The position numbers and the translations under genes are program-made. Positions 1 through 64,000 of a DNA stretch of 64,000 nt are shown piece by piece; within the stretch, counting starts at the first letter, position 1, and the number at the start of each line of letters is the position of its first letter. The notes under the pieces are model-generated. The model saw only the letters and a list, made by a program, of their open reading frames with translations. It was not told the origin of the DNA and did no database searches. This DNA comes from Armatimonadota bacterium (GTDB taxonomy: Bacteria; Armatimonadota; HRBIN16), in assembly GCA_963677485.1 (NCBI GenBank), contig OY781964.1:2976001-3040000 (forward strand), in the 5' to 3' direction.

Positions 1-285
1 ATCCGCCAGACCGGCGCGGTCTTGAGCCTTCTGCATCCGCTAGCCTGCGCACAGACCGCCCCGGACATAGGCAACGCTTGGCTGTAAAAAAAGAGGCGAA
101 CAACGATTAGGACGCCCACAAGGGACGCCCCTACGACCGTATCCGTTACAGCCTGGGCTGCCGGGTAGGCACGCGCCGGACTTGTTCGTGGAACATATCT
201 TTCAGGGCTATCCGCCAGACCGGCGCGGTCTTGAGCTTTCTGCATCCGCTAGCCTACGCACAGACCGCCCCGGACTTAGGCAAAC
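1..285. repeat. Cluster of dispersed palindromic repeats: family A arms at 1-74 and 206-283, GTAG-type REP at 109-134
   Basis: GGCTATCCGCCAGACCGGCGCGGTC...CAGACCGCCCCGGACATAGGCAA occurs twice here and again near 9234, 18829 and 55849. 97-160 is the near reverse complement of 51235-51300. Confidence 0.85.
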
Positions 286-338
286 AATGGGAACGCACCA
301 GTTACAGCCTGGGCTGCCGTGCAAGCAGGGGCGGATGC

Positions 339-1538
339 TTACTCGTTTGTTTGCAGTGTTTTGGTGCTTTTGAGCAGTTCGGCGATGCGGCTGGTAATAT
401 CATGCAGGCGGAATGGCTTCATGACATGGCCTCGGCAGCCGGGTAAATCTTCCTCAAATCCTTGGTAGCTGCCACTGCAGATCAAGGCATTTACGTTGTT
501 ATCAAGTTTGTATAACTCACTCAGGCAGTCAAATCCGCCCATGCCACCGGGAACCAGTGCATCCAAAAGCACCAGATCGAAAGGAGCCTTTTCCTGCATG
601 GCCAACCTGTATTTACTGATGGCTTCGACGCCATGGCTGGCCGTTTCGGTATGATAACCCATTTGACGCAAGACTGTCGATAGCACTTCAGATATCGCGG
701 CGTCATCATCCATGATTAATATCCGACCACTGCCTCCCACCAGGATCGAAGGCTGCTTTTGTTCAATGCAGACCTGATTTTCCACGGCGGGTACCAATAT
801 GGTGAACGTGGTTCCGACATTGACGGCGGATTCTACGCCTATCCATCCGCCGAACCGCTCGATAAGCGCTTGCACCGTGGCTAGACCCAGCCCGCTGCCT
901 GAGCTTTTAGTGGTGTAAAATGGCTCGAATATACACGGCATCACATGTGGAGGTATCCCTGCACCGTTGTCTTGCACCAGCAGCCTTACATAATTACCAG
1001 GCTTAAGTGGTACCGGACTGCTGGAGCCCAGCTCAATGTTGTTGGCTGAGCAGGTGATGATGCCACCATGTGGCATGGCTTGTTCTGCATTGATGATAAG
1101 GTTCTGAATGATCTGGCTGAGCATGCCGTCATCAACACCCACCATATGTAAATCGCGGGCTATTTCAAAGCGGCATTTTACGTTCATGCCGGTGGTCGCA
1201 AACTGTACTGTTTCGCGCAGCACCTTGTCCAGCGAGGAGTGGTTGGTTAGCACCATATTCCCTTTGGTTAGCCCCAGTAACTGAGCCACTAATCCGCGGG
1301 CCCGTTCGCAGGCTGCTTCAGCGGTTTCAAGATGATGGAATTCCTTGGCGTCATGATCCATGCTAAGTTTCGCCAGACCGATATTGCCCATAATCGAGGT
1401 GAGAATATTGTTGAAGTCGTGGGCTACACCGCCCGCAAGCACATGAAGAGATTCAAGCTTGCTAGCAGCAACGAGCTCGGTTTCTTTGGGGAGGCTTTGG
1501 TCCAAATTGCGATCCAAGAAGAACCCCTTTCGTCTCAA
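339..1538 (-). CDS. Hybrid sensor histidine kinase/response regulator (HisKA-HATPase-REC) with no input domain
   Basis: H-box AGGVAHDFNNIL, N-box NLIINAEQAM, G boxes DNGAGI and GSGLGL, receiver ILIMDDD..FDLVLLD..KPF. Start codon uncertain. Confidence 0.9.
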   Translation of the reverse strand: MRRKGFFLDRNLDQSLPKETELVAASKLESLHVLAGGVAHDFNNILTSIMGNIGLAKLSMDHDAKEFHHLETAEAACERARGLVAQLLGLTKGNMVLTNHSSLDKVLRETVQFATTGMNVKCRFEIARDLHMVGVDDGMLSQIIQNLIINAEQAMPHGGIITCSANNIELGSSSPVPLKPGNYVRLLVQDNGAGIPPHVMPCIFEPFYTTKSSGSGLGLATVQALIERFGGWIGVESAVNVGTTFTILVPAVENQVCIEQKQPSILVGGSGRILIMDDDAAISEVLSTVLRQMGYHTETASHGVEAISKYRLAMQEKAPFDLVLLDALVPGGMGGFDCLSELYKLDNNVNALICSGSYQGFEEDLPGCRGHVMKPFRLHDITSRIAELLKSTKTLQTNE

Positions 1539-1754
1539 GTGACCTGCACATCGAAAACAGCACCATACATAATCATACTGTACCTTTCTGTATCATGGGC
1601 GTGATATGGTAAATTAAGGCTGATGATGAGCTCAAACTGCGATCTTTTGAGAGGCATCTGGCACAAAAACGTAGATGCAGATGATGTGTCAGATTGTGTG
1701 CTCAGTCAGCTTACATCATGCTGCACGAGATGGCACAGAACAGGGGAATGAGCA

Positions 1755-2567
1755 ATGAAACGGTCAGGTATTTCGCGACTTGCCCATCTGTGGAACGACA
1801 AGAGCTGGGCACAGATCGTACCTCAAGCATCCGCTGCTGCAGATGAAGGGCACCCGCTATCATTTGATTACCTGCCACACCCGATATGCTCTGTCCCGAT
1901 GCTTGATCAGCGTGTATCCGAGGTAGAGCCCGTCATCATGGAAGCCTCTCGACGGTATGCGGGCTGCCAGTGGTCTATGAAACCGGCGATATGGGGGCTG
2001 CAAACTGGTCTTGATCTTTTTGAGCAATCCTTAGTCCGCTTGAACCTGATATGCCGTGCTAATAACATATCACTACGGATGGACACCCCACCGGCACCAT
2101 TTCAGAAGGCATGTCTTGAGTTGGCTTTAGGCTTACCCTGTGTCCAACCCGTATTGGCCGTGAGTGAACCAGGTTTTGATGAACACTTGCGCTTATGTAT
2201 AGACTCCAGACGCAACATCCGGTTGGTAAAGGGATATTCGGAAGCATATGTTTCTGAGTATACTGTGAGTGATCGAATGGTTGACGCGGTGCAGGCACTG
2301 TGGCAGGCGGAGATGCCCGCTGCGATCGCTACACACGACCCTGAGGTGCTGCAGGTCGCCATGAACCTACCCTCATATCAACCTGGTATGTTTGAAGTTG
2401 AAGTGGTCGCGCACCTTGTCACAAGCCGTCAATTGCGGGCAATTTCTGCTCATATGCTCCGGCTTTACTATCCATACGGTGTCAACGCAGGCAAATTCTT
2501 CGCAAAACGTGTATTAGGGTCTCCCGTGAACCGTCACGCGTTTCTGAGGGCTACCCACGATAGATAA
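1755..2567 (+). CDS. Divergent proline dehydrogenase (PRODH)-like protein
   Basis: Motifs SMKP, IRLVKGY, AIATHD and RLYYPYG resemble monofunctional PRODH, with several canonical residues altered. Confidence 0.65.
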   Translation: MKRSGISRLAHLWNDKSWAQIVPQASAAADEGHPLSFDYLPHPICSVPMLDQRVSEVEPVIMEASRRYAGCQWSMKPAIWGLQTGLDLFEQSLVRLNLICRANNISLRMDTPPAPFQKACLELALGLPCVQPVLAVSEPGFDEHLRLCIDSRRNIRLVKGYSEAYVSEYTVSDRMVDAVQALWQAEMPAAIATHDPEVLQVAMNLPSYQPGMFEVEVVAHLVTSRQLRAISAHMLRLYYPYGVNAGKFFAKRVLGSPVNRHAFLRATHDR

Positions 2568-2601
2568 AACCCAATCGTAATATTGCATCTGGAGGTATCT
2601 C

Positions 2602-5124
2602 ATGGCTTCTACCCCTAAATGGATATGGTCTAATTTAGCAGATCCGACCCCCGTTAATCGGTACACCTATTTCATGAAGAGTTTCACTCTGGATGATTTT
2701 CCGGAAGACACTGTGCTGCGTATCGCGGCCGACAGTAACGCCATGGTTATGCTCAACGGAACCATCATACGGCGCAGAGTGACCCGGTACGACGAGACCA
2801 ACATCACCTGTGAAGTGATTTCAGTGCGGCGGTATTTGTTGATGGGCACTAATGAACTGGTCATCATGCATCACAACTGGGGCGACATTACCACCTTCCA
2901 ACGAAACGGACAGAAGCATGCAGGGCTGTGGGTGAAGAGCAGCTTTGTATCTAGCGATGAGACATGGAAGTGCTGCACTGTCCCTCATTTTGTGCCTCAC
3001 ACCGAGCAGATATCTGGTATCGCCGGCGATGCCAAGCGAATCCGGTTCCCTGTCATATTTGACACGCGCGCCCTAAGCCTGTTGTCGAAGCGCGACTGGC
3101 AGCCTGTTCAAGTGGTGACTGAGGGCCCATGGAACACGCCTGAGGATGTGGAGACCGGCAACCAGAGAGACTACCTGCAACACCCCCATGCGGTGGTGAA
3201 CGCGGGTAACCTGGTGGTGCCCTCCATACCCGACTTCAGCCCAATCAAAATCGCTCAACGTATCAGGCAGAGCCAGTGTCTGCCGGTTGCTGATATGAAG
3301 CATAAAGCTGAGGGTCTGTGCCAGTTGCAGCAGGTGCCCTGGCGTATTGAGGCTAAAGCCGGACGCTCACTCTATGTCACTTTTGATCTGTGGAAGCCTG
3401 TGCATGGCTATCCATACCTGGTGGTCGACTGCAGCAGTGACCTGGTTGAGGTTGATCTGGGGTATGGTGAGGTGGCTGCACCCATCTATAGCGGTTTGCC
3501 TGCCGTGACTGAGGACGGCTGGGTTAACACTGAGGCCGTGGTGGGGCAGGGGTATGCCGATCAGGCGATCCTGTGTCCTGGACGTCACCGCCTTGAGTTC
3601 CCAGATGAACGTACCGCTCGTTGGATCACACTGCACTTCCACTTCAAGGCTGACGGCGCGGTGACACTGCGCGATGTGGGTATCGACCACAATCAGTACG
3701 CCATCCGTCCCAGGGGCAGCTTCCATACCGGTAACCCGTTGATTGATCAGATTGTGAATCTATGCTTGACCCACGCCGAAATCACCATGAGCGACGTGTA
3801 TGTAGATACCCCTGGCCGTGAAGATGGTCAGTGGATTGAAGATAACCGGCCGCGGGCGAATCTGGCCAGCGCCTGGTTTGGTGACAATGCATTACGACGC
3901 ACCATGATACGCACACTGGCACAGGGGCAGGGCGAAGATGGCAACCTGCATCCCTTCTATCCCAGCAACTTCCCGGCGTTTCCAGCCGGATGGGACTGGA
4001 GCATGCAGTGGACCGCGATGTTGTACGACGACTATATGTGGACAGGTGACCTGACATACACTCGCCGTTTTTGGCCCCACCTGGTCAAATACTGGAAGTC
4101 GCTGTGTAAGGACATCGATAAGGACGGTCTGTGGAAAACCACGTTGTTGATGGCGGATATCCGGGCATCGGCAGAGTGGAAGAAGCCGTTCACCAGCAGC
4201 GGCACGATCACGCCCTGGGTGATTCAACGCCTGGAGTACAGCGCCGTATTGGCCGACGCAGTCGGTGAACATGCGACCGCGATTGAGTGGCGTGAAACCG
4301 CCCGCAAGCTGGCAGACGCCTTCCGTAAATACCACATCGTGCCTCCGCATCGGGATGTGCCCGCTCATGTGGCTGATATCATGGGGCCTGGGTTAAGCAT
4401 AGATGATCGCGGCTACAGCCAAGCCTCTCAGACCATTGCCATCAGCCTGGGTTTACTCGATCCTACCGAGGCACTGGAGGACATCGACTACGCATTTTCG
4501 GAGCCGGTCGGTGCGCCATCGCCTGGCGTGACACGCTGGAATAACCCCACCTACCTCCGCAGAGCTCTCAACGCCATGGTGGCCGTGGGACGTACGGAAC
4601 GGGCGGTCAGGCATCTCATAGAGAGGTATGAGCCGTATCTCGCGGGGCATGTTCGTAACACCACCCCGGCGGCATTACAGGGTGCCTTTGGCGGCCCGCT
4701 TCCCGAATACTGGATTGGCCGCGAGGATCTGGGTTTGAAACCTGGTGAGATCAACCCGCATCAACCGGAGGACGACACCGGCTCACATGGCTGGAACGCA
4801 TTGGCCCTGCTGTGGTTCCACGAATCACTGTTGGGTGTGACCATCGCCAAGCCCGGTGGTGTGGAGTTAAACATCACCCCCCGTTTTGGAGGATTCCCAT
4901 ACATATCTGGCAGCACATGCAGCCCGAAGGGCATGGTTCATCTTTTTGCCGATAAGCAGGAGATGTGCCTTGAGATAGAGCTGCCGGCTGGTGTGATGGG
5001 GCATATCATGCTGCCCGATGAGTTCGGCAGCCATGCTGTGGCGGTTGAGGGCAACGTGCAGCAGCTTGAGGGCGCGCGGTGGCTGGCACCAGAGGGCGGC
5101 AAGCTCAGCTTCCGGGTGTTGTAG
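2602..5124 (+). CDS. Alpha-L-rhamnosidase-like glycoside hydrolase (GH78-like)
   Basis: N-terminal WIW..YTYF.KSF..IAADS domain, DTPGREDGQWIED catalytic-type motif, SHGW and C-terminal SPKG.V. GGAGG RBS. Confidence 0.8.
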   Translation: MASTPKWIWSNLADPTPVNRYTYFMKSFTLDDFPEDTVLRIAADSNAMVMLNGTIIRRRVTRYDETNITCEVISVRRYLLMGTNELVIMHHNWGDITTFQRNGQKHAGLWVKSSFVSSDETWKCCTVPHFVPHTEQISGIAGDAKRIRFPVIFDTRALSLLSKRDWQPVQVVTEGPWNTPEDVETGNQRDYLQHPHAVVNAGNLVVPSIPDFSPIKIAQRIRQSQCLPVADMKHKAEGLCQLQQVPWRIEAKAGRSLYVTFDLWKPVHGYPYLVVDCSSDLVEVDLGYGEVAAPIYSGLPAVTEDGWVNTEAVVGQGYADQAILCPGRHRLEFPDERTARWITLHFHFKADGAVTLRDVGIDHNQYAIRPRGSFHTGNPLIDQIVNLCLTHAEITMSDVYVDTPGREDGQWIEDNRPRANLASAWFGDNALRRTMIRTLAQGQGEDGNLHPFYPSNFPAFPAGWDWSMQWTAMLYDDYMWTGDLTYTRRFWPHLVKYWKSLCKDIDKDGLWKTTLLMADIRASAEWKKPFTSSGTITPWVIQRLEYSAVLADAVGEHATAIEWRETARKLADAFRKYHIVPPHRDVPAHVADIMGPGLSIDDRGYSQASQTIAISLGLLDPTEALEDIDYAFSEPVGAPSPGVTRWNNPTYLRRALNAMVAVGRTERAVRHLIERYEPYLAGHVRNTTPAALQGAFGGPLPEYWIGREDLGLKPGEINPHQPEDDTGSHGWNALALLWFHESLLGVTIAKPGGVELNITPRFGGFPYISGSTCSPKGMVHLFADKQEMCLEIELPAGVMGHIMLPDEFGSHAVAVEGNVQQLEGARWLAPEGGKLSFRVL

Positions 5125-5180
5125 AGGCGGAGTGTGGGCTGGGTGACAATATCCGTGGTGACCGTTCTTTGAATGTACTC

Positions 5181-5312
5181 TGGGGCAACCCCCCGTGGTT
5201 GCCTACCACCCAATCCGTCCTATCAGTCCCATCCGTCCGATTCCCGGATTGTCTGAACCACGGATTACACGGATGACGTGGATAGGGACGGATGGGAAGG
5301 TAAATACCAATC
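5181..5312. repeat. About 130-bp repeat (REP-like hairpin plus CCACGGATTACACGGATGAC unit), second copy at 8968-9102
   Basis: Direct sequence similarity: GGGGCA(A/G)CCCCCCGTGG(T/C)TGCC..ATCCGTCCGAT.CCCGGATTGTCTGAACCACGGATTAC.CGGATGACG..TGGGAAGG.AAAT.CCAATC. Confidence 0.85.
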
Positions 5313-5524
5313 GGGAGTCTTGAGTTCCCAGGGACGGAACAAAACCGCGTTGCTTCCTGGAAAACTGGCGCGCAGGTTCCGTATATTGTGGAGTTTCGAC
5401 ATATCGCTCAGGACAGTATGGTGGTCTCGTATTACCACGCTCGCCATATAAACCATGAGAATGATATGGTTATTTCAGATACTATAGGGTATGATATATT
5501 CACTATCTGAGCAGAGTTTATGCA

Positions 5525-5694
5525 TGGATGAGCCAAAGGGCGAAATCGTCATCTATGAAACATCAGACCGCATATCCCGTGTTGATGTTCGATTAGTTCA
5601 AGAGACTGTATGGTTAACTCAGCTACGTAGGGATTCAGTTGTCGCAAAATACGCAACAACTGCCTGGATGGCCAAACACATGAGGATGTGGTGA
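5525..5694 (+). pseudogene. Internally deleted RhuM/Fic-associated protein remnant
   Basis: KGEIVIYET..RVDVRLVQETVWLTQ is joined directly to DSVVAKYATTA, then a frameshifted DGQT. The two motifs are normally separated by a segment missing here. Confidence 0.7.
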
Positions 5695-6777
5695 TTGATG
5701 AAGATCGTGGTTAGGGACATGAAGGGTACACTGATCATCGCAGGTGAATATCGCGACTTAGGCACCGCTTTATCACTTCATAAGTCAAACATGGCTTGCG
5801 CTCAACTGCATCATGCTGACCTGCGCCATGCTGATCTACAAGGTATAGACCTTAGCAGAGCCAACCTGCCAGAATCGAACCTGGCTGGAGCAAATCTCAC
5901 CAACGCCAATCTTCAAGGGGCGATCTTGAGCGGTGCTGATCTATCTGGAGCCGATTTACGGAAAGCCAACCTCGATCGTGCCCATATGAAACAAGCTGTT
6001 GTCCGTCAAGCCAATCTTGAAGGAGCTAGTCTCCGCAATGCGAATCTGCGTAGCGCAATGATGTCAGGTGCTCAGATGCATGGGGCTAACTTGTCGTATG
6101 CCAAGTTGATGGGGGCCGACTTATCTTATACCGATATGACGTACGTATACCTTAAAAAAGCCATCATGAATAACGCAGACTTACGATGCGCCAACCTAAG
6201 CCATTCCCATGTTTCTTACGCTTATTTTGATGCCGTTAATCTCGTAGGAGCTAACCTTCGTCATGTGATAAGTAAAGACGCCAAGATGCGCGATGCAAAC
6301 TTGAAATATGTTGATCTCCAGAATGCAGATATGGAGGGCACGTATATGGCGCGGGCGAATCTGGATGGAGCTATGTTAAATAACGCCTATCTGCGGGTTA
6401 TTAGTATCGTCGGAGCAAGTCTTAACGAAACGGTCTTTACAGGAGCAGTGCTCACGGGAGTCAACTTTAATAGTGTTGATCTGTCAGGTAAGGACTTAAG
6501 TCGCTGTGACTTTAGCCATGACGATATGACCGGTGCTAATTTGTCTGGAGCCAACCTGACCGATGCCAACATGATGTGGGCTAAGATGAACGATACTGTT
6601 TTTGACGGAGCTTGTTTAGCCAATACTAATCTAAAACACGCGAATCTTGTTGGTGCTAACCTGTCTCAAGCTAACTTCCAAGGAGCTAATGCTACAAAAG
6701 CAAAGATAAGCCGTTCAGATTACGAGTTTCTATGTACACAAAGTGTAGAACTAGATTTCGTAAGTTGGGTGGATTGA
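5695..6777 (+). CDS. Pentapeptide repeat protein
   Basis: Long run of A(D/N)LxX repeats (ANLTNANLQGAILSGADLSGADLRKANLD...). Confidence 0.92.
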   Translation: MMKIVVRDMKGTLIIAGEYRDLGTALSLHKSNMACAQLHHADLRHADLQGIDLSRANLPESNLAGANLTNANLQGAILSGADLSGADLRKANLDRAHMKQAVVRQANLEGASLRNANLRSAMMSGAQMHGANLSYAKLMGADLSYTDMTYVYLKKAIMNNADLRCANLSHSHVSYAYFDAVNLVGANLRHVISKDAKMRDANLKYVDLQNADMEGTYMARANLDGAMLNNAYLRVISIVGASLNETVFTGAVLTGVNFNSVDLSGKDLSRCDFSHDDMTGANLSGANLTDANMMWAKMNDTVFDGACLANTNLKHANLVGANLSQANFQGANATKAKISRSDYEFLCTQSVELDFVSWVD

Positions 6778-7357
6778 AGGAACAATCCTTGTGGTCAATC
6801 CCGCAGGAACACGCAAGTAATTGGTGCGCATCACGGCGTGCTTGTTGGTCATCATGATGCATGTGCTGTAAAATGTAAACAGTGCCTATCAAGGTGTAGC
6901 TACCGTTCGTAAATCTGCACCCCGCTCGTGCGTCAGTGATTTGCTGCAGCCGAGAGTGGCCAACCTGCGCTAGAGGATCCGATGACTCCAACACATTACA
7001 GCTTTCATATATGCGGCACTGACACGACAGCCGCCATGAAGCTCATCACTTTTTCTGCCCCACAGATACCGCTCATGCCCGAATCCGGATGGTGCGGATA
7101 TCATTCAGCTCAGGTGTCGCATCGCCTGCCGTGAGATTGTCCTGTCAGGGTGACGCGACCCAGCGGAATATGATGGAACACCGAGCCTGACAGTTCTCAC
7201 TTGTCGAATGCTGCACCGAGCATAAACAAGTCTGCACATCCTTACCCACCAGACCCTATGCCTGCACGTCAGCCGTACGTGCTCGTGGTTGCTTGAACCG
7301 TGACCTGTGGGTTCTTAATAAATGTAAACCAATTTGCCTTACCAAGAGGATATATCC

Positions 7358-8956
7358 ATGGAAGATGTCATGACCAAGAAGATCACTGCGGAAGCGAAGC
7401 GAAGGCGGACATTCGCTATCATCTCTCACCCCGATGCCGGGAAAACCACGCTGACCGAGAAGCTGCTGCTCTACACCGGGGCGATTGATCTGGCGGGCTC
7501 CGTCAGGGCCAAGAAAGACCAGCGGCAAACCACATCGGACTGGATGGAGCTGGAACGGCAGAGAGGGATATCTGTCAGCTCCACGGTGCTGCCGTTTGAG
7601 TATGAAGGTTTTGTGATGAACCTGCTGGACACACCTGGTCACCAGGACTTCAGTGAGGACACCTACCGCACGCTGATGGCGGCAGACAACGCGGTGATGC
7701 TGATTGATGCGGCCAAGGGGATTGAACCGCAAACCCGGAAGCTGTTTGATGTCTGCCGTATGAGAGGCATCCCTGTGTTTACGTTCATTAACAAGATGGA
7801 CAGGCCCAGCAAAGACCCTCTGGAGCTGCTGGACGAGATAGAGTCCGTGTTCGGCATCGACACCTTCGCCATGAACTGGCCTCTGGGCAGTGGCACATCA
7901 TTTAAGGGTGTGTATGACCGACGGGACCGGCAAATGCACCTCTACGAGAGGACGCAGCACGGTGCGACACAAGCGCCCGTGATCATGACCTCCCCCGATA
8001 GCCCAGAGTGCGCCAAGCTGACCAGTCCAACCACCCATAAGCAATTTTTAGATGAAATGGAGCTGCTGGACGCCGCCGGGAATGACTTTAATATGGAGAA
8101 GCTTCAGAAGGGCAAATTGACGCCGGTCTACTTTGGCAGTGCGATGAATAACTTCGGAGTTAAGCTGTTTCTTGATTCTTTTGTCAAACTCGGTGACTCG
8201 CCAAAGCCGCGTCGGACCAAGGATGGTTATGTGGATCCGGGGAGCTCCTGCTTTTCGGGGTTTGTATTCAAGATTCAAGCGAATATGGATCCCAGGCACA
8301 GGGATAGTGTGGCCTTTTTCAGGGTCTGCTCTGGCCGGTTTGAAAAAGACATGCTGGTCCACCACTCCAGGCTGGAAAAGCAGCTCCGCCTATCCAGGCC
8401 GCACAGGTTGTTTGCGCGTGACCGCGACACGGTGGAAGAGGCCTATCCAGGCGATATCCTTGGGCTGGTGAACCCCGGCGCGTTTTCGATTGGCGACACC
8501 ATGAGTTCCGGAGATCCTGTGGAGTTTGATGCTGTGCCTCGGTTTGCGCCTGAGCATTTCGCCCTGCTGCGCTGTAAGGACGCCTCTGGACGTAAAAAGT
8601 TTACCAAAGGACTTGACCAACTTCTTCAGGAACGCGTGGCTCAGGTGTTCTATCCCACGGATGCCATCGCCGCGCGAGACACGATCCTTGGCGTTGTGGG
8701 CAAGCTCCAGTTTGAGGTCATCCAGTTTCGACTGCAAACTGAGTTTTCGGTGGAAACAGTGATCGAGTCCGTGAGACAGACCGTCGTACGCTGGATCATC
8801 GGTGGCGAGGAACATCTGGCCGCCGTGAAACTGATGTACAGCGGCACGCCGGTGGTGGATTACGACGGAAACACCGCGCTGTTGTTTGACAGCGACTGGA
8901 ACCTGAAGTGCTTCCAGGAGAGCAACCCGAAAATCATTTTGTCCACCACAGCATAA
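7358..8956 (+). CDS. prfC: Peptide chain release factor 3
   Basis: RRRTFAIISHPDAGKTTLTEKLLL, SDWMELERQRGIS, DTPGHQDFSEDTYRTL, FKIQANMDPRHRD. GAGGA RBS before ATG 7358. Confidence 0.97.
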   Translation: MEDVMTKKITAEAKRRRTFAIISHPDAGKTTLTEKLLLYTGAIDLAGSVRAKKDQRQTTSDWMELERQRGISVSSTVLPFEYEGFVMNLLDTPGHQDFSEDTYRTLMAADNAVMLIDAAKGIEPQTRKLFDVCRMRGIPVFTFINKMDRPSKDPLELLDEIESVFGIDTFAMNWPLGSGTSFKGVYDRRDRQMHLYERTQHGATQAPVIMTSPDSPECAKLTSPTTHKQFLDEMELLDAAGNDFNMEKLQKGKLTPVYFGSAMNNFGVKLFLDSFVKLGDSPKPRRTKDGYVDPGSSCFSGFVFKIQANMDPRHRDSVAFFRVCSGRFEKDMLVHHSRLEKQLRLSRPHRLFARDRDTVEEAYPGDILGLVNPGAFSIGDTMSSGDPVEFDAVPRFAPEHFALLRCKDASGRKKFTKGLDQLLQERVAQVFYPTDAIAARDTILGVVGKLQFEVIQFRLQTEFSVETVIESVRQTVVRWIIGGEEHLAAVKLMYSGTPVVDYDGNTALLFDSDWNLKCFQESNPKIILSTTA

Positions 8957-8967
8957 TCATGGATGCG

Positions 8968-9311
8968 GTAGGGGCAGCCCCCCGTGGCTGCCCCACCATG
9001 CGATCGGTCTCATCCGTCTGATCCGTCCGATGCCCGGATTGTCTGAACCACGGATTACGCGGATGACGCGGGCAGGTTCGGGTGGGAAGGGAAATGCCAA
9101 TCAGCGACAGGCGTTCCCAGGGGCCCGATGTAGGGACACGGCGTGCCGTGTCCATGGGCCAATAGTGGGGCCATCTCCCGTGGCTGCCCGGCCGACCAAC
9201 CGATCCGGTCTTGTTTTCGAATACAATCTACATGGCTATCCGCCAGACCGGCGCGGTCATGAGCCTTCTGCAACCGCCAGCATACTGTCAGACCGCCCCG
9301 GACATAGGCAA
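8968..9311. repeat. Mosaic repeat cluster: GTAG-REPs (8968-8996, 9130-9153) and a family A arm (9234-9311)
   Basis: GTAG-GGGCAGCC-CCCCGT-GGCTGCCC, GTAG-GGACACGGC-GT-GCCGTGTCC, and the family A consensus. Confidence 0.8.
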
Positions 9312-9606
9312 TCCAGATGCGGCGGCAGGGAGGGCCCGATCGCATTCAAGGCGCGGAATCTGCGGTTGCTAAATGATGGCTTGCTGGGCCTTTCGCACTC
9401 CATCAGCCATCCTCCGAAAATGACCTCTACTTGGCAAACTTCGCCAAATAGTATACCAATCCTTGGTAATAACAGCACAATTTCATTTATTTACCCATCA
9501 GCTTTACGCTTCGTGCTCATCTCCCCTAAGACTATGAAGGAGTTTGCGCGCACAATGGCATATGGTAAGCTATAAAGTCACCCAAGTGGTGATAGGAGGG
9601 ACATCC

Positions 9607-10701
9607 ATGGCACTCAGAGTCGCAGTGGTAGGAATGAGCGGAATTGGCAATAATCATGCCAACTGCCATACCAATGATGAATTATCCGACCTCATCGCAG
9701 TGTGCGATGTAGTCAAAGAACGAGCCGACGAGGCAGCCGAGCGTTTAGGCGTGAAGGCATACTACTGTCTTAAGGATCTACTAGCCAACGAAGAGCTAGA
9801 CGTCATCGACGTCACCACCGGTGGATACGAGAACGGTAGCTGGCACTACGAGCCAACAATCGAAGCTCTACAGGCAGGCAAGATCGTTCTGTGCGAGAAA
9901 CCGCTGTCCAACGACATCCACGAAGCACGCGAGATGGTAAAATACGCCCAGGATCACAAACAATATCTTGGCTGTAACCTGAACCACTACTTCACCCCCA
10001 CGGCAGACCGCGCCGACAAATACATCGCCGACGGTATGATTGGCGAAATGCTGTCCATCCTGTTCAAGGTTGGCTTCAACGGTGGCGAGGAGACCTACGG
10101 TTTCAACCCATCCCCACGCTTTAATCAGCCATATGCACACATGAAGGCTTTCTTGACCCACCCCTTCAGCGTGATGCGACACTTCTGCGGTGATATTACA
10201 CACATCCAGTCCTTCAGTAACCGCCCAGGTTTCCGCAAGAACAAGGGTGACTTATTGCTGAGCGTGAATAGTGTACACTGCAAGTTCGCAAATGATACAG
10301 TTGGTTACCTGTTGAGCCAGCGTGGCGACGCCATGTGGGGCCAGGGCGGCTGGTGGAGTTGCGAACTCGCCGGAAGCAAGGGCACCTTCAACATCGAGAA
10401 CTGCATCGAAAAGCTGACCTACTGGGGTGCTGCCAAGCCCGGTGAAGCCGCTCCTGCACCAGAAGTGCTGGATACCGGCATCACAAGCTTTGACGCTACT
10501 TTCCCGAACCGCATCCATGCCTTCATGGAAGACGTAACGAATGGCGTGCCGTTCGAGCACCTGCGTTCATCTGGGCGTGATGCACTGGCAACCATGGAAT
10601 ACATCTTTGCTGTCATCGACAGTTATGAGAACGGTGGAGCACTGGTGCGACCGCATCCGCTGCCCGCGATCCATGGTGACCCTAAAGTAGAGCGCATCTA
10701 G
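9607..10701 (+). CDS. Gfo/Idh/MocA family oxidoreductase
   Basis: Rossmann motif VAVVGMSGIG, VCD, LCEKPL. GGAGGG RBS before ATG 9607. Confidence 0.92.
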   Translation: MALRVAVVGMSGIGNNHANCHTNDELSDLIAVCDVVKERADEAAERLGVKAYYCLKDLLANEELDVIDVTTGGYENGSWHYEPTIEALQAGKIVLCEKPLSNDIHEAREMVKYAQDHKQYLGCNLNHYFTPTADRADKYIADGMIGEMLSILFKVGFNGGEETYGFNPSPRFNQPYAHMKAFLTHPFSVMRHFCGDITHIQSFSNRPGFRKNKGDLLLSVNSVHCKFANDTVGYLLSQRGDAMWGQGGWWSCELAGSKGTFNIENCIEKLTYWGAAKPGEAAPAPEVLDTGITSFDATFPNRIHAFMEDVTNGVPFEHLRSSGRDALATMEYIFAVIDSYENGGALVRPHPLPAIHGDPKVERI

Positions 10702-10716
10702 GAGGCTATCACAGTA

Positions 10717-11517
10717 ATGATTCAACTAGGAGTTAACTCCGTTCTATTCGGTGCCTTTGATTTCGACACAGCGTGTCGAATGGTCAAAGCCAGCGGATAC
10801 GATGGCATCGAAGTCAGTGCAATCCAGGGCATGTGCGAGCATTACGTGCTTGAGGACTGGAAGAACCAGGCCGAAGCCGTGAAGGCGACCATGGCCAAAT
10901 ACGAACTCAAGCCACTCAGTATGGAAGTGGCCGCCAATGATGAGGCTCGTTTAGAGCTCGCTTTCTCCGCAGCTGCAGCTGCTGGTATCCCCGTGGTGAA
11001 CGTGGGCCCAGGTGGAGCGTCCGGTGCCGAAGGTGCCATAGAGGCTTCCATCGAAAACCTGAAGGCACGCGCGGCTCAGGCCGAATCCCATGGTGTGACC
11101 CTCTGCTGCAAAGCGCACGTGGGCGCAGCCATCTGGAACACCCCTACCACCCTTCAGGCGATGGCTGCCATTGACAGCCCTGCTTTTGGCGTGGACATGG
11201 ACCCCAGTCACATCTGGCGCGGTAACGAAGACCCAGCCGAAGCACTGAAGCAGGTTGTGTCCCGCGTAAAGCACGTACATATTCGCGACTGTAAAGGCCG
11301 TCAGCAGAACCCGGGCATTGCCCCGCTTCAAGCTTGCGGACGTGGCGACATCGACCTTCTGTCTTACCTGAAGGTGATGGTCGAAGCCAAATACGATGGA
11401 CCTGTCTGCCTTGAGGTGATCGGTGCTGGTACCCTTCCACTGGAAGAAGTGACCGTCATCGCTGCCGAGAGTTATGGCTACCTGAACGCCCTGCTGAAAA
11501 GCCTCGGCGCTCGATAA
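10717..11517 (+). CDS. Sugar phosphate isomerase/epimerase (xylose isomerase-like TIM barrel)
   Basis: GYDGIE, DMDPSH, HVHIRD, G.GDID, YDGPVCLE. Confidence 0.9.
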   Translation: MIQLGVNSVLFGAFDFDTACRMVKASGYDGIEVSAIQGMCEHYVLEDWKNQAEAVKATMAKYELKPLSMEVAANDEARLELAFSAAAAAGIPVVNVGPGGASGAEGAIEASIENLKARAAQAESHGVTLCCKAHVGAAIWNTPTTLQAMAAIDSPAFGVDMDPSHIWRGNEDPAEALKQVVSRVKHVHIRDCKGRQQNPGIAPLQACGRGDIDLLSYLKVMVEAKYDGPVCLEVIGAGTLPLEEVTVIAAESYGYLNALLKSLGAR

Positions 11518-11541
11518 CTAGAACACGGAGGACAAAACCAA

Positions 11542-12945
11542 GTGTCACAAAAACTACCGAATATTCTTTTCTTTGGTATTGACTCACTTCGATCTGATCG
11601 AATGAGCCTGTACGGCTACGAGCGTCTGACGACTCCTCATATGGACGAGTATCTGCAGAGCGGCGTAGTGTTCACCAGACATTATTCACCATCCATCCCG
11701 ACCACCTCGGGATACGCTGCTATGCTGACCGGACAGGACTGCTTCGGAACCAACGTGGTGGCTCTGCGCCACGAAGGCGACCTGGCTCCTGGTGTGAAGA
11801 CTCTCGCCGAGGTTCTAGGCGAAGCGGGATATAACACCTCCTGCATCGGCTTCGGCGGCAACCCTTCCGCACGTGGCTTCCAGACCTACAGGGAACCATC
11901 TGTGTCATGGGGTGGCTGGGAAAGCCGACCGCTTCGCAAGGCTGAGGCACTGAATGATGTGGCCATTTCTGAGCTGGACCGATTAGCGGCAGACGAGAAG
12001 CCGTTCTTCCTGTTCATGCGCCATATGGACCCGCACTCACCATACCTCCCGCCAGCACCATACGATCGTATGTTCTACGGCGGCGATGAGTTCAAGGATG
12101 ACAACCATTCACTGGATGCCATGTATGACTTCGGTCCATTTGCAGACTATCTGGCAAGCTGGATTCCCCCGGGGTGTACTGATGCAGATTACGTAGACGC
12201 CCAGTATGATGGCGAAATTGCCTACATGGACGCCTGCATCAACGTGGTGCTGAAGAAGCTGGAAGCCATGGGACTGGAAGAGGAGACGCTGGTCGTCTTC
12301 ACCAGTGACCACGGCGAGACCTTGAACGAACACGACTGCTATTACGACCACCACGGTCTGTATGACTGCACTCTGAACGTTCCGCTGGCCTTCCGCATGC
12401 CCGGCACCCTTCCTGAGGGTCTGTATATCGAAGACTACTCCGCGCATAAGGACATCGTTCCGACCGTTCTTGACATCGTCGGTGTGGACTATGCTGATGG
12501 CCTGTTCTACGGCCGCAGCCTGGCACCATTGATCGATGGCGAAGAGCGCGTGCAGGAGAGCGAGTTCTACATTACGGAAGCCACCTGGATGCGCAAGAAC
12601 GGCTGGCGCACCCCGCAATGGAAACTGATCCATGCACTGGAGCCTGACTTCCACTTTAAACCTGAAGTTGAGCTGTATGACTTGCTGAACGACCCTCAGG
12701 AAAACAACAACGTCGCGGAGCAGAATCCCGATGTGGTGGCATTCCTTGAAGCCCGTATGCAGGCCCATATCGCGAAGCGCGAAGCCGAGGCTGGCCGCAC
12801 CAACCCGATGTACACCAACCTGAACTGGCATGGCCAGGGCTGTGGAGCTTTCACCAGCTCGAAGCAGGCTTACGAAACCATGCACATCGGTAACGCAGGA
12901 GAGGCCAAGCGCCTTCAGGCGTCCAGGTCCGAAAAGAAGGAGTAA
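11542..12945 (+). CDS. Sulfatase-family (alkaline phosphatase superfamily) protein with non-canonical active-site motif
   Basis: PNILFFGIDSLRSD, PFFLF..MDPHSPY, FTSDHGE, ELYDL..DP.E. The CxPxR position reads TTSGY. Confidence 0.85.
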   Translation: MSQKLPNILFFGIDSLRSDRMSLYGYERLTTPHMDEYLQSGVVFTRHYSPSIPTTSGYAAMLTGQDCFGTNVVALRHEGDLAPGVKTLAEVLGEAGYNTSCIGFGGNPSARGFQTYREPSVSWGGWESRPLRKAEALNDVAISELDRLAADEKPFFLFMRHMDPHSPYLPPAPYDRMFYGGDEFKDDNHSLDAMYDFGPFADYLASWIPPGCTDADYVDAQYDGEIAYMDACINVVLKKLEAMGLEEETLVVFTSDHGETLNEHDCYYDHHGLYDCTLNVPLAFRMPGTLPEGLYIEDYSAHKDIVPTVLDIVGVDYADGLFYGRSLAPLIDGEERVQESEFYITEATWMRKNGWRTPQWKLIHALEPDFHFKPEVELYDLLNDPQENNNVAEQNPDVVAFLEARMQAHIAKREAEAGRTNPMYTNLNWHGQGCGAFTSSKQAYETMHIGNAGEAKRLQASRSEKKE

Positions 12946-12956
12946 CACCGGTAGTT

Positions 12957-13964
12957 ATGAAGTTACGAGTCGCTGTCATCGGGTTAGGGCATATCGGCAT
13001 CCTGCACAGCCGGATTTATAAACAAAATCCGTCGGTGGAACTGGTTGGCGTATGTGACCGAAATCCCGAGCGAGCAGAAGCGGGAGCACAGCTTTACGGG
13101 GTGCCCTCGTTTCTGAATGCCGAACAGATGCTAAGCGAGCTAAAGCCCGATTTAGTGAGCGTGGCCACTGGCGGATTTGAATACAGCAGCGACCACTACG
13201 AACCCACCATGCAGGCACTGCAGCACGGGTGCCACGTGTTGTGCGAAAAGCCCATTAGTAATGAGCTGAACACCGCACGCGAAATGGTGGCCGAGGCCAA
13301 ACGTCTAGGGCGATGCTTCGCCCTGGACTTTAATCACCGCTTCACCCCCGCAGCACTGGCCGCCCACAAATGGCTGGAACAGGGTCTGCTGGGTGAGTTG
13401 CTATTCTGTAACATGGCGTTGTGGATTGGTCGGTTTGAACAGCTTGAGACGGAGGATTACCATCTCAAAGCGTTGAACCCGCACTCTGTGAATATCATGG
13501 AGTGGTTCTGTGGCCCGATACAAACAGTGCAGTGCTTCGCGAAAAAGTCCGCCGGACGTAACATCTGGAGCACCGCCTCATGGAATATGCGCTTTGCCAA
13601 CGGCGTGGTAGGGCACCTGACCAGCAGCTACGACATCGCCCGTGGTCACCCCATGGAGCGCTGTGAGGTGGCCGGTATCGGTGCTCGACTGGTGATAGAG
13701 GATATGTGGCGTGAGTCAACCCTCTACCCTGCAGGCAATGAGGAGAAACGCGTGGTGGCGAACCCCGTGTTCGGCGGCTACCGTGACTTTGATGACACCT
13801 TCCGGGCGCGCATCAACAGCTACGTGGCGCAGATAGTGCAGGGCGTGTCGCCAGAGGACGTGGACGGCTCCGGTGCGGACGGTCTGCGTGCGCAGACCGT
13901 GATCCACGCCGGTATCCGCTCATTGAACGAGGGCAACCGCCCTGTGGACGTGAGCGAGCTTTAG
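12957..13964 (+). CDS. Gfo/Idh/MocA family oxidoreductase (second copy)
   Basis: VAVIGLGHIG, HVLCEKPIS, FNHRF. Shares the TGG.E..S.HYEPT..ALQ motif with the 9607 gene. Confidence 0.92.
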   Translation: MKLRVAVIGLGHIGILHSRIYKQNPSVELVGVCDRNPERAEAGAQLYGVPSFLNAEQMLSELKPDLVSVATGGFEYSSDHYEPTMQALQHGCHVLCEKPISNELNTAREMVAEAKRLGRCFALDFNHRFTPAALAAHKWLEQGLLGELLFCNMALWIGRFEQLETEDYHLKALNPHSVNIMEWFCGPIQTVQCFAKKSAGRNIWSTASWNMRFANGVVGHLTSSYDIARGHPMERCEVAGIGARLVIEDMWRESTLYPAGNEEKRVVANPVFGGYRDFDDTFRARINSYVAQIVQGVSPEDVDGSGADGLRAQTVIHAGIRSLNEGNRPVDVSEL

Positions 13965-13982
13965 CTCGCGGCTCTTTCCTTG

Positions 13983-14014
13983 ACCGGCACGGCTCCCGCC
14001 GTGCCGGTTTTTTT
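13983..14014 (+). terminator. Intrinsic terminator
   Basis: ACCGGCACGG/CCGTGCCGGT stem followed by a T-run, directly after the operon. Confidence 0.85.
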
Positions 14015-14034
14015 GCGTTTGGGGGGAGGATATA

Positions 14035-14245
14035 TAATGCCAGACGATCATCATGGTTGAGCGTTGCTCATCGGTTGATATGAGGCATTCGCGGTGGTAT
14101 ACCGATGCATAATATCGAGCCATGTAGCAGCATCCGTGAATGCCGCTGTGATTGAACTACTGGTTTTCTCGTTCATATCAGATCTCAGGTCGTATCGCCA
14201 TTAATGATGCTAAACCGGTAACATGCAGTCTGCTTCAGCAGTCTT
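14035..14245 (-). pseudogene. Decayed 5' fragment of the IS200-like tnpA plus its upstream palindrome
   Basis: MARYYASVYH--RECLISTDEQRSTM vs intact MARNYVAAYYH..REHMINTDEQRINM. Upstream AAGACTGCTGAAGCAGACTG matches AAGCCTGCTGAAGCAGTCTG. Confidence 0.7.
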
Positions 14246-14436
14246 ACTGTTTATAACCGAGTCGTGTACGTCTCGGTGGATCAGTGGGCTGGTGCAGACA
14301 TGAGATGGAATCGTGCTGTGGATTGTAGCATGGGCATACAGATGCCAACATCCCGGTCGTTTGCACTAAGCAGTTCAGATAGTAGTATGATGTTAGTAAT
14401 AACGATCGACCATCGTTCACAGAGGAGTGTGTCAAA

Positions 14437-15600
14437 ATGAAGTATCTCGTCGCCATCGCATTGGCTGTCGTCTGTTTACCCGCCATCTGCCTCGCAACGC
14501 CTGAAGAGGATGCTCTAACCAAAGCGCGGGAGCGGTATCCGTGGCTTCCTCAAGAGGTCAAGATCACCAAGACCAGGGTCTATATTGGTGAGAAGGAGCT
14601 CTACAGTCTGTCTAGTAAAGATCAGTACTTCCAGATAGACCCTTCTGGCTTGATAGTATCTGCGAACTGGAACTCAAGCGGTGACCCTAAATTGTTTCCT
14701 GAGCGTGATGAGGAGTTCGTCTGGAGCTTGCGTCCAGATATGCCTCGCCAAAAGATGGTTAAAAGTGGGCGTTCATTTTACTATCTGAAACGAAATGACC
14801 AAATACATGACACCCGGTTATCTATGTCGATGAATACACACAATGGGGTCGTCTGCGGATTCTACGCACGAAACGACATTGATAACCGGCCCATACCTGT
14901 GATCAACATCACAAAACAGCAAGCGATCAAAATCGCCGAAAATCAAGTGCGAGGCTTTGTTGACCAGTCACGGGCCAATGAGCAGTGCTATTGGCCGTGC
15001 TACTTTAAAGACAACGCGTATCTGGATAGCATCAGCATTGGCACTGAATTCCAGGGGAGCCTGTTCGCAGAATACCAACTGTATTACCGGTTTAGTTTAG
15101 AAACTGTTGCTAATCCGGGTTTGCTGTCCGAAAGGCAACTGGATAAATACCCGGTCATTGGCGTCAGGATCAATGCCACCACCGGTGATATCATCGATCG
15201 ACCTTTCGATGTCCTCAAGACCGGTGGAACTGTGGCTGGATTATTGACAGACAAGCCGGCTTCAGCTCCTGCATCGGTGCAGCTACAGATTGACGGCAAG
15301 CCAAGATTCAATGCATACCCGTGCATTTTTATTGATGGCTCAATGTACGTCTCAATCACGACCCTGCAACCATTGGCGAAACCACACACAGTCGCTGCAC
15401 GCGCAGGTGATGTGAGCTTCAAGCTAGACAGTGTTAAGGTTGGGTTGCAGGGTAAGGTGATAGACCACAAGGGCATACCATACCTCCCGTGGCAGTCGAT
15501 CAACAGCCTGCCAGGGTGCAATGCTGAGTTCGATGCCGAGGGTTACAAGCTGAAGATCACCACGCCTGCCGCTAAGGACACTGCACCGACCACCAAGTAG
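14437..15600 (+). CDS. Secreted hypothetical protein, C-terminus resembles a copper-amine-oxidase-N/stalk domain
   Basis: Signal peptide MKYLVAIALAVVCLPAICLA; IDG..YVSI and G.PYLPW motifs. GAGGAG RBS. Confidence 0.65.
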   Translation: MKYLVAIALAVVCLPAICLATPEEDALTKARERYPWLPQEVKITKTRVYIGEKELYSLSSKDQYFQIDPSGLIVSANWNSSGDPKLFPERDEEFVWSLRPDMPRQKMVKSGRSFYYLKRNDQIHDTRLSMSMNTHNGVVCGFYARNDIDNRPIPVINITKQQAIKIAENQVRGFVDQSRANEQCYWPCYFKDNAYLDSISIGTEFQGSLFAEYQLYYRFSLETVANPGLLSERQLDKYPVIGVRINATTGDIIDRPFDVLKTGGTVAGLLTDKPASAPASVQLQIDGKPRFNAYPCIFIDGSMYVSITTLQPLAKPHTVAARAGDVSFKLDSVKVGLQGKVIDHKGIPYLPWQSINSLPGCNAEFDAEGYKLKITTPAAKDTAPTTK

Positions 15601-15642
15601 GTGCCGCATACAGGGCGATGGGCACATCGCCCTGCACATAAA

Positions 15643-15946
15643 GTGGTGTTTTGGTTGTGAGAGGTGTTTGGTTGATATATATATCGGCGCCGTTTGCTGC
15701 CGCGACATAAATGTCTCGGCTACTGATCAACAAGCCTGCTGAAGCAGTCTGCGACGCGTTGCGCCGTATGGTAATGCCGTCAAATACCGTTAGTATTCTA
15801 AATGTAGAGCTGTATCGCGTGGTGTTTTGGTTGTGAGGGAGTTTGGTTGATATATATATCGGCGCCGTTTGCTGCCGCGACATAAATGTCTCGGCTACTG
15901 ATCAACAAGCCTGCTGAAGCAGTCTGAGGCGCGTTGCACCGTATGG
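15643..15946. repeat. Two near-identical ~128-bp units (15643-15771, 15819-15946), each with a REP palindrome
   Basis: CCGCGACATAAATGTCTCGGCTAC at 15700-15723 and 15875-15898, plus the AGCCTGCTGAAGCAGTCT palindrome. Confidence 0.9.
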
Positions 15947-16030
15947 CGTTATCGTTGTTGACATTTGGTAAACTCGTTTGATAAAATTCGTGTAAACAAA
16001 CAGCTTCAATCCAAATTGCGGAGGCGCTAT

Positions 16031-16447
16031 ATGGCCCGAAACTATGTTGCAGCATACTACCATATCGTGTGGTCAACGAAGAACCGGGAGCACATGATTA
16101 ACACAGACGAACAGCGGATCAACATGAAGAACCATCTGGCTATGCAGTTCTCAAAAAACCGATGTATGGTTTACGAAATTGGTGTGATGGCCGATCATAT
16201 ACATTCGGTTGTGACCATACCTCCTTCTGAGAGAATTAGCGAAGTGATAGGGCATGTCAAAGGGGAAACGGCCTTTGTGTTTAGCAGAGACGTAACCCTC
16301 GTAAAATGGCAGGAAGGGTATGGCGTCACTACATTCGCGAAAACAGAGTTGCAAAAAGTCTGCGAATACGCAGCACACCAGCAACAACATCATGGCGACA
16401 ATCGGGTTTGGCCGTCCCTTGAGAAGGTAGCCGACGATACCGAATGA
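16031..16447 (+). mobile_element. tnpA: IS200/IS605-family HUH tyrosine (Y1) transposase, REP-associated (RAYT-like)
   Basis: YHIVWSTKNR, HUH motif DHIH, KG, WQEGYG, catalytic Y in EYAAHQ. No tnpB. Flanked by inverted REP pairs. Confidence 0.9.
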
Positions 16448-16510
16448 GCGGTAACCGGCATCTGATGTCGGATTTATGAGGCACAACAGGCATACCATCA
16501 TGGCTACCGA

Positions 16511-16666
16511 CTGGTCCGCAGACTGCTTCAGCAGGCTTGTTGACCAATAGCCGAGACATTTATGTCGCGGCAGCTCAGTATGCTGGTTGCGGTCATGGCG
16601 TGTCGGCTGGTCCGTAGACTGCTTCCGCAGACCTGTTGATCAGTAGCCGAGACATTTATGTCGCGG
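16511..16666. repeat. Two REP units inverted relative to those upstream of tnpA
   Basis: (A/G)TAGCCGAGACATTTATGTCGCGG at 16547-16570 and 16643-16666, each preceded by AGACTGCTTC(A/C)GCAG. Confidence 0.9.
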
Positions 16667-16730
16667 AATCAGTGCCACACGACTTCTTATACTAAAGTGA
16701 AAGCATTTGCCAAGCACAAAGCCAGTGAGC

Positions 16731-17843
16731 TTACAGCCCGTGCTGCTGCCGGTAGAGAACACGCAGCGCATCCAGGCTGACCCGCCTGCCGTCGCGAACC
16801 ACAAACCAGAGGGGGAACCCGTTCAGGCGCGGTGCTGATGTTTGGTTGACGTATGCCGCCGCTTTGTGGATATCCAATACCATATCGCCGAAATCTAGTG
16901 TGGCTTGGTGCGTCAGTGTGGCCCGGAGATCGCGATCTTCAAAGAAAACACCTTCACCTTCGACCAGCAGTCCCGAAACCAATAACTTCTGCATACTCAC
17001 GGGAACCGGCTTGATGTCGTAGGTCGCTTTAGCGACATCATCGAGCTGCTCCACCACCGCATCGACACGCCGCTGACCATATTCGCAGTAGAGCGGGCTG
17101 CTGTCTATCGCGATATACCGCCGACACAACCGTTTGGCCACCGCCGCGGTGGTCATGGTGCCGCCGAACGGGTCCAGCACAAGATCGCCAATTCGGCTAG
17201 AAATGGCGATGACGCGGGTGAGCAGATCCTCGGGTTTCTGGGTGGTGTGCAGCTTATGCCCTTGAGTATCCTTCAGGCGTTCCGTGTTTCGGCACACCGG
17301 AATGCGCCAGACCGAACCCATCTGCTTTCGGATACCGCGCCCATGCTCATCTGAGGTCACGGTGTCGGTGTTGAGGTGTTTTCCAGTGTGGTAGTTGAAG
17401 GTGACTTTCGACTTCTCGCTCTTACCTGCCCAGATCAAGGTTTCGTGGCTGTTGGTCAGCCTTGAGCCGAGGAAGTTCGGGGTGGGATTCGTCTTTTGCC
17501 AGACGACATCGTTGATGATCCAAAACCCCAGCCGCTGCATGATGGCGCCGATGGAGTATATGCACTGCATACCGCCGATTACCCAGAGGGACCCATCTGG
17601 ATGCAGTATCCGCCGGCACTCCGTGAGCCATGCCTCGGTGAATCGCTCGTAATCGGCCAGGTCGGTAAATTGGTTGTCCCAGGCATCGTCGCAACCGTCA
17701 AACGCGCCACCTTTGACGCGGTGCAGGGTGCCCTCAACGCGCATCCAGTACGGCGGATCGGCGAAGATCAAGGCCACGCTGTTGTCCTCTATGGCCTTCA
17801 TCGCCGTGAGGGTGTCCTGGCAGATGATCTGGTTGACTAGCAA
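16731..17843 (-). CDS. Beta-class N6-adenine DNA methyltransferase, CcrM/M.HinfI-like, with C-terminal domain
   Basis: IFADPPY, WIINDVVWQKTNPTPNF.G.RLTNSHETLIWA, ERLKD..G.KLH.TQKPE, DPFGGT.TT. Confidence 0.9.
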   Translation of the reverse strand: MLVNQIICQDTLTAMKAIEDNSVALIFADPPYWMRVEGTLHRVKGGAFDGCDDAWDNQFTDLADYERFTEAWLTECRRILHPDGSLWVIGGMQCIYSIGAIMQRLGFWIINDVVWQKTNPTPNFLGSRLTNSHETLIWAGKSEKSKVTFNYHTGKHLNTDTVTSDEHGRGIRKQMGSVWRIPVCRNTERLKDTQGHKLHTTQKPEDLLTRVIAISSRIGDLVLDPFGGTMTTAAVAKRLCRRYIAIDSSPLYCEYGQRRVDAVVEQLDDVAKATYDIKPVPVSMQKLLVSGLLVEGEGVFFEDRDLRATLTHQATLDFGDMVLDIHKAAAYVNQTSAPRLNGFPLWFVVRDGRRVSLDALRVLYRQQHGL

Positions 17844-17861
17844 AGAGGCTGTATCCTCACG

Positions 17862-18623
17862 CTATTTTGCCGCACTAAACTTGCGGGCTGCTTCGGGGTC
17901 GATGTCGCCTGTGATTGTCATCTGAGCTTTGCCGCAGACGATGCTCGCGATGCTGATAGGGGCGCCCATCTGCTTTAAGTCCAGCAGTGGCCGGTTGAGG
18001 AACTGACCCATGATGGCATTCTTCACCGATTCAGGCAGGTTGAAGCCCAGGGCGTGGACCTCTGCTGCCCGGATCCAGACGGTGCCATCGGGACGGAGAT
18101 CGGGCACACCGATCACTTTGGCACTCAGCCGGGTGATTGGCGTCACGGCTACCAGCGATATGGTGACCCCGTCTGGTGCAACGGTAAGGTTGATATCCTC
18201 CAGCCGTTTGACCACCCTGTTCCACGGGCTGCCGATTTCGGGCAGGTGCTTCAGAACATAGGCTTCAATGTTCTCCTGGCTGATATTCGCGGTGTAGGTT
18301 CCCTTGGCGAACAGGATGCCTTCCGGGGTCTGTGAGACGTCCTGCACGGTGGCGTCCAGCCAGTCCACAATGAGCCCGGGGCGAATCTCTACTGCTTCAC
18401 CTTGAATATGTGCCGATTGTGCCTTCATCTTTAACACTCCCATGTCTAGTCCCAAACGGACGCGGTAGCTCTTGGCTGGTGCCAGCATCACTTGAAGTCT
18501 TTGTTCGGCTTTGTTCTCGATTTTTCGCACTGGGTTGCAACCGGCCAGGCTGACGCAGACCGCCGTGATGGCAACCGACAATGCCGAAAACTTAAAATTG
18601 TGGAGGATATGCTTAGGTTTCAT
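17862..18623 (-). CDS. Lipoprotein, DUF2993/LmeA-like
   Basis: Lipobox LAGC. Elongated beta-rich pattern ending in a MTITG motif. Confidence 0.55.
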   Translation of the reverse strand: MKPKHILHNFKFSALSVAITAVCVSLAGCNPVRKIENKAEQRLQVMLAPAKSYRVRLGLDMGVLKMKAQSAHIQGEAVEIRPGLIVDWLDATVQDVSQTPEGILFAKGTYTANISQENIEAYVLKHLPEIGSPWNRVVKRLEDINLTVAPDGVTISLVAVTPITRLSAKVIGVPDLRPDGTVWIRAAEVHALGFNLPESVKNAIMGQFLNRPLLDLKQMGAPISIASIVCGKAQMTITGDIDPEAARKFSAAK

Positions 18624-18735
18624 ACTATATATATTATGACATTACTTTGCCGTGTGCTTCATTTTCCAAGCTGAAAGCGTAAGGTCGCCATGGTCTCGCA
18701 AACTCGGTATAATCACGATATGTCTGTAGATAACT

Positions 18736-18906
18736 TGCTTGGCTATGTCCGGGGCGGTCTGGCGGTACGCTTGAAATGACCGCTGTCTATAGACCGCGCC
18801 GGTCTTGTTCCCGACACCCATCTTTCGTGGCTATCCGCCAGACCGGCGCGGTCTCGAGCCTTCTGCAGCCGCTAGCCTACGCACAGACCGCCCCGGACAT
18901 AGGCAA
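18736..18906. repeat. Complete family A doublet (two inverted hairpin arms)
   Basis: TATGTCCGGGGCGGTCT..AGACCGCGCCGGTCT facing AGACCGGCGCGGTCT..AGACCGCCCCGGACATA. Confidence 0.9.
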
Positions 18907-18989
18907 TAGAAGGGTACGGATCAGTTACAGCATGAGCTGCCGTGCCAGCACGGGCGAGTTTTTGTGTCTAGCCGTATAGGAGGCCTTCT

Positions 18990-19559
18990 TTGCTCGATAA
19001 ATCTGTTCCGTATTACCGCGTGATTCTACGCCGTGATCCCGGCACACCTCTTCCCGAAGTGGAGGTGCCTGAGGGTTACACCATTGTGGGCTATCAACCT
19101 GGTGACGAGGTTGCCTGGGGGGAGATCGAAAGCTCAGTGCTGGAATTCGAAACTCCGCAAGCCGCGACGGAGTATTTCCTGCGTGACTATGTGCCGTATG
19201 ATACCGAGGTCAAACGGCGTACATTGTTTGCGCAAGATGCATCCGGCAGGAAGGTGGGCACCTTCACCGCATGGTGGAACTACACCGGCTCAAGGCGGGT
19301 GCCGTTCATGCACTGGGTGGCTGTGATGCCAGAACACCAGGGGAGGGGCGTTGGCAAGGCTCTGGTGGCCGCTGGTGTTCGGTTGATGGTGGAGATCGAA
19401 GGAGACTGTGAGATGTTTTTGCACACGCAGACCTGGAGTCACAAGGCGATACGCATCTACCGCTGGGCTGGTTTTGAACTGGACACACAGAATGAAGCAC
19501 CCGGTGGATACCGCAATGAGACCCAGCAGGCCTTGCCGATACTTGAGGGATTGATATAA
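18990..19559 (+). CDS. GNAT family N-acetyltransferase
   Basis: HWVAVMPEHQGRGVGKAL, LHTQTWSHKAIRIY..AGF. Confidence 0.92.
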   Translation: MLDKSVPYYRVILRRDPGTPLPEVEVPEGYTIVGYQPGDEVAWGEIESSVLEFETPQAATEYFLRDYVPYDTEVKRRTLFAQDASGRKVGTFTAWWNYTGSRRVPFMHWVAVMPEHQGRGVGKALVAAGVRLMVEIEGDCEMFLHTQTWSHKAIRIYRWAGFELDTQNEAPGGYRNETQQALPILEGLI

Positions 19560-19564
19560 CGCAT

Positions 19565-19602
19565 AAAAAAGGCCCGGCATCACAGGGAGGTTGATGCCGG
19601 GC
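19565..19602 (-). terminator. Intrinsic terminator closing the riboswitch-controlled operon (possibly bidirectional)
   Basis: GCCCGGCATCA/TGATGCCGGGC stem with an A6 run on the left (T-run on the minus strand). Confidence 0.8.
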
Positions 19603-19614
19603 TAGTGGGAGAGG

Positions 19615-20742
19615 TCAGTTGCTTCCTTGGGCTCCAAACGCGGTGTCAATCTGCACATAATCAAACAGATTGACGTACCCATCCATGTTGATATCGCAAA
19701 GCGGGTCAGTGTTACCGAAGTGTTTGTCCAGCTCCACGAAGTCGAACAGGTTGATCTGATTATCCCCATTGGTATCTCCGCGAATCAGGGAGATGTTCAC
19801 GGAGCTACTTGCTGTTGGGTTGATCGTCATTTTGGCGGTCAGGCAGCCCGGGGCTTGCACCAGCATCTCTACGGGTGCTGAGATGGGGGTGCTGAAGGAG
19901 AAGTCGCCCTGGTCATCAATAGTGACCGGTATTGTCTGCAGAGCTGTGTGGCTGACAGGGTCGCGCAGCACCGCCTGCATGTTCCTGACGCCAGCTCCAT
20001 AGGGCTTCTGAATGGCTGATATGGATATCTGCCCGCTATAGTTCACGTCGGCATCGTGAACGATGCTGATAGCGTCGACCTCAGGCGAATAACCCGCGAC
20101 GTTCAACGCCGGGGTAATGCGCACAAAGTCCACGTGATCAAGAACGACCGGCTGGCCGTTGGAGTCAACTGCCCAGTCGAGGTTGATGGCATCTCCACCA
20201 GCGGAACCGGGAGTGATTCCGTTGGTAAAGGGGTCACTTGGAATCCGAGGGTTGCCAGTGCCATCGGTCGGGGTGCAGTCGGCGTATCCCCAGATCGGAT
20301 TCTTCGTTCGGTCGATGGCTCCATAACTGTAAGTCGGATTCGAAGAACCTTTAATGCGATAGAACAGATCGCTGGCATCATATCCGTTACCATTCACATC
20401 AACTCCGACTTCAATAGTGCCAGGCTCCTGAAAGACATAGTTTACACTGCCGCCTTGATACATCGCATTTCCGAACACGATCAAGTCATACCCAGTGCCG
20501 TTTGGTATCTTTCTGTCAAAGCCCAGCGTCAACTGCCCACCGATTCCGATACTCACAACATCCGTGATTTCAGGCACCGATGGAGTGGCAACTATGGATG
20601 GAGCACCCAACGCCGTGGCAGAAATGATCCGTGCCGGGCTAGCCCCCTGTGTATAGGAGATGACGCGGGTGGCAAAGTCGGAACTCCAGCAATAACAACT
20701 GGTTCCCAAGAGAAGCATTATTACCGCTGTTGTGAGTTTCAT
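19615..20742 (-). CDS. Secreted BtuH-like (putative cobalamin-binding) surface protein with C-terminal Ig-like plus dockerin-like module
   Basis: VVSIGIGGQLTLGFD, DLIVFGNA, QEPG.IEV..DVNGNG, FY.IKGS, WGYAD, LDWAVDSNGQPVVLDHVDFVRI resemble the Bacteroides BtuH-type domain as I recall it. Tail GDTNGDNQINLFD..DINMDGYVNLFD. Confidence 0.7.
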   Translation of the reverse strand: MKLTTAVIMLLLGTSCYCWSSDFATRVISYTQGASPARIISATALGAPSIVATPSVPEITDVVSIGIGGQLTLGFDRKIPNGTGYDLIVFGNAMYQGGSVNYVFQEPGTIEVGVDVNGNGYDASDLFYRIKGSSNPTYSYGAIDRTKNPIWGYADCTPTDGTGNPRIPSDPFTNGITPGSAGGDAINLDWAVDSNGQPVVLDHVDFVRITPALNVAGYSPEVDAISIVHDADVNYSGQISISAIQKPYGAGVRNMQAVLRDPVSHTALQTIPVTIDDQGDFSFSTPISAPVEMLVQAPGCLTAKMTINPTASSSVNISLIRGDTNGDNQINLFDFVELDKHFGNTDPLCDINMDGYVNLFDYVQIDTAFGAQGSN

Positions 20743-20754
20743 TATCTTCGTTCC

Positions 20755-21738
20755 TTATATTCGGCTTTTGCGTTTTCGCGCAATCAAGCCGGTCATCCCC
20801 ATGGCAAGAAGAACCAGGGAGGCAGGTTCTGGCACGGGGCTGGCTTGCACGATGCTGCCGGCTGAGGTGTAGGTGCCGTTGATGAGGATTGATCCATCTC
20901 GCGCGTCCGTCAGGCCGTAACCATAGTCATAAGAAGCATCAAATAGACCCCATCGCGTAACGGAACCATTCGCGTACCGGGATACGGTGCTTCCTGTCGT
21001 GGCCAGAAGACTGCCGTCTGATAACCATAGGATACTGGAACAACCCGAACCTTCTCCATTGAGCAACGAAATGGTGTCCACCAAGGAGCCCGTATTGCTC
21101 AGCTTTAAGATATTGCCTGCATTACCGGCGAAGTTGGGGTCGTTGGTATCTCCAACGAAGATGTTTCCTAGATTATCGAGTGCGATTCCGCCAAGATACC
21201 CTGTGCCAAGACCGGTGGCTATTGCCGTGACGTTGCCGTTGTTCACCAGGCTTACCCCACCTGCACCAGGTGCGGAGGCATCGACCACATAGTATGATCC
21301 ATTCCCTGCATAGGCGATCTGTGCAGGTGAGGCCAATGCGTTCATGCTGGTGAGCGCGTTCAGTGTACTGGTGTTAAGTGAGTAGCTCCAAGCCGCGTTG
21401 GTATCGGAGTTTTCGGTGAAAGCCAGTGTGTTATCGTCGGCCCAGGTCAGTCCACCGAATGTACCAAAAGTCTGTCCCGACGGCGCGGCGATACGGGCAA
21501 CCTCAGTTCGTCCGCTGCCTACTTTGTCGTAAATGACTATAGTGCCGCCACCAGCGTAACTATCCTGTGCAAGGGCAAAAAGACCGCTTTGACTAACGGC
21601 CATTTCGGCACCCGTGATCCCAAGGTTGTTGATGGACCATCCTGGTGCGTTAAATCCCGCGGAAGATTGCGAGGGGAGTGATAGGGTAGACAGGGTCACC
21701 ATAGCCAGTATGGCCATGCCCAGTTTGCGGATCATCAT
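20755..21738 (-). CDS. PEP-CTERM sorting-domain protein with probable beta-propeller
   Basis: Signal peptide; repeated blade-like motifs (GLTWADDNTL, QIAYAGNGSY, GIALDNLGNI, ILWLSDGSL, GLTDARDGSI); VPEPASLVLLAMGMTGLIARKRK. Confidence 0.9.
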   Translation of the reverse strand: MMIRKLGMAILAMVTLSTLSLPSQSSAGFNAPGWSINNLGITGAEMAVSQSGLFALAQDSYAGGGTIVIYDKVGSGRTEVARIAAPSGQTFGTFGGLTWADDNTLAFTENSDTNAAWSYSLNTSTLNALTSMNALASPAQIAYAGNGSYYVVDASAPGAGGVSLVNNGNVTAIATGLGTGYLGGIALDNLGNIFVGDTNDPNFAGNAGNILKLSNTGSLVDTISLLNGEGSGCSSILWLSDGSLLATTGSTVSRYANGSVTRWGLFDASYDYGYGLTDARDGSILINGTYTSAGSIVQASPVPEPASLVLLAMGMTGLIARKRKSRI

Positions 21739-21807
21739 TCTGAAAGCTCTCCTAATAAGTGAGTAGATTTATACTTCGCTATCAGGCAGAGGGAGTGAAG
21801 GTGCCAT

Positions 21808-21841
21808 AAAACAAAAAATCCTGTCCTTTATTTGGACAGGG
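21808..21841 (-). terminator. Attenuator terminator (riboswitch expression platform)
   Basis: Minus strand CCTGTCC-AAATAAA-GGACAGG-ATTTTTTGTTTT, lying between the aptamer and the start codon. Confidence 0.8.
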
Positions 21842-21865
21842 TGTGTATGGTGATACCTATAACCA

Positions 21866-22016
21866 CACCCCTTTGCGCGAAGGGTTGATACTTGCTAACC
21901 TTAGGCTGGCGTTCGGACTTATCCGCACTAAGCGGCTTACCGTAGCGGCACTGCACCGGAATCTCACCGGATTTCCCCTACTGTCTCGTATGATAGAGAC
22001 AGACCTAAGGCTATTC
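21866..22016 (-). promoter_or_regulatory. Cobalamin (B12) riboswitch
   Basis: Minus strand CCTTAGGT..AGGGGAAATCCGGTGAGATTCCGGTGCAGTGCCGCTACGGTAA..AAGTCCGAACGCCAGCCTAAGG (B12-box, P1 closure), then a P13-like hairpin CCCTT-CGCGCA-AAGGG. Confidence 0.88.
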
Positions 22017-22034
22017 ATATTCAGTTGTCAATTA

Positions 22035-22063
22035 AGTTTATCCAAGCTGTGAGCTGATGTCAA
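22035..22063 (-). promoter_or_regulatory. Sigma70-type promoter upstream of the riboswitch
   Basis: TTGACA-17 bp-TAAACT on the minus strand. Confidence 0.7.
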
Positions 22064-22223
22064 ACCAATATGGCCATATTTCATGGTAGTCTCGTGTGGT
22101 ATATCCGTAGCGCCAAACGGGGTATTTGCCCTCTATCATGCCTGTTTTGGTTAAGGAAACGAAGGACGAGAGGCTGTGTCTGATGAATTTCGCCCAATTT
22201 CCAAAATTCGCATAAAGTGGGGC

Positions 22224-22252
22224 TTGACACGGGCATTTCTACATGGTATGAT
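22224..22252 (+). promoter_or_regulatory. rRNA operon promoter
   Basis: TTGACA-17 bp-TATGAT with an extended TG. Confidence 0.8.
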
Positions 22253-22427
22253 TATCTTTGCCGGAGCGAAACGGGGTAAGCCCCTCGAGCCGGTTGGGAC
22301 CTTGAAAACTAGGTGAAGCAGCGAACCAAACGTCAGTTGAAAGACTGACAAGAATGGTAATTCGGTTTTGAAGCTAATCGATCCACTAAAGTTGGAACTT
22401 AGCCCTGTAAAGGGATTAAGGATATTC

Positions 22428-23977
<1,550 letters not shown>

Positions 23978-24085
23978 GGAAGCGCCCCACTCTTCGGAGT
24001 GGTGAGCATCTCTCAGGTCGTCCGAGTTATTATTCTTTAGTTTTGGTTTAACAAGTTTCACCTAGTCTCCGCGGTCTCGCGGCGT

Positions 24086-24162
<77 letters not shown>

Positions 24163-24171
24163 CCCAAGTTT

Positions 24172-24247
24172 GGGGGATTAGCTCAGTTGGGAGAGCACCT
24201 GCTTTGCAAGCAGGGGGTCAGCGGTTCGAGCCCGCTATCCTCCACCA
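24172..24247 (+). tRNA. tRNA-Ala (TGC)
   Basis: GGGGGAT..TTTGCAA..GTTCGAG..ATCCTCCACCA with the G3:U70 pair. Confidence 0.98.
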
Positions 24248-24546
24248 AGATTTAGGTTTTGGTAGGTGGGTGGCAGGTAAGAAGAAATGCCGGGTTGCAA
24301 TCCGGCAAAGTTGTCACGAAAGTGGCGAGACGCACATTGAAAATCGCATAGGGTAGACATGGCATCTTTAAGTTAAGAAGCTATGGTTTAGGATGAATAA
24401 TCCAAAAATCAAAGCTAATTACTTGAAGCTACACATTTCACAAAACAAACAAGACAGTCACAGAAGGAAACTTCTGTAATGAATTCTATAGATGGTGGCA
24501 CATTGCAGTAATGTAGTGTGTTGCGCCTCTAAGGTATCGAAGCTCA

Positions 24547-27479
<2,933 letters not shown>

Positions 27480-27573
27480 TGAGCCCGATACTTTAAGGGC
27501 GCACACCGCCTATAGATAAGTTGTGTGAAATGCGGCCATGTCTACCCGATGCGATCTAATCGCGTCAAGGCTC

Positions 27574-27691
27574 TCCTGGTGATCACGGCGGAGGGGATAC
27601 ACTCGTTCCCATACCGAACACGACCGTTAAGCCCTCCAGCGCCGAAAGTACTTGGGGCGCAAGCCTCCGGGAGGATAGGACATCGCCAGGG
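27574..27691 (+). rRNA. rrf: 5S ribosomal RNA
   Basis: CCTGGTGATC..CCCATACCGAACAC..GTTAAG..CGCCAGG. Confidence 0.95.
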
Positions 27692-27700
27692 GTTTTCTTA

Positions 27701-27742
27701 CACACCCCCCGCAGCATCCGCTGCGGGGGGTGTTTGCTTTTT
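27701..27742 (+). terminator. rRNA operon terminator
   Basis: ACACCCCCCGCAGC/GCTGCGGGGGGTGT stem plus T-rich tail. Confidence 0.85.
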
Positions 27743-27856
27743 AGAGGAGACAGGAGGCAGGAGGAGAGGAGACAGGAGTCGGGAGGGGACGGAACCTCCG
27801 CGCCGGTTTTCCCTAACCGGGGCGGTGTCGTTCCGTGATCTTCAATTCAGAATGCG

Positions 27857-27966
27857 GGATGACCCTTGTGGTCATCCGCAAGCCTGCGATCGCTACAGAT
27901 ATGCATCGCAGGCGGGGTTACCGGCTGATGCCCACCAAGGTGTTCGGATGACCACAAGGGTCATCC
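27857..27966. repeat. REPIN-like doublet
   Basis: Perfect 22-bp inverted pair GGATGACCCTTGTGGTCATCCG (27857-27878 and 27945-27966), each arm itself palindromic. Confidence 0.85.
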
Positions 27967-28027
27967 ACTAATCCGGTGTCATATGATTAAATCGACACGG
28001 GTGCCTGCATCCTACACTGGCCTTCCT

Positions 28028-30154
28028 CTACCCTTCCTCGGCTTCCATGATAATGAACTCGCCATGGGTAAACATAGGCGCACCCAGCTCCAGCGAGTCG
28101 GAGTCAGGCTGGGAGCCGCCGACGAACACATCAATGGTATCGGCCTCAAGGAACCGCTCGCCGGTTTCATCCACCAGGGTCAGGCCCATGATAGGTGCAA
28201 ACAGCTTCACCTTCTCCTTTTCGCCTGGTTTGAGGTGAACACGGCCCATAGCCACAAGCTGCCTTCGGGGGCAGTCGACTGAGCTGAAGCGGTGCATGAT
28301 ATACATCTGCACCACTTCATCACCTGGGAGGTCACCAGTGTTAGTCACCGTGACAGTAGCGGACAAGCCAGCCTCGCTCTCCTCGAGAACCAGATCACTG
28401 TAGCTGAAGCTGGTGTAGCTCAAACCAAATCCGAACGGCCACTGGGGCGTACCGCGGAAATAGCGATAGGTGCGGTTCGCCATTGAGTAGTCCGAAAAGT
28501 CCGGCAGTTGCCCGGTGCTGGCGTAGAAGGTGACAGGTAGCCGACCGCTGGGGTTGGCCTTGCCGAAAATCACTTCTGCAATTGCCCGCCCGCCCATAGC
28601 ACCAGGATAGAAGCATTGCAAAACAGCTGATGCATCGGGGATACACTCAGGAAGCGCGACGGCACTTCCGCTGATGTTGACCACGACCACCGTTTTACCG
28701 ATTTCTACCAATTGCTTGAGCAGCTCCGATTGGCATGACGGCAGCTCGATGCACTCACGGTCGCCATTCGCGTCCGATCCGGCGGCATCACCCTCTTCGC
28801 CCTCCATGCTAGGGTTCAAACCGCAGGCGAATATGATGACATCGGAAGCTTTCGCAGTCTCCAGTGCGGCCTGCATCATTGCTGCGTCAGCCTCACCTGC
28901 ATGGGCGCATCCCGATGAGTGAAGCACCTTACTACTTTCAGCGAGCTGCATGATGCCTTCCAGAAGATTGACTGTCAGTGACGGCGTGCCATTGTAATTG
29001 CCCAGCAGAACCGTGTTGTCAGTGGCATTTGGCCCGATCACCGCGATGGTTTGCGGGCCGCTCTGTAGTGGAAGGGCGTGGTCGGTGTTCTTCAAAAGAA
29101 CAATGCTCTGTCGGGCCGCCTGGAGGTTCAACTGAGTGTGTTCTTCACACTCCACCACATCTATGCTGATCTTGGTGTAGGGGTGTGTTTGAGGTTCATC
29201 AAACAGACCCAGCTTCAGACGGGTCGTCAACAGCCGCATCAAGGCTTTGTCAATGTCAGCTTCGGAGATCAAGCCCATGATCACCGCATCCTGCACAGTG
29301 CAGAACTGCTCACCGCAGCAAAGATCGCAGCCCGCTATGATGGACATCGCACTTGCTGTTGGGGCATCTGGAGCCAGCCCGTGGTCATGGAAAATGTCGT
29401 TGATCGCCCAGCAGTCGGAGACCACATGCCCCTCAAAACCCCACAGCTCCCTCAGGGTCTGCTGCAGCAACGTGGGGCTGGCGCAGCAGGCTTCGCCGTT
29501 CACTCGATTGTAGGCACCCATCACTGCTTCCACTTTGGCCTCTTGAACCAGTGCACGGAAAGCAGGCAGATAGGTCTCCTCAAGTTGCTTTGGGCTGACC
29601 TCGGCATTGAACCCATGCCTCAGCGACTCTGGTCCGCTGTGAACCGCGAAGTGCTTTGCACAGGCTGCCGCTTTCAGCATCTTGGGGTCGTCGCCCTGAA
29701 GCCCTTTCACGAAGGCGACCCCCAACAGCGCGGTGAGGGTGGGGCATTCGCCGTAGGTCTCCTGACCTCGGCCCCAGCGAGGGTCGCGGAAGATATTGAT
29801 GTTAGGGGTCCAGAAGGTGAGCCCTTTGTAGATGGAGCGGTCGTTCATCGCAGCGGCCGCATGATGTTTCGCGCGGCCTTCATCCGAAATAGCGGTCGCC
29901 ACCCTCTGCAGCAGCTCAGGATTGAACGTAGCTGCGAGTCCGATGGCCTGCGGGAAGACGGTGGCATATCCGGCGCGTGCCACGCCATGCAGGCACTCGT
30001 TCCACCAGTTGTAGGCGGGGACGCTAAGCCGCTCTATGGCGGGAGACTCGTGGCATAGCTGCGAGACCTTCTCCGCGCGTTGCATCTCATCGAGCAGTGC
30101 CTGCGCGCGCTGTGGAATGGGAAGCGTGGTATCGAGCCATGGGTGCAGTGCCAT
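28028..30154 (-). CDS. GH3 beta-xylosidase/beta-glucosidase
   Basis: WWNECLHGVAR, NIFRDPRWGRGQETYGE, KHFAVH, VVSDCWAI, EGEEGD, PFGFGLSYT, Fn3-like C-terminus. Confidence 0.96.
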   Translation of the reverse strand: MALHPWLDTTLPIPQRAQALLDEMQRAEKVSQLCHESPAIERLSVPAYNWWNECLHGVARAGYATVFPQAIGLAATFNPELLQRVATAISDEGRAKHHAAAAMNDRSIYKGLTFWTPNINIFRDPRWGRGQETYGECPTLTALLGVAFVKGLQGDDPKMLKAAACAKHFAVHSGPESLRHGFNAEVSPKQLEETYLPAFRALVQEAKVEAVMGAYNRVNGEACCASPTLLQQTLRELWGFEGHVVSDCWAINDIFHDHGLAPDAPTASAMSIIAGCDLCCGEQFCTVQDAVIMGLISEADIDKALMRLLTTRLKLGLFDEPQTHPYTKISIDVVECEEHTQLNLQAARQSIVLLKNTDHALPLQSGPQTIAVIGPNATDNTVLLGNYNGTPSLTVNLLEGIMQLAESSKVLHSSGCAHAGEADAAMMQAALETAKASDVIIFACGLNPSMEGEEGDAAGSDANGDRECIELPSCQSELLKQLVEIGKTVVVVNISGSAVALPECIPDASAVLQCFYPGAMGGRAIAEVIFGKANPSGRLPVTFYASTGQLPDFSDYSMANRTYRYFRGTPQWPFGFGLSYTSFSYSDLVLEESEAGLSATVTVTNTGDLPGDEVVQMYIMHRFSSVDCPRRQLVAMGRVHLKPGEKEKVKLFAPIMGLTLVDETGERFLEADTIDVFVGGSQPDSDSLELGAPMFTHGEFIIMEAEEG

Positions 30155-30463
30155 TTTGTGCCTCGCGAAGTTAGTTTACTATTGGTATTATACGAAACGG
30201 AGATCGCTTGGTATAGTTCGGCAGATATCCACTGATTTCGCAGAATGATAGCCGTTACGGGTTTTGTAATACGAGCATGTCTGGACGATGCACGTTGGTC
30301 ATACCTGTTGACAGATTTCGACGATCACCATTTAGTGACGACACACAACCAGTCTGTGCAGATCTGCGAAATCTGTGGATTAATGGTAAAGTGGTTTTGA
30401 TACAATAGGTGGCTAAAGTGCTAGCTTGTCGTCACTGTGTCAACACCTGTTTTGAGGATATAC

Positions 30464-32980
30464 ATGCGTCATTCGATTGCACTACAAGTCGCCGTAGTCA
30501 TCGCTGCCTTCTTCGGATGGATATACATCTGCGGCCACAGCTGTATGGCGGATGTATCGTCAAGTTCAGAGCAATCAATCGCAGATGGGGGTAAGCGCGT
30601 CATGGCTGATCAGAATACCAATGTGAGCTTTACCACAAACCTAGATGGCTGGCATGGCCTGAATGGCACTTGGAGCGTTGATGGTGGCGGCTATCGCGGC
30701 TCTGGCGGCGGTGACAACTGGGCGATCTGCGACAAGAAGCTTAGCGGTTACATTGCCTTTGTCTACGAGGCGGACGTGCAGATAGCGAAAGATCAGTTCG
30801 CCGCCGGTGTGATATTCGGCGTGCAAGACCCGACCAACGCGTCTGGCCGTCCTGCCAGATGGTATTGCATGAACGTGGTGCCCAAGTCGAATGTCACCAA
30901 TGTATTTACCCAGCTCCACGGCGCTACGGAATGGAATGAGAGCCGGGCGCTGACCGAAACGGAGCGACAGACTGACCGCTATCATTTCCGCATCGAGCAC
31001 CTGGGCAACAGACAAGCTAATTTCTACCTGAACGGGACACTGGTGGTCAGCCGAGAGCTGCCGAACTACGCCGGTGGGTATTTCGGCTTAATGATATATG
31101 AAGCCAGCGCGAGCTTTACCAATGTAAATGCCATGGTGGTCACCCCGCCTAAACTGAACGGGCTGGAGCTGATCGGCGCGGAACTCGACAAGCCGTTTGA
31201 TCCCGCAGTTCATACCTATTGGGTCCATCTTCCCAACAAAGTGAAATCTGTGAAGCTCAAGGGTGTTGCGGTAGACGCATTTACACTGCAGGTTGATAAG
31301 CAGGATGTGCAGTGTGGACAACCCGCTGTGGTAGAGCTGGTAGATGGCCATAATCCGATAAGCGTGAAGGTTGGCGAACCGAAATCGGGGCTGTCTGATA
31401 CCTATACTATAAATATTGTGCGTGAACCAGATCCAAAAAAAGTGTATCGCGAAGCCAGCCGGCCACAGTTGCATTTCACCCCCTATATGTTTCAGATGAA
31501 TGACCCCAACGGGCTGGTCTACAATGAAGCGACCAAAGAGTATCACCTATACTTCCAGTGCAACCGGCCGTTTGACACCGGTCTATCGGGGCTGCCCGGA
31601 TCCGGCACCACGAGCTGGGGCCATGCGGTATCGAAAGACCTGATGAACTGGCAGGAGTGGCCGCTCGCGCTGACGCCAGATAAGTTGGGCACGATCTGGA
31701 GCGGTTCCTGCGTGGTGGACCGCGAAAACAGCTCGGGCTTTTTCGATGCCAGCACCCCTCCAGGGGCGCGGCTGGTGGCCTTTTATACCAATGCTGGCGG
31801 TGACATGGCATACGGATTTGGCAAGGAGAGCATGGCCTACTCGAAGGACGGCGGGTACACATGGACCAAATACCCAGGAAATCCTGTGGTGCGAAACCCG
31901 GGGGATATCTACGGCGGTGGTCTGCGCGATCCAAAGGTGATCTGGTATGCTGACCCGTCGATGCCCGGAGGCGGCATCTGGGTGATGGTGACCGCGATCG
32001 ACTCGCACATGTTCACATCACACAACCTGGTAGACTGGTCGCATTCCGGTCCGTTGCTGGATAATGACGGCAAGGCGTTCGAGGCCGAGTGTCCGGATCT
32101 GTTCCCGCTGGCGGTCGACGGTGACCCTGGCAATATCAAATGGGTGTTCAGTGCTGCCGGGGTGTTCTACCTCATCGGGCATATGGACAAAACCGGTGGC
32201 GATAAGCTGATGTTTGTGCCTGAGACGGACAAAATCGAGCCTCTGAAGGGCGTATACGACATCGTACACAAGATACCGGTGGGTGAACCCTACGCTTTAC
32301 AGACCTTCTTTAATGACCCGCTTGGACGGCGCATTTCGATCGCATGGCTTCGTGACAAGTATATGAAGTGGAAGGACAAAAACTGGGAGAGTGCCCTGTC
32401 CCTTCCCCTGGAGATGAAGCTGCGCACGATCAACGGGAAACTCCACATGACGCAGTATCCGGTCCGCGAGCTGAACAAGCAGCGCGATGGTAAGCCGATC
32501 CTCAGCCTGCGGAATAAGGCGGTAGATGCTGGCAGCGCGAATATTCTCGGCGGTATGAATACCACGCTGGCTGATATCGAGGCCACGATCACACTCGGAA
32601 CCGCCACGGAAGTCGGCTTCAAACTGCGTGTTGGTGAAGCCGCTGGTGGTCAAGAGGTTCTGGTCAAGTATGACAGGAAGCAAAACCGACTGATCGTGGA
32701 TAAATCGAAGACCGACCCGGGGTTCGTGCCCCTCTATTCGCCAGAGATGGGCACACTCGATGGCAACAAGATCAAACTGAGGATCATTTTGGATCAGACA
32801 TGCATCGATGTGTTCGGCAATGATGGAGAAGCGTTCGTCTCAGGTCTACTCTATTCGGAATTCAAGAACACCGGCATGGAGTTCTACGTGAACGGCACCG
32901 CCAGCATCGATTCGCTGGATATCTACAAAATGAAGAAAATGAAGCGCAAAATGCCTGTGCGAGAAATGCTAGCTAAATAG
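30464..32980 (+). CDS. GH32 levanase/beta-fructosidase with N-terminal CBM66-like and cadherin-like domains
   Basis: MNDPNG, WGHAVS, RDPKV, ECPDLF. N-terminal FTTNLDGW..NGTW..YEAD..GYFGL resembles the CBM66 of Bacillus SacC. GAGGA RBS. Confidence 0.92.
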   Translation: MRHSIALQVAVVIAAFFGWIYICGHSCMADVSSSSEQSIADGGKRVMADQNTNVSFTTNLDGWHGLNGTWSVDGGGYRGSGGGDNWAICDKKLSGYIAFVYEADVQIAKDQFAAGVIFGVQDPTNASGRPARWYCMNVVPKSNVTNVFTQLHGATEWNESRALTETERQTDRYHFRIEHLGNRQANFYLNGTLVVSRELPNYAGGYFGLMIYEASASFTNVNAMVVTPPKLNGLELIGAELDKPFDPAVHTYWVHLPNKVKSVKLKGVAVDAFTLQVDKQDVQCGQPAVVELVDGHNPISVKVGEPKSGLSDTYTINIVREPDPKKVYREASRPQLHFTPYMFQMNDPNGLVYNEATKEYHLYFQCNRPFDTGLSGLPGSGTTSWGHAVSKDLMNWQEWPLALTPDKLGTIWSGSCVVDRENSSGFFDASTPPGARLVAFYTNAGGDMAYGFGKESMAYSKDGGYTWTKYPGNPVVRNPGDIYGGGLRDPKVIWYADPSMPGGGIWVMVTAIDSHMFTSHNLVDWSHSGPLLDNDGKAFEAECPDLFPLAVDGDPGNIKWVFSAAGVFYLIGHMDKTGGDKLMFVPETDKIEPLKGVYDIVHKIPVGEPYALQTFFNDPLGRRISIAWLRDKYMKWKDKNWESALSLPLEMKLRTINGKLHMTQYPVRELNKQRDGKPILSLRNKAVDAGSANILGGMNTTLADIEATITLGTATEVGFKLRVGEAAGGQEVLVKYDRKQNRLIVDKSKTDPGFVPLYSPEMGTLDGNKIKLRIILDQTCIDVFGNDGEAFVSGLLYSEFKNTGMEFYVNGTASIDSLDIYKMKKMKRKMPVREMLAK

Positions 32981-33036
32981 CCTTTCGGACTACACTATCA
33001 TTAATAATATCGCGAGAGACATACTCAGGAGATAAC

Positions 33037-35916
33037 ATGGGTTCATTGATAAATCGATCACGCGCGTGTATGGCCGCGGCCGTATTCACCGGCTGGCACG
33101 GGATTGGGGGCGACTGGAGCGCGACCGACACCGGGTGTCACGGAAACTGCCCCGGTAACGGCTTCTTCGTCTCTACCAAGGCTGTAGACCGCTCCGCGCC
33201 ATTCAGCTTTGAAGCGGATATGAAATTCACGGACGGCGGCAATGCGGCGGGGATCGTGTTTGGCATTAAGAATCCCGAAAACCCGCTGGCAAAGTGGTAC
33301 TGCATCAATGTGGTGAATGGCGGCGGAATCTCTATGATCTTCACGGAGACCGATTCGCGAGCTGACTGGATCGACAATAAGCAGCTTGAACCCGCCGAGA
33401 AGAGTGCTGGCAGCTATCACCTGAAGGTGGAACGCAAGCTTAAAGATGGCCCCTTCAGCTTTTACGTGAACGGTCGGCTCATCCACACCAAAGAGATGCC
33501 GTATTTTAAGGGCGGCTATTTCGGCGTGATGACATGCGGTGCTCAAGCCGATTTCGCGAACGTCGAGTGTTCTATCAATGGCAGCCCGGAAAGCTTCAAC
33601 ACCAACCTGACCGGTTGGAAGAGCATGGAAGGACCCTGGCAAGTGACGGCCAACGGCTACCAACCGCCATCGGAGACTGAGAGCTGGGCTCTGTGTGACC
33701 AGAACATCGAAGCCGACGCGAGCTTCATATATGAGGGTGACATCTTGATGCCCGCCGAAAGTTCAGGTGGCCTGGTCTTTGGAGCGCAGACGGCAGGCTC
33801 AGCCCAGAAACCAAACCGATGGGTGCAGTTCGGTGTGGAGAAAGGCGCGACAGCCACCGTCACCGCCCATTCTGAAGCGGGCGTGGACTGGACGCTCAGT
33901 CGGCCTTTGACCGATGCGGAAAAGAAAACTGGCCATTACCGGCTGCGTGTGGAGTGCCTGGAGAAGCATACCGCCAGATTCCTGCTTAACGAGAATATGG
34001 TGGGCAGCAAGGAGCTGGCTGTTTCCGCCGGTGGTATGTTCGGTATCACCGCCACAGGTTCGAATGTCTGCATCGATAATGTGAACTACTTCCCCGCTTC
34101 GATGCCGAAACTGAAGAAGCTGGAAATCGGCGGGGCCAAACTGGATCGAGCCTTCGACCCCGTTGTGCCGGTCTACTGGTCTACTGTAGGATACAAGATC
34201 AAGTCGGTGAAGATCAAAGCGGTGGCCAACTATACCTCCTCACTGATGATCAACGCGTCAGAGCCTGTCGGTGGGAAGCCGGTGGAGGTCGCCCTGTCGG
34301 AGGGCTACAACACCATCCGGGTGAAGGCCTGCGACAAGGGATCTGATCTGGTGAAGCAGTACACCATCAACCTGATCCGTAAGCCGAATCCCGCCACGAT
34401 ATACAAAGAGACGGCGCGACCGCAGTTCCACTTTACGCCCTTCATGTACCAAATGAATGACCCCAACGGGCTGGTTTACAACGAGGCGACGGGCGAGTAT
34501 CACCTCTTCTTCCAGTGTAACCGGCCGTTCGACACCGGTCTGCCGGATGTCACGGGCACCACCGCCTGGGGCCACGCCGTGTCGCGCGACATGATGAACT
34601 GGGAGGAGTGGCCGCTGGCGATCCTCCCCGACAAAAATGGGATGGCCTGGAGCGGGTCGTGCGTGACCGACCGCAACAACAGCTCCGGGCAGTTTGATAG
34701 CAGCACCCCGGCCGGGGCCAGGATGGTGGCCTTCTGGGCCAGTGTGAGCGGCGACTCGACCTACGGCTACGCCAAGGAGAGCATGGCCTATTCGAAAGAT
34801 GGTGGCCGCACCTGGATATCTCATCCGAGTAACCCGGTAGTCAAGAATCCCGGAAGCATATATGGCGGAGGGCTGCGCGACCCCAAAGTGAACTGGTATG
34901 TTGATAAATCGATGCCGAACGGCGGCATCTGGATGATGGTCACCGTGGGCGGGACGCATATCTTCACCTCGCACAACCTGATCGACTGGACTCATTGCGG
35001 GGCCATGAAGGACGTGAATGGCGGGAGTTTCGACTCCGAATGCCCCGACCTGTTCCCGTTGGCGGTCGATGGCGATCCGAATAACATCAAGTGGGTGTTC
35101 ACGGGCAGCGGGGTGTTCTATTTGATCGGGCACATGGAGAAGACCGGCGAGGACAAGCTGATGTTCGTGCCAGAAACCGAGAAGATCGTGCCACTGGAGG
35201 GCTTTGCCGACCTGGTGCCGGGGATGCCTCTGCCCGAAACATACGCCACCCAGACCTTCTACAACGACCCGAAGGGGCGTCGGGTTTCGATTAGCTGGAT
35301 CCGCGACCCTTTGATGGGATGGAAAGACAAGAACTGGAACAGTGCCCAGTCGCTGCCGCTGGAGAACAAGCTGCGCACCATCAACGGCAAAGTGACGCTG
35401 GTGAAGTACCCGGTGGCCGAGGTCAACAAGATGCGCAATGGCAGGCCCATATTGAGCCTGCGCCATCAGGCCGTGGATGCCGGCAGTTCCAACCCGCTGC
35501 AGGGGATTTGCGCCTCAGTGGCGGACATCGATGCGGTGATCACGCTGGGCACCGCCACGGAGCTTGGCTTCAAGCTGCGGGTGGGTGAGGCCGCGGGTGG
35601 ACAGCAACTGCTGGTCAGATATGACAGGAAACAGGGCAAGCTGTTTGTGGACAAGCTGAAGAGCGGGGCCGGATGGGTCGGCGTGTATGAGGCCGCGATG
35701 CTGCCCATGCCGGGCGATAAGATCAAGCTGCAGATGCTGCTGGACCAGATCTGCTTCGACGTGTTCGGCAACGAGGGGGCGGTTTCCATCCTGGGGCTGA
35801 TCTACTCGGAGTTTGAGAACAACGGCATGGAGTTCTTCACCAACGGCACCGCCACCATCGATTCGCTGGATGTCTTCAAGATGAAGTCGATGAAGCGCAG
35901 CGCCAGCAAGCTGTAA
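33037..35916 (+). CDS. GH32 paralog with two CBM66-like domains and a cadherin-like domain
   Basis: Same catalytic motifs (MNDPNG, RDPKV, ECPDLF). Colinear with the upstream gene. Confidence 0.92.
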   Translation: MGSLINRSRACMAAAVFTGWHGIGGDWSATDTGCHGNCPGNGFFVSTKAVDRSAPFSFEADMKFTDGGNAAGIVFGIKNPENPLAKWYCINVVNGGGISMIFTETDSRADWIDNKQLEPAEKSAGSYHLKVERKLKDGPFSFYVNGRLIHTKEMPYFKGGYFGVMTCGAQADFANVECSINGSPESFNTNLTGWKSMEGPWQVTANGYQPPSETESWALCDQNIEADASFIYEGDILMPAESSGGLVFGAQTAGSAQKPNRWVQFGVEKGATATVTAHSEAGVDWTLSRPLTDAEKKTGHYRLRVECLEKHTARFLLNENMVGSKELAVSAGGMFGITATGSNVCIDNVNYFPASMPKLKKLEIGGAKLDRAFDPVVPVYWSTVGYKIKSVKIKAVANYTSSLMINASEPVGGKPVEVALSEGYNTIRVKACDKGSDLVKQYTINLIRKPNPATIYKETARPQFHFTPFMYQMNDPNGLVYNEATGEYHLFFQCNRPFDTGLPDVTGTTAWGHAVSRDMMNWEEWPLAILPDKNGMAWSGSCVTDRNNSSGQFDSSTPAGARMVAFWASVSGDSTYGYAKESMAYSKDGGRTWISHPSNPVVKNPGSIYGGGLRDPKVNWYVDKSMPNGGIWMMVTVGGTHIFTSHNLIDWTHCGAMKDVNGGSFDSECPDLFPLAVDGDPNNIKWVFTGSGVFYLIGHMEKTGEDKLMFVPETEKIVPLEGFADLVPGMPLPETYATQTFYNDPKGRRVSISWIRDPLMGWKDKNWNSAQSLPLENKLRTINGKVTLVKYPVAEVNKMRNGRPILSLRHQAVDAGSSNPLQGICASVADIDAVITLGTATELGFKLRVGEAAGGQQLLVRYDRKQGKLFVDKLKSGAGWVGVYEAAMLPMPGDKIKLQMLLDQICFDVFGNEGAVSILGLIYSEFENNGMEFFTNGTATIDSLDVFKMKSMKRSASKL

Positions 35917-36318
35917 GGGCGGTTCGCGAACTGCCCTCTCCTCCGATGCCACTGTCCGGGGCGGTCTGACAGTAATATGGCGGTTGCAGATGGCTATAGA
36001 CCGCGCCGGTCTTTTTCCTTGGCGTACGGCGATTGGCACGGAGGGGACGTTCTCACGCGAAGACGCGAAGGCGCGAAGGTGTAATGACCGGCGCGGTTTT
36101 TCAGTACGCTGGCGATAGCTATGTAGATACCCTCCGCGCCGGTCTGGCGGATAGCCCGTGATCGAGGCGATATCAGCCGCGGGTTTTGTCACCCACACAC
36201 GACTACGTTCCGGGAGCTGACGCTCCGGGAACTGCGTTCGGTGCGGGTTCCTGCACCGCGCGGCTGATCATTAGCGGCCGGCGTCGCTCCGCTCCGGCCG
36301 GCGCAGGGAGGTCCCCGC
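35913..36318. repeat. Mosaic repeat cluster (REP 35913-35937, family A parts 35948-36156, family D 36176-36318)
   Basis: GTAAGGGCGGTTCGCGAACTGCCCT; GTCCGGGGCGGTCT..AGACCGCGCCGGTCT; GGCTGATCATTAGCGG.CGGCGTCGCT.CGCTCCGGCCGGCGCAGGG also at 40685-40731. Confidence 0.8.
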
Positions 36319-36857
36319 TGTCAGTTTTAGGTTAGTTAAGTCCTGCCAAACCGGTCATCTGTTCAATACGTGGTTCAAAGGGTAGAGCGGTCCGTACTGT
36401 TCAAGGTTCGGTTTATGAAATGTACTGCGTTCAGGCGGGTTGAGATAACGAACTGAAGAGCATGCCACCTCGTTGAATTGAGGGTGGTTCAGCATGGTCA
36501 ATAAGGACAGATGAGACATGTGATCACTGGTTTAGCTCTATCATGCCAAGAGCCGATTCTGCTAAACGAACGATTCATCTACCCTGCAGGCCATTCCTTT
36601 TTCTGACTTCAGGGGCCATGTACTAAGGTCACGAGTGACATCACCGATAATGTGAGGTGATATGTTTGCCTGTAAACCTAAGCCTAAACGTAAGTAAATC
36701 TCACCCCTTCAGAATAGGAGGGGTTTTAATTCTGGCATTCACAAGATTGAAATATGATGTATAATTGCCGTGGTATTGAAAGGATCAAGCGCATGCTTGG
36801 CTGTTATTCTATATAATGATGACCTTGTCTACATTTCTATGATACTCAGGTGGATTG

Positions 36858-37655
36858 ATGAGCAGCAGCGGTTCGGAGAAACAGCGTGGGCAATGGACGT
36901 GGCCTGTCATTTTAGGTATTGGACTGGCTGTGATCTCCATACTATACGCCATATACACGAATTACACATCGAAGCTAGAGAAGGAGCCGACATACACAAT
37001 AGATAGTACCAGCCTGATATCAAAGTCTCAGGCATCTATCCCTCAACTGAAAGTGTCATATAAAGGAACTCCCGTAAAGTCACTGACCTCCACTAATATT
37101 CGGTTTTGGAACGCTGGTCGAAAAGCAATTAGCCGAAGCGATATTTCAATCGAAGGTCCACTCTATATATGCGTTCCAAAGGGAGCCAACATATTATTGT
37201 TTGGTATGATCAAGACTACAGGTAGTAATGCTAAGCCATCACTTAAGCGTATCATTACGCCTGAAGGTGAGCGAGTGTTGGTTGATTTTGAGTTCCTGAA
37301 TTATAACGATGGATTTATGGTGCAACTATTGACAGATGGTAATAACGGAGGTGACTGGAAAGTAACAGGGATACTGAGAGATTCACAGCCCATAGCCATT
37401 ACATCGGCAAGTGCAATACCAACATCAAAGCAAAATGAGTATATCTTTTTACTTATATTTTATGTATTTATCCTTATCGTCGCACTACAAATGATCGTTA
37501 GTACTATTAGATGGAAGAATGATGAATATCTAAAGATATTTATGTGGTCTATGCTCGCTCTAATTACCATAGCTGTGGTGTTATTATTGCTCTGCTTATT
37601 CGGGATAACTAGTTTCCTTTTAGGGAATTCTTATATTCCACAGACACTTCGTTGA
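36858..37655 (+). CDS. AT-rich hypothetical membrane protein (1 N-terminal and 2 C-terminal TM segments)
   Basis: Hydrophobic segments; FWNAG..I and FEFLN..D motifs; visibly lower GC than neighbours. Confidence 0.75.
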   Translation: MSSSGSEKQRGQWTWPVILGIGLAVISILYAIYTNYTSKLEKEPTYTIDSTSLISKSQASIPQLKVSYKGTPVKSLTSTNIRFWNAGRKAISRSDISIEGPLYICVPKGANILLFGMIKTTGSNAKPSLKRIITPEGERVLVDFEFLNYNDGFMVQLLTDGNNGGDWKVTGILRDSQPIAITSASAIPTSKQNEYIFLLIFYVFILIVALQMIVSTIRWKNDEYLKIFMWSMLALITIAVVLLLLCLFGITSFLLGNSYIPQTLR

Positions 37656-37810
37656 GGCCTTCCTCATACAGCTATTCATTCAGCCTGCAGGAAACAGTGG
37701 GCTTTCTCTTTTATGTACTGGTATAATCAGAACGTCAGCTTATATTTTCTTAAGATAGTGACAACACACTACCTGTGGTTACATTGGTTAACTACTATGA
37801 CTACATCTGA

Positions 37811-37885
37811 GCGGGAGTAGTTCAGCGGTAGAACGTCAGCTTCCCAAGCTGGATGTCGCGAGTTCGATCCTCGTCTCCCGCTCCA
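37811..37885 (+). tRNA. tRNA-Gly (CCC)
   Basis: GCGGGAG..CAGC-TTCCCAA-GCTG..GTTCGATC..CTCCCGCTCCA. Confidence 0.97.
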
Positions 37886-38064
37886 ACACCTTACACCCCA
37901 GCGCCTACATTCTCCGCCCGTTGTCGCAGATGCTCCCCTCGTGTTACACTTCAGACAGGATGGCGTTGCGCTGCAACTCAGTCGACAGGATATGAAATTG
38001 GCGGTAACACCAGGAGCGGAGGGTAAGCACATGAAGTCAGCAGATCCCGCAGCCGGATACTAAT

Positions 38065-39222
38065 ATGAACAAGCGGTTTTTGGCATATATGTGTGTTCAA
38101 AGCGGATTTTTGATGAACATCGCCGCCGGGGTCCAGGTCACGAAACTGGAGACCTCAGCACCGAATCTGCTGCTGACAGCCGGTCGAATCACTTATATTC
38201 AACGGGAGCTTCGCGCTGGTAATCCGGTGATATCTGAAGCCTATCAGCAGCTCATCGGCAATGCCGAAGCCAGTATGGCTCTGTCACCTGATCCTATAGT
38301 AGGTGAAGTCCGGGTTCCGGGATTCTACACCAGCAAGCGTGAAGAACACCGGGCGGTGGTCAGGAGGCTTAGGTTGGACGCCAACGCGGCGAACTGCCTG
38401 GCTCTGGCTTATGCGATCAGCAAAGAGCGTAAATATGCGGATAAATCGAAAGAGTATCTCTACGCATGGGTGCATAAACTGGGCCAGCCCCGTGATGGCG
38501 GCACCTGGCTGGATGCGTTGACGCTGAGCAAAAAGGGCGACACACCGCTTGTGATCACCTATACATTTCCGAGTTTCATGTACGCCTTCGATACCTTGCA
38601 GGGGCTTGGGCAACTGTCCGAAAGTGAGATCAATGAGTTCCGCCAATGGCTGCGTGTCTACGTCAACTACTGCGCACACGAACGCATGTTCAAGAACAAC
38701 CACTACAACTGGCAGGCGCTGTTTATGCTGTGTGCCGGGCATGTGCTCCAAGATAATGATGTTTTCACCACAGGCATGAGGTATTTCAAGAAGAGCATCG
38801 ACTACCAGATACTGGGCGATGGTTCGTTGGCCCTTGAGATGTGGCGTGAGGATAAGTGCGGAACATATACCTTGATGGCGCTTGAGGCCATGGTTCAGGG
38901 GGCACATATCGCCGTGGTCCATGGTCACCCAGAGGTGCTGACGACTCGATCTCGGTTTGGAGCGAGTATGAAGGATGCGGTCGATTGCCTGATCAGCTTT
39001 CTTGATGATCCTGACCACTGGCAGACGAACAGGCGCAGGTGGTATGTGGGCTACACGAAACAAAACAGGCCTGATGACAACTCAAACTGGGGCTGGCTTC
39101 AGGAACTTCCGCACGTGTGGTGGCCTGATGCGAAATACCCTGCATACATGCAGAAGCGTCCGTATGGTCTGGGCGACCGCGCCTACACGCTGAACTACTC
39201 CACGCTGCTCTTCGCGCGCTGA
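38065..39222 (+). CDS. Alginate lyase family (alpha/alpha toroid) protein
   Basis: LALAY....KYA, NNHYNW, QI..DGSL..E..R, Y.L.ALE. Confidence 0.75.
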   Translation: MNKRFLAYMCVQSGFLMNIAAGVQVTKLETSAPNLLLTAGRITYIQRELRAGNPVISEAYQQLIGNAEASMALSPDPIVGEVRVPGFYTSKREEHRAVVRRLRLDANAANCLALAYAISKERKYADKSKEYLYAWVHKLGQPRDGGTWLDALTLSKKGDTPLVITYTFPSFMYAFDTLQGLGQLSESEINEFRQWLRVYVNYCAHERMFKNNHYNWQALFMLCAGHVLQDNDVFTTGMRYFKKSIDYQILGDGSLALEMWREDKCGTYTLMALEAMVQGAHIAVVHGHPEVLTTRSRFGASMKDAVDCLISFLDDPDHWQTNRRRWYVGYTKQNRPDDNSNWGWLQELPHVWWPDAKYPAYMQKRPYGLGDRAYTLNYSTLLFAR

Positions 39223-39250
39223 TCTTGATGCGTGTTTAGTCACAGCAACG

Positions 39251-39871
39251 ATGACCTCGCGTGAACCCAACTTACATACACAGAAGGAACAAATGCCAAG
39301 CCAAACCCCTGCAATGAATATCCCCGAAACCGAACCGGAGCTGGTGGTGCTGTGCGACGACGCTGACCGTCCGATCGGCACAGCGGAAAAAGAACTCGTG
39401 CATACGGCCAACACCCCGCTGCACCAAGCCTTCAGCCTGTTCCTGTTCAACCCTAAAGGCGAACTGCTGTTGCAGCAGCGCAGCCACCTCAAGAAGACCT
39501 GGCCGTTGGAGTGGAGCAATAGCTGCTGCGGTCACCCGCTACCTGGGGAGAGCCGCGTTGAGGCGGTTCACCGGCGGTTTCGCGCTGAGTTAGGCTGCGA
39601 TGTGTTGAACCTGCGGTTGGAGCTGCCCGACTACCGCTACCGCGCCGAGAAAGCCGGCATTGTGGAGAATGAAATCTGCCCGGTGTTCACTGGGGTGATC
39701 TCTGGTGAGCTGCAACCTGATCCGCAGGAGGTGGAGGCGATGCGCTGGATCGGCTGGGCCGAGTTCTGTCGGCAGGTGAGTGAGGGCAGTCTGGCCGTGA
39801 GCCCGTGGTGCATTGAGGAGACTCAGTTGTTAGTGGCGAAGGGGTTTCATCCGCTGGTCAGGACGTCCTGA
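39251..39871 (+). CDS. idi: Type 1 isopentenyl-diphosphate delta-isomerase (true start may lie downstream)
   Basis: EK..VH, LH.AFS.FLFN..GELLLQQRS..KKTWP, WSNSCCGHP, ENEICPV, SPW. Confidence 0.95.
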   Translation: MTSREPNLHTQKEQMPSQTPAMNIPETEPELVVLCDDADRPIGTAEKELVHTANTPLHQAFSLFLFNPKGELLLQQRSHLKKTWPLEWSNSCCGHPLPGESRVEAVHRRFRAELGCDVLNLRLELPDYRYRAEKAGIVENEICPVFTGVISGELQPDPQEVEAMRWIGWAEFCRQVSEGSLAVSPWCIEETQLLVAKGFHPLVRTS

Positions 39872-40302
39872 TCCACATCGGACTCCGGCGATGAATCGAC
39901 TGTAGTCTGCCGACCTTGGTCAAGGACTGCCACATCATCCACAAAAGCCGCCATCGACTTCTGCAGGTTGTCCAACACTGTCGCCCATTCACGCAGGTGT
40001 GTCTGTCCATCTGGTGAGATTCCGTAGATGTGCCGCGCGGGCCCGGTGCCGCTGGTATCCCAGCTCGATGTGACGAACCCCATGGTCTCCAGGCGCTGCA
40101 GTGTGCGGTAGAGTGCGCCGCGGTCTATTTCGGTATCGGTCAGCGCGTGTTCCGCCAGCTCTTTACTCAGTTCATAGCCATACGCCGGGCCATGGTGTTC
40201 AAGCACGAACAGCACCACAGGCTCCACAAACCGATAGAGGTTCCCCATGGCACAACTGCATGGGCGTTTTCCGGCGTGACGGTGGCACTGACCTCTGGGC
40301 AT
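39847..40302 (-). CDS. PadR family transcriptional regulator with Cys/His-rich N-terminus
   Basis: AYGYEL, GALYRTLQRLE..G.V.S.W, GPARHIY.I..G. N-terminus CHRH..RPCSC. Confidence 0.92.
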   Translation of the reverse strand: MPRGQCHRHAGKRPCSCAMGNLYRFVEPVVLFVLEHHGPAYGYELSKELAEHALTDTEIDRGALYRTLQRLETMGFVTSSWDTSGTGPARHIYGISPDGQTHLREWATVLDNLQKSMAAFVDDVAVLDQGRQTTVDSSPESDVDQDVLTSG

Positions 40303-40391
40303 CTTGTGGGTTCTCCTAATGTGGCGGATCGACAGATGTAATACATCGTAACCCTGCCATCTCTATCATCCATATTAGCATGAATCTGCTA

Positions 40392-40467
40392 TATATGCAA
40401 TATACATCTATATGCTATTGTGTTCTACTTCTAAATATGGTAACACTATAGATGTAAGTTGCATATA
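40392..40467. promoter_or_regulatory. Two 19-bp palindromic operator-like sites (40392-40410, 40449-40467)
   Basis: TATATGCA-ATA-TACATCTA and TAGATGTA-AGT-TGCATATA. Third copy at 46038-46056. Confidence 0.65.
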
Positions 40468-40627
40468 ACAGTCTGATACGGTGCCCTCAGCATTCGGGAA
40501 TATCCCCAATACTGACCCGTCCATGATGATGTGAAACAGATATGTGCAATACATATATGTGTAAACAACAAGCACCCGTCTGTGCATGCACCGCAGCCCA
40601 TGGTGTAACTGATGATGCCGGCAAATC

Positions 40628-40820
40628 GCCACGGGTTCAGTCACCCCACGGGACTGGCGTCCCTACGGGGTTTCCTCACCGCGTGGCTGATCATTAGCGG
40701 TCGGCGTCGCTTCGCTCCGGCCGGCGCAGGGCGTATCCCCGCGTCCGCTTCAGCGGACAGCCACATGATAAGCGACGGGTGACGAGGCCTGCTTTAGCGG
40801 GCTGATGGAACCCGTCGCAG
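40628..40820. repeat. Family D repeat copy plus REP-like palindromes
   Basis: Matches 36176-36318. Also GTCCGCTTCAGCGGAC and GCGACGGGT..ACCCGTCGC. Confidence 0.7.
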
Positions 40821-40972
40821 TTTGGCGGCATAACCTTAATTACGACCAGCTATATACAAGACCCGATGTTCCGGCACAACCAGGCTCGATGAAGTCTGTT
40901 GCACCGGCCATGGCCTCCAATGCCAAGTGATGGCTGAGGCCGTAACTGACGGAAACGTCAAGGAGCATACCG

Positions 40973-41536
40973 ATGAAAATCGCAATATCGTCTATGGGTA
41001 ATCAAATGGACTCGCTTGTGGACCCCCGACTTGGTCGGGCTGCATGGTTCATAATCGTCGACACGGACACCATGGACTTCAACGCAATCCCAAATGAGGC
41101 TGCGGAAGCCGGTCAAGGGGCTGGTATACAAGCCGCGCAGTTGTTGTCTAAACAGGGTGTATCGGCCGTGATCACGGGGAATGTTGGGCCCAATGCCTTT
41201 CAAGCACTGACCGCAGCCGGTATACGGATGTTCGAAGCGGTTGATGTGAGCGTGAAGACTGCCGTAGATCAGTTCATGAACGATGATGTGCAGCCGATAT
41301 TAGTCTCTGAGCCAAGTGGTTCGTCACCATCAAACCCACTCATTAACCAGGCTGCTGCGCCAACGGCTAACGGTGTGGTGCCACCCCAGTTGCCGGGTCA
41401 AGCTCAAGGCCAGGGAGCAGGCCGAGGGCGTGGCCAGGGTATGGGCCGTGGCCAAGGTCAAGGCATGGGCCGCGGTAAGGGTCAGGGCGGTGGACGTGGT
41501 GGATGTCGGCGTGCTAACGGAGGCGGTGGGGCATAA
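40973..41536 (+). CDS. NifB/NifX-family (FeMo-cofactor-binding-like) protein with Gly/Arg-rich tail
   Basis: MKIAISS..VDPRLGRA.WFII, GAGIQAAQ, VITGNVGPNAF. Confidence 0.9.
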   Translation: MKIAISSMGNQMDSLVDPRLGRAAWFIIVDTDTMDFNAIPNEAAEAGQGAGIQAAQLLSKQGVSAVITGNVGPNAFQALTAAGIRMFEAVDVSVKTAVDQFMNDDVQPILVSEPSGSSPSNPLINQAAAPTANGVVPPQLPGQAQGQGAGRGRGQGMGRGQGQGMGRGKGQGGGRGGCRRANGGGGA

Positions 41537-41565
41537 CCCCGTATGCTGCTTAAGGAGGAAACACA

Positions 41566-41820
41566 GTGCCTCAACGAGATGGAACCGGCCCCAATGGGCA
41601 AAGACAAACAACAGGCAGGGGAGTTGGTGGTTGTACGCCTGATGGACAGCCCATGGCCCCTGATCGCCGCTTTGAAGAAAATCAAACATTTTGGATGTGG
41701 CTGGGGTCATACGCTGCGTCCCTACTGAAAAGACTGTCAGCCTCAGCTAAGATCAATCGCAGCGGCCGTGGCCGATCTGGCGGCCGAGGCAGAGGCAAGG
41801 GAAAAGGACGATCATCATGA
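41566..41820 (+). CDS. DUF5320-like small protein
   Basis: MP..DGTGP.G..TGRG.GGC. GAGGA RBS; stop overlaps the next ATG. Confidence 0.75.
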   Translation: MPQRDGTGPNGQRQTTGRGVGGCTPDGQPMAPDRRFEENQTFWMWLGSYAASLLKRLSASAKINRSGRGRSGGRGRGKGKGRSS

Positions 41821-42182
41821 AAATAGCAATCACATCTGAAGGCTCAACGCCTGACAGCATAGTCGATACCAGATTTGGGCGAGCAAGCTTTATCGTAATC
41901 TACGATGAAGAGACCACAAACTATGAGACCGCCGATAATGAGCTCAATATGAATGCGGTGCAGGGGGCCGGAATCCAAACCGCTTCGCGGGTGGCCGCAT
42001 TAGGCTGTCAAGCCGTGTTGACTGGTCACGCTGGGCCTAAAGCCTTTCGAGTTCTGGAAGCCGCTAGCGTTGCTGTCTATACGGGCGTGAGTGGTACCGT
42101 GCGACAGGCAGTGGCTGCATTTTCGGCTGGCGAGCTGAAGCAGATTCATGAGGCTGACGTGGAAGGTCACTGGGGTGGCTGA
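41817..42182 (+). CDS. NifB/NifX-family protein
   Basis: MKIAITS..VDTRFGRA, GAGIQTA, TGHAGPKAF, VEGHW. Confidence 0.92.
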   Translation: MKIAITSEGSTPDSIVDTRFGRASFIVIYDEETTNYETADNELNMNAVQGAGIQTASRVAALGCQAVLTGHAGPKAFRVLEAASVAVYTGVSGTVRQAVAAFSAGELKQIHEADVEGHWGG

Positions 42183-42184
42183 TC

Positions 42185-43072
42185 ATGGGTAATGGAGTGA
42201 TCGTGATCGCAAGCGGGAAGGGCGGCACCGGAAAAACCACCGTGGCGACGAACCTCGCAGTGACCGCGAGCAATGAAGGCATCCCTGTGTGCTACATGGA
42301 TTGTGACGTAGAGGAGCCCAATGGCCATCTATTTCTAAAGCCTGTTATCGCAAGTAAAGAGCCGAGTTACGCAACCTATCCTGAGGTCGATGCGAACCTG
42401 TGTAGTGCCTGTGGCAAATGTGCCGAGTTCTGCGCCTTTAACGCTTTAGCAGTCGTGGGTGAACAGGTTCTCGTTTTTCCAACACTCTGCCATGGATGCG
42501 GGGGCTGTATGCTGATCTGCCCAAGCTGGGCGATATCGGAGCAACACCGGCAGGCCGGGTCAATAGACTCCGGTCATGCTCACAATGTGGAGTTCGTGCA
42601 AGGCTGCCTGGATGTTGGCGAGGCCCATGCGGCTCCGCTGGTCAAACAGGCGAAAAAGCACATCAACCCGCAGAATTTAACGATCATCGATGCGCCTCCA
42701 GGTACCTCCTGCCCTGTGATTGCTTCAGTCTATGGGGTCGACTATGTGGTGCTGGTGACGGAACCAACCCGATTTGGTTTGCATGACCTCAAGCTGGCTG
42801 TTGAGATGCTCAAGGTGATGGGAAGGCCGTTTGGTGTGGTGATCAATCGCTCGGGGTCATCAGATTCCTTGGTGTTGGACTACTGCCGCGAGGAAAACAT
42901 CGAGGTATTGGCCTGTGTTCCTGATGACCGCTACATTGCGAAAGCCTATTCCCGCGGCAAGATGATCGTAGATGCTTTGCCTGAGTATCAGCATGTTTTC
43001 CGATCATTGTTGTCTACTGTATTAAACAAATTAGCAGCCAGGACAGCTGCCGATAGAAATGAGGCTGTTTGA
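42185..43072 (+). CDS. MinD-like P-loop ATPase with inserted 2x[4Fe-4S] ferredoxin domain
   Basis: ASGKGGTGKTT, DCDVEEPN, CxxCxxCxxxC twice, DAPPGTSCPV. Confidence 0.93.
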   Translation: MGNGVIVIASGKGGTGKTTVATNLAVTASNEGIPVCYMDCDVEEPNGHLFLKPVIASKEPSYATYPEVDANLCSACGKCAEFCAFNALAVVGEQVLVFPTLCHGCGGCMLICPSWAISEQHRQAGSIDSGHAHNVEFVQGCLDVGEAHAAPLVKQAKKHINPQNLTIIDAPPGTSCPVIASVYGVDYVVLVTEPTRFGLHDLKLAVEMLKVMGRPFGVVINRSGSSDSLVLDYCREENIEVLACVPDDRYIAKAYSRGKMIVDALPEYQHVFRSLLSTVLNKLAARTAADRNEAV

Positions 43073-43899
43073 TGGACACCGATGTTGAAATGGTCGTGAC
43101 TTTGGTAATGGACAACCTGGAAGGCGCAGGGTTGCAGAGTGAACATGGGCTGAGCTTTCTTGTGGAAACTGGCCAGGGCGATGTGTTGTTTGATGTCGGC
43201 GCGAGCGATGCGTTGTTTCACAACATGCTCAAGCTGCACAAGCGGCCTGGTCGTGTCAAAGCGGTAGCACTGAGCCATGGCCACTATGATCACACTGGTG
43301 GTCTTGCCAGATTGATGGAGTTGGCTCCTGACGTCAAGCTATATGCTCATGGAGATGTGTTGAAGCCGCGATTTATAATACATGAACATGACGCCAAACC
43401 GATAGGGATGCCAGAAAGCTCCCTGCATTCCGCTGGCGGAATGCTGAGGTGCGAAGACCCACAAATGCTTCTTCCCGGAGTATGGCTAAGCGGTGCGGTC
43501 AAACTGGTACCGGAGTACACAGTGCCTGCGAATCCTGTGTTTCAGATCGACGATCATGGGATCAAGACAGACCTGTTCGATGATGAACGATGCATGGTGC
43601 TTCAACATGAGGGCCGGACCACCGTACTTCTGGGCTGCAGCCACCGCGGGGTAGAGAACAATATCCTGACGGCCATGGAGTTGGCGGGCACTAAGAAACT
43701 CGACAGGGTCGTTGGTGGCATGCATCTGGGTAGTGCCGGCAACGATCGGCTCAATCGGCTGGTGCGATTTCTGGACACTCAGCAGATAGGTGAGGTAGTA
43801 TGCTGTCACTGCACGGGGGAGCATGCTACCGAATACCTGGCCAATAAGCTGGGACCGATGGTGGTTTTAGGGCACAACGGCATGAGCTGGAAGGTGTAG
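43069..43899 (+). CDS. MBL-fold metallo-hydrolase
   Basis: EHGLSF, LSHGHYDHTGG, GCSHRG, GGMHL, CHCTG. Confidence 0.92.
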   Translation: MMDTDVEMVVTLVMDNLEGAGLQSEHGLSFLVETGQGDVLFDVGASDALFHNMLKLHKRPGRVKAVALSHGHYDHTGGLARLMELAPDVKLYAHGDVLKPRFIIHEHDAKPIGMPESSLHSAGGMLRCEDPQMLLPGVWLSGAVKLVPEYTVPANPVFQIDDHGIKTDLFDDERCMVLQHEGRTTVLLGCSHRGVENNILTAMELAGTKKLDRVVGGMHLGSAGNDRLNRLVRFLDTQQIGEVVCCHCTGEHATEYLANKLGPMVVLGHNGMSWKV

Positions 43900-43903
43900 A
43901 TGA

Positions 43904-44854
43904 ATGACTAATACCGTACAGGAGCTGGTGATCATTAGCGGTAAGGGCGGTACGGGCAAAACCAGTGTAGTCGCTTCATTCGCAGCTTTGGCTGAAGAGG
44001 CTGTGCTGGTTGATTGTGACGTAGATGCTTCTGACCTTCATTTAGTTCTCAGTCCTGATATTCAGCTAACTGTTCCGTTTTATGGCGGAAACCAGGCACA
44101 CGTGAATACAGAGCTGTGCGTTGGCTGCATGAAGTGCATTCGCCTGTGCCGGTTTGGTGCGGTGAGTGCAGATGGAGCTGCGAATCAACACACTGACATC
44201 ACCGTGAGTATTGATCCGTTTCAGTGTGAAGGCTGCGGGGTATGCGCACACTTTTGCCCATCAGGGGCCATCCAGATGGAGCCTGAGCTTAACGGTGACT
44301 GGTATGTTTCTGACACCCGGTTCGGCCCGATGGTCCATGCCAGGCTGGGCGTAGCTCAGGAGAACTCGGGTAAGCTGGTGACCACCATCCGCAAGGAGGC
44401 CAGCCGCATCGCCCGGGAGAAGGCCATTCCGCTGGTGATCATTGATGGCTCGCCAGGCATCGGATGTCCGGTCATTGCTTCGGTGACCAACGCATCGCTG
44501 GTGTTGATCGTGACCGAGCCTACACTCTCAGGGCTGCACGATCTGGAGCGGGTGGCTTCGCTCTGCCAGGGATTGAAGTTGCAGGTGATGGTCTGTGTGA
44601 ACAAGGTGGACATCAACCTTGATATGAGCCTGCGCATTCAAAAGCGGTGTGACAAACTAAACATCTCCGTGGCGGGCACGATCCGGTATGATCGATGCGT
44701 GACCGACGCTCAGTTACAGATGAAAAGTGTGGTAGAACTGGCTCATAACCCGGTTGCCGAAGACATTGTATGTGTGTGGAGTTCAGTCAAGGAAAATCTG
44801 GCGGCTCAGTCGCCGATAACAAATAAAAGAATCAAGGAGACACCTCTGATATGA
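43904..44854 (+). CDS. Second P-loop ATPase with [4Fe-4S] domain
   Basis: ISGKGGTGKTS, DCDVDA, CVGCMKC..C, CEGCGVC..CP, ENSGKLV, DGSPGIGCPV. Confidence 0.93.
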   Translation: MTNTVQELVIISGKGGTGKTSVVASFAALAEEAVLVDCDVDASDLHLVLSPDIQLTVPFYGGNQAHVNTELCVGCMKCIRLCRFGAVSADGAANQHTDITVSIDPFQCEGCGVCAHFCPSGAIQMEPELNGDWYVSDTRFGPMVHARLGVAQENSGKLVTTIRKEASRIAREKAIPLVIIDGSPGIGCPVIASVTNASLVLIVTEPTLSGLHDLERVASLCQGLKLQVMVCVNKVDINLDMSLRIQKRCDKLNISVAGTIRYDRCVTDAQLQMKSVVELAHNPVAEDIVCVWSSVKENLAAQSPITNKRIKETPLI

Positions 44855-45189
44855 AAATCGCGATACCTACCTCAAACGGGCTGCTGTGCCCGCATTTCGG
44901 TCACTGTGATGAGTTTACGCTTGTGGATGTAGACATCGACACCAAGCAAATCCTGGGACGTGAAGTGACACCAGCACCCAAGCATGAACCCGGTTTGCTG
45001 CCGCGCTGGCTGCATGGTCTTGGTGCTGATCTTATCATCGCTGGCGGGATGGGCTCGAGGGCGCAACAGTTGTTTGCGGAAGCGAAGGTCGATGTTGTCG
45101 TGGGGGCTCCAGTCGCAGCACCTGATGCATTGGTGGAAGCCTGGTTGGGCGGAAACATGGAGACCGGCACCAATATGTGCGATCACTGA
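44851..45189 (+). CDS. NifB/NifX-family protein
   Basis: LCPHFGHC, HEPGLLP, AGGMG, C-terminal CDH. Confidence 0.92.
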   Translation: MKIAIPTSNGLLCPHFGHCDEFTLVDVDIDTKQILGREVTPAPKHEPGLLPRWLHGLGADLIIAGGMGSRAQQLFAEAKVDVVVGAPVAAPDALVEAWLGGNMETGTNMCDH

Positions 45190-45204
45190 CATCACACAGC
45201 ACAC

Positions 45205-45237
45205 TGGGCCCCTGCCATTTCCGGGGCCCATTTTTTT
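45205..45237 (+). terminator. Intrinsic terminator
   Basis: TGGGCCCC/GGGGCCCA stem plus T7. Confidence 0.8.
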
Positions 45238-45258
45238 CAGGTGCCTGGTGATACCGGA

Positions 45259-45990
45259 CTATTTCTTTTTGAGAAACAGCTTGGCGAGTGGCAGCTTGCG
45301 GAAGCACATGAACCAGTCCAGACAGTAATAGTCGTCTCCGGCCTGCTCCACACGCTCCTTAGCCAAACCACAAGAGCCGGGGGGAGGCACAATCACATCG
45401 TCGCCAGGCTGCCAGTCAGCAGGGGTGGCGCATCCGTGTGCATCGGATGTCTGCATGGCGATTAGCAGCCGCTTGACCTCGTCAAAGTTGCGCCCGTTCG
45501 ACAGTGGGTAGTAGACTAGAGCCCGTACCTTGGCGTTGGGGTCAATGAAAAACACAGCCCGCACAGCTTGCGTGGAGGCAGCGTTGGGCTGCACCATGCC
45601 GTATTTCTTGGCCACATTCATCGAAATGTCGGTTATCACAGGGTATGTGATCTCCACATTTTCCATGCCCTTGTATTTGATCTTTTCCTTGATGGTGCGC
45701 AGCCAGGCGATGTGGCTGTAGGTGCTATCGATCGATAGTCCGATCAACTCACAGTTCAAGTCGAGAAGATCATTTTGGATCTTAGCGAAGGTCATGAACT
45801 CGGTGGTGCAGACCGGTGTAAAGTCAGCCGGGTGGCTGAACAAGATGACCCACTTGCCCTTATAGTTTTCCGGAAACTTGATAACTCCCTGGGTGGACTC
45901 TGCCACAAAAGCCGGTGCATCATCACCGATGAGGGGGATGTGAACACACTGCTCAACGCAGGGTGATGTGGAATCTTTCTGATCAGACAT
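45259..45990 (-). CDS. Peroxiredoxin (Prx6/TDXH-type)
   Basis: FSHPADFTPVCTTE, GRNFDE, ATPADW, DWFMC. AGGAGG RBS before ATG 45990. Confidence 0.95.
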   Translation of the reverse strand: MSDQKDSTSPCVEQCVHIPLIGDDAPAFVAESTQGVIKFPENYKGKWVILFSHPADFTPVCTTEFMTFAKIQNDLLDLNCELIGLSIDSTYSHIAWLRTIKEKIKYKGMENVEITYPVITDISMNVAKKYGMVQPNAASTQAVRAVFFIDPNAKVRALVYYPLSNGRNFDEVKRLLIAMQTSDAHGCATPADWQPGDDVIVPPPGSCGLAKERVEQAGDDYYCLDWFMCFRKLPLAKLFLKKK

Positions 45991-46037
45991 AAGGCGAAAC
46001 CTCCTGGTATATCCATGCCAAGTGATCTTGGCCATGC

Positions 46038-46056
46038 TAGATGCATGTTGCATATA
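46038..46056. promoter_or_regulatory. 19-bp palindromic operator-like site upstream of the peroxiredoxin
   Basis: TAGATGCA-TGT-TGCATATA followed by ACA, as at 40449-40470. Confidence 0.65.
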
Positions 46057-46324
46057 ACATTATGATTATGGCATGAGCGAGGCGGTAAAAGTACCCCCAA
46101 TAATGAGATAACTATGGAGTCTACTACTCAAGATGATTCCGGCCAGGTGAGCAGAGTCATTCGGCAACAACGGTCATGGCTTAGGTAGGATCTGCCGGTC
46201 AGCAGCAATCATCATCCATAATCAAGGTATAATAAGCCAGATATTCACTGGCATCTCTGGCTGTGTCTGCCATATGTGCATTCAGACATCCGGGATGTTG
46301 TGTAAACAAAAGGGAGCCCTACTG

Positions 46325-47935
46325 ATGAAAAAGAACTGTCTGACCACCTTAATGCTCTTCATATTGTCTATCAGCTCGCTCATGGCGCACGCGGTCAGTA
46401 TCAGCGGCGAATTTGAGATCGCGGCAGATACCCACCAGCAGATGACTTTCGGAGCCGCGTTCGACGGCAGCAACTACATTGTGACCCTTCAGGGAAATGC
46501 CAGCGACTCCTGGGCTATCTGTGCTCAGATGATTTCGTCGATGGGCGAAAAGGTGGGTGGCCTCATTAATATCGGGCGATACGGTGACACGCCCATCATC
46601 GCCTTTGATGGCACAAGATACCTGATGGTCTGGACCGATTATGCTCATACACCCGATGATGACATTTATGGATGTTTCATTAGCAAGAGTGGCGTCGTCG
46701 GCACGCCGTTTGTCATCTCCTCCGCACCGGGTATGCAAAAAGTGGCCAGCATGGGCTTTGATGGCACCAACTACATGGTGGTTTGGGACGACTATCGGAA
46801 TGAATCATCAAGTAACGCTATTGACATATACGCTCAGCGTGTATCCACCTCCGGTTCGCTGGTGGGCTCCGAGATCGCAGTGTGCAGCCAGGCACGTGAC
46901 CAGCGTAATGCGGCCATGGCCTTCGACGGCACCAACTACCTGGTGACATATATGAATAAACGCAGTGAAAATCCTAACATCCGGGATATCAACGGCAACT
47001 TCATGTCCAAGTCGGGTGTCGTGGGCAGCCAGTTCAAGATCAACACCACGGATTGTCCGAACAGCCAAAACCCCATCGGGCTGGCATACGGTAAGGACGG
47101 CTACATGGTGGTTTGGGGCAAGGACATGGGGGCTGGTGGCAATGCCGATGCCATATGGGATGTCTACGGCCGTGTGATCGCCCCGAATGGTACATTCAGA
47201 AGCTCTGAGCTGGCGATTTCCACCATACCAGGCAGCCAGGCCTTTCCCAGAGTCACCAGCGACGGCACCCGGTATTTCGTAGTGTGGACTGACCTTTCCC
47301 TTCCCGATGTGGAGATAACAGGGCAGTTTTTCAGTGAGACCGGCACGACAGTGACCGGAACCTTCCCCGTGGTATCAGGAACAGGTCCCAGGGCGGTATA
47401 CGCGACCTTGTTTGCTGACGGCCAATATTACCTTGGGGTGATGGAGGGTTTGAAGGTCAACGAATGGGGTATAGCTGATATATATGGTGTCACGGTAGAC
47501 TTCGCGACCGGGGCACCCACCACGCTGCAAGTGACGATTAACCCAGGTGCAGGCTATCTGGGAGCACTGAGTGGCGTCCCACTGCAGTATGACCTGAGCG
47601 GTCCGTGGCAATATACGGGATCGCTGATGCTAAATGACAGCGGCAAAGCGATGCTGGACGGTGTAGAGCCAGGTAGCTACAACCTGAGTATTTCTGGCAG
47701 TCACTGGCTGAAACGGGTGGTGTCAGGCGTGAATGTGAATGGCGTCAATGTGGTGAACACGGTGCTTTCGAATGGCGACGCCGATGGCAACGGCCAGATT
47801 AACCTGTTCGACTACGTCGTGCTGGATTCCAAGTTCGGTTCCTCATATTCGATGGCTGATCTTGACGGTGATGGCGCGGTGAACCTGTTCGACTACGTGA
47901 TCATCGACCAGAACTTCGGAGCTCAGGCCGACTAG
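46325..47935 (+). CDS. Secreted repeat protein (FDGTNYLVVW-type repeats, probable propeller) with C-terminal dockerin-like module
   Basis: Signal peptide; about six (A/G)FDG..Y.VVW.D repeats; tail GSHWLKR..NGDADGNGQINLFD..DLDGDGAVNLFD..FGAQAD. Confidence 0.85.
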   Translation: MKKNCLTTLMLFILSISSLMAHAVSISGEFEIAADTHQQMTFGAAFDGSNYIVTLQGNASDSWAICAQMISSMGEKVGGLINIGRYGDTPIIAFDGTRYLMVWTDYAHTPDDDIYGCFISKSGVVGTPFVISSAPGMQKVASMGFDGTNYMVVWDDYRNESSSNAIDIYAQRVSTSGSLVGSEIAVCSQARDQRNAAMAFDGTNYLVTYMNKRSENPNIRDINGNFMSKSGVVGSQFKINTTDCPNSQNPIGLAYGKDGYMVVWGKDMGAGGNADAIWDVYGRVIAPNGTFRSSELAISTIPGSQAFPRVTSDGTRYFVVWTDLSLPDVEITGQFFSETGTTVTGTFPVVSGTGPRAVYATLFADGQYYLGVMEGLKVNEWGIADIYGVTVDFATGAPTTLQVTINPGAGYLGALSGVPLQYDLSGPWQYTGSLMLNDSGKAMLDGVEPGSYNLSISGSHWLKRVVSGVNVNGVNVVNTVLSNGDADGNGQINLFDYVVLDSKFGSSYSMADLDGDGAVNLFDYVIIDQNFGAQAD

Positions 47936-48066
47936 CTCTAGCAGCTGGCCGTGACACGGTATATACAACTAATAGGCGAGGTGTGTTCAGGTTACAGAGA
48001 TAAAGCAGTTGACGGTTCTTTATCTGTCCAGTGGATCGTCTGGCACGATACCTAAAGGAGAATAAG

Positions 48067-49185
48067 ATGAATACCAGAACGGTTTGCCTCACAGCAATTC
48101 TGGCTGCAGCATTTGCCTCCATTTCCGGTGCTGCACCGGTCTCTGTGGTGGTCACACCAGACAATATGCAGGGATGGACCAGCCAGGTCAGCGGCACGAC
48201 TGGTTCTTTTACCTTTGTCAATGGCCCTTCTACGATCGGTAGTGGCAGCATGGTCATGTCAGTCGGAGCTAGCGGGGGTGATGTCATCGCTTTCAGAACC
48301 GCCTCATATGGCAGACTTAAGTTGGCCAGGATCAACTCGCTGAAGATGGATACCCGTGTCACAAACTTCGGCAGCTCGACACCGAAGGGCCTTGCCATGC
48401 AGATTGATGTCGACTGGAATGACGACGGTGCCGTCGATGACCAACTGGTTTACGAGCCGATCTATAACAATAACACATTCAACCAGACACCTGCTCTGAA
48501 TACCTGGCAGACATGGGACATTCTGAATAACGGAACCTGGTATTCAGTAGGCGGGTATGCTGGGATGGGGCAGTCCACACCCCATAAACTGTCACAGTAT
48601 ATCTCCAACTACCCTGATGCACGGATTACGGAGGGCGGGCTTGGGCATTTGCGGATATTCGCAGGTTATTCCGCAGGTTATTGGGATAACTTCACTGCCG
48701 CTATCGATAATCTGCAGATTGGCGCATTGGATTTCGTTCATATCTACGACTTTGAGCCAAGTCAGACCACCTCGCTGGGGATCACTGTGGACCCGGGCCT
48801 TGGTTTCATTGGTGCGTTGAACGGCATCATCCTGAACTACAGTCTGAGTGGTCCGCGTTCATATACTGGTTCGTTGACGCTGGACGCCAGCGGAAAATCA
48901 CAGATCAGCGGGGTTGTGCCCGGTACGTATAGCCTTAGCTTGACGGGCAGCCATTGGACAAAACGTATCATCAACGATATCAATGTGAATGGCACAACGT
49001 CCATTAACACCACGCTGACGAATGGCGATTCCGACGGCGATAGCCAGATCAACCTGTTCGACTTTGTCGTGCTGGATTCGAAGTTCGGCTCCTCAGATGC
49101 CATGGCTGACTTGAACGGCGACGGCCAGGTCAACCTTTTCGACTACGTCATCATCGACCAGAACTTCGGAGCCCAGGGGGACTAG
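48067..49185 (+). CDS. Secreted protein of unknown function with C-terminal dockerin-like module
   Basis: Signal peptide; LVYEP, WQTWD domain; same C-terminal module. AAGGAG RBS. Confidence 0.85.
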   Translation: MNTRTVCLTAILAAAFASISGAAPVSVVVTPDNMQGWTSQVSGTTGSFTFVNGPSTIGSGSMVMSVGASGGDVIAFRTASYGRLKLARINSLKMDTRVTNFGSSTPKGLAMQIDVDWNDDGAVDDQLVYEPIYNNNTFNQTPALNTWQTWDILNNGTWYSVGGYAGMGQSTPHKLSQYISNYPDARITEGGLGHLRIFAGYSAGYWDNFTAAIDNLQIGALDFVHIYDFEPSQTTSLGITVDPGLGFIGALNGIILNYSLSGPRSYTGSLTLDASGKSQISGVVPGTYSLSLTGSHWTKRIINDINVNGTTSINTTLTNGDSDGDSQINLFDFVVLDSKFGSSDAMADLNGDGQVNLFDYVIIDQNFGAQGD

Positions 49186-49384
49186 CGACGTTCGCAAACT
49201 TGATGCCCTCGCAACGATCATACGATCAATAGTGCGAGGGCATCAGCACATCATCCACCTTGATGCCATGACTTTACCGTAGTCTGCCGTTTTATCGATG
49301 GGTTTTGATAGGTGTGTATATACTATAAAGAGACAACGCAGTGGTGTTGCTGTGCAGTCTAGACCAACAAGGTGATGTGGAAAA

Positions 49385-51121
49385 TTGTTAAACCGTACCT
49401 CGATACTCGGCGCATTGAGCTTAATCATATGTGCGTCAGGATCCATAAACGCTGCCCCCAGAAATGTGATACTAATGGTTGCCGATGGGTGGGGATATAA
49501 CCAGATCGCTGCGGCTCGATCATATATCGGTTCGAACCCATCTTATCAAAGCTCCGACTTCACCTCAGTGGCCATGTCCACCTATTCTGCGAGTAACACT
49601 GCTGGATACAACACTCAAACCGCCTGGACATCTGACGGAGCTGGTGGCTTGAAACCCAACTATGAGACTTTGAAGTCAGGCACCGGTGCTACAGACAGTG
49701 CCGCCGCAATCACCGCAATGATGACTGGCGAAAAGACTTATGATGGTCGAATCAACTGGAGCACATCCGGCCAGCGTCTGACCACCTTTGCTGATAGCTA
49801 CAAGATATCCGGTCATTCGGTGGGTGCGGTCACCACAGTGCCGTGGAGCCACGCCACGCCTTCTGGCGTGATGGGACATAATATCAGCCGAGGTAATTAT
49901 TCGGAACTCGCAAACGAAATGGTCAACTCGTCCATCGATGTGGTAATGGGTGCTGGGAATCCCGGCTATGATGACAACAGTAATCCTGCAGTTAGCAGCG
50001 CGTTATACGTGGGCGGTGCAGCCACATGGAATGCCCTAAAGGCTGGCACTTCTGGCGGATTGACCCCCTGGACGTTGATTGAAGATCGTAGTGCATTCCA
50101 GGCACTGGCATCTGGAGCTACCCCAAATCGTGTGCTGGGCGCATATAAAAGCTACACATCGATGCAGCAAGCCCGCTCGGGAGATGGTCAGACTGTAGAC
50201 ATCGAGGGCCGCAAGACGGTTGTGCCCACTCTGGCCGAGATGTCAAAAGCGGCACTGAACGTTCTGGATAACAACCCGAAAGGCTTCTTTCTGATGATTG
50301 AGGGTGGTGCAGTCGACTACGCGAACCATGCCAATCAGAAGGGGCGGCTGATAGAGGAGATGCTGGACTTTAACAGTGCGGTTGATGCTGTTGTGAACTA
50401 CATCAACAGTAATAGTAACTGGGAAGAGACGCTATTGATTGTTGCCGGCGACCATGAGTGCGGCTTATTGCTTGGCCCCAACGGTGAGACTGATATTGTG
50501 GGAACACCGACTGGCAGTATTCCAAGTATGAAGTATTTTAGTGGCAGCCATTCCAATCAGCTAATCCCTCTATATGCGCGGGGTGCTGGTTCAGAACTGC
50601 TGTCTCAGTATGCTGTAAAAACGGATCTTGTGAGGGGGAAATACATCGACAACACCGATGTGTTCAAGCTGATGACTGCAGCAACAGCGGCACCTGCGAC
50701 CACTACACTACCGATTACAATTGGTGCTGGCCCAGGGTATGGCGGTGCCAGAAACCTGATCGAACTTCACTGCCGGCTTGAAGGATCAACGCAATATACT
50801 GGGACGCTATCGCTAGATCGCAACGGTAGAACCACCATAGATAACATCCTGCCTGGCCGTTACACGATCACCCTCTCGGGCAGTCACTGGCTAAACCGGA
50901 TCATCAAAGATGTCAATGTGAATGGCGCAAACAGCCTGATTGTTGCACTGGTAAATGGTGATTCCGATGGGAATGGCCAGATCAACCTGTTCGACTTCGT
51001 AGTGCTGGATTCGAAGTTCGGCTCCTCAGATGCCATGGCAGACTTGAACGGTGATGGCGTGGTGAACCTGTTCGATTACGTGATCATCGACCAAAACTTC
51101 GGAGCCCAAGGCGACAAATAG
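49385..51121 (+). CDS. Alkaline phosphatase with C-terminal dockerin-like module
   Basis: NVILMVADG, TDSAAA, HATP, GFFLMIEGG.VD..NHAN, GDHE; same tail. Confidence 0.92.
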   Translation: MLNRTSILGALSLIICASGSINAAPRNVILMVADGWGYNQIAAARSYIGSNPSYQSSDFTSVAMSTYSASNTAGYNTQTAWTSDGAGGLKPNYETLKSGTGATDSAAAITAMMTGEKTYDGRINWSTSGQRLTTFADSYKISGHSVGAVTTVPWSHATPSGVMGHNISRGNYSELANEMVNSSIDVVMGAGNPGYDDNSNPAVSSALYVGGAATWNALKAGTSGGLTPWTLIEDRSAFQALASGATPNRVLGAYKSYTSMQQARSGDGQTVDIEGRKTVVPTLAEMSKAALNVLDNNPKGFFLMIEGGAVDYANHANQKGRLIEEMLDFNSAVDAVVNYINSNSNWEETLLIVAGDHECGLLLGPNGETDIVGTPTGSIPSMKYFSGSHSNQLIPLYARGAGSELLSQYAVKTDLVRGKYIDNTDVFKLMTAATAAPATTTLPITIGAGPGYGGARNLIELHCRLEGSTQYTGTLSLDRNGRTTIDNILPGRYTITLSGSHWLNRIIKDVNVNGANSLIVALVNGDSDGNGQINLFDFVVLDSKFGSSDAMADLNGDGVVNLFDYVIIDQNFGAQGDK

Positions 51122-51261
51122 TAGCCGTGCCACCATTCAGGGCAAGCTGCAATCCGCAGCTTGCCCTTTTGTGCATATGGGCCTATTGTGATGTATGCTA
51201 TCTTTAGTGATGAACGAGCAACCGCCCGTGCTGGCACGGCAGCCTATCCTGTAACGGATAC

Positions 51262-51349
51262 GGTCGTAGGGGCGTCCCTTGTGGGCGCCCTAATCGTTGT
51301 TTACTCGATGACTATGTATAGGGCGCCCACAAGGGACGCCCCTACGACC
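51262..51349. repeat. REPIN-like doublet of GTAG-REPs
   Basis: Perfect 31-bp inverted pair GGTCGTAGGGGCGTCCCTTGTGGGCGCCCTA (51262-51292 and 51319-51349). Confidence 0.9.
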
Positions 51350-51385
51350 AGTTACTTACGAGCGACATAACTTAAGGAGATATCA

Positions 51386-52612
51386 ATGAACCTGATGCGC
51401 AAGATTTCCTTGCTGACCAGCGCAGCTCTTGTCCTGGTGTTGGCCACCTCAATGCTACAAGCTGCCCCCATCCTGAAACCCGGCCAGACGCTGGTTTTCT
51501 ACGGTGACAGCATCACCGAACAGCGGATATATACCCGGTACGTGATGGACTATTTCACCATGCGTTATCCTGGAGTGACCTATCATTTCCGTAATGCTGG
51601 TTGGAGTGGTGACACGGCTCCTGGCGGTGCGAATCGGCTGCAGCGCGATGTGCTCAGTCTGAAGCCGGACGTGGTCACGGTAGTTTTCGGTATGAATGAT
51701 GGTAAATACACAAAGTTCAGCCAGGAAAATTTCGATGCCTATATGAATGGTATGAAGAAGATTGTGCAGCAGTTGAAGCAGGCTAAAGTGAAGGTCGTGC
51801 TGCTGACACCCGGTTGTGTTGACGTAGATAAGCAAGAAGGCCTAAGGCTGTTTTACAACGAAACCCTGGCCATGTTTGGTGAGGGCGTGCAGCAGCTCGC
51901 GAAAGACGAGAACCTGCCGTTCTTCAATCTGCATGATCTGATGCTGAACGCTCAGACACAAGCGAAAGCCGATAACCCAGCATTCACCATGATCCCCGAC
52001 AGCATTCATCCACTGAACGCAGGTCATGCCATCATGGCCCTGGGCGTGCTGAAGGCATTAGGCTGCACCGACCAACCATCCTCGCTGGTCATCAACGCCA
52101 GCACCAAAACTGTGGTAGCCAAAAAATGCGCAGTGATTAACCTGGCTGTCGCCAGCGATAAGCTGAGCTTCACTCGCACCGACAGTGCCTTGCCTGCGTG
52201 GTTCAACCCCGATGTTGATGCGATCCGCAAATATGTGCCTTTAACCGCGGAACTGAATAACTATCCCTTGACTGTGAAAGGCCTGTCACAGGGTGACTGG
52301 AAGATATCAGTCAGCGGTATGACGTTAGGAACCTTTAGCAGTGATGAGCTTGCCAAAGGCGTCAATCTAGCCGAGATGCAGGGTCCATGGAAGCCGATGG
52401 GTGAAATGGTTGATGCCATCTCGTTGAAGCATGAGTCCTGTTACATAGGATATTGGCGTCACAGTTGTAATGAACTCACACCCCCTACCTTTACCGATGT
52501 AGATATGTTCAGTGTGATGCAGAAAACAGGTTCTATGATGGACGCATTTGATGCCGTGCGTATCGGTGCGACATCAAGCCGAACATGGCAGTGGGAGCTG
52601 GTCAAACTGTAG
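51386..52612 (+). CDS. Secreted SGNH/GDSL hydrolase
   Basis: FYGDSIT, NAGWSG, FGMND, DSIHP. Confidence 0.92.
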   Translation: MNLMRKISLLTSAALVLVLATSMLQAAPILKPGQTLVFYGDSITEQRIYTRYVMDYFTMRYPGVTYHFRNAGWSGDTAPGGANRLQRDVLSLKPDVVTVVFGMNDGKYTKFSQENFDAYMNGMKKIVQQLKQAKVKVVLLTPGCVDVDKQEGLRLFYNETLAMFGEGVQQLAKDENLPFFNLHDLMLNAQTQAKADNPAFTMIPDSIHPLNAGHAIMALGVLKALGCTDQPSSLVINASTKTVVAKKCAVINLAVASDKLSFTRTDSALPAWFNPDVDAIRKYVPLTAELNNYPLTVKGLSQGDWKISVSGMTLGTFSSDELAKGVNLAEMQGPWKPMGEMVDAISLKHESCYIGYWRHSCNELTPPTFTDVDMFSVMQKTGSMMDAFDAVRIGATSSRTWQWELVKL

Positions 52613-52629
52613 CCCCAACAGTGCTATTC

Positions 52630-52663
52630 ACAGCCCTGCCAGCATCGCCTGGCAGGGCTGTTT
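52630..52663 (+). terminator. Intrinsic terminator
   Basis: ACAGCCCTGCCAG/CTGGCAGGGCTGT stem plus TT. Confidence 0.65.
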
Positions 52664-52886
52664 AGTGTACTGTTCCTCACGGATTACGGGACGGATGCTG
52701 TTGATAACACATAGTGCTGGTTTGGCGCCTTGAGTTCCATAGATCGAAGCTGTGGATTGATGTAAAATGACCGGTAGGAATCGAATGATTTCGCATTTTC
52801 ACTAATACTTGGTGCCAGGTCATTTCGCCCACACCGATATGGGCGATCCTCACATTCCACTGACCATCCACAAAGGCTTTACATAT

Positions 52887-53792
52887 ATGGAAAAACTTCA
52901 TCTCACTAACCTCAAGGCGCTGGAAGCTGAGAGCATCTACATCATGCGTGAGGTTGTCTCTGAGTTTGAGCATCCCGTGATGCTTTACTCGGTGGGCAAG
53001 GACTCGTCGGTGATGGTGCGCCTGGCCCAGAAGGCGTTCTACCCTGGCAGCATCCCGTTTCCGCTGCTGCACGTCGATACGGGCTTCAAATTCCCGGAAA
53101 TGTACGAGTTCCGCGACAACTTCTGCAAACAAATCGGTGCGGACCTTCGCGTCTATCGCAATGAAGAGGCGATCGCGAACAACACCAACCCCTGGGACTT
53201 GGGAAGCCCCAAGTGCTGCGGTCTGCTAAAGACGCAGGCACTGCTGGATGCGCTGACCGAAGGCGGATATGACGCCGCTTTTGGCGGGGCCCGGCGCGAT
53301 GAGGAGAAGTCACGGGCGAAGGAACGGATCTACTCCTTCCGAGATGCTCATGGGCAATGGGATCCCAAAAACCAGCGGCCCGAGTTATGGAACCTCTATA
53401 ATGGACGGATCCAGAAGGGTGAAAGCATCCGCGTGTTCCCGTTGTCCAACTGGACAGAGCTTGATGTCTGGATGTATATCCACCTGGAAAACATCCCAGT
53501 GGTGCCGATGTACTTCGCGAAAGAGCGGGATATGGTGAAGCGCGATGGGCGGTTGATCCCAATATACCCAGATACCCCCATTCAGCCTGGCGAGGAACCT
53601 CAAAAGGTGATGTGCCGCTTCCGGACCCTGGGTTGTCACCCTTGCACCGGTGCTGTGCTTTCCAGTGCAGCCACTGTGATGGACATCGTGCAGGAGATGA
53701 TGGTGGCGCGGCAGTCAGAGCGAATCACCAGGTTGATTGACCATGACCAGGATAGTTCGATGGAACAGAAGAAGCGCGAGGGATATTTCTAA
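52887..53792 (+). CDS. cysD: Sulfate adenylyltransferase subunit 2
   Basis: [46 protein letters not shown]. Confidence 0.98.
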
Positions 53793-55684
53793 TGGGTATC
53801 ACCGAATTCGTCAACCAGGTACAGCAAGCGGATCTGCTGCGGTTTACCACGGCAGGCAGTGTGGACGACGGTAAGTCGACGCTCATCGGCCGGCTGCTGC
53901 ACGACTCCAAAAACATCTATGAAGACCACCTCACCTCATTGCGCAAAGACTCCAAGACGGCTGGGCGTGAGAACATCGACTTCGCGCTGTTGACCGATGG
54001 TCTGAAGGCGGAGCGAGAGCAGGGGATCACCATCGACGTCGCGTACCGCCATTTTTCGACGCCCAAACGGCGGTTCATCATCGCCGATACTCCCGGGCAT
54101 GAGCAGTACACCCGCAATATGGTCACCGGTGCGTCCACGGCTAACCTGGCGATCATCTTGATCGATGCCCGGCTGGGTGTTCTGACACAGTCGAAACGGC
54201 ACGGCTTTATCGCCTCGCTGTTGGGTATTCCGCACATCGTGGTGGCGATCAATAAGATGGACCTGGTGGACTACTCGCAAGAGGTCTACAACGCGGTCTG
54301 CGACGACTACCGCGAGTTTTGCGCCAAGCTGCCTATTCGAGATATCACCTTCATCCCGATGAGTGCGTTCTACGGTGACAATGTGGTGGAGCGCGGCGAC
54401 AACATGCCGTGGTATCAAGGGGCTCCGCTGCTGCAGCATCTGGAGCAGGTACACATCGCCAGTGATGCAAACCTGATTGACTTCCGATTTCCTATTCAAT
54501 ATGTGCTCCGACCAAATAGCAGCTTCCGCGGATATTGCGGAGCGGTGGCCTCGGGTGTTGTGCGCATAGGTGATGAGATAGTGGCACTGCCTTCGGGCAA
54601 GAAGTCACGGGTGCAACGGATACTTTCTGGCGATGAGGATGTGGAGTATGTGGTGCCTCCACAGGCGGCCACGATCTGCCTTGAAGACGAGATCGACCTG
54701 AGCCGCGGTGATATGATGGCCCATCCTGACAACACCCCCTGGGTTGCGAAGGATGTGGAGGCGTTGATGATATGGATGGACACCGAGCCGCTCAAGATCA
54801 ATCATAACTATATCTTTAAGCATACCACGCGGTCGGTGCGGGGGCGTTTGGCCGAACTGAAGTATAAGATTGATCCCAATAGCCTGCATCGGCAGCCTGC
54901 TGAGACCCTTGATTTAAATGAGATCGGCCGGGTCAAACTGGAGCTGTTCCGCCCGATGCTGTGTGACGAATACGCGCGCAACCGGACTACGGGCAGCTTT
55001 ATCGTGATTGACCCGCTCACTAACTTCACTGTGGGGGCGGGTATGATCATAGACCGTACCCACCACCACGGGACAGATACACGTGACGCTGATGCCAAAA
55101 ATCGTCACCTCACGAAGCATAAAGGCGCGGTGACGGTTGAAGACCGTGTGCGGGTGTTGGGGCAGCGTCCCAGCACGCTTTGGCTGACAGGATTAAGCGG
55201 ATCCGGGAAGTCCACCATCGCCTATGCACTGGAGAAACGGCTGACGGACGTGGGCTGTGCCTGCTTTGTGTTGGACGGCGACAACATGCGCCACGGGTTG
55301 AACCGCGATCTGGGTTTCAGTTCAGATGACCGCAGTGAGAACATCCGCCGGGTGGCTGAGGTAGCGAAACTGTTCAACGAAGCAGGGCTAATGGTGATCG
55401 CCTCCTTCATCTCGCCGTTTGAGAAGGATCGGCAGCATGCCAGGGAGATCATCGGCGATGAGTGGTTCAATGAGGTGTTTGTGGACACTCCTCTAGCTGA
55501 GTGTGAGGCTCGCGATCCTAAGGGGTTGTATGCCAAGGCGCGGTCAGGTGAAATCGCCGAGTTTACCGGCATTACATCGCCATACGAACAGCCCGAGTAC
55601 CCTGATGTGCGCATCGACACCACGAAACTCAGCATTGAGCAAGCGGTGGATATTCTTCTTAACAGGCTGACTTCCGACAGCTAA
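53792..55684 (+). CDS. cysNC: Bifunctional sulfate adenylyltransferase subunit 1/APS kinase (CysNC/NodQ-like)
   Basis: AGSVDDGKSTLIGRLL, DTPGHEQYTRNM; C-terminal WLTGLSGSGKST, LDGDN.RHGL, RDPKGLY. Confidence 0.97.
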   Translation: MGITEFVNQVQQADLLRFTTAGSVDDGKSTLIGRLLHDSKNIYEDHLTSLRKDSKTAGRENIDFALLTDGLKAEREQGITIDVAYRHFSTPKRRFIIADTPGHEQYTRNMVTGASTANLAIILIDARLGVLTQSKRHGFIASLLGIPHIVVAINKMDLVDYSQEVYNAVCDDYREFCAKLPIRDITFIPMSAFYGDNVVERGDNMPWYQGAPLLQHLEQVHIASDANLIDFRFPIQYVLRPNSSFRGYCGAVASGVVRIGDEIVALPSGKKSRVQRILSGDEDVEYVVPPQAATICLEDEIDLSRGDMMAHPDNTPWVAKDVEALMIWMDTEPLKINHNYIFKHTTRSVRGRLAELKYKIDPNSLHRQPAETLDLNEIGRVKLELFRPMLCDEYARNRTTGSFIVIDPLTNFTVGAGMIIDRTHHHGTDTRDADAKNRHLTKHKGAVTVEDRVRVLGQRPSTLWLTGLSGSGKSTIAYALEKRLTDVGCACFVLDGDNMRHGLNRDLGFSSDDRSENIRRVAEVAKLFNEAGLMVIASFISPFEKDRQHAREIIGDEWFNEVFVDTPLAECEARDPKGLYAKARSGEIAEFTGITSPYEQPEYPDVRIDTTKLSIEQAVDILLNRLTSDS

Positions 55685-55709
55685 CCGAACGCGCATCGCA
55701 TAGACATCA

Positions 55710-55745
55710 AAATGGCCGCCTTGATCAGATCAGGGCGGCCATTTC
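55710..55745. terminator. Terminator-like hairpin between convergent genes
   Basis: AAATGGCCGCC/GGCGGCCATTT. Confidence 0.7.
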
Positions 55746-55761
55746 ATGGTTGTCATTTAGT

Positions 55762-55926
55762 TGCCACAGTCCGGGGCGGTCTGGCAGTACGCTGACAATT
55801 GCTACAGTCTATAGACCGCGCCGGTCTTGTTCGCGAAACCAATCTAGGGGGCTATCCGCCAGACCGGCGCGGTCTCGAGCCTTCTGTAGCCGCTAGCCAC
55901 CGCACAGACCGCCCCGGACATAGCCA
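55762..55926. repeat. Complete family A doublet
   Basis: Same two-arm architecture as 18736-18906. Confidence 0.9.
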
Positions 55927-56005
55927 ATACAGCTGCTGTGAAAACCAAACGCGGCAGATGACCACAAGGGGTATCTACAGACAGATAGGGTTCATACCAT
56001 AACGG

Positions 56006-56725
56006 CTACAGGTTGTGGTAGTTGAGCTCTTTCATGTCTTCGTGCAGGAAGTCAAAATCATGAATCCCTGTATCTGTCTTCCAGCGTCCGACAGCCTCCG
56101 GCTTGACGGCGATCTTGGCTAGTTTGATGCCAAGGAACTGCTCCAGCCGCATCAGGGTGGCATCTTGATCAAGCACAAAGTCCTCAAACCGCACGTTAAT
56201 GGTGTGTTCTGGCACCGGCGTGGCCTTGACGATCTCCCGCTGGTATTTCCAACTGATCGCACGGCGTCGACGCTGATCTTCGGTCAGATCATACGGAATG
56301 TGGAAGTCAGCCAGGTCATCTGTAACATGAGCACCCAGAATGGCATCTTTTGGGTCACGTGTCCAGTGAATGTAGTAGGCATCGGGGAACATACGCACGA
56401 TCCATGGGTAGACAAGCGTGGTCTCTGGCAGTTTCCATCCTTTGTTTGGAGCATCACTGTTCAGCACGGACTGTAAATAACGCTCGACGAGCGTGGTGAA
56501 TTCGGGGTCAATAGGCATCGTGTGAAGCTGGCGAAAGTCCCAGCTCATCTGGTCAAGGTGGATCACATGCTTGGACATCACACGGCAGGCCTCATACATG
56601 TCATCCGGGGGGACGAGGTCACTGGAGCCATTGAGCGGAGAGCCCATGAACACACCGCTTTCGGACAGTGTGTGTGAGATGGCCCGTGTTCCACCATGGC
56701 CGCGTCCGATTACCACGACTAGCAT
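56006..56725 (-). CDS. Sulfotransferase family protein
   Basis: 5'-PSB-like IGRGHGGT, WKLPE, 3'-PB-like RDPKDAILG, VRFEDFV, LEQFLG, GRWK. Confidence 0.8.
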   Translation of the reverse strand: MLVVVIGRGHGGTRAISHTLSESGVFMGSPLNGSSDLVPPDDMYEACRVMSKHVIHLDQMSWDFRQLHTMPIDPEFTTLVERYLQSVLNSDAPNKGWKLPETTLVYPWIVRMFPDAYYIHWTRDPKDAILGAHVTDDLADFHIPYDLTEDQRRRRAISWKYQREIVKATPVPEHTINVRFEDFVLDQDATLMRLEQFLGIKLAKIAVKPEAVGRWKTDTGIHDFDFLHEDMKELNYHNL

Positions 56726-56895
56726 TTATACGTATTTCCTTCCTGAATTCCTAAGTTTGCGAATTCAGGTTACCACACTAGGGCGGTGATTGCCAACAGC
56801 GGCGGGAGGGGAGGGGCAGAGAGGAGTCAGGAGGCAGGAGTGCAGGAGACGGGAGGCAGCCCACAGATAGTCTGTATCAATGCTTTCTGACGATA

Positions 56896-56977
56896 CTGGT
56901 AATATGTACAGTTTATTACAAAAAATCTACTGAAACAGTTATGAGGGATTGACTTCGGTTGTAGGATGCAACATAAT
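56896..56977 (+). promoter_or_regulatory. Palindrome plus sigma70-like promoter, conserved upstream of both IPT/TIG paralogs
   Basis: CTGGTAATATGTACAG ~38 bp before TTGACT-17-CATAAT. Equivalent at 63139-63219. Confidence 0.55.
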
Positions 56978-57071
56978 TAGGTCACAGCTTGAGGGATTCG
57001 ATGCGTGTCACGGCCATGAAGTCCAGCACACGCATCCCTACAACAAGCCTCCCATGAAGGAGAATATACCA

Positions 57072-60000
57072 ATGTTGCGTACATCTGCATTCTGTCCGCC
57101 AGTATGGCTGGCGTCGCTGATTTTCGTCTGCATGGCTCAAACCTCAGGTGCAGCCGTTCCTCCAACGATCTCATCCTTCAACCCCGTGTCGGTTTACGTG
57201 GGGCAATACGGGACGAACTTCCCTGTTACTATTAATGGAACAAACTTCAACTCGGTGTCTGCGGTCAATGTTGGTGGACGATCTGCCAGCTTTGTGGTGA
57301 ACAGCACTGTCAAGATCACGGCCTTTGTTCCAGCATCCGCCAGCACCAACTTTCTCTATGTCACCACATCGGGTGGTACGGCATATAGCTCGTTGCCGTT
57401 TACGGTCAAACCTATACCTCCTCCCACCATAGTATCATTCACACCAACAAGCGCTTATGTTGGTGAAACGGGGAGGGTGGTCACCATCACTGGAACCAAC
57501 TATATGGGTGCGGGCGATTTGGCTGGGTATATTAAGAACACAACGGTCAAAATCGGGGGGACAAGAGCAAGCATCAACATCGTCAATGACACCACCATCA
57601 ATGCGACCGTGCCAGTCAACGTGATTTACCCCACTTACTGGATTTCAGTCACCACTAATGGCGGTACCGCATATAGCCAAACCAACTTCATCATCAAACC
57701 AATCCCTGCGCCAACCATATCATCCTTTTCACCAACGAGTGCCTACGCAGGTGAGACTAATCGAACTATCACCATCACCGGCACGAACTTCATGGGCACA
57801 GGTGAGCTCATCCCGCTCATCAGGGTGCTCAGTGTCAAAATCGGGGGTACCTCCGCAAGCTTTAATGTGGTCAGCGATATGACCATCACAACAGTCGTGC
57901 CGGCCAGCGTGCTCTACCCCATTTACTGGATTTCTGTCACCACCACCGGCGGCACAGTATATAGCAAAGATAACTTTACGCTGAAGCCTGTGCCTGCTCC
58001 CACGATCACATCTTTTACGCCTTCCTCAGGAAGTGTCGGCGACACGGTCAGTATTACCGGTGCGAACTTCATGGGCACCGGGGCACTGAGCGGGCTGATC
58101 GCAGTCAGTTCAGTGAAGATCGGAGGCACCGAAGCGAGCTTTAACGTCGTCAGTGACACATCGCTGATGGCTGTCGTACCCGCAAGCGTGCTTTATCCTA
58201 TCTACTGGATTTCGGTCACAACCTCAGGAGGTACTGTCTATAGCGGGAGTAACTTCACCGTAAAGCCGGCTTCAGCTCCCACGATCAGCTCATTTGCGCC
58301 AACCAGCGGTAAGGTCGGTGATCTCGTCACCATCACAGGTACGAATTTGACGGGTGCGACCGCGGTGAAATTCGCTGGCTTGACGGCGGTCTTCACTGTG
58401 GTGAGTGCGACCTCCATCACCGCGAACGTGCCCAGCGGTGCTGTGACCGGTAAGATATCGGTCACGACGCCAGGCGGAACTGCTATCAGTGCCACGGATT
58501 TTACTGTCTACCCACCACCTTCTATCAGCTCGTTTGCGCCGACGAGTGGGGCTGTTGGAGATACCGTCACCATCACCGGGGTGAACTTCACGGGAGCCAC
58601 TTCGGTGACATTCGGTGGCGATGTGTCCGCGACGATTACCTCCGTTAACGCAACCACCATCACTGCGACTGTACCTTCCGGTGCGGTCACAGGCACGATA
58701 TCGGTCACCACTCCTGGTGGTACAGCGGTTAGTAATGACAGCTTTACGGTGAACCCGGTGCCGACCATCACAAGCTTCACACCGACGAGCGGTAAACCCG
58801 GTGATTTCATAGACATCATAGGCACGAATTTCTATGCGATCACGGTGAAGTTCAATGGCACCCCGATCACGTATAACATCAACTACAGCACCAGCCACAT
58901 ATGCCCGAAGGTGCCCTGGGGTGCCACGACCGGCAGGATTACGATCAGCAATCCGTACGGTATTGCAACGAGTGCGGAGGACTTTGTAGTCATTCAAGAT
59001 CCCACGATCATCTCCTTCTCGCCAACATTCGGTAAGGTTGGTGATTTAGTGACAATCACCGGCACGAATTTCGGCCAGACGCCCGTCGTGCAGTTTAATG
59101 GGACCACGGTGGTGAGCTACCACGCGATCGCTGATACCTCCATTACTGTAGTTGTGCCAGATGGCGCAAGCACAGGTAGAATATCAGTCACCACATCAAA
59201 CGGCACGGTTACGAGTGCGGAGGACTTCACTGTTTATCAACAAATCACACTCCTTAGTTTCATGCCGACGAGTGGGTTCGTTGGTGCCACAGTAACCATT
59301 AGCGGCTCAGGCTTCACCGATGTAACCGGGGTTACGTTCAATGGCACGCCGGCGCCTCTATTCAACATAGATAGTGATACCTCGATTACTGTCATGGTGC
59401 CTGATGGTGCAAGAACAGGGCTGATATCGGTGAGCAACCCATCATACACAGCCACAACGACGGATTGGTTCATTGTGTTTCAACAGCCGTCCATCAGCTC
59501 TTTCCAACCCGCAAGCGGTAAGGTTGGCGATGTTGTGACTATTACTGGAACTAACCTGTTCGATATCACTGAGGTGTCGTTCTATGGTATGGCAGCTACG
59601 ACATTCACCGTAGATAGTGATACCACGATCACGGCCACTGTTCCGAGTGGCGCCCGCACGGGCATGATAGAGGTCAAAAACCCGGCATACAGGGCAGCGA
59701 GTACGTCGGTATTCGTTGTCTATCAGAAGCCGATCATCAGCTCCTTCACGCCGGGAAGTGGAGTCGTTGGCGATAGCGTAACACTCACCGGAACAGGCTT
59801 TACCGGTGTGTCTGGTGTCTCGTTTACGGGTGCCGCGGCGACCATTACATCAACAAGCGATACCTCCCTCACCGTAAGCGTGCCCAATGGAGCGACTACC
59901 GGTCCGATCACCGTCACCAACCCCGCGGGTTCGATGAGTAGTGCGACGGATTTCACTGTCTACCAACCGCCAACTATCAACACCTTCTCGCCAGAGAGTG

Positions 60001-61754
60001 GTATAGTTGCTAACGTCGTTGTGATTGATGGCTCGAACTTTACCAATCCATCAGAAGTCACATTTAACGGAACAACCGCGACGAATTTTACATGGATTAG
60101 CTCACAGCGCATCCGCGTCAGCGTCCCAGATGGTGCTACTACGGGTCCTATAGCCGTCACCACTCCAGGAGGTCATGCGACCAGTGCGAGTAACTTCACC
60201 GTCTACCAGAAACCAGCCATCAGTTCCTTCACTCCAGAGAGCGGGGCAGTTGGGCAGGTAGTCACGATTACCGGTAACAGCTTCGTTGGCGTAACACGGG
60301 TGATATTCAACATCACAACAGCGATAACATGCACCGTCAACAGTGAGACCTCGATCACAGCTACAGTGCCAAGTGGCGCGACGACAGGTAGGATTTCTGT
60401 CAGCACAATCTACGGTCCAGCTACAAGTGACGTAGATTTCGTTGTGAATCAACCACCGACCATCAGCTCTTTCGCGCCTTCTGCAGGTGCTGTGGGCATT
60501 GGCGTCACGATCAATGGATCGAATTTCACGGGTGCGACAGCTGTGTATTTTGGCGGTGTATTGCAGACGACTTATACCGTAATCAGTGATACTATGATCA
60601 CCACGACGGTGCCGAGTGGCGCCCAGACGGGTCCGATATCTGTGACCACACCCGGTGGTACAGCGACGAGTCAGAACCCATTCTTCGTCGCCCCGTCGAT
60701 AAGTTGGTTCACGCCGACCATTGGCCAGGTCGGTACGGTGGTCACCATCACCGGCACGAATTTCAATGGGGTAGGACAAGTCACATTTAACGGCGTGACC
60801 GCTGCGATCAACTCTGTCACTCCCACAACTATTGTGGCGACGGTACCAAGTGGTGCGACGAGTGGCCCGATATCTGTCACATCGCCGGGAGGAGTGGCGA
60901 CAAGTGCCGCCTACTTCATGGTTCAGCCGTATGGTGTCGTTGTGTTTTGGGGCAAGAATGGTTCCGGTCAAGGCAACCTTCCCACCCCAAATCTGAACTT
61001 TACACGGCTGTCTGCTGGCTGGAACCACATCGCTGGCTTGAAACAAGATGGCTCTGTAGTCTGCTGGGGCTATAATAGCTACGGCGAATGCAACGTTCCA
61101 TCCCCTAACCAGAACTTCGCTGAAGTTGCAGCGGGCTATTACCATACGGCAGGACTGAAGCGAGACGGCTCTGTGGTTTGCTGGGGTTGGACCCTCTATG
61201 GGATATGCACCGTGCCTTTACCGAACGAGAACTTCACCTCGGTCTCTACCCGTAATCTGCATACGGTCGGCTTGAAGCGTGATGGCACTGTAGTTTGCTG
61301 GGGTGACAACAGTTATGGTCAGTGCGTAGTGCCGATGCCTAATCAAAACTTCACCGCTGTCTCTGCTGGTCACTCCCACACGGTCGGTCTGAAGAGCGAT
61401 GGTTCTGTGGTTTGCTGGGGTTTCAACAACGTTGGCCAATGTGTAGTCCCAGCACCCAACCAGGGTTTCATTGCCGTCTCGGCGGGGGCTAGCCACTCGG
61501 CTGGTCTGAAGAGTGATGGCTCCATCGTGTGCTGGGGGTATAACGGTTATGACGCATGTAATGTGCCAGCACCCAATATGGAATTCGTCGGCATATCTGC
61601 AGGCATGTCACACACTGTCGGCCTAAAGCGCGATGGTTCTGTGGTCTGCTGGGGCACAAACACCAATGGCGAGTGTAATGTACCTGGCCCAAATAGCGGA
61701 TTCATTGCCATAAGTGCAGGTGCAAGCTATACTTGCGCTCTCAGGAACCCGTAG
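57072..61754 (+). CDS. Large secreted surface protein: tandem IPT/TIG Ig-like repeats plus C-terminal RCC1/BLIP-II-like propeller
   Basis: More than 12 PTI.SF.P.SG.VG..VTITG.NF repeats; seven H..GLK.DGSVVCWG.N-type repeats. AAGGAG RBS. Confidence 0.93.
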   Translation: MLRTSAFCPPVWLASLIFVCMAQTSGAAVPPTISSFNPVSVYVGQYGTNFPVTINGTNFNSVSAVNVGGRSASFVVNSTVKITAFVPASASTNFLYVTTSGGTAYSSLPFTVKPIPPPTIVSFTPTSAYVGETGRVVTITGTNYMGAGDLAGYIKNTTVKIGGTRASINIVNDTTINATVPVNVIYPTYWISVTTNGGTAYSQTNFIIKPIPAPTISSFSPTSAYAGETNRTITITGTNFMGTGELIPLIRVLSVKIGGTSASFNVVSDMTITTVVPASVLYPIYWISVTTTGGTVYSKDNFTLKPVPAPTITSFTPSSGSVGDTVSITGANFMGTGALSGLIAVSSVKIGGTEASFNVVSDTSLMAVVPASVLYPIYWISVTTSGGTVYSGSNFTVKPASAPTISSFAPTSGKVGDLVTITGTNLTGATAVKFAGLTAVFTVVSATSITANVPSGAVTGKISVTTPGGTAISATDFTVYPPPSISSFAPTSGAVGDTVTITGVNFTGATSVTFGGDVSATITSVNATTITATVPSGAVTGTISVTTPGGTAVSNDSFTVNPVPTITSFTPTSGKPGDFIDIIGTNFYAITVKFNGTPITYNINYSTSHICPKVPWGATTGRITISNPYGIATSAEDFVVIQDPTIISFSPTFGKVGDLVTITGTNFGQTPVVQFNGTTVVSYHAIADTSITVVVPDGASTGRISVTTSNGTVTSAEDFTVYQQITLLSFMPTSGFVGATVTISGSGFTDVTGVTFNGTPAPLFNIDSDTSITVMVPDGARTGLISVSNPSYTATTTDWFIVFQQPSISSFQPASGKVGDVVTITGTNLFDITEVSFYGMAATTFTVDSDTTITATVPSGARTGMIEVKNPAYRAASTSVFVVYQKPIISSFTPGSGVVGDSVTLTGTGFTGVSGVSFTGAAATITSTSDTSLTVSVPNGATTGPITVTNPAGSMSSATDFTVYQPPTINTFSPESGIVANVVVIDGSNFTNPSEVTFNGTTATNFTWISSQRIRVSVPDGATTGPIAVTTPGGHATSASNFTVYQKPAISSFTPESGAVGQVVTITGNSFVGVTRVIFNITTAITCTVNSETSITATVPSGATTGRISVSTIYGPATSDVDFVVNQPPTISSFAPSAGAVGIGVTINGSNFTGATAVYFGGVLQTTYTVISDTMITTTVPSGAQTGPISVTTPGGTATSQNPFFVAPSISWFTPTIGQVGTVVTITGTNFNGVGQVTFNGVTAAINSVTPTTIVATVPSGATSGPISVTSPGGVATSAAYFMVQPYGVVVFWGKNGSGQGNLPTPNLNFTRLSAGWNHIAGLKQDGSVVCWGYNSYGECNVPSPNQNFAEVAAGYYHTAGLKRDGSVVCWGWTLYGICTVPLPNENFTSVSTRNLHTVGLKRDGTVVCWGDNSYGQCVVPMPNQNFTAVSAGHSHTVGLKSDGSVVCWGFNNVGQCVVPAPNQGFIAVSAGASHSAGLKSDGSIVCWGYNGYDACNVPAPNMEFVGISAGMSHTVGLKRDGSVVCWGTNTNGECNVPGPNSGFIAISAGASYTCALRNP

Positions 61755-61769
61755 TTTGCGGTAGGGGCT

Positions 61770-61915
61770 TTGGAGCGAGGAGCGGAGGGGAATGGGAGCA
61801 GAGGAGAATAGGAGCAGAGGAGCGGAGGCGAGGGGCGAGGGGCGAGGGAATTCGAGCGAGGAATATGGGCACCCTCCCTCTCTCCCTCCTTTTCTCCTCG
61901 TCTCCTCTCTCCTTT
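61770..61915. repeat. Purine-rich short tandem repeats followed by a complementary pyrimidine tract
   Basis: GGAGC(A/G)GA and GGCGAGG units, then CTCCCTCTCTCC.. Similar tracts at 27743-27790 and 56805-56860. Confidence 0.6.
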
Positions 61916-62028
61916 TTCAGCGGATATCGGCTATTACTCCCAAATTGGCATAAAATAGTATAATGCCGGTGAAGCAAAACCGTCTATACTATATGTAGGT
62001 ATGCAATAGACTTCTGGAGGCGATATCA

Positions 62029-63054
62029 ATGAAACACACCCAGGTGAAACAGATCGTAGCGGCTGCACTGGTGCTGAGCTGCGCGGTAGCCACCTCGGCT
62101 CAAAACATCTATATAGGTGAAAAGGCGTCCGCAAACGGCATTTCAGTCACATCCTGGGGCGGAGCTGCTGTTAAAGAGACCTCTGATATGTTTCTTCTGG
62201 GTGGTTACTCCATCCGAGTAGGCACTTTAGGACCACTACAGGGCGTGCGCCTTGCCTATAAAACCCCAATCGATCTTTCTGGTCTAGCCGCCAATCCAAA
62301 TGCGGTGATGAGCATTCACATCAAGCTGCCGAGTGCGACTAAGGCCGGGACGACAGGAATTAGCTCCAAGCGCACAATGGGCGCAGCCGCTATGATGGGC
62401 GGGATGATGATGCCAGGTATGGGCGGCGGCGGTGGTATGAGTATGCCAGGAATGGGTGGAATGATGCCCGGTATGGGCGGCAAGACGGGTGCTGCAGGCA
62501 CTACCGCTAAGCCCAAGGTGATGCAGAAGCTGCGCGTGGTGATGATGAACGACAAGGGTGGCTCCAGCGACTTCGTGGTAAGTTTGCGTGACGCATACAG
62601 CGAAGATGGCTGGCTGGTTCTTGGCGTTCCGATGAAAAAGCTGGTTGGTTTTGCCAAGAGCCCGTTATTGAAAGAGTTGCGTATAGCTGGTGACGCTCAA
62701 GATACCTTCTATTTAGGAAGTGTGACAGGGGCCACCGATAGTAACCCATTGCGCGCGGACAACATCCGCGTCAACGAGGACCTGCAAGTTCTTCTTGATG
62801 ATGAGCAGGCCGATATGCAGAGCCTGGTAGCCCGGAAAAATGTATGGCTGACAGCAAATATCGCCGCCAGCATGATCCCGGTGAAGGTGACATGGGATAT
62901 CGACAACCGTGACGGCTTACAGACTGATGGCGAAGGGATCTACGCTCAGTTGAAGTTCCCAGAGCCAGGTAAATATACTATCACATTGACACTGACCGAC
63001 GTGGCTGGCGTGAAAAAGCCCTTTGTTCTGACGAGGGACATCGAAGTCAACTAA
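62029..63054 (+). CDS. Secreted hypothetical protein with Met/Gly-rich insert and PKD-like C-terminus
   Basis: Signal peptide; MMGGMMMPGMGGGGGMSMPGMGG; WDID..DG..F.EPGKYTITLT. Confidence 0.8.
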   Translation: MKHTQVKQIVAAALVLSCAVATSAQNIYIGEKASANGISVTSWGGAAVKETSDMFLLGGYSIRVGTLGPLQGVRLAYKTPIDLSGLAANPNAVMSIHIKLPSATKAGTTGISSKRTMGAAAMMGGMMMPGMGGGGGMSMPGMGGMMPGMGGKTGAAGTTAKPKVMQKLRVVMMNDKGGSSDFVVSLRDAYSEDGWLVLGVPMKKLVGFAKSPLLKELRIAGDAQDTFYLGSVTGATDSNPLRADNIRVNEDLQVLLDDEQADMQSLVARKNVWLTANIAASMIPVKVTWDIDNRDGLQTDGEGIYAQLKFPEPGKYTITLTLTDVAGVKKPFVLTRDIEVN

Positions 63055-63073
63055 CCTGTCCATTTCCGTTTAC

Positions 63074-63115
63074 CACAGCCCCCGCTGTCCTTTCAGCGGG
63101 GGCTGTGTGCGTTTT
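63074..63115 (+). terminator. Intrinsic terminator
   Basis: CACAGCCCCCGCTG/CAGCGGGGGCTGTG stem plus T-rich tail. Confidence 0.75.
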
Positions 63116-63311
63116 AGCGTCTGATTTTTCTTAAAATACTGGTATTTGTTCCAGTTTTACCAAAATAACTTCCATATGAACGAAAAAGGGTTGACTTAGC
63201 CTGGCTGAAAGAACACAATAGAGTTATTAGCTCGGGTTACCCGTGTGTGTTTGGGTCATGAAGTACCAGCACAAGTTTTCCCAAAAGGGCTTCCCATGAA
63301 GGAGAATACCC

Positions 63312-64000
63312 ATGTCGCGTATTTCTGCAATCCGACCGTCAGCATGGCTGGCCACGCTCGCTTTTATAGCGATGGCACTGCCTATGTCTGCTGCCGTCGC
63401 TCCACCAACAATAACTGATTTCAACCCAAAACAGTGTTACGAAGGGCAATACGGATCCAAATTCCGTGTCAACATTACTGGGACGAACTTCAACTGGGTT
63501 TCTGCGGTTAGTGTCGGGGGACGCTCTGCTAGTTTCGTAGTGAATGATAGTAAGAACATCACAGCCTATGTGCCCGTATCAGCAAGCAGTAATCCCATTT
63601 ATGTCACTACTGCCGGCGGTACGGCTTACGGGAAAGTTCCGTTTTACGTACTGCCTATTCCGCGCCCTACTATCACAGACTTCAACCCGAAAGAGGCATA
63701 TGTAGGCGAGTGCGGTAAAACAATAGTTATTACTGGTACTGGCTTCCAAGGGATCCCAGGCACTAACCCATCTAGTGGTGCCAAGTCTGTAAGTATTGGA
63801 GGTCATTCCACTACTAACTTCTCTGTCCTGAGTGACACAATAATAACGGTAGTCATTCCACCTGGTGCTACCACTTACGGCCTATCTGTCACTAACGCCG
63901 GTGGCACTGGTTATAGTGCAGACTATCTAACAATACTACCAATTCCTGCCCCTGTCATCACGAGTTTCTCACCTGAAGAAATTGATGTCGGCGATACAAC
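63312..64000 (+). CDS. Second IPT/TIG-repeat surface protein, paralog of 57072 (runs off the window; absent from the ORF track)
   Basis: Manual translation MSRISAIRPSAWLATLAF..PPTITDFNP..GQYG..ITGTNFNWVSAVSVGGRSASFVVN is open to the window end. AAGGAG RBS. Confidence 0.9.
   Translation, partial: MSRISAIRPSAWLATLAFIAMALPMSAAVAPPTITDFNPKQCYEGQYGSKFRVNITGTNFNWVSAVSVGGRSASFVVNDSKNITAYVPVSASSNPIYVTTAGGTAYGKVPFYVLPIPRPTITDFNPKEAYVGECGKTIVITGTGFQGIPGTNPSSGAKSVSIGGHSTTNFSVLSDTIITVVIPPGATTYGLSVTNAGGTGYSADYLTILPIPAPVITSFSPEEIDVGDT

Follow-up and report, generated by a model that had tools for sequence, protein, structure and literature searches.

A riboswitch-controlled operon of Armatimonadota points to vitamin B12 scavenging without the usual outer-membrane transporter

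How can vitamin B12 pass the outer membrane of a bacterium without BtuB? The question is raised by a two-gene operon in a window of 64,000 nucleotides from a genome of the little-studied phylum Armatimonadota, and three candidate proteins for an answer can be named from the locus. Most microbes need B12 but few produce it, and the ways in which cells capture it therefore shape communities. BtuH has hitherto been seen as a surface-capture protein peculiar to gut Bacteroidota, where it works for the BtuB-BtuG transporter; according to a review, BtuH homologs occur in Bacteroidota and three Firmicutes alone (PMC13616437). The operon described here points to B12 scavenging without the usual outer-membrane B12 transporter.

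All elements of the operon lie on the minus strand, in the order promoter candidate, aptamer, attenuator, two genes and terminator (Table 1). The two genes are separated by 12 nt. No transporter gene was found within the two-gene unit, whose neighbors are a GNAT acetyltransferase gene and an rRNA operon. The original prediction of a cobalamin riboswitch, an attenuator and a closed two-gene unit lacking a transporter was borne out, the aptamer scoring well above the Rfam gathering score. The E-value of this match was 7.6e-10 when the whole window was searched against 4227 families and 6e-12 for a 501-nt stretch alone. The match covers positions 1-189 of the RF00174 model in a short form, with 8 nt standing for 61 consensus positions of the peripheral extension, and is the sole above-cut-off riboswitch match in the 5.22 Mb genome.

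Table 1. Coordinates of the operon, its parts and its flanks (positions within the window)
Feature	Position	Strand	Details
rRNA operon, divergent flank	from 22426	+	
Sigma-70-like promoter candidate	22035..22063	-	TTGACA, 17 nt, TAAACT; 10/12 matches
Cobalamin riboswitch aptamer, RF00174	21887..22023	-	51.2 bits vs gathering score 31.5
Expression platform (attenuator)	21806..21840	-	intrinsic terminator hairpin CCTGTCC/GGACAGG + T-run; terminator scan
Gene 1	20755..21738	-	327 aa; AGGAG 8 nt upstream
PEP-CTERM motif, transmembrane helix and basic tail	20758..20838	-	gene 1 residues 301-327, VPEPASLVLLAMGMTGLIARKRKSRI
Gene 2	19615..20742	-	375 aa
BtuH-type corrinoid-binding domain (binding predicted)	20047..20685	-	gene 2 residues 20-232
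Ig-like beta-sandwich (X-module-like)	19783..20046	-	gene 2 residues 233-320
Dockerin	19618..19782	-	two Ca-binding repeats, DTNGDNQINLFD and DINMDGYVNLFD
Operon-closing intrinsic terminator	19564..19602	-	11-bp stem at 19602-19572, then UUUUUU
GNAT acetyltransferase gene, convergent flank	18990-19559	+	

The attenuator hairpin (21840-21820; 7 pairs, 5 of them G-C) is followed by ATTTTTTGTT. It is located 47 nt past the aptamer and ~70 nt ahead of the start codon of gene 1, and the minimum-free-energy fold of the leader contains it. An antiterminator might be formed by AGGGGUGUG pairing with CACACCCU. Together, aptamer and terminator hairpin would constitute a platform able to switch off the downstream gene, with switching predicted to depend on the ligand. 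The promoter candidate is weak, because the region holds 2 such sites compared with a mean of 3.2 in shuffles. The terminator that closes the operon folds with -22.1 kcal/mol (z = -4.8), and equally good folds were found in 0 of 200 shuffles.

The product of gene 2 comprises a signal peptide with a lipobox-like end (LGTSC), a BtuH-type B12-binding domain, an Ig-like X module and a dockerin, and its structure was modeled with a pLDDT of 91.6. A BtuH-like protein with a dockerin-like tail had been predicted, and such a protein was found. A profile derived from 61 homologs matched 8blw_B (the BtuG1 H-domain) with E = 2.5e-31 and 7biz_A (the BtuH2 C-terminal domain) with E = 2.5e-24, and hhalign aligned the domain with Bacteroidota BtuG1-like proteins at 99.8% (E = 3e-29). 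The best Foldseek matches were 8blw_B (E = 1.3e-10) and, after it, 7biz (E = 1e-7); the three-domain architecture of the model keeps their TM-scores low (0.35). PDB 7BIZ represents BtuH2 with B12, and 8BLW represents BtuB1G1 (PMC8941943, PMC10404256). By sequence profile and by fold, gene 2 is a genuine BtuH-domain homolog, and its product presumably binds corrinoids.

Eight contact residues of BtuH2 (Gln333, Asn399, Phe401, His476, Tyr510, Trp511, Trp577 and Leu578) were compared with gene 2; according to the mapping, which was taken from the HMMER alignment and not from structural superposition, 2 of the 8 are conserved. Asn399 corresponds to N92, which is nearly invariant in the family, and Tyr510 to the invariant Y153. 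Phe401 corresponds to M94, at a position where the family consensus has F, and Trp511 to A154, with Ala likewise found in BtuG1-like proteins. His476 falls in an insertion absent from gene 2, Trp577 and Leu578 are without a conserved counterpart, and Gln333 likewise maps to an insertion or an unconserved position.

For the X module, the model displays beta strands at residues 233-319. This part gave a weak CarboxypepD_reg match and resembled the type II X-dockerin modules 5m0y_B, 5k39_B and 2b59_B (target-normalised TM 0.65-0.69). The dockerin scored 19.2 bits against PF00404 in hmmscan, below the cut-off of 22.9, and 23.8 bits in a six-frame search; two DxNxDG-type repeats are visible, and solved dockerins matched the gene 2 family profile at E = 3.7e-5 and weaker. 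The host genome contains 51 dockerin matches and, at E up to 0.01, no match to the Pfam cohesin PF00963. A match to the LIC_13355 lipoprotein (22.8 bits, cut-off 120) was discarded as too weak.

Gene 1 encodes a signal peptide, a six-bladed NHL-type beta-propeller (residues ~30-300) and a PEP-CTERM sorting tail, in agreement with the PEP-CTERM beta-propeller that had been expected. In the AF2 model (pLDDT 89.5), 24 strands make up six four-stranded blades, and the best structural matches were the six-bladed TRIM2 NHL, Pizza6 and PknD propellers (Z ~26). The motifs GLGTGYLGGI and GDTNDP are invariant in the family. The tail reached 27 bits against PF07589 (cut-off 20.7) and 23.4 against TIGR02595 (cut-off 16), and exosortase genes are represented in the host genome by three PF09721 matches, of which two reach E = 1e-55. 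The claim that the two proteins are anchored by such sorting and by a dockerin rather than by lipidation stands only in part: the PEP-CTERM tail was confirmed and the dockerin has no Pfam cohesin in the genome to go with it, and the gene 2 protein may be lipidated, since its signal peptide ends in the lipobox-like LGTSC, an ending of this kind being common to the protein and its two closest orthologs.

A relationship of the propeller to BtuG found no support. Gene 1 had no match to PF16819 (DUF5074, BtuG) at E up to 0.1, the hhalign probability for the comparison with BtuG1-like DUF5074 propellers was 0.2%, and no BtuG structure was among the matches listed for gene 1 by Foldseek and VIA-align. 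Homology to BtuG was dropped on these grounds and the analogy kept; of the proposed pair resembling BtuG and BtuH, homology was borne out for the BtuH half and not for the BtuG half. B12 binding by the propeller is purely inferred. A complex prediction for propeller residues 26-300 and BtuH-domain residues 20-235 (score 0.02, mark 0.32) was counted neither way.

A co-occurrence survey bore out the expected association of homologs with riboswitches. Strong BtuH-domain matches were detected in 34 of 401 Armatimonadota genomes, and in 27 of these 34 an RF00174 match was located 0.17-1.7 kb upstream of the BtuH gene on the same strand and contig. This upstream element is the sole riboswitch match of the genome in 19 of the 33 other BtuH-bearing Armatimonadota genomes, a count that leaves the host's own genome aside. 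Five of the seven misses are contig ends and therefore uninformative, not supportive. The BtuH genes of genomes G007 and G100 have no riboswitch, and the upstream intergenic space in G007 measures just 94 nt. Outside the phylum, 20 loci were sampled from Planctomycetota, Hydrogenedentes, Omnitrophota and Spirochaetes, chosen from 80 for diversity and size, and 16 of them have a riboswitch ahead of the BtuH domain. Two of the loci, L076 and L090, lack an RF00174 match at the gathering score even though their upstream flank is complete. At the Omnitrophota locus L083, the BtuH-domain gene behind the riboswitch is followed by one for a PEP-CTERM-tailed DUF4465 (BtuJ family) protein, and at one sampled locus from these other phyla the BtuH domain is coupled with a TonB receptor and a YNCE propeller. 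The link between BtuH-domain homologs and B12 riboswitches extends over several phyla.

The propeller family is narrower. It was found in 16 of the 401 genomes, all among the 34 with a BtuH domain and once per genome, and in 14 of the 16 a riboswitch lies no more than 320 nt upstream of the propeller gene. The propeller genes of G007, G100 and G023 each have their own riboswitch, separate from the BtuH gene. Natural proteins in which propeller and BtuH domain are fused account for 19 of 26 long homologs, and 14 of these 19 fusions lack an internal PEP-CTERM motif. Distant propeller homologs with PEP-CTERM-like tails occur in the same operons of other Armatimonadota (99.5%) and of Phycisphaerae (97%). 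Strict co-occurrence, shared riboswitch control and the 19 fusions show that the gene 1 propeller works together with the BtuH-domain protein.

The host genome encodes a split MetH, a corrinoid protein and a B12-radical-SAM enzyme. Since MetH is present and MetE, CbiC and CobS were not found in the genome, the host must import B12. CbiC was detected in just 4 of the 401 Armatimonadota genomes; a cross-tabulation of the module against B12 biosynthesis is therefore uninformative, and the phylum seems to rely almost entirely on external B12. No PF00593 match, the mark of a TonB-dependent receptor, was present in the host genome, and no such receptor was found in 15 of the 33 other BtuH-bearing Armatimonadota genomes. 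The host has one FecCD gene and one Peripla_BP_2 gene.

We consider it probable that the operon is a B12-repressed corrinoid-capture module of a host that needs B12 and seems unable to make it. At low B12, the aptamer would be empty, the terminator hairpin unformed and both genes transcribed; with ample B12, the ligand-bound aptamer would let the terminator form and transcription would end in the leader. Both products are predicted, from their N-terminal hydrophobic helices, to be exported via Sec. With its BtuH-type domain, the gene 2 protein would bind extracytoplasmic cobalamin, and it would be held at the cell surface by the X module and the dockerin tail, possibly also by a lipid anchor. 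The gene 1 propeller would be fixed to the envelope by PEP-CTERM/exosortase sorting and could serve as second binder, docking platform or hand-off partner. Captured vitamin would move inward without a TonB-dependent BtuB, its likely destination being the single FecCD-type permease and the single BtuF-type binding protein encoded elsewhere, and a pseudopilin-like protein with a weak riboswitch of its own may assist on this inward route.

A pseudopilin-like gene (prepilin-type N_methyl, partial DUF1559) recurs in these operons; in the host, it is found elsewhere in the genome, behind a weak second riboswitch. The trio of propeller, BtuH domain and pseudopilin-like protein behind cobalamin riboswitches was observed in Armatimonadota, Phycisphaerae (Planctomycetota) and Hydrogenedentes. 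We regard it as a speculative and rather unlikely idea that the operon is half of a TonB-independent B12 uptake pathway common to these three groups, in which propeller, BtuH binder and pseudopilin-like protein would form an envelope relay in cells that lack BtuB. On the model of DNA handling by competence pseudopili, the captured vitamin would be carried or drawn by the pseudopilus through an outer-membrane channel of the secretin type. The recurring trio, the weak riboswitch of the host copy, the three secretins of the host genome and the lack of a TonB receptor speak for such a TonB-free relay.

Several readings compete for the role of the propeller within the capture module. That it is a scaffold or an enzyme and not a binder, anchoring or receiving the BtuH-domain protein at the envelope or processing corrinoids or their carriers outside the cell, has in our view a little less than an even chance. 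The BtuH-domain proteins of loci L007, L010 and L014 would fit this reading, as they are 264-283 aa long and have no tail or anchor, with the propeller keeping its PEP-CTERM tail. Matches of the same six-bladed fold include lactonases and other hydrolases (Drp35, paraoxonase, DFPase), and the invariance of the two motifs also counts in favor of this reading. The best structural matches, however, are binding modules (NHL, the PknD sensor) and not enzymes, and no catalytic residues were identified.

Somewhat doubtful is a relay of two binders, with the propeller as a high-affinity corrinoid binder in the role of BtuG, fed by the BtuH-domain protein. Its six NHL-type blades contrast with the seven described for BtuG (PMC13616437), the profile comparisons given above argue against the relationship, and neither B12-contact residues nor a recognized ligand site could be mapped on it. 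However, the propeller is the first gene after the riboswitch in 14 of 16 genomes and has its own riboswitch in the three genomes named, its distant tailed homologs share the same operons, and the 19 fusions follow the domain logic of Bacteroides BtuG1/BtuGH, both domains of which are reported to bind B12 (PMC13616437). It is quite improbable that the B12-repressed pair serves something other than uptake, either as adhesins attaching starved cells to B12 producers or as a device for withholding or storing B12 against neighbors: surface direction of both proteins, an operon without transporter, the wide use of dockerins in the genome and a retention of B12 for hours, as reported for Bacteroides BtuH2 (PMC10404256), would suit attachment or sequestration, but the host depends on import, Bacteroides needs a homolog of the domain for transporting B12 (PMC8941943), and a Spirochaetes locus has the BtuH domain adjoining a TonB receptor.

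With the B12-repressed capture module as the preferred reading, the same binding domain and the same kind of RNA switch are now seen in Armatimonadota and at least four other phyla. The BtuH domain gains new partners, namely a new propeller family seen only in the B12 regulon, predicted PEP-CTERM/dockerin anchoring and a pseudopilin-like protein. A search of the literature on Armatimonadota riboswitches, on PEP-CTERM or DUF1559 together with cobalamin, and on Planctomycete B12 pilins returned no such system (subscription journals and supplements were outside the search). Three observations go beyond the original prediction: the genome without a TonB-dependent receptor, the conserved and riboswitch-controlled pseudopilin-like partner and the natural propeller-BtuH fusions.

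Among known systems, BtuH2 of B. thetaiotaomicron (BT1956, 7BIZ) shares with gene 2 a homologous B12-binding globular domain, surface export, a B12 riboswitch and Ig-like accessory domains. In contrast to BtuH2, the gene 2 domain stands at the N-terminus without an insertion of some 60-70 residues, an X module and dockerin tail take the place of the N-terminal PKD domains, and the contact residues are partly kept. Also, no BtuB or BtuG is encoded near the operon or anywhere in the host genome, whereas more than 80% of gut Bacteroidetes btuH genes are reported to be co-encoded with BtuB (PMC8941943). BtuG1/BtuGH (BT1490, 8BLW chain B) is the closest solved relative of the gene 2 domain; it shares the WGYAD motif and, like 19 relatives of the operon, has propeller and BtuH domain in one protein. 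Its propeller, however, is of the seven-bladed DUF5074/BtuG type and BtuB-bound, whereas that of the host is NHL-like, unrelated by profile and PEP-CTERM-sorted.

BtuJ (DUF4465) proteins are likewise surface corrinoid scavengers, B12 binders of this family have been described from several phyla (10.1101/2025.08.21.671476), and locus L083 pairs DUF4465 with a BtuH domain. They belong to another fold and family, and a DUF4465 identity was rejected for both window proteins, neither of which matches PF14717. Finally, in the E. coli btuB riboswitch and BtuB-BtuFCD system, as in the operon, a cobalamin riboswitch silences an uptake component (in the operon by prediction) and the inner-membrane parts are encoded elsewhere. 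Unlike E. coli, the host has no TonB-dependent receptor, and the genes under riboswitch control encode capture proteins instead of the channel.

The operon is best read as a B12-repressed capture module. It lies between a convergent GNAT acetyltransferase gene and a divergent rRNA operon, and its anatomy (aptamer, attenuator, two closely spaced genes, and terminator) was found on the minus strand as originally predicted. Infernal confirmed the predicted cobalamin aptamer above the gathering score of the Rfam model RF00174 (E = 7.6e-10 for the entire window against 4227 families; 6e-12 on the local stretch). The aptamer is of a short form, in which 8 nt stand in place of 61 consensus positions in a peripheral extension. 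Such short aptamers are typical of the window's family of genomes (43-51 bits), whereas in other Armatimonadota full-length aptamers (90-126 bits) precede the same genes; the two forms may differ in ligand preference. The short form may favour methyl- or aquo-cobalamin, as class II riboswitches do. The minimum-free-energy fold of the leader contains the terminator hairpin. For the candidate promoter, the frequency of such sites here was not above that in shuffles. The rRNA operon starts ~360 nt from this promoter in the opposite direction.

Features of the operon, its neighbours, and related elements of the source genome (the host, G000, with contig C1; L numbers denote extracted loci)
Feature	Position	Strand	Remarks
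Candidate promoter	22063-22035	-	TTGACA-17-TAAACT
Cobalamin aptamer	21887-22023	-	full length; 51.2 bits (gathering score 31.5)
Terminator-like hairpin	21840-21820	-	47 nt 3' of aptamer; 7 pairs, then ATTTTTTGTT
Gene 1 (PEP-CTERM propeller)	21738-20755	-	327 aa; AGGAG 8 nt 5' of ATG
Gene 2 (BtuH-domain protein)	20742-19615	-	375 aa; 12 nt after gene 1
Closing terminator	19602-19564	-	11-bp hairpin + UUUUUU; -22.1 kcal/mol, z -4.8
LmeA-like phospholipid-binding protein	17862-18623	-	past GNAT gene
DNA methylase	16731-17843	-	C-terminal RAMA domain; beyond GNAT gene (region 16731-18623)
rRNA operon	22426-27691	+	complete: 16S, tRNAs, 23S, 5S
tRNAs of rRNA operon	24086-24159, 24172-24244	+	
Dockerin (PF00404) matches	~47774-47914, 49024-49164, 50957-51097	+	
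Sub-threshold riboswitch match	G000:C1:3437636-3437710 (L037 6637-6711)	-	29.1 bits; core positions 46-168 only
N_methyl protein	L037 5855-6607	-	250 aa; directly downstream of 29.1-bit match
Split MetH	L035 1946-5418	+	345-aa homocysteine-methyltransferase gene + overlapping 840-aa gene (pterin-binding, B12-binding, activation domains)
FecCD permease	L033 5677-6681	+	single strong match
BtuF-type binding protein (Peripla_BP_2)	G000:C1:1527110-1527763	+	single gene

The proposed BtuH-likeness of gene 2 was borne out by profile and structure searches. A profile of 61 homologs (A1) matched two solved chains far above all others, namely 8blw_B (residues 389-659, E = 2.5e-31) and 7biz_A (residues 223-485, E = 2.5e-24). 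For the gene 2 model (pLDDT 91.6), 8blw_B was also the top Foldseek match, with 7biz at rank 4, and hhalign of A1 against BtuG1-like proteins gave 99.8%. The 7BIZ structure shows B. thetaiotaomicron BtuH2, whose C-terminal globular domain holds B12 (PMC8941943), and 8BLW is BtuB1-BtuG1, where BtuG1 bears a C-terminal BtuH domain (PMC10404256). Homology of gene 2 to the BtuH domain is firm.

Eight B12-contact residues are given for BtuH2 in PMC8941943 (the 7biz chain numbering equals the paper's minus 100). Asn399 and Tyr510 are kept in gene 2 as N92 (nearly invariant) and Y153 (invariant in A1). Phe401 corresponds to M94, with F as the family consensus, and Trp511 is replaced by A154, likewise in BtuG1-like proteins (WGYAD). 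His476 falls within an insertion missing from gene 2, while Gln333, Trp577, and Leu578 are without conserved counterpart. Compared with BtuH2, the predicted binding pocket appears conserved in part.

The signal peptide of gene 2 ends in LGTSC, which fits a lipobox-like pattern seen in 11 of the 61 family members, both closest orthologs among them. At the other end, residues 233-375 matched type II X-module-dockerin pairs in Foldseek. Two Ca-binding repeats are visible in this dockerin region, and its Pfam score is borderline (19.2 bits in the domain scan, 23.8 bits in a second search). The host genome has 51 dockerin matches, three of them in the window, and no Pfam cohesin was found in it. 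The host dockerins appear to take part in surface display in general.

Gene 1 has a hydrophobic helix at the N-terminus, followed by 24 beta strands that AlphaFold2 confidently predicted (pLDDT 89.5, pTM 0.83) to form six four-stranded blades. Among the matches listed by Foldseek and structure alignment, the closest solved structures were propellers of the six-bladed NHL type, namely those of TRIM2, Pizza6, Brat, and the PknD sensor (in the alignment, Z ~26, rmsd 2.5-3.0 Å over 240-257 residues). As to a relationship with BtuG, hhalign of the propeller-family profile (A2) against BtuG1-like proteins returned a probability of 0.2%. The last 27 residues constitute a PEP-CTERM signal (PF07589, 27 bits; TIGR02595, 23.4 bits), and the host has three exosortase genes. 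The propeller may serve as a second binder or as a scaffold or enzyme.

A1 was searched in 401 Armatimonadota genomes (numbered G), and RF00174 in the 33 BtuH-bearing genomes besides the host. Strong BtuH-domain matches occurred in 34 of the 401 genomes, host counted. The co-occurrence of homologs and riboswitches, which the original prediction had proposed to survey, was evident in 27 of these 34, where a riboswitch precedes the BtuH gene by 0.17-1.7 kb on its own strand and contig (the one in G065 does not reach the gathering score). Of the seven BtuH genes without riboswitch, five have a contig end within ~1.2 kb upstream (G308, G393, G186, G347, and G213); the riboswitch of G308, together with the first half of its propeller gene, was found at the end of a different contig. 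Genuine exceptions among the 34 genomes are G007 and G100, with no riboswitch upstream of the BtuH gene; here, the genome's riboswitch stands before the propeller. In 19 of the 33, the genome has no RF00174 match besides the one that precedes its BtuH gene. With A2, the propeller family was detected in 16 of the 401 genomes, all within the 34 and with one copy each. A riboswitch lies at most 320 nt upstream of the propeller in 14 of them, the remaining two being contig ends; G023 has separate riboswitches for propeller and BtuH gene.

By record titles, 80 related loci come from Armatimonadota, many Phycisphaerae and other Planctomycetota, Hydrogenedentes, Omnitrophota, Verrucomicrobia, Victivallales, and Spirochaetes. 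Among the 20 of these 80 loci that were chosen outside Armatimonadota for the riboswitch scan, 16 carry RF00174 upstream on the same strand. The four scanned loci without it comprise two truncated ones (L067 and L078) and two with full flanks (L076 and L090). An Omnitrophota locus (L083 3119-5183) has the riboswitch, then a gene for a BtuH-domain protein, and then one for a DUF4465 (BtuJ family) protein that ends in a PEP-CTERM tail; this adds a second case of exosortase routing of a B12 binder. In a Spirochaetes locus, the genes after that for the BtuH-domain protein encode a TonB-dependent receptor and a propeller of YNCE-like type.

Gene 1 and gene 2 belong together. Among 116 sequence matches to gene 2, 26 proteins have at least 500 aa and match A1; 19 of the 26 also match A2 across the entire propeller. 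Between the two domains, a PEP-like motif is absent from 14 of these fusions and kept in five. Two loci (L009 of G230 and L018 of G186) and the proteins P0013, P0014, P0016, and P0018 show propeller, PEP-CTERM, BtuH domain, and second PEP-CTERM in one ORF, i.e. two sorting signals within one polypeptide.

In other Armatimonadota families, the riboswitch precedes three genes. They encode a pseudopilin-like protein (with a prepilin-type methylation motif at the N-terminus and a partial match to DUF1559), a BtuH-domain protein of greater length, and a PEP-CTERM protein distantly homologous to the propeller (hhalign 99.5%, E = 4e-22). The order in G145 and G036 is propeller, BtuH, pseudopilin-like. 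In Phycisphaerae, a distant propeller homolog with PEP-CTERM-like tail (97%, E = 9e-11) comes first, then a BtuH-domain protein with an end of EF-hand or dockerin-like type, and last a pseudopilin-like protein. Within the window's own family, extra riboswitch matches, some just under threshold, precede stand-alone pseudopilin-like genes (G141, G093, G123, G150 twice, and G230) as well as BtuR (G093 and G123). When 15 pseudopilin-like proteins from riboswitch operons elsewhere were used as tblastn queries, the best host match of 13 was the N_methyl gene, nearly full length; two Phycisphaerae queries matched only other host genes via the generic N-terminus. Since this gene follows the sub-threshold riboswitch element and is the best match for 13 of 15 queries, the host B12 regulon very probably consists of two units.

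The host genome (one contig, estimated 97% complete) encodes split MetH, a corrinoid protein with DUF1638, and a B12-binding radical-SAM enzyme; CbiC, CobS, and MetE were not found in it. CbiC was found in four of the 401 Armatimonadota genomes, none of which is among the 34 BtuH-bearing ones. Given that the cell must import B12, the gene pair is unlikely to act in adhesion or sequestration instead of uptake. No TonB-dependent receptor was found in the host genome; among the other 33 BtuH-bearing genomes, such receptors were detected in 18 and not found in 15. The host has three secretins. Candidate parts of an inner-membrane B12 importer are the FecCD permease, with no adjoining ATPase or binding-protein gene, and the Peripla_BP_2 protein, encoded 2.1 Mb away.

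The analysis established aptamer and terminator, homology and fold, linkage to the regulon, the fusions, and that the host depends on B12. In a B12-repressed capture module, the ligand would switch the leader, and both proteins would be exported and anchored. The BtuH-domain protein would bind corrinoids at the cell surface with the propeller as its obligate partner, and successive hand-off steps would provide an inward route without BtuB. If a pseudopilin-assisted, TonB-independent route is true, it would represent a new kind of vitamin uptake. In the literature searched (subscription journals and supplements were outside its scope), no paper came up that deals with a PEP-CTERM propeller under B12 regulation, with BtuH homologs of Armatimonadota or Planctomycetota, or with a pseudopilin controlled by a riboswitch. 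Compared with BtuG1/BtuGH of Bacteroides, the propeller-BtuH fusions follow the same domain logic but use a different propeller.
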